A stretch of 32,000 bases of DNA. Source: Pseudomonas aeruginosa (lineage in GTDB: Bacteria; Pseudomonadota; Gammaproteobacteria; Pseudomonadales; Pseudomonadaceae). Below the pieces are notes generated by a model. The model did no database searches. It saw only the letters and a list, made by a program, of their open reading frames with translations, and was not told the DNA's origin. The position numbers and the translations under genes were made by a program. The stretch lies in NCBI RefSeq assembly GCF_001457615.1, contig NZ_LN831024.1:3390001-3422000 (forward strand). The letters are read 5' to 3'. This document shows, one piece after another, positions 1-32,000 of this stretch. The number at the start of each line of letters is the position of its first letter. Within the stretch, counting starts at the first letter, position 1.

Positions 1-1
1 T

Positions 2-1915
2 GAAGCCGCATCCCAGCCAGGGGTCTTCACCCTCAATGAGGGCAACATTGAGGCGGAAGCTGCCCTCGCAGTGGCCGAGAAAGCAATCGCTGAGCTGACG
101 ATCGCCCATGATACTGAAATGGAGAAGGGCATTAACTGCAAGAATGCTCAGCAGCAAGCTCATGAGGCGCTACTGGACAGTGTATGGAAGCCTAAGCGTG
201 GCTTCGATAACACCGCTTTGGCTTACTGCTTCAGGTCGCTCAACACCAAAGAGCGTTTACTTGATGCAGTCCGAAGCGTCCAGCTTGTGGCAACCTCTGA
301 CACCGCTCAGGGGCTACTCAGCGAGGCGGCAGAACTTAACGAGGCCAGTGATAAAGAGCTGCCCGGAATCGCGCCAATCACCTTCCAGGCGGGTAAGCTA
401 GAAACCGATCCGATCATGCAGGAAGTCATCACTGGGTCAGGCGATTCCTACCTTTCTGCGTTCATTCAGCAACTGGGAAATTCGGATTGGGTCAAGCAGG
501 CACTGCGCTATGAGGTCGAGGCAAAAGACCAGTGCCCACTATGCCAGCAGTCCTTGCCGCAGGATTTCTATACTGAAATTCGTAAAGTCTTCGATAAAAC
601 CTATCAGCAGCGCATTGATTTGCTGCAGCAATTCGAAAGCCAATACCGAGACGCGGTGGATCAATTTCTGCGACGGTACGAGGCTCCGGAATATCAGCTG
701 CAAGCCATAAAGCTCCGTGTCACCAGACTTCACGCTGTCTTCCAGAAAAACCTGCAATCCCTCGCTACAAAGCTCGCCAGTCCATCCCTTACGATTACGT
801 TGGAGTCCACTGCAACATTGGTCGCAGAGTTGAACAGTGAGATCGCGGCTGAGCAACTGAAAATCGACGCTATCAATGCGAGGATAAAAAACAGGAAGCA
901 GCATGAGGAGGACATCAAGCGACGCTTCTGGAGCTGGTACAGAGCTTCGTGCGACGCGGCTTTCGTGGCATTCGAAAAGGTCGATAAGGAGCAGGGGCGC
1001 CAACGCCAGGCCGCCAAGGATGAGGTTCAGTCTCTGCGGGATCGCATTCAGGCACAACGCGATATCATTGCCCAATCCAGGGCGGCCATCAGGAACATCG
1101 ACCAGTCGGTCGAGAGTATCAATAATTGGTTGCGGGTGTTGGGTCTGAAGGGCTTCGCGCTGATTAAAGAAGAGGGCCCGGTGCCACAATATCGTCTTGA
1201 ACGTCCTGGCCAGACTGAAGGGGTGTTCAGAACGCTAAGTGAGGGCGAAAAAACGCTGATCTCGTTCCTCTACTTCCTTGAGGTCTGCAATGGCGAGCTG
1301 GACACAGCTAGTGGGACGCTCAAGCGTGATCGCATCATCGTCATCGATGACCCAATATCGAGCCTCTCCCATAACTATGTCTACGATATTGCGTCGCTGA
1401 TCAGGCGGCAGGTGCTCATCCCGAGAGACCGGTTCAAACAGGTGATCATTCTGACGCACAACCTTTTCTTCTTCCACGAAATGGTCAAGCTCTTGAAGGA
1501 TGACGGAGAAAGATCCTTGGCAATGTTCCGGATCACCAAGTCCGAATACAGCTCGGTCGTGACCATGGAAGAGCGCGAAATCCAGAACGACTACCAAGCC
1601 TTCTGGCAAACCATCAAGGACGCGTTGCAAGGCCGAACTTCCCCTAACGTGATCCCGAACATGATGCGCAATATCTTGGAGTACTACTTCAGCTTCGTGC
1701 ATCAGACGCAAAGCCTGCGCCAGGCGTTGACTGATCTTAGCGAGGAGAATCCAGAGTTCAGAGCGCTTTACCGATACATCAACCGTGAATCACATGCTGA
1801 CTCGGTTAACCTAACTGACTTCGGCGAGATCGATCCGGAGATCTTCGTCGCGCGGTTTAAGGATGTGTTCATCAGAACCAATTTCGAATCTCACTTCGAC
1901 AAGATGATGGCATAG
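2..1915 (+). CDS. PrrC/RloC-like AAA_13 (ABC/SMC-fold) ATPase with its N-terminus outside the window; candidate anticodon-nuclease-type defence protein
   Basis: The frame is open from nt 2; the track ORF 71..1915 merely begins at an internal GTG. ABC-signature-like LSEGEKT (1235-1252), Walker B IIVIDDP (1334-1354) and ILTHN are present. CPLC (533-544) sits inside long coiled-coil-like sequence. The C-terminus has R-NIL-E (1667-1681) and NRESH (1781-1795). No Walker A is present in the window, so the nucleotide-binding N-terminus lies upstream. G+C is visibly lower than in the rest of the window. Confidence 0.7.
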   Translation, partial: EAASQPGVFTLNEGNIEAEAALAVAEKAIAELTIAHDTEMEKGINCKNAQQQAHEALLDSVWKPKRGFDNTALAYCFRSLNTKERLLDAVRSVQLVATSDTAQGLLSEAAELNEASDKELPGIAPITFQAGKLETDPIMQEVITGSGDSYLSAFIQQLGNSDWVKQALRYEVEAKDQCPLCQQSLPQDFYTEIRKVFDKTYQQRIDLLQQFESQYRDAVDQFLRRYEAPEYQLQAIKLRVTRLHAVFQKNLQSLATKLASPSLTITLESTATLVAELNSEIAAEQLKIDAINARIKNRKQHEEDIKRRFWSWYRASCDAAFVAFEKVDKEQGRQRQAAKDEVQSLRDRIQAQRDIIAQSRAAIRNIDQSVESINNWLRVLGLKGFALIKEEGPVPQYRLERPGQTEGVFRTLSEGEKTLISFLYFLEVCNGELDTASGTLKRDRIIVIDDPISSLSHNYVYDIASLIRRQVLIPRDRFKQVIILTHNLFFFHEMVKLLKDDGERSLAMFRITKSEYSSVVTMEEREIQNDYQAFWQTIKDALQGRTSPNVIPNMMRNILEYYFSFVHQTQSLRQALTDLSEENPEFRALYRYINRESHADSVNLTDFGEIDPEIFVARFKDVFIRTNFESHFDKMMA

Positions 1916-2046
1916 CTAGCCATGTATTCTGGGATGGCTGCGTCAAGGCGTATGTGTTCGCTCCTTCTACCGGGAACGACCGGATAACCTGGAATTGCAC
2001 GAGGGCTGATCTTCCCATATTCGGCATCAACTGATAGCATTTAGCC

Positions 2047-2287
2047 TGCAGCTACCACCCAAGGGCTCTCCTTCCTGCCTGGCACTCATCTGCTCGCTTT
2101 GCACGTGGGGTGTAAAGGCTATCAGCGGCCCGCTGAGATCAGATGGAGAATACGCCATGACCGATCATGGGAAAGTTGTCTTGGTTCGCCAGTACAACCG
2201 TTTCCGGTTTGGGCAATGGGAAACCGTGTGCATGCACATGCGCTCCCTACCGCGCCGGTAATTGAACGTACCTAGGTGGTAGCTGCA
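2047..2287. repeat. Perfect 13-bp inverted repeat pair bracketing a 241-bp unit
   Basis: TGCAGCTACCACC (2047-2059) is the exact reverse complement of GGTGGTAGCTGCA (2275-2287). The right arm is followed by CTTCTTTTTC. The pair encloses the 34-codon ORF at 2157..2261. Confidence 0.6.
2157..2261 (+). CDS. Hypothetical 34-aa micro-ORF (MTDHGKVVLVRQYNRFRFGQWETVCMHMRSLPRR)
   Basis: ATG at 2157 is preceded by GGAGA about 7 nt upstream, and TAA is at 2259-2261. It is too short for the ORF track. It lies inside the inverted-repeat unit. There is no recognisable domain, so coding status is uncertain. Confidence 0.25.
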   Translation: MTDHGKVVLVRQYNRFRFGQWETVCMHMRSLPRR

Positions 2288-2541
2288 CTTCTTTTTCTAG
2301 ACCTTCTTCGCTACCTAATCAGCGTTCCTTTCGATTTGCTTCCAACGCGCTATAGACAGGAAATCGAATGACTGCTTCTGGCCGTATACAGCCCCTCCCT
2401 AAGCCATAGCCCTTCCCCATACCTGAACGGCACACCTATTGCCACCCGCAAAACCACAACCTCCCCCGCTGCTAACCGCAATAGCTGCGGCTTGAGTGTC
2501 GCGGATCGGTTTTTGGAATGTGGTGTTGGCCCTCACCCCAA

Positions 2542-2565
2542 CCCTCTCCCGCACGCGGGAGAGGG
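2542..2565. repeat. GC-rich perfect hairpin (CCCTCTCCCG-CACG-CGGGAGAGGG) of a repeat-element type common in proteobacterial intergenic DNA
   Basis: 10-bp perfect stem with a 4-nt loop, read directly. Its translation gives the ...LTPTLSRTRERG... pseudo-peptide I recognise from dispersed intergenic repeats in Pseudomonas and related genera. It sits at the low-GC/high-GC junction. Confidence 0.4.
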
Positions 2566-2804
2566 GGCCGGGCGTGCCTTGTGGGTCGAGCGCCTCGCTC
2601 GGGCGCAGCCTGGAACGATGTCTACCCTCCCCTAGCCCCGGGCATCTGGAATCTGGAATTCGGCCCCCAGCCCAGGCAACCAGAAGCACCGGAAACGCGC
2701 CCTGAATGATTTCAGATTCGCGCCGAAACCTTCGAAAGCCGTTTCCTCGCACCCGAAAGCCGCCGAGGCTGCCCTGCGGCTTTCGCTGCGCAACGGCTAC
2801 CCGC

Positions 2805-3185
2805 CTACTTGCACCGGTCGCTCAGCCTGACCAGCGATGCGCCGTACACCGCGTCGTCCTCGGAGGCGAAGATCGCCTCGCCTTCGACGGTGGCTCCCGG
2901 CTTGAGGGTCTCGGCGGTGAGTTCCTCGTCCACGGTATCCAGCCTGAAGGACTGGCCGGCGGCGGACTGCGCCACCAGGCAGCTGTTCTTCAGGCTGATC
3001 TCGCTCTTCGCCGCATTCACCAGGCGGACCTTGAAGGCCTGGGTGCGGAAGTGCTTGTCGCCGACGGATACGCTGCCCTTGTCGCCCTGGCGGGCGAAGA
3101 CCATCACTGCGTCCGGCGCGGCGGCGAAGCCGAGGGAAGGAGCGGCCAGCAGGCCGGCCAGGGTCAGGGCCATTGCGTTCTTCAT
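2805..3185 (-). CDS. Small secreted protein of unknown function (126 aa)
   Basis: Track ORF 2805..3263 trimmed to the internal ATG at 3185, which is preceded by AAGGAA. The N-terminus MKNAMALTLAGLLAAPSLGFAAAP is a classic Sec signal peptide. No catalytic motif is recognisable. Confidence 0.75.
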   Translation of the reverse strand: MKNAMALTLAGLLAAPSLGFAAAPDAVMVFARQGDKGSVSVGDKHFRTQAFKVRLVNAAKSEISLKNSCLVAQSAAGQSFRLDTVDEELTAETLKPGATVEGEAIFASEDDAVYGASLVRLSDRCK

Positions 3186-3678
3186 ACTGATTTCCTTTGG
3201 CAAAGACTGAACGACCCGGTGATTTTCCGTGGGTCTTTTCGCCGCGATCAAGCGCAGTGCCAAGGAATGCGGGGCGCCTCGTGTTCTGCAAGTCGGAGGG
3301 TTTCCAGCGGAACTTTTCCCGCAACCGTGCTTCCAGGCGAAAACCGCTCGCTACGCGGAACGCCGGTCTTCCAACCCACACGATCCTCGCGCCCGCCAGG
3401 CTGTCCTCGAACGCTTGCAACCACAGGCCGGACGCTCGGCCCAGGCGATGGCCCAATGGGCGCCGGGCAGGTCCGCTTCGGCGTGGCCGCGATGCAACAA
3501 GTGCGCCTGGACCGGCATCGCGGTAGCGCTCGGCGAGGGCGCCACCGAGGCTGTCGGCGGCATGTCGTGTTCGACTCCGTTGCGGGTGGCGAGCGGGGCC
3601 TGCGATCTTCCCTTGGGGGAGAGTCCAGCCCGGCGACCCGGCAGGTGGCCGCCAAGCCGCTTGCGCAGGCTGCCGGGC

Positions 3679-5883
3679 TCAGCCGAGCAACTTGTCGACG
3701 GTCAGCGGGAAGTCGCGCAGGCGGCGGCCGGTGGCGTGGTACACGGCATTCGCCACTGCGGCGGCGACGCCGACGATGCCTATTTCGCCGACGCCCTTGG
3801 AGCCCAGTTCGTTAACGATATCGTCGGGTTCGTCAACGAAGATCACCTCGATATCGCCAATATCGGCGTTAACCGGGATGTGGTACTCGGCGAGGTTGTG
3901 GTTCATGCAGCGGCCCAGCGCATGGTCGACCTGGGTTTCCTCCTGCAAGGCCATGCCCAGGCCCCAGACCACCCCGCCGAGTATCTGGCTGCGAGCGGTC
4001 TTCGGGTTGATCACCCGCCCCGCCGCGACCGCGCTGACCACCCGGCTCACACGCAGGGTACCGAGGGCTTCGTCGATCCGCACCTCGACGAATACCGCCG
4101 AATGGGTCGCGGTGGCGTAGCCTTTGCGCCGCGCCGAGGGTTCAGCTTCCACCTCCACCTGCAACGCGTCTTCCGGCAGCCCTTGCAGCAGGTCGGCCAG
4201 GGCGTATCGCGTATCGCCCGCTTCCAGATGGCCACGGCATATGCGGAAGCGTTCTTCGGCGGTGCCGGCCAGCTCCGGATGGCGGGCCCTGGCATGGGCG
4301 ACCAGGGCCTGGCGCAGGCGCAGGCAGGCCAGGCGGACGGCGGAACCGACCGACGAGACGGTGAACGAGCCGCCCTGCAATGGAGCCTTGGGCAACGCAC
4401 TGTCGCCAAGCTGGAAGCGCACCTCTTCCGGCGCCATGCCAGCGGCGTCGGCGGCGATCTGGGTCATCACCGTGTAGGTGCCGGTGCCGATATCCGTGGT
4501 CGCGCTGGCCACCCGCAGCAGGCCGTCCGCCTCCAGCCGCGCCCTCGCGCTGGCCTTGCTCTGCATGGCCTCCCAGACGCCACCGGCCATGCCCCAGCCG
4601 AGCAACTGGCGCCCTTCGCTCATGCTCCGTGGCCGTGGGTCGCGGGCCTGCCAACCGAAGCGCCGGGCGCCCTCCTCGTAGCAGGCCAGCAGCGCCTTGC
4701 TGGAGTACGGCTTGTCCTCGTTGCCGTTGCGCTCGGCGAAGTTGAACCGGCGCAGCGCGATGGGGTCCATGCCGAGCCGCACCGCCAGTTCGTCCATCGC
4801 GCATTCCAGCCCGATCAGTCCCAGCGCCGCGCCGGGGGCGCGCATGTCCAGCGGGGTATAGACGTCCAGCGGCACCAGACGGTAGGCCAGGGAAAGGTTC
4901 TCGCAGCGATAGAGCATGCCGCTCCACTCCACCACGTGCTCGGTGAAGTCTTCGAAGCGCGAGGTCTGCGCTGTCGCCTGGTGGCCCAGCGCAAGCAGGC
5001 GCCCCTCGGCATCGGCGCCCAGTTGCAGGCGCTGCAGGGTGCGCGGCCGGTAGCCGAAGGTGAACATCTGCTGGCGGGTCAGCACTACGCGCACCGACCG
5101 CCGCAGTTGCAGCGCCGCCATCACCGCCAGGGCCAACTGGTATTGCGGACGCAGGCCGGAGCCGAAGGCGCCGCCGACGTAGGCGGCACAGACCCTTACC
5201 TTGTCGGCGGGCAGGCGGAAGACCTTTTGCAGGTAGGCCTGGCTGTTCTGCGTCCCCTGGGTCTTGTCGTGCACCAGCAGGCTGCCGTCGGGCTGGACGA
5301 TGACCGTGGACGCGTGCGGTTCCATGGGATTGTGGTGCTCGATCGGCGTGCTGTAGCTGGCCTCGACCCGAATCGGCGCGGCGCGGTAGGCGGTGTAGAA
5401 ATCGCCGCGCTCGGCGGGCAGTTGGGCGGGAGCCTCATGGGCCTGGTCGAGGGCGGCCAGCAGGTCGGTCTGGTGCGGCTCGGGCTCGATATCGATGCGC
5501 AGCAGCGAGCCCGCGTAGCGGGCCAGTTCCAGGCTCCGTGCCAGGACCAGGGCAAGGGGCTGGCCGCTGTACAGGACGCGGTCGTCGAACAGCGGGCGGA
5601 AGGGTTCGCCTTCGGCGGCATCAGCGTCCTTGTAGGGCTCGTCGTCGCCCGCCATCGGCGGCCGGTTCAGGTGATGCAGTACCGCGGCCACCCCGGGTAC
5701 CGCCAGGGCCGCCGCACAGTCGATGCCGCGCACCCGGCCGCGGGCGACGTCGCTGCTGACCACGCTGCCGTGGAGCAGGTCGGCGGCAGGATATTCGGCG
5801 GCGTAGCGAGCCTGGCCGGTGACCTTGGCTGGCCCGTCGACGCGATCCAGGGCTTGCCCGGTGCTGTGTGGCAGGCTGCTCAT
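3679..5883 (-). CDS. Xanthine dehydrogenase/aldehyde oxidase family molybdopterin-binding large subunit (PaoC/YagR-like)
   Basis: 734 aa. The N-terminal LDRVDGPAKVTGQARYAAEY motif and the length are typical of Moco subunits. The start overlaps the upstream stop (ATGA, 5880-5883). Confidence 0.93.
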   Translation of the reverse strand: MSSLPHSTGQALDRVDGPAKVTGQARYAAEYPAADLLHGSVVSSDVARGRVRGIDCAAALAVPGVAAVLHHLNRPPMAGDDEPYKDADAAEGEPFRPLFDDRVLYSGQPLALVLARSLELARYAGSLLRIDIEPEPHQTDLLAALDQAHEAPAQLPAERGDFYTAYRAAPIRVEASYSTPIEHHNPMEPHASTVIVQPDGSLLVHDKTQGTQNSQAYLQKVFRLPADKVRVCAAYVGGAFGSGLRPQYQLALAVMAALQLRRSVRVVLTRQQMFTFGYRPRTLQRLQLGADAEGRLLALGHQATAQTSRFEDFTEHVVEWSGMLYRCENLSLAYRLVPLDVYTPLDMRAPGAALGLIGLECAMDELAVRLGMDPIALRRFNFAERNGNEDKPYSSKALLACYEEGARRFGWQARDPRPRSMSEGRQLLGWGMAGGVWEAMQSKASARARLEADGLLRVASATTDIGTGTYTVMTQIAADAAGMAPEEVRFQLGDSALPKAPLQGGSFTVSSVGSAVRLACLRLRQALVAHARARHPELAGTAEERFRICRGHLEAGDTRYALADLLQGLPEDALQVEVEAEPSARRKGYATATHSAVFVEVRIDEALGTLRVSRVVSAVAAGRVINPKTARSQILGGVVWGLGMALQEETQVDHALGRCMNHNLAEYHIPVNADIGDIEVIFVDEPDDIVNELGSKGVGEIGIVGVAAAVANAVYHATGRRLRDFPLTVDKLLG

Positions 5884-6869
5884 TGGCCGATCCCTCCCGA
5901 GTGGGCTTCTTCCAGTGCGCGAACGATGGCGTTGCGCGCCAATCCGATCTTGAAGGCGTTGTGGGCCAGCGGCCTGGCGTCACGCAGCAGCGCTTCGGCG
6001 AAGCGGACATAGCTGTCCCGGTTCGCCGGGTGGCCCCTGAAACGTTCCTCCAGCTCTGCGACGCGCCATGGCTTGTGGGCCACGCCGCCGAGCGCCAGGC
6101 GCAGTTCGCCAATGCGCTCGCCGTCCGGTTCCAGGGCCGCCGCCACCGAGACCAGGGCGAAGGCGTAGGAGGCCCGGTCGCGCACCTTCAGGTAGTGGCA
6201 ATGCCGGGCGAAGCGCGGTGCTGGCAGCTCGATGGCGGTGACCAGTTCGTCGACGGCCAGGCAGTTGTCGCGCTCGGGCGTGTCTGCCGGCAGGCGATGG
6301 AAGTCGGCGAAAGCGACCCGCCGCTCGCCAGCGCGGCCGCGCACCAGTACCTGAGCCTCCAGCGCCGCCAGCGCCACGCACAGGTCGGATGGATGTACCG
6401 CCACGCAGTGTTCGCTGGCGCCGAGGATCGCATGGTTGCGGTTCAGCCCGCTGCGCGCGGGGCATCCGCTGCCCGGCTCGCGCTTGTTGCATGGCGTGCC
6501 GGTGTCGTAGAAATACTGGCAGCGGGTACGCTGCAACAGGTTGCCGCCGGTGCTGGCCATGTTGCGCAACTGCGGCGAGGCGCCGGCGAGGATCGCCTGG
6601 GCTAGCAAGGGATAGTCCGCCTCCACGGCGGGATTCCAGGCCAGTTCGGCGTTGCTGACCAGGGCTCCGACCAGCAGGCCGCCGGTGGGCGTCCGGCGGA
6701 TGTCGCGCAGCGGGAGGCCGGTGATGTCGATGAGTCGCCGGGGCCTGGCAACGTTTTCCTTCATCAGGTCGAGCAGGTTGGTGCCACCGGCGATGTAGCG
6801 CGACTCCGGGCCGGCGAGGCCCAGCGCCTGCTCGATGTCGGCCGGCTTGGCATAGGCGAAGGGCGTCAT
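5880..6869 (-). CDS. FAD-binding subunit of the molybdenum hydroxylase (PaoB/CoxM-like)
   Basis: Track ORF 5880..7064 trimmed to ATG 6869 (MTPFAYAKPADIEQAL...). YIAGGTNLLDLMK is an FAD-binding motif. There are ATGA overlaps with both neighbours. The 65-codon N-terminal extension in the track is Arg/Pro-rich and overlaps the upstream gene. Confidence 0.88.
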   Translation of the reverse strand: MTPFAYAKPADIEQALGLAGPESRYIAGGTNLLDLMKENVARPRRLIDITGLPLRDIRRTPTGGLLVGALVSNAELAWNPAVEADYPLLAQAILAGASPQLRNMASTGGNLLQRTRCQYFYDTGTPCNKREPGSGCPARSGLNRNHAILGASEHCVAVHPSDLCVALAALEAQVLVRGRAGERRVAFADFHRLPADTPERDNCLAVDELVTAIELPAPRFARHCHYLKVRDRASYAFALVSVAAALEPDGERIGELRLALGGVAHKPWRVAELEERFRGHPANRDSYVRFAEALLRDARPLAHNAFKIGLARNAIVRALEEAHSGGIGQ

Positions 6870-7378
6870 GCGCGCTGCCCTCCCTGTCCGTCGCGATCGA
6901 GCAGCGGCAAGGCGTCTTCCACAGCGTCGAGGATATTGCCGTAGGCGCCGCAGCGGCACAGGTTGCCGCTCATGCCCTCGCGGATCTCCGCCCGCGAGCG
7001 CGCCCGCCCCTCGCTCGCCAGGCCAAGGGCCGAACAGATCTGTCCGGGCGTGCAGTAGCCGCACTGGAAGGCATCATGGCGGATGAACGCCTGTTGCAGG
7101 GGATGCAGGCGATCACCCTCGGCCAGACCTTCGATGGTAGTCAGTGCATCGCCGTCGCACATCACCGCCAGCGTCAGGCAGGCGTTGATCCGGCGACCGT
7201 TGCGCAACACCGTGCAAGCGCCGCATTGGCCGTGGTCGCAGCCCTTCTTGCTGCCCACTAGGTCGAGCCGCTCGCGCAGCAGGTCGAGCAGCGTCAGCCA
7301 CGGGGGTACTCTCAACTCTCGGCGCTGGCCATTGATCAGCAGGCTGATCGGCAGGTCCGCCGGCTCCGGATTGGTCAT
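6866..7378 (-). CDS. [2Fe-2S]-binding small subunit of the molybdenum hydroxylase (PaoA/YagT-like, without a Tat signal)
   Basis: 170 aa. Cysteine clusters CDHGQCGACTV, CGYCTPG and NLCRCGAY are present. The N-terminus MTNPEPADLPISLLING has no twin-arginine motif. Confidence 0.93.
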   Translation of the reverse strand: MTNPEPADLPISLLINGQRRELRVPPWLTLLDLLRERLDLVGSKKGCDHGQCGACTVLRNGRRINACLTLAVMCDGDALTTIEGLAEGDRLHPLQQAFIRHDAFQCGYCTPGQICSALGLASEGRARSRAEIREGMSGNLCRCGAYGNILDAVEDALPLLDRDGQGGQRA

Positions 7379-7547
7379 GGTACAAGCCTCACGGTCGGTG
7401 CATCGGCGCGGCGGATGCCGCTTTTTCAGGTCCGACCGAACGGCTCGAAGATATGTTCAAAGTAAATGACGGCCATGGCCATGCCACAAAGGCGGGCGGA
7501 TGCTCGACGCCTGCGCCGCTATCGGCCGCCGGAGCCCTGCGCCGAGG

Positions 7548-8843
7548 TCACTTGAACAGGCTCGACACCACCCGCGCCACGTGCTCGGCGCCCTTGCTGA
7601 TCTCCTGCATGATGCCGGCCACGGTGGTGATCTGGTTGTTGTTCTCCTGGGCGCTGGACTCGATGGTCTGCATGTTGTGGTTGATCTGCTGGGTCAGCTT
7701 GACGTTCTCGGTGACCACGTTCTTGATCTCCACCGTGGCGCCGCTGGTGCGCGCCGCCAGTTGCCGCACCTCGTCGGCGACCACCGCGAAGCCGCGCCCC
7801 ATGTCGCCGGCGCGAGCCGCCTCGATGGCGGCGTTGAGGGCCAGCAGGTTGGTCTGTTCGGCGACGCTCTGGATGGTGGTGACGATGTTCTCGATGTCCT
7901 TGGTCTGGTGGGTGAGCTGGGAAATCAGGCCGACGGCGGTGTTGACCATCGACAGGGTCTTGGCCGACAGGGCGACGGACTGGTCGAGGGAGTCGATGCC
8001 GCGGGTGGAAATCTGCGCGGTCTCTTCCGCGGTGGAGAACGACAGCTCGGCGGCGCGCCGTACCTCCTCGTTGCGATTGACCTGCTCGGTAACGTCGATG
8101 GCGAACTTGATGACCTTGATTATCCGCCCCGAACTGTCCTTGACCGGGTTGTAGGTGGCTTCGATATGTACCCGCTCGCCGGCGGCGCTGCGGCGCTCGA
8201 AATGCCCGCGGGAGAATTCGCCGTGCCGCAGCCGAGCCCAGAAATCCGGGTTCTCCCGATAGAACTCGTCGAAGCAGAGCATGCGGTGGTGCTGGCCCTT
8301 GAGCGACTTGAGGCTGTAGCCGAAGAGACGCAGGAAGTTCTCGTTGGCATCGAGTATCTCGCCGTCCGGGGTGAACTCGATGACCGCCATGGACTGGCGT
8401 ATGGCGTCGTTGATCGCGTTGAGCAGGAGCAGTTCGGAATGGTTGCGGGTCACGTCGGCGGCGATCTTCAGCACCTCGACGACCGCCCCTTCGGCATTCT
8501 TCACCGGGAAATAGGTGGCCTCCAGCCAGACCGGCGTACCATCGCGCCGCAGGCGCTTGAACACGCCGCGCTGGGGCGTGCCGCTGGCCAGTTCCTTCCA
8601 GAAGCGCACGTAGGCGGCGGAGGCCTGGTAGTCCTCGTCGCAGAAGATCCGGTGGTGCTTGCCGACCAGTTCGTCCGCCGAATAGCCGACCGCCGCGAGG
8701 AACAGCGGGTTGGCGGACAGTATCTGGCCATCGGGAGTGAAACGGATGGTGGCGACGTTCTGCCCGATGGCATCGAGTCGCCACGCCAAGTCTTCATCCT
8801 TGGCGGCGCTTTCCACCGCCCTGCTTTTTCTGCCGAAGAGCAT
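7548..8843 (-). CDS. mcpS: Soluble methyl-accepting chemotaxis protein with two PAS domains
   Basis: 431 aa with no hydrophobic TM segment. Two PAS-like repeats are present ([18 protein letters not shown]..., [18 protein letters not shown]...). The conserved MCP signalling hairpin [35 protein letters not shown] is present. AAGGAG precedes ATG 8843. The gene name comes from my recollection of the P. aeruginosa soluble MCP. Confidence 0.88.
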
Positions 8844-9214
8844 CGCGCACGACTCCTTGATGGCGCCTGTCCATCGCGAGGGAGTGGAGAACCGGAGATA
8901 GCCGTCCTACCGCTAAACGCCAGTGTAGATCGGGCTCCGGCAACTTTCCTCGGTGCCCGCATCGCCGTCCGTCCCCTAGCGGGCGGGACCCAGCGGGGCA
9001 CGCGATGCCAGGATCGCCAGGCCGGCCAGCCCGACTACCGAGACGCTCTGGTTGAGGCAGGCATTGGTACGCCCAGACAATCGCCCCGCGCCCGCGCATC
9101 AGCCAGGCTGCGAGCCATGCCAGCGCCGGTCCGCGCTATGATCGCTGCACCCGGCCTGACCGCGCTCCGACCTCGCGCCGTCGTATCCCGAAACCCACTT
9201 CCAGGAGGAAGCAC

Positions 9215-9511
9215 ATGGCAACCGATCTCTACGCGCTGGCCGAACAGGTCGAGGACGAAGCGGGTTTCCTGCACTTCCTCGCCGCGCTGGCGGCGGACTG
9301 GGAGGAAGACCGCCGCCTTGCCGCCGCCAACCCGCCGAAGCCGTTCGGCCCCAGCCCGCTGGGTTGGGAGAACGGCAGCATCGGTGGCTTCCTCGATGCC
9401 GCCGCGACCTGGGGCGAGGACTCCCGCGACGGCCTGCCGGGCTATTCCAGGCCGGAGAATGCCTGGCGGCGCGCGGCGCAGCTGATGCTGGCGGGCAAGT
9501 TCTATGAATGA
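9215..9511 (+). CDS. Small acidic hypothetical protein (98 aa)
   Basis: ATG 9215 is preceded by AGGAGG. The codon third positions are GC-rich. The ORF overlaps the downstream rimJ-like start by 8 nt. Confidence 0.7.
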
Positions 9512-10127
9512 CTTCAAGTCTGCCCTGGCGCCCTTCCCGCCCGGCTACCCGAGGGTCTTGCCGGGCAACCGGCGGCAGGTGCCGATACTGCATCGCGACG
9601 CGGACTTCCTCCTGCGCGCGCTGCAACCCGACGATTTCGTCCGGACCAGCCGCTACGAGAACGCCAACCGCGAGCACCTGGCGCCATGGGAGCCGCTGCG
9701 CGACCCGGGGTATTTTTCCGTGGACAACGCCCGCGCCCGCACCCTGCTACAGGTGGCGAGCATGGACGAAGGCGAGGCGCTTCTCCTGCTGTTGCTCGAT
9801 CCCGACGACGGCGAGGTGCTGGGGCGCTGCAGCTACACCAACATCGTCCGCGGGGTATTCCAGGCCTGCCACCTGGGCTTTTCCCTGGCCGCTGCGGCGC
9901 AGGGCCGCGGCCTGATGGCACGAGCCCTGCGGGTAGCCAACCGGTATTGCTTCGAGCAGCTCGGCCTGCACCGGATCATGGCCAGCCACCTGCCGCGCAA
10001 CGCACGCAGCGAGCGCCTGCTGGAAAGCCTCGGCTTCGAGAAGGAAGGCTACGCCCGCGCCTACCTGAAGATCGCCGGGGTCTGGGAAGACCATGTGCTA
10101 CGGGCGCTGGTGGACGCTCCGCGCTGA
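9504..10127 (+). CDS. rimJ: Ribosomal-protein-S5 alanine N-acetyltransferase-like GNAT (RimJ family)
   Basis: 207 aa. [16 protein letters not shown] and [47 protein letters not shown] are close to the E. coli RimJ sequence as I recall it. Confidence 0.85.
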
Positions 10128-10141
10128 ACCGACGTGCAAAT

Positions 10142-10172
10142 GCGCAACGGGGCGCCAGGCGTCCCGTTGCGC
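10142..10172. terminator. Stem-loop between the convergent rimJ and metE genes (likely bidirectional terminator)
   Basis: GCGCAACGGG (10142-10151) pairs with CCCGTTGCGC (10163-10172), with further inner pairs possible. On the minus strand the stem is followed by ATTTG. The T-tract is short, so strength is uncertain. Confidence 0.5.
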
Positions 10173-10188
10173 TCACCGGGCCCGCCGC

Positions 10189-12489
10189 TCAGCCGCGGGC
10201 GAGGTCGCCACGCAGTTCGCGGGCGGCGGCGACCATGTTCACCAGCGCCGCCTCGGTTTCCGGCCAGGCGCGGGTCTTCAGGCCGCAGTCCGGGTTGACC
10301 CAGAGCCGCTCGGCAGGTATCCGCCGGGCCGCCTTGCGCAGCAGCGCGACGATCTCTTCCCGGCTCGGCACGCGCGGCGAATGGATGTCGTAGACGCCCG
10401 GACCGATCTCGTTCGGGTAGTCGAACTGCTCGAAGGCCTCCAGCAGCTCCATGTCCGAACGCGAAGTCTCGATGGTGATCACGTCGGCGTCCATGGCGGC
10501 GATGGACTCGATCACATCGTTGAACTCGCTGTAGCACATGTGCGTATGGATCTGGGTTTCGTCGCGGACTCCGGAGGCGCACAGGCGGAAGGCCTCGGTG
10601 GCCCACTCCAGATAGTGCGGCCAGGCGTTGCGGCGCAGCGGCAGGCCTTCGCGGAAAGCCGCCTCGTCGATCTGCACGATCCTGATACCGGCGGCCTCCA
10701 GGTCGACCACTTCGTCGCGGATCGCCAGGGCCAACTGGCGCGCCTGCACCTCGCGAGACACGTCCTCGCGCGGGAAGGACCACATCAGCATGGTCACCGG
10801 GCCGGTCAGCATGCCCTTCATCACCTTGTCGGTAAGGCTCTGGGCGTACCTGATCCACTCCACGGTCATGGCCCGCGGACGGCTCAGGTCGCCATAGATC
10901 ACCGCCGGCTTCACGCAGCGCGAGCCGTAGCTCTGCACCCAGCCGAAGCGGGTGAAGACGTAGCCGTCCAGTTGCTCGGCGAAGTACTCGACCATGTCGT
11001 TGCGCTCGGCCTCGCCGTGCACCAGCACGTCCAGCCCCAGTTGCTCCTGGATCTGCACCGCATGGCGGATCTCGCTGTGCATCGCCTCGATGTACTCGGC
11101 CTCGCTCAGCTTGCCCTGCTTGAACGACTGGCGGGCCAGGCGGATCGACGAGGTCTGCGGGAAGGAGCCGATGGTGGTGGTCGGGAACGCCGGCAGGTCG
11201 AGTCCGGCGCGCTGCCTGGCGATGCGTTCGGCGAACGGCGAGCGGCGCTGGGCGTCGCTGGCCTTGATCGCGGCCAGGCGCGCCTGCACGGCCGGCTTGT
11301 GGATTCGCGGCGAGGAAGCGCGGCTGGCCTGGACCGCACGGCTCTCTTCCAGGGCGGCAAGCACCTCGGCGGCCTCCGGCTCAGTGGCGGCACGGGCCAG
11401 CACCGCGACTTCGCGGCACTTCTGCACGGCGAAGGCCAGCCAGCTCTTCAGCTCGGCGTCCAGCCCGTCTTCGCGCTCCAGGTCCACCGGGCTGTGCAGC
11501 AGCGAGCAGGACGGCGCGACCCACAGCCGCTCGCCCAGGCGCTCCCGGGCATGGCGCACCACTTCCAGGGCTTTCTCCAGGTCGCAGCGCCAGACGTTGC
11601 GTCCGTTGACCAGGCCCAGCGAGACGACCTTGTAGGCCGGCAGGCGGTCGAGGATGCTCGGATACTGTTCCGGCGCTCGCACCAGGTCGATGTGCAGGCC
11701 GTCCACCGGGAGGTTGGCGGCCAGGCCCAGGTTGTCTTCCAGGCCGCCGAAGTAGGTGGCGACCAGCTTCTTCAGCGGTTCGCTCTGTAGCAGGTTGTAG
11801 GCGCGCTCGAAGGCGTTCTTCCATGCCTGCGGCAGGTCGAGGACCAGGATCGGCTCGTCGATCTGCACCCACTCCACGCCCTGGCCGGCGAGGCGGCGCA
11901 AGATCTGGCCGTAGAGCGGCAGCAGGCGGTCCAGCAGGTCGAGCCTGTCGAACTCGGCGCCCTTGGCCTTGCCCAGCCACAGGTAGGTCAGCGGACCGAT
12001 CAGTACCGGCTTCACCTGGTGGCCGAGGGCCCTGGCCTCGTCGACCTCCTCGAACAGTTGTTCCCAGCTCAGCTGGAACTGCTGATCGGCGCTGAACTCG
12101 GGGACCAGGTAGTGATAGTTGGTGTCGAACCACTTGGTCATTTCCTGGGCATGGGCACCGCCGCAACAACTGTCGTCGCTGACGCCACGGGCCATGCCGA
12201 ACAGGGTATGCAGGGTCGGCCCGGCCTCGCCGTGCGCCCGGAAGCGCTCGGGGATCACGCCGAAGGTCAGCGAATGGGTCAGCACCTGGTCATACCAGGC
12301 GAAATCGCCGACCGGCAGCAACTGGATGCCGGCATCCTTCTGTACCTGCCAGTGGGCAGCGCGCAGCTGCCGACCGACGGCCCGCAGGCCGGCCTCGTCC
12401 AGCTCGCCCTTCCAGAACGCTTCCTGGGCTTTTTTCAGTTCGCGATCGCGTCCGATGCGTGGGAAGCCGAGAGTGTGGGCCAGGGCCAT
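10189..12489 (-). CDS. metE: Cobalamin-independent methionine synthase
   Basis: 766 aa. The [22 protein letters not shown]-terminus and the C-terminal Zn-site motifs THMCYSEF and NPDCGLKTR are present. GGAGGA precedes ATG 12489. Confidence 0.97.
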
Positions 12490-12541
12490 GGGTGTTCCTC
12501 CAGTCGAAAGGTCGATGGAGGAATTCTCGTGAGGCTCATGC

Positions 12542-12589
12542 CATGAGACAAACTCAATTTCTTCGTGATGAAATCAAGTTTCCCTCATG
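12542..12589. promoter_or_regulatory. AT-rich 48-bp imperfect palindrome upstream of metE; candidate operator or 5'-UTR hairpin
   Basis: CATGAGACAAACT (12542-12554) pairs with AGTTTCCCTCATG (12577-12589) at 11 of 13 positions, plus inner pairing AATTTC/GAAATC. It contains TGAGACAAACTCA (12544-12556), which fits a LysR-type T-N11-A pattern. It lies 53-100 nt upstream of the metE ATG. Confidence 0.3.
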
Positions 12590-12621
12590 ATCATCCTCGC
12601 GCCCTGACCTCGGCGCCCTCC

Positions 12622-14904
12622 TCACTTGCGCTTGCGGATCGCCATGCGCCGAGGCTTGAGACCGCCAGCCGCGGCAGCGCCGGCCTCGCCGTCGACCACG
12701 GGCTGCATCCTGGCTCGCGCCGCGTGCAGCTTCTTGTAGCTGTCGATCAGCCGCAGGTGCCGGTCGAGCCCTTCCAGCTTCATGCTGGTCGGCGTCAGGC
12801 CGAAGAAGCGCACGCTGCCGTCCACCGAGCCCAGCGCGGCATCCATCCGCGCGTCGCCGAACATGCGGCGGAAATTGGCCTCGTAGTCGGCGATCTCCAG
12901 CTCGTCGTCGAGGACGACCTCCAGCACCACGTTCAGCGCCTGGTAGAACAGGCCGCGCTCGACGCTGTTGTCGTTGTACTGGAGGAACGCCTCCACGCCT
13001 TCCTTGGCGTCTTCGAAGCGCTTCAGGGCGAGGCCGATGAGCACTTTCAGCTCGAGGATGGTCAGTTGGCCCCAGACCGTGTTGTCGTCGAACTCGACGC
13101 CGATCAGCGTGGTGATGTCGGTGTAGTCGTCCACCTCGCAGTCTTCCAGGCGCTCCAGCAACGCCCCGAGCGCAGCATCGTCGAGGCGGTGCAGGTTGAG
13201 GATGTCCTCGCGGAACGCCAGGGCCTTGTTGGTGTTGTCCCAGATCAGGTCTTCCACCGGATAGATTTCCGAGTAGCCCGGCACCAGGATCCGGCAGGCC
13301 GTAGCGCCGAGGTTCTCGTACACCGCCATGTAGACCTGCTTGCCCATGGCTTCGAGGATGCCGAACAGGGTCGCGGCTTCCTCGGCGTTGGCAGCCTCGC
13401 CCTGCCGGGTGAAGTCCCACTCGACGAACGGGAAATCGGCCTTGGCGCTGAAGAAGCGCCAGGACACCACGCCGCTGGAATCGATGAAATGCTCGACGAA
13501 GTTGTTCGGCTCGGTCAGCGCATGGCTTTCGAAGGTCGGCTGGGGCAGGTCGTTCAGGCCTTCGAAGCTGCGCCCCTGGAGCAGTTCGGTCAGGCTGCGC
13601 TCCAGGGCCACCTCGAAGCTCGGGTGAGCGCCGAAGGAAGCGAACACGCCGCCGGTGCGCGGATTCATCAGGGTCACGCACATCACCGGGAATTCGCCGC
13701 CCAGCGAGGCGTCCTTGACCAGTACCGGGAAGCCCTGCTCTTCCAGGCCGCGGATCCCGGCGAGGATGCCCGGGTACTTGGCCAGCACCTCCGGCGGCAC
13801 GTCCGGCAGCGCCAGCTCGCCTTCGAGGATTTGCCGCTTGACCGCACGCTCGAAGATCTCCGACAGGCACTGCACCTGCGCCTCGGCCAGGGTATTGCCG
13901 GCGCTCATGCCGTTGCTGAGGTAGAGGTTCTCGATCAGGTTGGAGGGGAAATACACCACCTGGCCGTCGGACTGGCGCACGAAGGGCAAGGCGCAGATAC
14001 CGCGCTGCACGTTGCCCGAGTTGGTGTCGTACAGGTGCGAGCCGCGCAGCTCGCCGTCGGGGTCGTAGATCGCCAGGCAATGGCCGTCGAGCAGTCCCAG
14101 CGGCAGCGCATCGTCGCGGCCGGGCTTGAACCAGCGTTCGTCCGGGTAATGGACGAACGCCGCATTGGCGATCTCTTCTCCCCAGTACTGGTCGTTGTAG
14201 AAGAAGTTGCAGTTCAGCCGCTCGATGAATTCGCCCAGCGCCGAGGCCAGCGCGCTTTCCTTGCTCGCGCCCTTGCCGTTGGTGAAGCACATCGGCGACT
14301 GCGCATCGCGGATGTGCAGCGACCAGACGTTGGGCACGATGTTGCGCCAGGAGGCGATCTCGATCTTCATGCCGAGGCCGGCGAGGATGGCCGACAGGTT
14401 GGCGATGGTCTGCTCCAGCGGCAGGTCCTTGCCCGGGATGCGCGTGCAGCCGGCGGCATCGGTGCCGGGCATCAGCAGCGCCTGGGCGTCGGCATCGAGG
14501 TTGTCGACCTCCTCGATGACGAACTCGGGCCCGGTCTGCACCACCTTCTTCACCGTGCAGCGGTCGATGGAGCGGAGGATGCCCTGGCGGTCCTTCTCCG
14601 AGATGTCGGCCGGCAGTTCCACCTGGATCTTGAAGATCTGCCGGTAGCGGTTCTCCGGGTCGACGATGTTGTTCTGCGACAGGCGTATGTTGTCGGTGGG
14701 GATGTTGCGCGTCTGGCAGTACAGCTTGACGAAGTAGGCGGCACACAGCGCCGACGACGCCAGGAAGTAGTCGAACGGCCCCGGCGCGGAGCCGTCGCCC
14801 TTGTAGCGGATCGGCTGGTCGGCGATCACCGTGAAATCATCGAACCTGGCTTCCAGTCGAAGGTTATCGAGAAAATTGACCTTTACTTCCACGGCGAGCA
14901 CCAA
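12622..14904 (-). CDS. OsmC-domain / YcaO-domain fusion protein with a C-terminal helical (TPR-like) extension
   Basis: 760 aa. The N-terminal ~130 aa are OsmC/Ohr-like with both family cysteines in place (GPFDYFLASSALCAAY, SIDRCTVKKV). A YcaO core follows (FTNGKGASKESALASALGEFIERLNCNFFYNDQYWGEE), resembling E. coli YcaO. The start is ambiguous: TTG 14904, GTG 14901 or GTG 14892, with no clear SD. Confidence 0.88.
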   Translation of the reverse strand: MVLAVEVKVNFLDNLRLEARFDDFTVIADQPIRYKGDGSAPGPFDYFLASSALCAAYFVKLYCQTRNIPTDNIRLSQNNIVDPENRYRQIFKIQVELPADISEKDRQGILRSIDRCTVKKVVQTGPEFVIEEVDNLDADAQALLMPGTDAAGCTRIPGKDLPLEQTIANLSAILAGLGMKIEIASWRNIVPNVWSLHIRDAQSPMCFTNGKGASKESALASALGEFIERLNCNFFYNDQYWGEEIANAAFVHYPDERWFKPGRDDALPLGLLDGHCLAIYDPDGELRGSHLYDTNSGNVQRGICALPFVRQSDGQVVYFPSNLIENLYLSNGMSAGNTLAEAQVQCLSEIFERAVKRQILEGELALPDVPPEVLAKYPGILAGIRGLEEQGFPVLVKDASLGGEFPVMCVTLMNPRTGGVFASFGAHPSFEVALERSLTELLQGRSFEGLNDLPQPTFESHALTEPNNFVEHFIDSSGVVSWRFFSAKADFPFVEWDFTRQGEAANAEEAATLFGILEAMGKQVYMAVYENLGATACRILVPGYSEIYPVEDLIWDNTNKALAFREDILNLHRLDDAALGALLERLEDCEVDDYTDITTLIGVEFDDNTVWGQLTILELKVLIGLALKRFEDAKEGVEAFLQYNDNSVERGLFYQALNVVLEVVLDDELEIADYEANFRRMFGDARMDAALGSVDGSVRFFGLTPTSMKLEGLDRHLRLIDSYKKLHAARARMQPVVDGEAGAAAAGGLKPRRMAIRKRK

Positions 14905-14972
14905 GAGAAACGGAAACCGGCCATTATCCGGGAACTCCGGGCAAAAGTCCCAGCTCTCCGCCGTACGCGTCG

Positions 14973-15299
14973 CTACTTGCCGGCCTCCCCGCCGCTCTCC
15001 GGCACGTAGATCATCCGTCCGTCGGCCAAGCGGTAGGTCACCCCGGCGCGGCTGCCCTGCCCTTCGCCGATCTCGCCGCTGGCCTGGTAGCGCTTCAGCT
15101 CCTTGCCGTCCTTGACCAGCATGCGCATGTCCGCCTCGCCGGGATTCTCGACCACCACCACCTTGTCCTGGCTGAACGGGTTGAGCGGGTTCTGCACGAT
15201 GACGATCAGGAGGATGCCGATCACCACCAGGAACAGGTCGATCAGGTTGACCATCGAGAGGATCGGGTCGTCCGCCTCGTCGTGTTCGAGGAAGCGCAT
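14973..15299 (-). CDS. ExbD/TolR-topology small membrane protein (DUF2149-like)
   Basis: Track ORF 14973..15569 trimmed to ATG 15299 (MRFLEHDEADDPILSMVNLIDLFLVVIGILLIVIV...). It has a single N-terminal TM segment then a soluble domain. The start shares 1 nt with the upstream stop (TGATG). Confidence 0.8.
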   Translation of the reverse strand: MRFLEHDEADDPILSMVNLIDLFLVVIGILLIVIVQNPLNPFSQDKVVVVENPGEADMRMLVKDGKELKRYQASGEIGEGQGSRAGVTYRLADGRMIYVPESGGEAGK

Positions 15300-15775
15300 C
15301 AGCCGGCCTCCCGCGCGCGTTCGACGGCGCGCAGTTCCTGGAGCAGCCAGCGGCGACGCACGGTAAGGATGAAGAAGGTGATGCTGGCGGCGACCAGGGC
15401 CAGGATCACCGCGGAAAACGCCACCACCAGGTTCTCGCCGATCCCCTGGGCGTCGTTGCGGGTCAGCGCCAGCAGTGCCGGTCCCATGGGGATCATGGTC
15501 GCCACCAGGCCGAGCATCGGCGCGCTGCGCGAGGTGATCCGCAGCCATTCCAGGCGCTGCATGATCCACAGTTCGAGGTCGTCGCTGTTGCCGCCATGCA
15601 GCGCCTGCCAGGCCGCCAGGCGCGAGCGGTAGCGCCCGCGACGGCGCTGCCAGGCTTCCATGGCGAAGCCGCCGAGGGCGACGAAGGCGTAGGCCAGCGC
15701 GGCGAGGATCAACAGCAGCACCGGCAGCAGGAACAGGCGGGTGAGTTCGTAGAGGCTGGTTTCCAGACCATTCAT
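15299..15775 (-). CDS. MotA/TolQ/ExbB-family proton-channel protein
   Basis: Track ORF trimmed to ATG 15775 (MNGLETSLYELTRLFLLPVLLL...), 158 aa. It has three hydrophobic segments. APMLGLVATMIPMGPAL resembles the ExbB/TolQ motif. There is an ATGA overlap with the CobN-like stop. Confidence 0.8.
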   Translation of the reverse strand: MNGLETSLYELTRLFLLPVLLLILAALAYAFVALGGFAMEAWQRRRGRYRSRLAAWQALHGGNSDDLELWIMQRLEWLRITSRSAPMLGLVATMIPMGPALLALTRNDAQGIGENLVVAFSAVILALVAASITFFILTVRRRWLLQELRAVERAREAG

Positions 15776-18700
15776 GAGCGATTTTCCATCGGACGACGAT
15801 TGACTACGGACTGCCGGACGGCGCCGGCGGCGAACAGCGCGAGCAGCACGGCGGCGGCCAGCCGGAGCCACGGCTGCGGCTCGCCGGACGGCGGCGGCGC
15901 GACTTCTTCGAGGACGCGGCCGCTGACCGTTTCGCCGGCACCGGACGCGGCCGCGCCCTCTGCCTGCGCCGCGGCCTCGCCGAAACCGCCGGCCATCCGT
16001 TCGATGAATTCACGGGTGGTCGCCGCGCCGACCTCGCCGGCGCCGGCGGCCGCCAGTTGCCGCCAGCGCTCGGCCAGTTCGCGGCGGGTCTGCTCGCTGG
16101 CGTCCCAGTAGCCCTTGCGGATGGCCTCGGCCATGCGCGCGATGATCTGCGCCTGGGCGGTCGGATTGTGCGTTTCGAACCACTCGGCGAGACCCAGCTC
16201 GCGGCGGTCCATGACGAAGGTGTCGTGCAACGCCTGCCACTGGTCGGCGCGGACCATGGTGCGATCCGCCGCCTGCCAGCCCCACAGGTTGTTGGCCAGG
16301 TCGAGCATTTCCAGGCTGCCGGCGTAGCCCTCGCGCTGCATCGCGGCGATCCACTGCGGGCTGAGGTAGCGCCCGCGCAGCTCGCTGGCGAGGAACTGCG
16401 CGGCGGCCGTGGTGCGCGGCTGGCGCTGGCGCAGGTCGGCGATGTACAGCGCCGGGCTGGCGCCGTCGAGGTGGCGTACCGCCAGCGACAGGCCGCCGAG
16501 GTACTCGAACGGGTGGTCGGTGGAGAGCACGCCGTTGAGCGTCGAGGAGCGCGAGAGGATCGCCGCCTGTACACCCTTCAACTGTTCGGCGAACAGGTTG
16601 CCGCCATCCAGCTTCACGCCCCAGTCGCGACTGCCGTAGGCGTACTGCAAGCGCCCGAGGAACTGCTCGGCGAGCGCCGAGTCGTCGTCCCAGCGGGTGG
16701 AATCGAGGGTCAGTTGCGTTACCCCGGTGCCGTAGTCGCCCGGCGCATTGCCGAACAGCCGCAGGCGCGACAGGCGCTGCGCCAGTGGCGCTTCGACGCC
16801 GCGTTCGCGCAGGCGCCGCTCCAGCGCCTGGCTGTTGCGCGCCAGCGGGTTGCCCGGCTCGTCCAGCGCGGCGAGGCGCTCGATGGCCTCGGCGAGCAGG
16901 CGCATGAAGCCGTCGAACTGGTCGCGGTAGACACTGGTCACCTGTAGCACCACGTCCACCCGTGGACGCCCCAGTTCCGCCGCCGGCACGATGTCCAGCG
17001 CCAGCAGGCGGCCACCGGCGTCCCAGCGCGGGCGCAGGCCGAGGGCGTGCAGCGCCTGGCTTTCGACGATGCCCAGGTGGCGCATGGTTTCCGACGACCA
17101 GAGGCTGAAGGCGAGCTTTTCCGGCGCCCTGCCCTGGTGCTCGGCGCGGTAGCTTTCCAGCAGTTGGCCGAAGGCCTCGGCGCCGGCTTCGTAGGCGGCG
17201 CGGGTCGGTACCTTGTCGGCCTCGAAGGCGAACAGGTTGCGCCCGCTGGGTACCTGCGGATTGCGGATCGGATCGCCGCCCGGCCCGGGCGCGACGAAGC
17301 GCCCGGCGAGGCCGGCGAGCAGCGCCTCCAGTTCGCCGGTGTCGGCGAGCTGGCGGTCCAGTTCGCGGGCGCGCAGCAACTGCTCGCGCAGGCGCGGATC
17401 GGCCACCTTGGCGATCTCGCCACCGTCGCGCAGGTAGCGTTGCAGTGTGCGGTAGGCACGACCTTCCCGCAGCGCCCTGAAATCGGCGGCGAACAGTTCG
17501 TCGGGGTCGAGACCGAGCGCGCGGTAGTAGGGCTCGCCGAGCTGCTGCATGACGGTGCCCAGGCGCAGCTCCGGCGAGGCGGCGACACCGAAGGTGTGCA
17601 GCCCCAGCGGCATCGCCGAGCCGGCGAGTCGGTGCAGGTGGTCGTGGAGCACGCCGAGGAACGCCGGGAAATCCTCGCGCATCGCTACCTCGCTCCAGCC
17701 CAGGTCGTCGTTCATGTGCGCCGCCCGCACCGCCGCGCGGATCTGCTCGGCGCTGCGTTCGCGCACCGCGCCCTCGTCCAGTTGCTGGTATTCGTGGATC
17801 AACTGGTGCAGGTCGCGCAGTTCGTCGTACAGCCCGGCCGGGGCGAACGACGGCGTCTGGTGGCTGACGGTGACCGCGCGCCCGCGCCGGCGCGCCTGGA
17901 TCGCCTCGCCAACGTTGTCCTGGATGTACGGGTAGAACACCGGCAGGTCGCCGAGCGTCCGCAGCGGGTAGTCGCCCACCGCCAGCCCGCGGTCCTTGCC
18001 GGGTAGCCATTCCTGGGTGCCATGGGTGCCGAAATGGATCAGCGCGTCGGCGCCGAAACCCTCGCGGACGAACTGGTAGACCGCCAGGTAGAGATGGTCC
18101 GGCGGCACCGCGCTGTCGTGGTAGGCCTCGCCCGGACGGCCGGCACGCGGCGGCTGCGGCAACAGCAGCAGATTACCCAGGCGCGCCGCCGGGAACACGA
18201 AGCGTCGCTGGCCGTCGATATCGCGCAAGGCCCAATGTCGACGCGGGTCGCCCCAGCGCGCGCGCATCTCCTCGCGCAGATCCGCCGGCAGCGCCTCGAA
18301 CCAGTGCAGGTAGGCGTCCAGCGGCAGGCTCGCGGCGAGGCCGTCGCGATACAGCGCGTCCAGGGTCTGCGGCCGGTAGTAGCCGCCGAGCAGGCGCTGG
18401 GCGGTATCGATCAGCGCGCTTTCGTCGCTCGTCGCAACCCGGTAGCCGGCCGCCCGCAGCGCTTCGCCGAGACGGGCCAGGCTGGCCGGTACATTGAGAT
18501 GCGAGGCGGCGACGTTCTTCTCGCCCTCCGGGTGGTTCCAGAACATCAGCGCCAGGTGCTTGTCCGCCGCCGGCAGGCGACGCAGGCGCAGCAGCCGGTC
18601 GAGCTTGTCCAGCAGGGCCTCGGCCTGCCCGGCCATCAGCTTCGGCTCGCCGTTCTCCAGGGCGCTGATCACCAGCGGATCGCTCATTCCCCAGGTTTCC

Positions 18701-19617
18701 GGCATGCCGAGGAAGGCCGCCGCGGTACGCGGCGCCACCCCGCTGGCGGCGGCCAGCCAGTCGGCCTCGTTGCCGTCGCGGTAGCCGAGGGTCTGCAATA
18801 CCGGCACGTCCAGCGCGAGGAACTCGGCACGGCGCGCCGGGCCGTTCTGCAGGTGCTGCAGGTTGACCAGCGCCTGGACATCGGCGCCAGCGAAGGACTT
18901 CCTCAACGCTTCCGGATCGCTGTCGTCGAACCACACCGCCAGCGGCGCCTGGCCGTGCCGCTCGCTACGCCGCAACAGTTCGTCGATGGCGCCGGTCTGG
19001 GCGTCGGCGATGGCGCCGCGCGGGATCAGGAAGGCGATGCGCGGGGCGTCGCTGGCCCAGCGCGAGGCGCCCCAGGCCAGGTAGTCGGCGAGGCCGGCGA
19101 ACGGCGCCGGTGCGTCGGGATGATAGAAGCCGGCCTGCGCCAGGGGCTGCGGCGCCGGCAACGCGTCGACGGGCAGGCCGGCATGCCAGCGTCGGACCGC
19201 CTCGAACAGCCGGCGCAGGTTGGCTTCGCCGCCGTTCGCGTAGTAGCCGACCAGGCGCCCGCCCAGCGCCGCCGGCAGGTTGCCGAAACCCGGCGGACCG
19301 CCGCCGACGCGGATCCAGGGTTGCGTCCCGCCTTGCAAGCGCTCGCCCAGCGCCTGCTCGACCTGGGCGCGATCGGTCGGCCGCGGCGTGTCGAGGATCA
19401 GCAGGTCGCCGCCGTCCAGCCACTCGCCGGGCGGCGCCTCGCCGATGCCGAGGCGCAGGCCGCGCAACTCGACACCGGCCTCGCGCGCCCAACCGGCTAG
19501 GCGCTGGTGCTTGCCCGGGAGGACGAAATCGCTGCTGAGCAGACGCACCTGGGCCGGCTCCGCCCAGGCACAGAGACTGGCCAGCAGCGCGCCGCAGAAG
19601 AGTAGCGAACGGCGCAT
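15772..19617 (-). CDS. CobN/Mg-chelatase-family large protein with an N-terminal signal peptide
   Basis: The 1692-aa track ORF is trimmed to ATG 19617, giving 1281 aa. MRRSLLFCGALLASLCAWA|EP is a signal peptide. Similarity to the CobN/ChlH family extends across the protein (judged from recalled family features). The upstream part of the track ORF overlaps the receptor gene in another frame and is Arg/Pro-rich. Confidence 0.88.
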   Translation of the reverse strand: MRRSLLFCGALLASLCAWAEPAQVRLLSSDFVLPGKHQRLAGWAREAGVELRGLRLGIGEAPPGEWLDGGDLLILDTPRPTDRAQVEQALGERLQGGTQPWIRVGGGPPGFGNLPAALGGRLVGYYANGGEANLRRLFEAVRRWHAGLPVDALPAPQPLAQAGFYHPDAPAPFAGLADYLAWGASRWASDAPRIAFLIPRGAIADAQTGAIDELLRRSERHGQAPLAVWFDDSDPEALRKSFAGADVQALVNLQHLQNGPARRAEFLALDVPVLQTLGYRDGNEADWLAAASGVAPRTAAAFLGMPETWGMSDPLVISALENGEPKLMAGQAEALLDKLDRLLRLRRLPAADKHLALMFWNHPEGEKNVAASHLNVPASLARLGEALRAAGYRVATSDESALIDTAQRLLGGYYRPQTLDALYRDGLAASLPLDAYLHWFEALPADLREEMRARWGDPRRHWALRDIDGQRRFVFPAARLGNLLLLPQPPRAGRPGEAYHDSAVPPDHLYLAVYQFVREGFGADALIHFGTHGTQEWLPGKDRGLAVGDYPLRTLGDLPVFYPYIQDNVGEAIQARRRGRAVTVSHQTPSFAPAGLYDELRDLHQLIHEYQQLDEGAVRERSAEQIRAAVRAAHMNDDLGWSEVAMREDFPAFLGVLHDHLHRLAGSAMPLGLHTFGVAASPELRLGTVMQQLGEPYYRALGLDPDELFAADFRALREGRAYRTLQRYLRDGGEIAKVADPRLREQLLRARELDRQLADTGELEALLAGLAGRFVAPGPGGDPIRNPQVPSGRNLFAFEADKVPTRAAYEAGAEAFGQLLESYRAEHQGRAPEKLAFSLWSSETMRHLGIVESQALHALGLRPRWDAGGRLLALDIVPAAELGRPRVDVVLQVTSVYRDQFDGFMRLLAEAIERLAALDEPGNPLARNSQALERRLRERGVEAPLAQRLSRLRLFGNAPGDYGTGVTQLTLDSTRWDDDSALAEQFLGRLQYAYGSRDWGVKLDGGNLFAEQLKGVQAAILSRSSTLNGVLSTDHPFEYLGGLSLAVRHLDGASPALYIADLRQRQPRTTAAAQFLASELRGRYLSPQWIAAMQREGYAGSLEMLDLANNLWGWQAADRTMVRADQWQALHDTFVMDRRELGLAEWFETHNPTAQAQIIARMAEAIRKGYWDASEQTRRELAERWRQLAAAGAGEVGAATTREFIERMAGGFGEAAAQAEGAAASGAGETVSGRVLEEVAPPPSGEPQPWLRLAAAVLLALFAAGAVRQSVVNRRPMENRS

Positions 19618-21578
19618 CAGAAGCTCGCCACCAGGCCGAGATGGAAGGTCCGCCCAGGTTCGGCATAGGTGAAGTGCGTGTCGTCGTCGGCCAGGCGCTG
19701 GTCGCCAAGGTTCTCGATGCCGCCGCGCAGCGTCAGGTTCTCGCTGAGTTTCTGGCTCAGCTCCAGGTGCCACAGGCTGTAGGCCGGCAAGGCGTAGCCG
19801 ACGTTGCTGCTGTAGGCCACCTGGCTGCCGACGTATTCGGTGCGCAACTGGGCGCTGAAGCGGGCATTGGGGCTCCAGCGCAATTGGCTGTTGGCGAGGT
19901 GCCGGGAGCGATCGCCGAGGCGCTGGCCGGCGGTGCGGTTGCGCGCGTCGAGGTAGGTGTAGTTGAGTTCCCAGCGCAGGTCCGCCGGCAGGTCCACGCC
20001 GCCGCCCAGCTCGAGGCCGCGGATCCGTGCCCTGTCGACGTTCTCGTAGTTGCGTATCTCGCCGCCGCGCACCCCGCAGCGCGCTACGCAGACGGTCTGG
20101 ATCAGGTCGCGGACATCGTTCTCGAACACCGTGCCCTTCAGCGACCAGCCATCGCCCTGGTAGTCGGCGCCCAGTTCGTAGGACGTATTGGTCTCCGGCT
20201 TCAGGTCGGGATTGCCGTAGATGGTGAAGCGCCCGCCGCCACCGACCGCCGCATACTCCGGCGATAGCTGCTTCAGGCTCGGCGCCTTGTAGCCGCGGCC
20301 GACGCCGGCGCGCAGGGTCAGCGCATCGGAAAGGTGGTGCAGCAGGTACAGGCGCGGACTGCTTTCCCAGCCGAACGCCTCGTGCTTGTCGAAGCGGCTG
20401 CCGAGGGTCAGCGACCAGTCCGGGCCGAAGGCGATCTCGTCCTGCAGGAACAGCGCCTTGTGTCGCGCGCTGGCGTCGCCGGCGGTATTCACCGAGCGAT
20501 CCTCCAGTTCTTCCTTGCGCCATTCGCCGCCGAGGGTGAAGAGATGTCGCTCGAAGGCCGGCACGCTGAGGTGGCCGTCGACCACGCTGTCGGTAAGGCG
20601 CTGCGGGTTGCTCGGCGGTTGTCCGTCGGAACGCGCGTTGTGCCGCTCCAGGCGGTTGCGGTAGGTGCGCAGCTGGCTGCTGCCCCAGTCCCACTGGCCA
20701 TTGTGGGCGAGCGACCAGCGCTCGCGTTCGATCACGTCGCGCGACTCGTAGTAGCGCGAGCGCGACCCTCCGGTCTCGCTGTTGCGCCAGCGTCGTTCGC
20801 GCCCGCGCTGGTGGCCGAGGTCGATGCGCTGGGCGTCGTCCGGGGTCCAACTGAGGTTCAGCCCACCGCTGTCGGCGTTGCCGCCTTCCAGCTCGGAGAG
20901 TCGGCGCTCATCGGCGTCCGGGGTTTCCTGCTGGCGGCGGCTCTCGCCGTTCAGGGCGAGGCCCAGCTTGCCGGGCACCAGCGGCCCGGCGAGATAGGCG
21001 CCGAGCTGGTGGCTCTGCCCGCCGAGGCCGTCCTCGCGCACGCCGCCATCGAGCAGACCGCTACCCGTCCAGGTATCGGTGGCGCGCCGGGTGATCACGT
21101 TCACCACCCCGCCGAGGGCTTCCGAACCGTAGAGCGAGGACATCGGTCCGCGTACCACCTCGATACGCTCGATGCTCTCCACCGGCACCCAGCCGAGGTC
21201 GAAGTCGGAATGGGCGATGGCCCCGGACGAGGTGGAGATCCGCTGGCCGTCCACCAGCACCAGGGTGTGCTCGCTGGACATGCCGCGAACGCTGATGCCC
21301 CGCCGGGACATGCCGACGCCGTTGAACTGCAGGCTTTCCGAACCGCGCAGGGCTTCCTGCAGGTCGCGCACCGGGCGCCGCCGCAGGTCCTCGGCGGTGA
21401 TCAGCGAAACGCTGGCCGGGGCGTCGCGCAGCTTGCGCTCGGTAGTGGTGGCGCTGACCACGGTCGGCTCCAGGTCGACCGGCGCGGCCAGCGCCAGGCA
21501 GGGAAGCAGGTAGAGGAACGGCACGGCGCGGGCCAGCCGCAGCGGAGGAAGACGGTGCGGGGAGGAATGGGGGGTCAT
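19617..21578 (-). CDS. TonB-dependent outer-membrane receptor
   Basis: 653 aa. It has a signal peptide (...FLYLLPCLALAAP) and a plug region (TVVSATTTERKLRDAPASVSLITAEDL). The C-terminus ends in an aromatic residue (...FHLGLVASF). Confidence 0.9.
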   Translation of the reverse strand: MTPHSSPHRLPPLRLARAVPFLYLLPCLALAAPVDLEPTVVSATTTERKLRDAPASVSLITAEDLRRRPVRDLQEALRGSESLQFNGVGMSRRGISVRGMSSEHTLVLVDGQRISTSSGAIAHSDFDLGWVPVESIERIEVVRGPMSSLYGSEALGGVVNVITRRATDTWTGSGLLDGGVREDGLGGQSHQLGAYLAGPLVPGKLGLALNGESRRQQETPDADERRLSELEGGNADSGGLNLSWTPDDAQRIDLGHQRGRERRWRNSETGGSRSRYYESRDVIERERWSLAHNGQWDWGSSQLRTYRNRLERHNARSDGQPPSNPQRLTDSVVDGHLSVPAFERHLFTLGGEWRKEELEDRSVNTAGDASARHKALFLQDEIAFGPDWSLTLGSRFDKHEAFGWESSPRLYLLHHLSDALTLRAGVGRGYKAPSLKQLSPEYAAVGGGGRFTIYGNPDLKPETNTSYELGADYQGDGWSLKGTVFENDVRDLIQTVCVARCGVRGGEIRNYENVDRARIRGLELGGGVDLPADLRWELNYTYLDARNRTAGQRLGDRSRHLANSQLRWSPNARFSAQLRTEYVGSQVAYSSNVGYALPAYSLWHLELSQKLSENLTLRGGIENLGDQRLADDDTHFTYAEPGRTFHLGLVASF

Positions 21579-21608
21579 GGTCGGCAGGTATGAATTATGA
21601 ATATTTAT

Positions 21609-21625
21609 AAGTTATAACATAACAT
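21609..21625. promoter_or_regulatory. Zur box (zinc uptake regulator operator) in a divergent promoter region
   Basis: AAGTTATAACATAACAT matches the core of the gamma-proteobacterial Zur consensus as I recall it (ATGTTATAnTATAACAT) at 15 of 17 positions. It lies in an AT-rich island 31-47 nt upstream of the receptor ATG and 121 nt upstream of the methyltransferase ATG. Confidence 0.65.
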
Positions 21626-21745
21626 TTTCTCGAATGAAGAATGCCCGCCGTTTCTTCTTCGTCGAGGCGAGGGAACGTCTCGCTCGCCGTATCCCTCGAA
21701 GCACAGGACCCCACTCTCAACCGGGCATGCCCCCCTGGAGGAAAG

Positions 21746-22555
21746 ATGACCGCAACCGAGCAGATCATGGCGCTCCTGGAACGCTGGGACCGCCAGCAGG
21801 AGGGCTACATCCGCCAGCGCGAGGAGCGCTACGAGGCGATGTTCCAGTTGCTCGAAGACCTCTTCGGCCGCGACGGGCGCTTCACCGCCATCGACGCCGC
21901 CTGCGGCCCGGGCTCCCTCGGCCGGCGCCTGCTCGAACGCTTCCCGGCGGCGCGGGTGGTGGCGCTGGACGCCGACGTCATGCTGCTGGAGATCGCGCGT
22001 ACGGCGCTGGCCGGTTTCGCCGAGCGGGTCCGCGTGGTGGAGTGCGACCTCACCGATCCAGGCTGGACCGAACGGGTCGCCGAAGCGCGCGAGTCCCTCG
22101 CCGGCGAACGGCCCGCGGCGCTGCTCTCTTCCACCGCGTTGCACTGGCTGTCGCCCGCCGAACTCGCCGGGTTCTACGCCCAGGCCGGCGAGCTGCTCGC
22201 CCCCGGCGGCGTGCTGCTGAACGCCGACCACATGCGCTACGACCGACGCTGGCCGGGACTCGCGGAATTGTCCCGGAAGCACCGCGAGCGGGTCCTCCAG
22301 GCGTCCGTGGCCAGCGGCGCGGACAGTTGGGAAGACTGGTGGCAACGCGCCGCGCAGATCCCCCGGCTGGCCCCGCTGAAGGCGCAGCGCGACGCCCATT
22401 TCGCGCGGCGCCCGCTCAGGCGCGCCAGCGAAGACGAAGACTGCTCGCTCGATTTCCATCTCGCCGCCCTGCGCCAGGCGGGCTTCGCCGAGGCCGCCAC
22501 GGTCTGGCAGCAGTTGGACAACTACGTGGTCTTCGCCCGCCTCGCCCAGGCCTGA
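21746..22555 (+). CDS. Class I SAM-dependent methyltransferase
   Basis: Track ORF 21641..22555 trimmed to ATG 21746, which is preceded by GGAGG. Motif I is AIDAACGPGSLGRRLL, followed by VVALDAD. 269 aa. Confidence 0.85.
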   Translation: MTATEQIMALLERWDRQQEGYIRQREERYEAMFQLLEDLFGRDGRFTAIDAACGPGSLGRRLLERFPAARVVALDADVMLLEIARTALAGFAERVRVVECDLTDPGWTERVAEARESLAGERPAALLSSTALHWLSPAELAGFYAQAGELLAPGGVLLNADHMRYDRRWPGLAELSRKHRERVLQASVASGADSWEDWWQRAAQIPRLAPLKAQRDAHFARRPLRRASEDEDCSLDFHLAALRQAGFAEAATVWQQLDNYVVFARLAQA

Positions 22556-22614
22556 TACGCCGTCACCCGGGCACGGGGAATACCTCCAATGGAACCCGGG
22601 CAATCCGCCGGACG

Positions 22615-22628
22615 TTGACGCAGATCAA
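22615..22628. promoter_or_regulatory. Anr/Dnr (FNR-type) box upstream of nrdD
   Basis: TTGACGCAGATCAA matches TTGAT-N4-ATCAA at 9 of 10 specified positions. Its centre is about 92 nt upstream of the nrdD ATG, so a class II promoter would start transcription near NrdR box 1. Confidence 0.55.
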
Positions 22629-22655
22629 CGACGGCTCGGCGTCGCTCGCCAGAAT

Positions 22656-22671
22656 CCACAACATCTTGTTG
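22656..22671. promoter_or_regulatory. NrdR box 1
   Basis: CCACAACATCTTGTTG. Its reverse complement shares ATGTTGTGG with box 2. It is a partial palindrome (ACAAC...GTTGT). The centre-to-centre distance to box 2 is 31 bp, as expected for tandem NrdR boxes. Confidence 0.5.
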
Positions 22672-22686
22672 TTTTGAAAAATCAAA

Positions 22687-22702
22687 ACACATCATGTTGT
22701 GG
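22687..22702. promoter_or_regulatory. NrdR box 2
   Basis: ACACATCATGTTGTGG matches the recalled NrdR consensus acaCwAtATaTwGtgt at 12 of 16 positions. It lies immediately upstream of the nrdD SD and ATG. Confidence 0.6.
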
Positions 22703-22712
22703 AGAAGTTGAA

Positions 22713-24740
22713 ATGACCCAGCCCCGGAAGGCTACCTGGCCGGCCACCCTGCTCAAGCGCAACGGACGTGAAGTCCCTTTCGATCCCGGCAAGATCGAAC
22801 GCGCCATCGCCGCCGCCGGCCAGGCCACCGGCGAGTTCGACCCGCAGCAGGCGCAGGCGCTCGCCGAACGCGTGGTGGAACGCCTGCCGGAGCGCGCCTG
22901 CCTGGATATCGAACGGGTCCAGGACCTGGTCGAACGGGTGCTGATGGAGGCCGGCCACTACCCCACGGCGCGCGCCTACGTGGTCTACCGCGAACGCCAC
23001 GGCCGGCTGCGCCGCGAGCGCAAGACCCTGGTGGACGTCGCCGCGTCGATGAACGAATACCTGTCCCGCGAGGATTGGCGGGTGCGCGCCAACGCCAACC
23101 AGGGCTATTCCCTCGGCGGGCTGATCCTCAACGTATCCGGCAAGGTCACCGCGAACTACTGGCTGGATGAGGTCTACGATGCCGACATCGCCGCCGCCCA
23201 CCGCGACGCCGACCTGCATATCCACGACCTCGACATGCTCGCCGGCTATTGCGCCGGCTGGTCGCTGCGCACCTTGCTGAACGAAGGCCTGAACGGCGTG
23301 CCGGGGCGGGTCGAGGCCGGTCCGCCGAAGCACCTGGGCAGCGCCCTGGGGCAGATGGTCAACTTCCTCGGCACCCTGCAGAACGAGTGGGCCGGGGCCC
23401 AGGCCTTCAGCTCCTTCGATACCTACCTGGCGCCCTACGTGCGCAAGGACCGCCTCGACTACGCCAACGTACGCCAGGCCCTCCAGGAGTTCATCTACAA
23501 CCTCAACGTGCCGTCGCGCTGGGGCACCCAGACGCCCTTCACCAACCTGACCTTCGACTGGGTCTGCCCGGACGACCTGCGCGACCAGGTGCCGCGCATC
23601 GGCGGCGAGGAGATGCCCTTCGCCTACGGCGAGCTGCAGGCCGAGATGGACCTGATCAACCGCGCCTACATCGAGGTGATGCAGGCCGGCGATGCCCACG
23701 GCCGGGTATTCACCTTCCCGATCCCGACCTACAACATCACCCACGACTTCCCCTGGGACAGCGACAACGCCACGCGCCTGTTCGAGATGACCGCGCGCTA
23801 CGGCCTGCCCTACTTCCAGAACTTCCTCAACTCGGACATGCAGCCCAACCAGGTGCGCTCGATGTGCTGCCGCCTGCAACTGGACGTGCGCGAACTGCTC
23901 AAGCGTGGCAACGGCCTGTTCGGCTCGGCGGAGCAGACCGGCTCGCTGGGCGTGGTGACGATCAACTGCGCGCGCCTGGGCTATCGCCACCGTGGCGACG
24001 CCGCCGGCCTCTACCGCCAGCTCGACCACCTGCTCGAACTCGCCTTCGCCAGCCTGGAGCTGAAGCGCAAGGTGATCCAGCAGCACATGGATGCCGGCCT
24101 CTATCCCTACACCCGACGCTACCTGGGTACCCTGCGCAACCATTTCTCCACCATCGGCGTGAACGGCCTGCACGAGATGGTGCGCAACTTCAGCGACGAC
24201 CGCGAGGGACTGCACAGCGAAGCCGGGCGCGAGATGGCCCTGGCCCTGCTCGATCACGTGCGCGCGCGGCTGGTGGGTTTCCAGGAGGACAGCGGGCACC
24301 TCTACAACCTGGAAGCCACGCCCGCCGAGGGCACCACCTATCGCTTCGCCCGCGAGGACCGCAAGCGCTATCCGCGCATCCTCCAGGCCGGCACGCCGGA
24401 GGCGCCCTACTACACCAACTCCTCGCAACTGCCGGTGGGCTTCACCGACGACCCGTTCGAGGCACTGGAGCTGCAGGACGCCCTGCAATGCAAGTACACC
24501 GGCGGCACCGTGCTGCATCTCTACATGGCCGAGCGGATTTCCTCCGCCGAAGCCTGCAAGACCCTGGTGCGCACCGCCCTCGGTCGCTTCCGCCTGCCGT
24601 ACCTGACCGTCACCCCCACCTTCTCGATCTGCCCGCGGCACGGCTACCTGGCCGGCGAGCACGAGTTCTGCCCGAAGTGCGACGAGGAGCTGCTGCAACG
24701 CTCCACGCCCAAGAGCTGTTGCGGCGGCTGCGGCGGTTGA
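22713..24740 (+). CDS. nrdD: Class III (anaerobic) ribonucleoside-triphosphate reductase large polypeptide, lacking the C-terminal glycyl-radical motif
   Basis: Track ORF (TTG 22674) trimmed to ATG 22713 after GGAGAAG, giving 675 aa. It has an N-terminal ATP-cone (LLKRNGREVPFDPGKIERAI) and a Zn-ribbon region (FSICPRHGYLAGEHEFCPKCDEE). The protein ends ...KSCCGGCGG with no RxxGY...NxGK tail. Confidence 0.93.
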   Translation: MTQPRKATWPATLLKRNGREVPFDPGKIERAIAAAGQATGEFDPQQAQALAERVVERLPERACLDIERVQDLVERVLMEAGHYPTARAYVVYRERHGRLRRERKTLVDVAASMNEYLSREDWRVRANANQGYSLGGLILNVSGKVTANYWLDEVYDADIAAAHRDADLHIHDLDMLAGYCAGWSLRTLLNEGLNGVPGRVEAGPPKHLGSALGQMVNFLGTLQNEWAGAQAFSSFDTYLAPYVRKDRLDYANVRQALQEFIYNLNVPSRWGTQTPFTNLTFDWVCPDDLRDQVPRIGGEEMPFAYGELQAEMDLINRAYIEVMQAGDAHGRVFTFPIPTYNITHDFPWDSDNATRLFEMTARYGLPYFQNFLNSDMQPNQVRSMCCRLQLDVRELLKRGNGLFGSAEQTGSLGVVTINCARLGYRHRGDAAGLYRQLDHLLELAFASLELKRKVIQQHMDAGLYPYTRRYLGTLRNHFSTIGVNGLHEMVRNFSDDREGLHSEAGREMALALLDHVRARLVGFQEDSGHLYNLEATPAEGTTYRFAREDRKRYPRILQAGTPEAPYYTNSSQLPVGFTDDPFEALELQDALQCKYTGGTVLHLYMAERISSAEACKTLVRTALGRFRLPYLTVTPTFSICPRHGYLAGEHEFCPKCDEELLQRSTPKSCCGGCGG

Positions 24741-24783
24741 GTCGCCTGTCGTTCCTTTCATCCACCAGCAAGGAGTACCACCG

Positions 24784-24930
24784 ATGAACCCCAACCAGTT
24801 GCCCGAAGGCCAGCGCCAGCGCTGCGAAGTCTGGACCCGCGTGATGGGCTACCACCGTCCCGTGGCAGCGTTCAATGCCGGCAAGCAGTCCGAGCATCGC
24901 GAACGCCGCCATTTCCGCGAGACGCGATGA
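24784..24930 (+). CDS. 48-aa ORF encoding the class III RNR glycyl-radical segment (MNPNQLPEGQRQRCEVWTRVMGYHRPVAAFNAGKQSEHRERRHFRETR)
   Basis: It is too short for the ORF track; I translated it by hand. AAGGAG (24770-24775) lies 8 nt before ATG 24784. The stop TGA (24928-24930) overlaps the nrdG ATG (24927) as ATGA. TRVMGY-x-RPV-x3-N-x-GK-x2-E matches the conserved NrdD C-terminal glycyl-radical signature. Its frame is +1 relative to nrdD. Confidence 0.6.
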   Translation: MNPNQLPEGQRQRCEVWTRVMGYHRPVAAFNAGKQSEHRERRHFRETR

Positions 24931-25625
24931 GCGCCACGCTCAGGGTCGGGGGCCTGGTGCCCCTGACCACCCTCGACTACCCCGGCCTGCTCGCCTGCGT
25001 GCTGTTCTGCCAGGGCTGCGCCTGGCGCTGCCGCTACTGCCACAACCCGGAACTGATCGCGCCGCGCGGCGCGGAGGAAATCCCCTGGCCACGCCTGCTC
25101 GAATTCCTCCGCCGACGCCAGGGCCTGTTGCAGGCGGTGGTCTTCAGCGGCGGCGAGGCGACCCTGCAGGCGGCCCTCGGCGACGCCATGCGCACGGTCC
25201 GCGAACTGGGCTTCCGCGTCGGCCTGCACAGCGCCGGCATCAACCCCCGCGCCTTCGCCCGGGTGCTGGGGCAGAGCGACTGGGTGGGCTTCGACGTCAA
25301 GGCGCCGGCCGAGGACGTTGCCGCCATTACCGGCGTGGACGGCAGCGGCGCGGCCAACTGGCGCAGCCTGGAATACCTGCTGGACAGCGGCGTAGCCTAC
25401 GAATGCCGGACCACGGTGCACTGGGGCTTGTTCGATAGCGAACGCCTCTGGCGCCTGGCGACGCGCCTGCGCGGGATGGGGGTGGAGCGCTTCGCCGTAC
25501 AACTGGCGCGCCCGGCCCGCCAGCTCGATCCGCAGCTTCTCGCGAAGCCCGCGCCGCAGGGCGCTGCGCAGCTATGGCGAGAACTGGAAGAGCTGTTTCC
25601 CGCCTTCGAACTGCGCGACGCCTGA
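24927..25625 (+). CDS. nrdG: Anaerobic ribonucleotide reductase activating enzyme (radical SAM)
   Basis: 232 aa. The CxxxCxxC cluster is CAWRCRYCHNPE. SGGEATLQ is present. It sits immediately downstream of nrdD. Confidence 0.93.
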   Translation: MSATLRVGGLVPLTTLDYPGLLACVLFCQGCAWRCRYCHNPELIAPRGAEEIPWPRLLEFLRRRQGLLQAVVFSGGEATLQAALGDAMRTVRELGFRVGLHSAGINPRAFARVLGQSDWVGFDVKAPAEDVAAITGVDGSGAANWRSLEYLLDSGVAYECRTTVHWGLFDSERLWRLATRLRGMGVERFAVQLARPARQLDPQLLAKPAPQGAAQLWRELEELFPAFELRDA

Positions 25626-25818
25626 GCCTCCGGTTCAGCGGCGCCGCTCGGGCCTGCCAGCTCGCTCGGACAGGGCGGGCAGTCCCGACCAGGCCTGCCC
25701 TTCACAAGACTCATACGATCGTACGAGAGCACCTTCTCGATTCCTAGTTGCGTCCAATTGTCGCGGACGGCGCCGCTCGCCACCCTTGCTCCAGATTCAG
25801 CGACCCCGGACCCGCGCC

Positions 25819-27219
25819 ATGAAACTCACGCTCACCCCTCCCCTGACCCCCAGCCACTGGATGCGCTCGACCGACCTGGCCGACGCCGCCAGCGCCCCCC
25901 TCGTCGGCACCCACTCGGCGGACGTGGCGATAGTCGGCGGCGGTTTCGTCGGGCTCTGGACCGCCATCACCCTCAAGCAACTGGAGCCGGACGCACGGGT
26001 CCTGCTGCTGGAGCAGGACGTCTGCGGCGGCGGCGCTTCCGGCAGGAACGGTGGTTTCGTGATGTCCTGGTGGCCGAAGATCGGCACCTTGCTGGGCTTC
26101 TGCAACGAGGCACAGGCGCGCTTCCTTGGCGAAAGCGCGGAGCGGGCGATCCAGGAACTCGGGGAGTTCTGCGCGCGGCATGACATCGATGCGCACTTCC
26201 AGCAGAAGGGCTGGCTGTGGACCGCCACCACGGCGCACCACCTCGACGCCTGGAACGATACCCTCGCCGCCTGCGAACGGCTCGGCGTCAGTCCCTTCGA
26301 ACGCCTCGACGCCAGCGAAGTGGCACGCCGGACCGGTTCGCCGGTGCATCTCGCCGGGGTCTTCGAGCGCAGCAATGCCACCGTGCAACCAGCCTTGCTG
26401 GTGCAAGGCATGCGCCGCGTGGCGCTGGCCCTCGGCGTGGAAATCCACGAGCGCTGTGGCGTCAGCCAGATCGTTCCCGGCCAGCCGGCACAGCTGCTGA
26501 GCGCCGGGGCCCGGGTCCAGGCCAAGGCGGTGGTTCTCGCGACCAACGCCTGGTCGGCCGCCCTGCCCAGGCTCTCCAGGCTGATCGTGCCGGTGAACAG
26601 TTCCATCGCGGTTACCGAGGCGATACCGCAACGGCTGGAGCGAATCGGCTGGACCGGCGGGGAAGCCATCACCGACTCCCAACTGATGGTGGACTACTAC
26701 CGCACCACCCGCGACGGGCGCATCGCCTTCGGCAAGGGCACCGGCGCCATCAGCTACGGCTCGCGCATCGGCCGGGTATTCGACGTCGACCGGGAGAGCC
26801 TGGCCCTGACCGAGGCCGACTTCCGCCGCACCTATCCCTCGCTAGGCGACATCCCGCTGGTCGACGGCTGGTCCGGCCCCATCGACCGCACCTACGACAG
26901 CCTGCCGGTCTTCGGCCGCCTGCACGAGAACATCCACTACGGCATCGGCTGGAGCGGCAACGGCGTGGGACCGAGCCGCCTGGGCGGGCGGATCCTCGCC
27001 AGCCTCGCCCTCGGCCGCGACGACCCGTGGAGCCGTTGTCCGCTGGTAGAACGCCGCTGCCGGAGCTTCCCCCCCGAGCCGCTGCGCTACCTGGGCGGCT
27101 CCCTGGTGCGCAACGCCGTCCTGCGCAAGGAACGCGCGGAACTCGCCGGTACCGCGCCCTCGGCCACCGACCGCTTTCTCGCGCGCTTCGCCCCTGCCGG
27201 CCTTGAAGACAAATCCTGA
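25819..27219 (+). CDS. FAD-dependent oxidoreductase (DAO family, PuuB/amine-oxidase-like)
   Basis: Track ORF (TTG 25786) trimmed to ATG 25819, 466 aa. The dinucleotide-binding motif is DVAIVGGGFVGLWTA. No clear SD is present, so the start is uncertain. Confidence 0.85.
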   Translation: MKLTLTPPLTPSHWMRSTDLADAASAPLVGTHSADVAIVGGGFVGLWTAITLKQLEPDARVLLLEQDVCGGGASGRNGGFVMSWWPKIGTLLGFCNEAQARFLGESAERAIQELGEFCARHDIDAHFQQKGWLWTATTAHHLDAWNDTLAACERLGVSPFERLDASEVARRTGSPVHLAGVFERSNATVQPALLVQGMRRVALALGVEIHERCGVSQIVPGQPAQLLSAGARVQAKAVVLATNAWSAALPRLSRLIVPVNSSIAVTEAIPQRLERIGWTGGEAITDSQLMVDYYRTTRDGRIAFGKGTGAISYGSRIGRVFDVDRESLALTEADFRRTYPSLGDIPLVDGWSGPIDRTYDSLPVFGRLHENIHYGIGWSGNGVGPSRLGGRILASLALGRDDPWSRCPLVERRCRSFPPEPLRYLGGSLVRNAVLRKERAELAGTAPSATDRFLARFAPAGLEDKS

Positions 27220-27231
27220 GGAGCCCATGGC

Positions 27232-27579
27232 ATGAACCCTTCGCTCATCCGTCTCGACGACGAAAGTCTTTTCACCTCGCCCACGCCCGTCGGCCAGCCC
27301 CTGGGCGAACCGGTAGCCCTGACCCGTACCGCGGCCCACCGCCCGCTCGCCGACGGCAACGGCGTGACCGGCATCTGGGAATGCACCCCGGGGCGCTTCC
27401 GCCGACAGGTCGAGCAGGCCGAGTACAGCTACATCGTCAGCGGTGAAGGTCGCTTCACCCCGGACGAGGGCCAGGCCGTGGAGTTTCGCGCCGGCGACGC
27501 ACTCTATTTCGCCGCTGCCACCCAGGGCACCTGGGACATCCGCCAAACCGTGCGCAAGACCTACCTGATCTTCGACTGA
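27232..27579 (+). CDS. Small cupin-fold protein (DUF861/cupin_3-like)
   Basis: 115 aa. GIWECTPGRF...YIVSGEGRF...GDALYF is typical of single-domain cupins. GAGGAG precedes the start, which lies 12 nt after the upstream stop. Confidence 0.75.
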   Translation: MNPSLIRLDDESLFTSPTPVGQPLGEPVALTRTAAHRPLADGNGVTGIWECTPGRFRRQVEQAEYSYIVSGEGRFTPDEGQAVEFRAGDALYFAAATQGTWDIRQTVRKTYLIFD

Positions 27580-27623
27580 CCCCGAAGAACCGAACTCCAC
27601 CGCCCTGACAGAGGAAACAAGAA

Positions 27624-28856
27624 ATGGGTATGCGAGAAGCGAACGACAACGCATCGGGCCTCAAGGCCCATCCCCTGGGCTCGCTCGAGACGATCGCGAT
27701 CATCATCGGCACCAACATCGGCGCCGGCGTGCTGAGCATGGCCTACGCCGCCCGCAAGGTCGGCTACGTGCCGTTGCTGGTATGCCTGGCCCTGACCTGC
27801 CTCTTCTGCATCGTCACCATGCTCTACGTGACCGAAGCCTGCCTGAGAACCCGCGGCAACAACCAGCTCAGCGGCCTCTCCCGGCGTTACCTGGGCCCGC
27901 TCGGCGGCTGGCTGATCTTCATCGCGGTGGCGGCCAACAGCTACGGGGCCCTGGTCGCCTACATGACCGGCAGCGGCAACATCATGCTCGAGTTCTTCGG
28001 CCAGTACGGCCTCACGCGCGAGGTCGGCAGCCTGATCTTCTTCGTCCCCTCGGCGCTGGTGCTCTACCTGGGCCTGAAGGCGCTCGGCGTGGGCGAGAAG
28101 CTGATCAGCGCCGGCATGGTGGCCATCGTCTGCATCCTCATCGGCGCTACCCTGATGCACGACGACGCCCGTCTCGCCCACCTTTGGCAGAGCCAGTGGC
28201 AATACGTGGTTCCAGTGTTCAACCTGGCGGTCTTCGTGTTCGGCGCGCAGTTCCTGGTTCCGGAGCTGGTGCGCGGCAACCTGGCAACCCCCGGGCGCCT
28301 GCCGCGCCTGATCGTGGTCGGCATGCTGCTGACCTTCCTGCTGGTGGCGGCCATTCCTGCCTCGGTCATCGCCCTGGTCGGCCCCGACAACCTCAGCGAG
28401 GTGGCGACCTTGAGCTGGGGACGCTCCCTCGGCCAATGGGCCTACTACGTGGCGAACACCTTCGCCTTGCTGGCGATGCTGACCTCCTACTGGGGACTCG
28501 GCGGGTGCCTGTTCACCAATATCTTCGACCACTTCCGCCTGGGCAGCGAAACCAACCGGCGCAAACGCCTGGCGGTGCTCGCCGCGGTCTCGGTCCCGCC
28601 GTTCCTGCTGGCCTATGCGGGGCTCGGCGGCTTCGTGAACGCGCTGTACTTCGCCGGTACCTTCGGCGGCGTACTGATGGGCATCATCCCCATCCTCCTG
28701 CTCAACGCGGCGCGGCGCCACGGCGACCAACTGCCGGCATTCAGCTGCGGCTGGTATGCCCATCCGCTGATACAGGGGCTGATCGTCCTGGTGTTCGCCT
28801 CCAGCGGGGTCTACGCGATCGCCTCGGCACTGGGGATGCTGCCCGCCAGTTGGTGA
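27624..28856 (+). CDS. Amino-acid permease (Trp/Tyr-permease-like HAAAP family)
   Basis: 410 aa and highly hydrophobic, with about 11 TM segments. The N-terminal IIGTNIGAGVLSMAYA motif is present. GAGGAA precedes ATG 27624. Confidence 0.85.
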   Translation: MGMREANDNASGLKAHPLGSLETIAIIIGTNIGAGVLSMAYAARKVGYVPLLVCLALTCLFCIVTMLYVTEACLRTRGNNQLSGLSRRYLGPLGGWLIFIAVAANSYGALVAYMTGSGNIMLEFFGQYGLTREVGSLIFFVPSALVLYLGLKALGVGEKLISAGMVAIVCILIGATLMHDDARLAHLWQSQWQYVVPVFNLAVFVFGAQFLVPELVRGNLATPGRLPRLIVVGMLLTFLLVAAIPASVIALVGPDNLSEVATLSWGRSLGQWAYYVANTFALLAMLTSYWGLGGCLFTNIFDHFRLGSETNRRKRLAVLAAVSVPPFLLAYAGLGGFVNALYFAGTFGGVLMGIIPILLLNAARRHGDQLPAFSCGWYAHPLIQGLIVLVFASSGVYAIASALGMLPASW

Positions 28857-28919
28857 CACGGCGCGCTGCCTGCGCCCGGGGCGATTACACTGAAGGCCCA
28901 TGCCTGGAGTTTCCTGGAC

Positions 28920-30467
28920 ATGCCGCAGAGCATCCGCCACCTGATCGCCCTCCCCGAACTCCGTTCACGCCTGCTGAGCGGAGCCGGCGGCCTCGACCGC
29001 CCGGTTCGCTGGGCGCATGTCTGCGAACTCGACGACCCCACCGAATGGCTCGGCGAGGGTGACCTGCTGATGACCACCGGGCTGGGCATACCGAGCGAGG
29101 CCGAGCGGCAACGGCGTTACATCCGAAGACTGGCCGAGGCCGGCCTGGCAGGCATGATGATCGGCGAGAACATGGAAGCCCCGAGCGACCTCGATGCCCT
29201 GCGCGAGACGGCCGAGGCCCTGGGCTTCCCGTTGATTCTCACCCACTACGGCGTCCCTTTCGCCGCCGTGACCCGGGCCATCGTCGATGCGGGGCAGAAA
29301 GACGAATACGAGCGCCGCAACGCCCTGGCCCGGATATACGAAAGCGCCCGGCTGAGCATGCAGGGTCTGGGCCTGCCGGCGCTGCTGCAACGCCTCGGCA
29401 AGGACGTGCGAAGCAGCCTCTACCTCATCGTTCCCGACACCCTGGCGGCCTGGCAGCCAGGCCTGCCAGGGCTGCCCGTGGAGTTGGCCGACGCGCTGCG
29501 CAACCGCCGTCGCGAGCAGGCGGAGCCGCAGCCGATGGTCCTTCGCCATCCGCTCGCGGAAGGCGAAGCGCTCAGCATCGGCATTCCTTCCGACCGGAAC
29601 TGCCTGCTGATAGCCCTGGGCGAGCGGCTGCCGGACTACAGTCTCCTGCACCACCTGACGGCAGTGCTCGGCATAGAGATCGAACGGCTGCGCGTCGAAA
29701 GCGAACGCCACCTGCGCCTGGGTTCGGAATTGCTCGACGACCTGCTGCAACGACGGCTATACCGGGAACAAGCCGAGGAGCGGCTGGAGGAACTGCTGCC
29801 CGGGCTCGACCTCGACGATGCAGTCGTTTCCATGGCAAGTTCCGAGGGGCTCGCGACCGACCCTATCGGTCTTTTCCGGGGCCACGACTCACGCCTGCTG
29901 GTTCGCGCGCAGGGCCAGGAAATCATTCTGCTGCACCAGGCCGGCCTCGCCTCGAAGCTGCAGGAAGCCCTGGACAGCTCGCTGGGCGTGAGCGCCCCGC
30001 TCCGTCGTGCCGAACGTTGCGCCGAGGCCTTGCGCGAAGCGCGCCTGGCCCTGGCCCACAGCCATTCCCGGCGACCGTTGTGTCGCTACGCGGAACTGGA
30101 CGACGAGGCGCCCTGGCTACCCAGAAGCCTCGCCGAGGCTGAGCGGGCGTTCCGCCTGGTCCTCGGCGCCCTCCACGACTATGACGCGGCCAATGGCTCT
30201 GCACTGCTATACACGCTGCAGGTCTTTCTCGAGGAAAACAGGTCCTGGTTGAACGCCGCGCAGCGGCTACACATACACAAGCAGAGCCTGGTCTACCGGA
30301 TACGCCGCATCGAGGAAATCAGCGGTCGCTCGCTGGACAGCACCGCCGATGTGGCGACCCTCTGGTTCGCCTTGCAGGCAACCCGGCTGTCGCCGGAAGC
30401 GAGGGGCAGGACGGCGAAGAGCAGCCTCCTGGAGCAGTCCGCGCACCATGGCGGCGACATGGACTGA
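28920..30467 (+). CDS. PucR-family transcriptional regulator
   Basis: 515 aa. It has an N-terminal PucR-type sensor region (LIALPELRSRLLSGAGGLDRPVRWAHVCELDDPTEWLGEGDLLMTTG) and a C-terminal HTH (LNAAQRLHIHKQSLVYRIRRIEEISG). Confidence 0.85.
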   Translation: MPQSIRHLIALPELRSRLLSGAGGLDRPVRWAHVCELDDPTEWLGEGDLLMTTGLGIPSEAERQRRYIRRLAEAGLAGMMIGENMEAPSDLDALRETAEALGFPLILTHYGVPFAAVTRAIVDAGQKDEYERRNALARIYESARLSMQGLGLPALLQRLGKDVRSSLYLIVPDTLAAWQPGLPGLPVELADALRNRRREQAEPQPMVLRHPLAEGEALSIGIPSDRNCLLIALGERLPDYSLLHHLTAVLGIEIERLRVESERHLRLGSELLDDLLQRRLYREQAEERLEELLPGLDLDDAVVSMASSEGLATDPIGLFRGHDSRLLVRAQGQEIILLHQAGLASKLQEALDSSLGVSAPLRRAERCAEALREARLALAHSHSRRPLCRYAELDDEAPWLPRSLAEAERAFRLVLGALHDYDAANGSALLYTLQVFLEENRSWLNAAQRLHIHKQSLVYRIRRIEEISGRSLDSTADVATLWFALQATRLSPEARGRTAKSSLLEQSAHHGGDMD

Positions 30468-30499
30468 CGGCGGAGCCCGATACCTGGCGCTTGCAGGGC

Positions 30500-30596
30500 G
30501 ACGCCGCCGCCAACAGGCGCGGCCAGGAACGGTTGCCTGGCAGCGGCGTGGCCTGTGGATGCCGGACCACGGTGCATCGCAGCGAGCGTCTTTGCG
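30500..30596 (+). pseudogene. Decayed fragment homologous to an internal/3' part of nrdG
   Basis: The 18-nt stretch ATGCCGGACCACGGTGCA is identical at 25403-25420 and 30559-30576. The surrounding 40-column block is 35/40 identical with one 1-nt gap. Flanking interrupted similarity also exists (GACGTTGCCGCC/GACGCCGCCGCC; AGCGAACGCCTCTGG/AGCGAGCGTCTTTGC). The in-frame reading GSGVACGCRTTVH--RSERL aligns with nrdG DSGVAYECRTTVHWGLFDSERL. The alignment was made by eye. Confidence 0.45.
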
Positions 30597-30712
30597 AATG
30601 CATTAATCCCCCTTGCTAGCTAGCCACCCCGCCGCTGGAGCGGCGCGGCCCGCGCTTCTAGGCTCGAACGGTAAGACGGAAGCCCATCGGCGCGGCGCAA
30701 AGGAGGCCTGCG

Positions 30713-30904
30713 ATGCGTAACGGAATCGACGCTGTATCCGCCCCGCTACCCACCCTGTTCGTATCTCCGCCGGCGGTCTTCACCGCCTCCCTCGAGCGAC
30801 TTCCCCCACGCGCTCGGCAGGCCCCCGCCGCCCAGCGCCCGCCGGGGTCGCCCGGCATTCCCGGCAGCGCCCGGTTGCAGACTGGCGCCACCACGTCTCA
30901 CTGA
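30713..30904 (+). CDS. Hypothetical Pro/Ala-rich 63-aa ORF
   Basis: A strong SD, AAAGGAGG (30699-30706), lies 6 nt before ATG 30713. Codon third positions are moderately GC-rich. The protein is low-complexity with no motif, so it may be non-coding. Confidence 0.25.
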   Translation: MRNGIDAVSAPLPTLFVSPPAVFTASLERLPPRARQAPAAQRPPGSPGIPGSARLQTGATTSH

Positions 30905-31035
30905 CGTCCCAACGCCGACGGCCATACCGTCGCAAGCGCTTCATCCCCCCGCGATCCGCCCGTCGCGCTCGTCCCCATCGGGACCAACCGGGCCGCCCCC
31001 GGCCCGCTCCTTCGAACCTGCGTGGAGTCCATCCC

Positions 31036-32000
31036 ATGAACGGAAGCAGATCCACCTTTCTCTACCTTCTCGCCGCCGCCGGCCTGGCGCTGACACCCGC
31101 GGCCCAGGCCGACCGGGGCAACGACGTGGTCGCCCGGCTCAACCAGTTGTACAACGACACCCGCCAGGATTGCGGCGGACCGTCGAAGCCGGCATTCCTC
31201 TGTTCCGGCGTGCTGTTCCGCGCCACCTGGCCTTCGACCGACTACATGTTCTACAGCATCAGTCCGAAGAGCCAGAAAAGCGGCGGCGTCTCCGCCTCCT
31301 ACCTGCGCAAGGACGCCAAGTACCGCAAGCTCGCCTATGGCCTGAAGAGTGGCTTCATCTTCGACACCATCTTCGGTAATCCGAAGGACCACCAGGACTA
31401 TGCGGTGCTCTGTTCCTTCCCCATCGACGCCGCCACCGACGACCGCGCCCAGCAGGGTTGCACCGATTCGCGGCGCACGCCGAACAGCGTCGAGAAGTCC
31501 TGCCAGGACATCAACGTCAGCACCGCCGAGCAGTGGGCGGCGAACTACCGGCAGAACCGCGGCGACCATTCGCGGCAGTGCTCCTTCGACGTCCGCGACG
31601 AGCGCAATACCGCCGCCGGCCCGGCCTTCTACCAGAGCATCCGGGCGATGGCGCAGATCGCCGACGAATCCTTCACCACCCAGAACGAACTGCGCCTGGC
31701 CAAGTGGGAGGAAAACCCGCCGAAGTCGCCGTCGATCCTCGCCGCGTTCTACACCGAGGACGCCGGCCTGGAGGGCGCTCGGCTCAACCAGATCCAGTGG
31801 TATCAGTCGGTCCAGGCATTCCTCCCGATCATCAACATGCGACTGCCGCAGACCCGCCAGCAGGACGCGCAGTTCGCCTACGACGGGCGTAAGCAGGCGA
31901 TCTACCCGACCAGCGAGAAGAATGCCTGCGAGCGCTATGTGGAAAGCGCCACCTGGGTGGAGCGCGACGATCCGGGCTTCAGGAAGAAGATCATGACCCT
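31036..32000 (+). CDS. hvn: Secreted halovibrin-like protein (NAD+ glycohydrolase/ADP-ribosyltransferase homologue), with its 3' end outside the window
   Basis: It is absent from the ORF track because the frame runs off the window. I translated it by hand from ATG 31036 (GGAG 8 nt upstream) with no stop through nt 32000. The signal peptide is MNGSRSTFLYLLAAAGLALTPAAQA|DRG, and several conserved-looking Cys residues are present. The halovibrin assignment comes from my memory of the P. aeruginosa gene at this position. Confidence 0.7.
   Translation, partial: MNGSRSTFLYLLAAAGLALTPAAQADRGNDVVARLNQLYNDTRQDCGGPSKPAFLCSGVLFRATWPSTDYMFYSISPKSQKSGGVSASYLRKDAKYRKLAYGLKSGFIFDTIFGNPKDHQDYAVLCSFPIDAATDDRAQQGCTDSRRTPNSVEKSCQDINVSTAEQWAANYRQNRGDHSRQCSFDVRDERNTAAGPAFYQSIRAMAQIADESFTTQNELRLAKWEENPPKSPSILAAFYTEDAGLEGARLNQIQWYQSVQAFLPIINMRLPQTRQQDAQFAYDGRKQAIYPTSEKNACERYVESATWVERDDPGFRKKIMT

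Follow-up and report, generated by a model that had tools for sequence, protein, structure and literature searches.

A probable two-subunit class III ribonucleotide reductase in Pseudomonas aeruginosa, with the radical glycine on a separately translated small protein

The nrdD, small ORF and nrdG genes

We analyzed a 32,000-nucleotide stretch of P. aeruginosa DNA, referred to here as the window, which carries the genes of the class III ribonucleotide reductase (RNR). The large subunit gene nrdD (22713-24740, plus strand) encodes a protein of 675 aa that, read from its ATG, ends with ...CPKCDEELLQRSTPKSCCGGCGG* directly past the zinc ribbon, the stop codon being at 24738-24740. This protein matched Pfam NRDD (PF13597) at profile positions 2-531 of 562 (E 9.8e-171) together with an ATP-cone, NCBIfam NF006126 at positions 4-658 of 684 (1124 bits, cut-off 548), and TIGR02487 with 445.7 bits (cut-off 326); the match stops at the zinc ribbon. 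It is made up of the ATP-cone, a catalytic barrel with the SMCCR finger-loop cysteines, and a zinc ribbon (CPRH...CPKC) whose motif CPRH-x9-CPKC, a putative metal site, covers residues 640-656; past the ribbon follow a short helix and a Cys/Gly-rich tail, SCCGGCGG. The glycyl-radical loop was absent from the 675-aa NrdD in the Pfam and NCBIfam profile searches, as an earlier sequence-only reading of the locus had claimed. The sole look-alike of a hidden glycyl motif in the large subunit, "ARLGY" in the barrel, was rejected; it lies outside the Gly-loop part of the profile and is also conserved in fused enzymes. The same 675-aa sequence is the head of a 1277-member protein cluster named "ribonucleoside triphosphate reductase [P. 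aeruginosa]", in agreement with the earlier statement that the reference NrdD of this species is also 675 aa long.

Two 16-bp imperfect palindromes, CACAACATCTTGTTGT at 22657-22672 and ACACATCATGTTGTGG at 22687-22702 (plus strand, 30 nt apart), are located just upstream of the nrdD start, and a weak Rfam hairpin match covers the same span, 22657-22702. By their likeness to the NrdR box consensus, the palindromes are candidate tandem NrdR boxes. The Anr/Dnr box of the nrdD promoter, described in PMC5645315, was located as the exact string TTGACGCAGATCAA at 22615-22628 (plus strand). Position 1 of the box is T in the window and was reported as C in PAO1 (PMC5645315).

Downstream of nrdD lies an intergenic spacer of 43 nt (24741-24783, plus strand), in which the Shine-Dalgarno sequence AAGGAG occupies 24770-24775; the ATG of a small ORF (24784-24930, plus strand) follows at a distance of 8 nt. 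A site scan around the nrdD/small-ORF junction revealed no terminator-like or sigma-70 promoter-like site, and an Rfam search gave nothing meaningful. The 48-aa product, MNPNQLPEGQRQRCEVWTRVMGYHRPVAAFNAGKQSEHRERRHFRETR, has a mass of about 5.5 kDa and would give the tryptic peptides CEVWTR and VMGYHRPVAAFNAGK. It matched Pfam NRDD at positions 529-562 of 562 (E 7.5e-9, 35.2 bits, cut-off 26.2), TIGR02487 at 548-580 of 581, and NF006126 at 649-682 of 684. The two ORFs are therefore complementary on the NRDD profile (2-531 and 529-562 of 562): judged by these alignments, the small ORF is exactly the profile end that is missing from NrdD, and the match is far beyond chance for 48 residues. When the 48-aa protein and 121 relatives were scanned against Pfam, NRDD was the only family found, with no match to Gly_radical. 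The small ORF found no match among PDB sequences or, by tblastn, in phage genomes.

The small protein begins with a leader containing RQRC (motif R-(Q/T)-x-C), followed by the hairpin CEVWTR-VMG22Y-HRP and the helix NAGKQSEHRER. Its radical-loop motif is RVMG22Y, with Gly22, encoded at 24847-24849, at the tip of the beta hairpin. The GC content at codon positions 1, 2 and 3 of the small ORF is 0.69, 0.47 and 0.83, a pattern that matches those of nrdD and nrdG. The ORF is in frame +1 relative to nrdD; this frame stays open upstream as far as 24607, past the nrdD stop, and a GC-rich repeat forms the junction. The TGA of the small ORF (24928-24930) overlaps the ATG of nrdG (24927) as ATGA, and nrdG is translationally coupled to the small ORF. 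The activase gene nrdG (24927-25625, plus strand) encodes a radical-SAM protein of 232 aa and of the NrdG2 type (TIGR02495, 236 bits, cut-off 131; Radical_SAM) with the cluster motif CAWRCRYC (CxxxCxxC type). The sequence-only reading had described the 48-aa ORF as the NrdD tail with the radical glycine at residue 22, and had given the same spacer, Shine-Dalgarno spacing, ATGA overlap and open frame; all of this was borne out.

Conservation of the split arrangement and its fused relatives

We classed 82 loci as split; they come from about 80 species and from plasmids, and the genome scan that gave most of them kept 80 species. The small ORF starts with ATG in 82 of 82 loci and is preceded by a Shine-Dalgarno site in 80, which reads AAGGAG in 47 and is mostly spaced 5-8 nt, and up to 12 nt, from the start. 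The small ORF overlaps nrdG by 4 nt, as in the window, in 24 loci and by 8 nt in 5. Within Pseudomonas and Stutzerimonas, dN/dS was 0.043 for the 36-codon core of the small ORF (pN 0.045, pS 0.54) and 0.080 for the adjacent 90 codons of nrdD. Homologues of the small ORF formed 3432 clusters at 90% identity, and the best 120 of these 3432 were all stand-alone proteins of 48-80 aa; the exact 48-aa sequence was present on at least 1000 contigs. All conserved positions of the radical loop, CEVWTRVMGYHRPV..FN.GK..E, are kept in the small protein, and both G22 (in 121 compared) and Cys14 are invariant among small proteins. Taken together, these comparisons indicate that the nrdD/small ORF/nrdG arrangement is kept across phyla and hundreds of species under strong purifying selection. 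RefSeq/GenBank entries list the large CDS, the small CDS and the activase in Azospira, Sulfuricystis, Paracoccus, Cupriavidus necator and Sulfuricurvum. The small ORF is thus already annotated by NCBI and genome pipelines, and its role is undescribed in the literature that we searched.

Fused relatives about 70-75% identical to the split forms exist and carry the sequence of the small protein as their own C-terminus, and above 70% identity the two forms are intermixed. In the fused forms, the segment that links the zinc ribbon to the Gly loop is short and variable, at 3-17 aa. Two signature motifs separate the forms: the leader motif R-(Q/T)-x-C was found in 82/82 split loci and 120/120 small proteins as opposed to 2/117 fused relatives, and "CxxC-D" follows the zinc ribbon in 75/75 split large subunits, whereas the fused forms mostly have "CxxC-A". 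Rare fused forms with the split-type motifs (L058, P0443 and P0453) are counted, on these motifs, as re-fusions, and fusion is evidently tolerated. We relied on the motifs instead of a tree because a neighbour-joining tree of 215 large-subunit cores, built to tell a single origin of the split from several, had internal branches of only 0.001-0.005, which makes its topology unreliable and its Fitch minimum of 11 changes not to be trusted. Close fused relatives were also found in some aerobic or facultative organisms (Acidiphilium, Actinotalea).

Two apparent fusions were rejected. A 713-aa "fused Pseudomonas" protein (P0272) is near-identical to P. aeruginosa NrdD over its first ~415 residues (one difference by eye), and the remainder is of the fused type; with a single member on a single contig, it probably reflects chimeric assembly or recombination. 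A 742-aa protein (P0328) proved to be an out-of-frame read-through.

At greater distance, 70 of 150 representatives at 50% identity end no more than 75 aa from the zinc-ribbon anchor and lack the Gly loop; two of these 70, L090 and L091, were checked as split. L091 has nrdD followed by a 60-aa Gly ORF, and L090 has the order nrdD, nrdG, 46-aa Gly ORF. For three NrdD homologues without the Gly loop (L092-L094), no Gly-loop ORF was present within 2 kb.

Proposed mechanism and alternative explanations

We propose that the locus encodes a two-subunit class III RNR in which the radical glycine is located on a separately translated small subunit that is activated by NrdG and inserted into the NrdD barrel. 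We assign this reading a probability of roughly 0.88. The first of the three readings given from the sequence, a genuine two-piece enzyme, is thereby supported by the independent ATG and Shine-Dalgarno site, by the conservation across phyla and by the dN/dS of about 0.04. From the operon order nrdD, small ORF, nrdG, two separately translated polypeptides and the activase would be made. The small protein alone would have no stable fold. Its hairpin, with Gly22 at the tip, would reach into the NrdD barrel and face the SMCCR finger loop, as it does in fused enzymes. NrdG and S-adenosylmethionine would abstract the C-alpha hydrogen of Gly22 on the free or swung-out peptide; the glycyl radical would then generate a thiyl radical, which would start nucleotide reduction. 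We expect a holoenzyme of the composition (large)2(small)2. Such a mechanism is supported by the fused NrdD of P. copri, in which the glycyl-radical domain shows high mobility and can leave the barrel.

We modelled the two subunits with AlphaFold. The large and small subunits, when concatenated, gave a pLDDT of 79.5 and a pTM of 0.74. In the NrdD context the small part was predicted as a canonical hairpin with the Gly at its tip (pLDDT 75-88), and the small protein modelled alone had a pLDDT of 53-59 (56.5) and a pTM of 0.16. The concatenated model superimposed on the solved NrdDs 4coi, 4u3e, 8p23 and 1h79 with TM scores of 0.72-0.76, and it largely reproduces the fold of the fused family and is not independent of it, because the alignment held 104 fused homologues.

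Could the two ORFs instead be joined by a programmed +1 frameshift, stop readthrough or bypassing, so that the enzyme is an ordinary fused NrdD and the small ORF is not translated on its own? The open frame and the GC-rich repeat in the window would suit such an event, fused relatives at about 70-75% identity are presumably active, and in 17 loci both ORFs share a frame, in most of which the small-ORF frame opens directly after the nrdD stop. In these 17, low-level readthrough of the stop codon could yield some fused protein. However, the offset is not conserved among the 82 split loci (+1 in 36, +2 in 29, 0 in 17), the distance from the nrdD stop to the small-ORF ATG varies from -32 to +234 nt, and no slippery sequence is conserved. 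A stop in the small-ORF frame intervenes between the genes in 27 loci, so that a change of frame ahead of the nrdD stop could not join the two; in L090 nrdG itself stands between the two pieces. Since the small ORF also has its own ATG in every split locus and a strong Shine-Dalgarno site at 5-12 nt in nearly all, we rejected the frameshift reading, which had been the second one offered from the sequence, as very improbable. A pseudogenising lesion, the third, would mean that the class III enzyme of these bacteria is dead or decaying. The large protein does lack an essential glycine, and PAO1 was reported to have low class III activity (PMC5645315). That low activity, however, was explained by a point mutation in the Dnr box of the promoter, not in the coding region (PMC5645315), and the NrdD protein is detected, and induced, under anoxia. 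Moreover, a P. aeruginosa nrdD mutant grows poorly under anaerobic conditions without a B12 supply, and the plasmid-borne nrdDG region restores the tested phenotypes of the mutant (PMC4860495, PMC5645315). Together with the conservation in hundreds of species, the low dN/dS of both genes and the wide occurrence of the exact small ORF, these results leave a dead enzyme hardly conceivable, and this reading was rejected as well. The split is neither a frameshift nor a pseudogene. A split intein, with trans-splicing of the halves, was also rejected; a Pfam scan gave no intein family match on either ORF and there is no HN-Cys junction. The tail of ~19 aa after the zinc ribbon and the leader of ~13 aa are too short for intein halves.

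The small protein might be translated and yet not carry the radical, acting as a regulator or decoy substrate of NrdG or as a chaperone of NrdD, while the radical site lies elsewhere or the radical has another source. The tie between radical and peptide is one of sequence, and neither the R-(Q/T)-x-C leader nor the invariant Cys14 has an assigned role. Against this, the large subunit offers no other match to the Gly-loop section of the NrdD profiles, all conserved radical-loop positions including G22 are retained in the small protein, fused relatives carry the same sequence C-terminally, and translation of the activase gene is coupled to that of the small ORF; we see only a slim chance for a non-carrier. 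A different matter is what the split is for if the enzyme is in two pieces. A linker break may simply have become fixed and spread by horizontal transfer, with the small subunit permanently bound and without any role in exchange, repair or regulation. To this we give somewhat less than an even chance. The break falls exactly in the short and variable linker of the fused forms, the interleaving of the two forms and the re-fusions are in line with it, translational coupling would give a fixed stoichiometry, and the occurrence of fused relatives in aerobic and facultative taxa leaves the idea of cheap replacement resting on ecology. On the other side, split forms have gained and kept the leader motif and the Asp-led tail past the zinc ribbon, extra conserved sequence that suggests an evolved interface or function, and the arrangement persists in a very large and mostly facultatively anaerobic set of lineages; neither point is decisive.

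The two-piece enzyme may alternatively use its small protein as a diffusible, exchangeable "radical cartridge". NrdG would activate the free, largely unfolded peptide off the enzyme, the peptide would dock into the NrdD barrel through contacts made by the split-specific leader and tail, and once O2 had cleaved it at Gly22, its fragments would dissociate and make room for a new cartridge. Such replacement would shield the catalytic subunit in organisms that move between oxic and anoxic conditions. We consider this a tentative and rather unlikely proposal; the computed data would fit either an exchangeable cartridge or a stable obligate small subunit. For the two-piece enzyme in general, a more speculative advantage lies in the cleavage of glycyl-radical proteins by O2 at the radical glycine: the split enzyme would lose only the 5.5-kDa peptide and the 76-kDa catalytic subunit would be spared, which would suit facultative aerobes and denitrifiers. 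With a separate peptide, the activase would moreover gain access to the glycine with no need to draw a tethered domain out of the barrel.

Relation to known systems and significance

The proposed two-subunit enzyme shares most of its parts with the canonical class III NrdD/NrdG systems of E. coli, phage T4, Thermotoga maritima and Prevotella copri, namely the ATP-cone, the 10-stranded barrel, the finger loop of the SCCR type (SMCCR here), the radical loop RVxGY...FNxGK, the zinc ribbon and the adjacent radical-SAM activase. The zinc ribbon of T. maritima NrdD, CxxxHx6CxxC, is of the same type as CPRH-x9-CPKC, and the NrdDh (NrdD2-type) enzymes of T. maritima and Neisseria bacilliformis form a subclass within the TIGR02487/PF13597 family. 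Every characterised NrdD, however, has its radical glycine on the barrel chain, whereas at the 82 split loci a stop, a ribosome-binding site and a new start intervene, and canonical fused NrdDs are without the extra tail and leader seen in the split forms.

Small polypeptides also accompany the catalytic subunit of other glycyl-radical enzymes, as do the beta and gamma subunits of benzylsuccinate synthase and the gamma subunit of 4-hydroxyphenylacetate decarboxylase. Their role is to bind FeS clusters or to modulate structure, and they are not known to bear the radical glycine. GrcA (YfiD), a protein of 127 aa, is assumed to belong to the PFL-type Gly_radical family; the small protein described here is, by its profile matches, the NrdD C-terminus and not a member of the GrcA family. 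The likeness lies in a small stand-alone glycyl-radical-loop protein that is the target of a radical-SAM activase and completes a barrel without a working radical domain (PMC13450708, PMC8683613). GrcA, however, is a backup for full-length PFL, which has a radical domain of its own, and is not encoded at the place of the missing domain, whereas the small ORF adjoins nrdD and the large NrdD never has such a domain; the small protein would therefore be obligatory. GrcA-like exchangeability of the small protein would be an extension of this likeness. A 2026 review names the formate lyases as the only glycyl-radical enzyme class with known spare-part proteins.

Other RNR classes offer partial parallels. 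In the class II NrdJa/NrdJb of P. aeruginosa, the C-terminal functional module is made as a second polypeptide from the gene immediately downstream, and the enzyme needs both parts, but this class is B12-dependent and the detached part holds a zinc finger and a reducing cysteine pair, not the radical site (PMC4520616). Class I NrdA/NrdB also stores a stable protein radical off the catalytic barrel subunit and delivers it to the active-site cysteine. NrdB, however, is unrelated and ferritin-like, with a tyrosyl radical or metal centre and long-range proton-coupled electron transfer, whereas here the loop would enter the barrel directly.

A full-text literature search revealed no description of a separate NrdD radical peptide and no proteomic, Ribo-seq, EPR or biochemical results on one; an earlier description is possible in older nrdDG papers. 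The 1999 work of Siedow on A. eutrophus nrdDG is said to have given a 76.2-kDa NrdD and a 30.9-kDa NrdG. These masses would agree with a large subunit of 676 aa and with an nrdG start annotated too early, so that the gene spans the small ORF. Publications on the RNRs of P. aeruginosa give class III as "nrdD and nrdG" and regard the class II enzyme as uniquely split among RNRs. Our finding contradicts the current descriptions in the field, and recent reviews state the opposite. RNR surveys that filter NrdD by length or by C-terminal motif may mishandle a large share of the subfamily, given the 70 of 150 representatives without the loop.

If the enzyme is indeed in two pieces, a third essential gene, overlooked in knock-out, complementation and expression work, would lie in the nrdDG operon of an important pathogen and of denitrifiers used as models (Cupriavidus necator, Ralstonia, Paracoccus), and attempts to reconstitute the enzyme with just NrdD and NrdG should fail. 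The two-piece enzyme would also provide a natural test system for the long-standing question of how the activase reaches a glycine buried in the barrel, with a 5.5-kDa peptide that can be added, labelled and mutated separately. Should the doubtful cartridge proposal be true, this would be the first glycyl-radical enzyme with its radical cofactor as an obligatory, replaceable subunit, and a natural system that physically separates the activation of the radical domain from its insertion. More generally, a two-piece class III RNR would suggest a specific way in which facultative anaerobes might keep down the cost of O2 damage to a glycyl-radical enzyme.

The nrdD-nrdG locus and its surroundings

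The large subunit gene, nrdD, runs on the forward strand from an ATG at 22713 to a stop codon at 24738-24740 and encodes 675 amino acids. It is followed by a 43-nt spacer, which carries AAGGAG 8 nt before the next ATG, by a small ORF of 48 amino acids (24784-24930, forward strand), and by nrdG (24927-25625, forward strand), whose ATG is overlapped by the TGA of the small ORF as ATGA. NrdD covers positions 2-531 of the 562 in the Pfam NRDD profile and also has an ATP-cone, and the small ORF covers positions 529-562 (E = 7.5e-9; score 35.2 bits, gathering cut-off 26.2). The NCBIfam models NF006126 (length 684; NrdD at 4-658, small ORF at 649-682) and TIGR02487 (length 581; NrdD at 2-549, small ORF at 548-580) divided in the same manner. 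The C-terminal end of NrdD lies just past the zinc ribbon CPRH...CPKC, and the glycyl-radical loop, CEVWTRVMG22YHRPV..FN.GK..E, is on the small protein. GC3 is 0.83 in the small-ORF frame versus 0.90-0.92 in the flanking genes, and a search of the junction region found neither a terminator-like site nor a known RNA family. The complementary profile matches bear out the sequence-only reading, in which NrdD ends after its zinc ribbon and a separate 48-aa ORF, with its Shine-Dalgarno site at 8-nt spacing and its ATGA overlap, carries the glycine loop; that description of the locus was correct in all details.

NrdD itself ends in a Cys/Gly-rich tail, SCCGGCGG (24714-24737), which is reminiscent of the redox-shuttle cysteines at the C-terminus of class I and II ribonucleotide reductases (RNRs). 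Tails containing CC were also seen at the related loci L007, L008, L009, L040, L066, L071, L076 and L080, and in the homologous protein P0317 the tail, mostly Cys and Gly, is about 32 residues long (QQCCGACGGCCGVCGGCGVCDVCCGCCGG...). Most other surveyed Pseudomonas loci and most other taxa do not have such a tail.

Immediately before the nrdD start are two 16-bp imperfect palindromes 30 nt apart, CACAACATCTTGTTGT (22657-22672) and ACACATCATGTTGTGG (22687-22702), which we take, from their resemblance to the consensus, to be putative tandem NrdR repressor boxes; a weak Rfam hairpin match spans them (22657-22702). Further upstream, an Anr/Dnr box at 22615-22628 reads TTGACGCAGATCAA, the "efficient" T allele, as in PA14 and clinical isolates. 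The PAO1 box reads CTGACGCAGATCAA, and its C has been tied to weak nrdD induction (PMC5645315). The T allele makes it unlikely that the window comes from PAO1. ARAGORN called a 90-nt tRNA-Ser (anticodon ACT) at 19185-19274 on the reverse strand, which is probably a false positive because it lies inside long ORFs and Rfam at the gathering threshold showed no tRNA there.

Separate gene, frameshift or pseudogene

With five aligned large subunits as the query, we searched a single genome for each species. At least 595 stretches encode a relative; the 80 best loci, none below 71% identity, were analyzed together with plasmid loci and the window; a contig edge cuts two loci of this set. Eighty-two loci were split, and three further split loci, overlooked by the large-subunit motif, were recovered in a separate analysis. 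L058 is fused, as is L087, a relative on an Acidiphilium plasmid used for comparison. In plasmid records, from Azospira, Sulfuricystis, Paracoccus, Cupriavidus necator (a pHG1-like megaplasmid) and Sulfuricurvum, a reductase of 581-712 aa, named "ribonucleoside triphosphate reductase", is followed by a CDS of 57-66 aa, often labelled "nrdD" in RefSeq, and then by the activase.

The sequence-only reading had left three possibilities for the small ORF: part of a genuine split enzyme, a +1 frameshift, or a pseudogenising indel. All 82 small ORFs begin with ATG, and a Shine-Dalgarno site was recognisable for 80 of them (AAGGAG in 47), mostly 5-8 nt upstream. They are offset from the nrdD frame by +1 in 36 loci and by +2 in 29, and share that frame in 17; between the nrdD stop and the small-ORF ATG lie -32 to +234 nt (median 31), and in 27 loci an intergenic stop codon lies in the small ORF's own frame. 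Conserved frameshifting or readthrough cannot yield such a combination of three frame offsets, variable spacers, in-frame stops and independent start signals, and was therefore rejected. An overlap of 4 nt between the small-ORF stop and the nrdG start occurs in 24 loci, and one of 8 nt in 5. The whole pattern is accounted for by a gene that has its own initiation site and is translationally coupled to nrdG.

The pseudogene reading was likewise rejected, being contradicted both by selection and by published genetics. The median pairwise dN/dS of the small ORF, computed on a gap-free 36-codon core, was 0.043 among 27 Pseudomonas/Stutzerimonas loci (mean pN 0.045, pS 0.54), and that of the neighbouring 90 nrdD codons was 0.080; purifying selection on the small ORF is strong. 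The 48-aa sequence had 3432 matches among 5.8 billion protein clusters, the best 120 of which are all stand-alone proteins of 48-80 aa, and at least 1000 contigs carry the exact sequence. Anaerobic growth of a P. aeruginosa nrdD mutant is impaired when no B12 is added, the whole nrdDG region, small ORF included, restores the tested phenotypes from plasmids or transposons, and the weak class III activity of PAO1 has been attributed to a promoter point mutation (PMC4860495, PMC5645315). NrdD protein has been found under anoxia (PMC12284477). The survey and the selection on the small ORF thus support a genuine split enzyme, and the exchangeable-part function that the sequence-only reading had attached to it stays tentative.

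Origin of the split and more distant forms

Among the 120 clusters nearest to the fused Acidiphilium enzyme, 117 were fused forms, and the fused sequences of alignment A3 share 70-76% identity with that of P. aeruginosa. Their linker, from the second zinc-ribbon CxxC to the Cys of CEVW, is 3-17 residues long (e.g. CPQC-AAA-CEIW). An Asp-led segment after the zinc ribbon (CxxC-D-E-E-L-L-A-R-K...) was present in 75 of 75 split loci, where fused forms mostly have CxxC-A. The small proteins carry a leader, about 10-30 residues long, that terminates in R-(Q/T)-x-C, a motif found in 82 of 82 split loci and 120 of 120 small proteins versus 2 of 117 fused forms. L058 and the proteins P0443 and P0453 are fused, yet have split-type motifs; their linkers are long, and they resemble secondary re-fusions. 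The derived motifs that split forms share on both sides of the break argue for a single origin of the split within the clade, after which it would have spread widely by horizontal transfer. The split form occurs in Alpha-, Beta- and Gammaproteobacteria and Campylobacterota, in genomes or MAGs labelled Acidobacteria, Verrucomicrobiota, Geobacteraceae, Chloroflexi and Coriobacteriia, and frequently on plasmids. Split and fused forms were interleaved in a neighbour-joining tree whose internal branches are too short for a reliable topology.

The 150 best representatives at 50% identity comprised 70 without a glycine loop, all ending within 75 residues of the zinc-ribbon anchor, 57 fused forms and 23 fragments. 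Four of the 70 were checked for a nearby Gly-loop ORF. At L091, nrdD is followed by a 60-aa Gly-loop ORF. L090 (2001-6240) has the order nrdD with a LAGLIDADG intein, nrdG, and a 46-aa Gly-loop ORF, so that the activase gene lies between the two reductase pieces; its NrdD is 48% identical. No Gly-loop ORF was found within 2 kb on either strand at L092/L093 and L094, where NrdD homologues of 655-725 aa end past the zinc ribbon and neighbouring genes mostly have no Pfam match. The distant split forms do not have the R-(Q/T)-x-C leader and may therefore be independent splits.

Several relatives are unusual in other ways. L063, from a Geobacteraceae MAG, has the Gly-loop sequence twice (5242-5421 and 6583-6798): a complete small ORF follows nrdD, a second, leaderless copy overlaps the nrdG start, and a 312-aa ORF with a PEP-CTERM-like ending lies between them, which looks like an insertion duplicating part of the small gene. 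P0272 (713 aa) starts with about 415 residues that nearly equal those of P. aeruginosa NrdD (one difference seen by eye) and continues as a fused-type sequence with its own Gly loop; because it is a single member on one contig, it probably represents either a chimeric assembly or a recombinant allele. The protein at L089 2501-4897 (P0136) has a C-terminal glutaredoxin/NrdH-like domain (CPNC) with the Gly loop read just before it, and P0139, P0153, P0157, P0177 and P0184 have such a domain too, with a loose motif match that suggests a Gly loop in the same place; judged from sequence, these would be reductases fused to a likely redoxin partner. Many of the closest representatives at 50% identity (P0121-P0270) have lengths of 800-1900 aa, with the match broken into 2-5 stretches, which suggests that this NrdD subfamily is often intein-bearing. 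On the Cupriavidus metallidurans CH34 megaplasmid (L001, 1141-2889), nrdD opens only at GTG, encodes 582 aa and lacks an ATP-cone, against 676 aa for the C. necator homologue (L086); the CH34 gene may be N-terminally truncated or naturally cone-less.

Precedents, structure models and proposed mechanism

The small ORF is annotated by PGAP and carried in GenBank records, where NCBI names the exact sequence "anaerobic ribonucleoside-triphosphate reductase" or "oxidoreductase"; one of the accessions listed for it, ABR86778.1, is presumably that of strain PA7. In the genome paper on C. metallidurans CH34, NrdDG appears as Rmet_5137 and Rmet_5139, and the intervening tag is passed over. Crona et al. 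2015 considered NrdJa/b unique as a split RNR in a free-living organism, class III is "encoded in nrdD and nrdG" in the account of the Torrents laboratory, and large RNR phylogenies place the class III radical domain at the C-terminus, with no exception given. Full-text searches and targeted reading turned up no paper that recognises a separate radical-loop gene; older papers may contain an earlier mention. The split nrdD genes of phages, interrupted by introns or homing endonucleases or fragmented, are a different phenomenon from this two-gene split. The small ORF is known to databases, and its recognition as a separate radical-loop gene appears to be new.

By sequence the enzyme is a class III RNR of NrdDh/NrdD2-like type, with an SMCCR finger loop and a T. 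maritima-type Cys/His zinc motif. All characterised class III members have the radical glycine on the catalytic chain, whereas this locus does not. As a stand-alone radical loop the small protein would resemble GrcA/YfiD, but unlike GrcA/YfiD it is no backup for an intact domain, and a Pfam search of the small protein and its relatives gave no Gly_radical match, so that it does not belong to the GrcA family. Split class II NrdJa/NrdJb of the same organism is a parallel case of a split RNR; the separate radical subunit of class I is a parallel in concept only.

In solved NrdDs the zinc-ribbon domain follows the last barrel strand and precedes the C-terminal loop, and the loop-tip glycine is buried beside the finger-loop cysteine (PMC4493059). 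The break in the split form falls exactly between zinc ribbon and loop. We modelled the concatenated large and small chains with AlphaFold2 on an alignment of 104 fused homologues, 18 large subunits and 20 small proteins (mean pLDDT 79.5, pTM 0.74). The junction was disordered (pLDDT 58-65), residues 15-26 of the small protein formed a beta hairpin with Gly22 at its tip (75-86), and a helix followed (83-88). The model superposed on the NrdDs of T. maritima, P. copri, S. thermophilus and T4, with target-normalised TM scores of 0.72-0.76; because its alignment is mostly fused sequences, it is a homology argument and not independent proof of docking. The small protein alone (120 homologues) gave no confident fold (pLDDT 56.5, pTM 0.16).

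We put the probability of a split enzyme, with the radical loop on a separately encoded small protein, at about 0.88. The analysis establishes how the genes are arranged, that this arrangement is conserved, and that each piece is homologous to one part of an ordinary NrdD. Following the family's established mechanism, the small protein would supply the radical loop. Activation requires the buried glycine to leave the barrel. Oxygen cuts glycyl-radical proteins, such as PFL and E. coli NrdD, at the radical glycine, and PFL activase accepts short loop-mimicking peptides. In the fused P. copri NrdD the entire radical domain is highly mobile (PMC11226230). Together, these properties make plausible a (large)2(small)2 holoenzyme in which NrdG acts on a free or loosely held small peptide, and oxygen exposure would then cost only the 5.5-kDa peptide. 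That the small protein serves as an exchangeable cartridge is less likely than not, and the data are explained equally well if a flexible linker was split neutrally. The two-piece reading would surprise specialists and concerns a well-studied operon of a pathogen, and the split locus is a natural handle on the activation and insertion of glycyl-radical domains.
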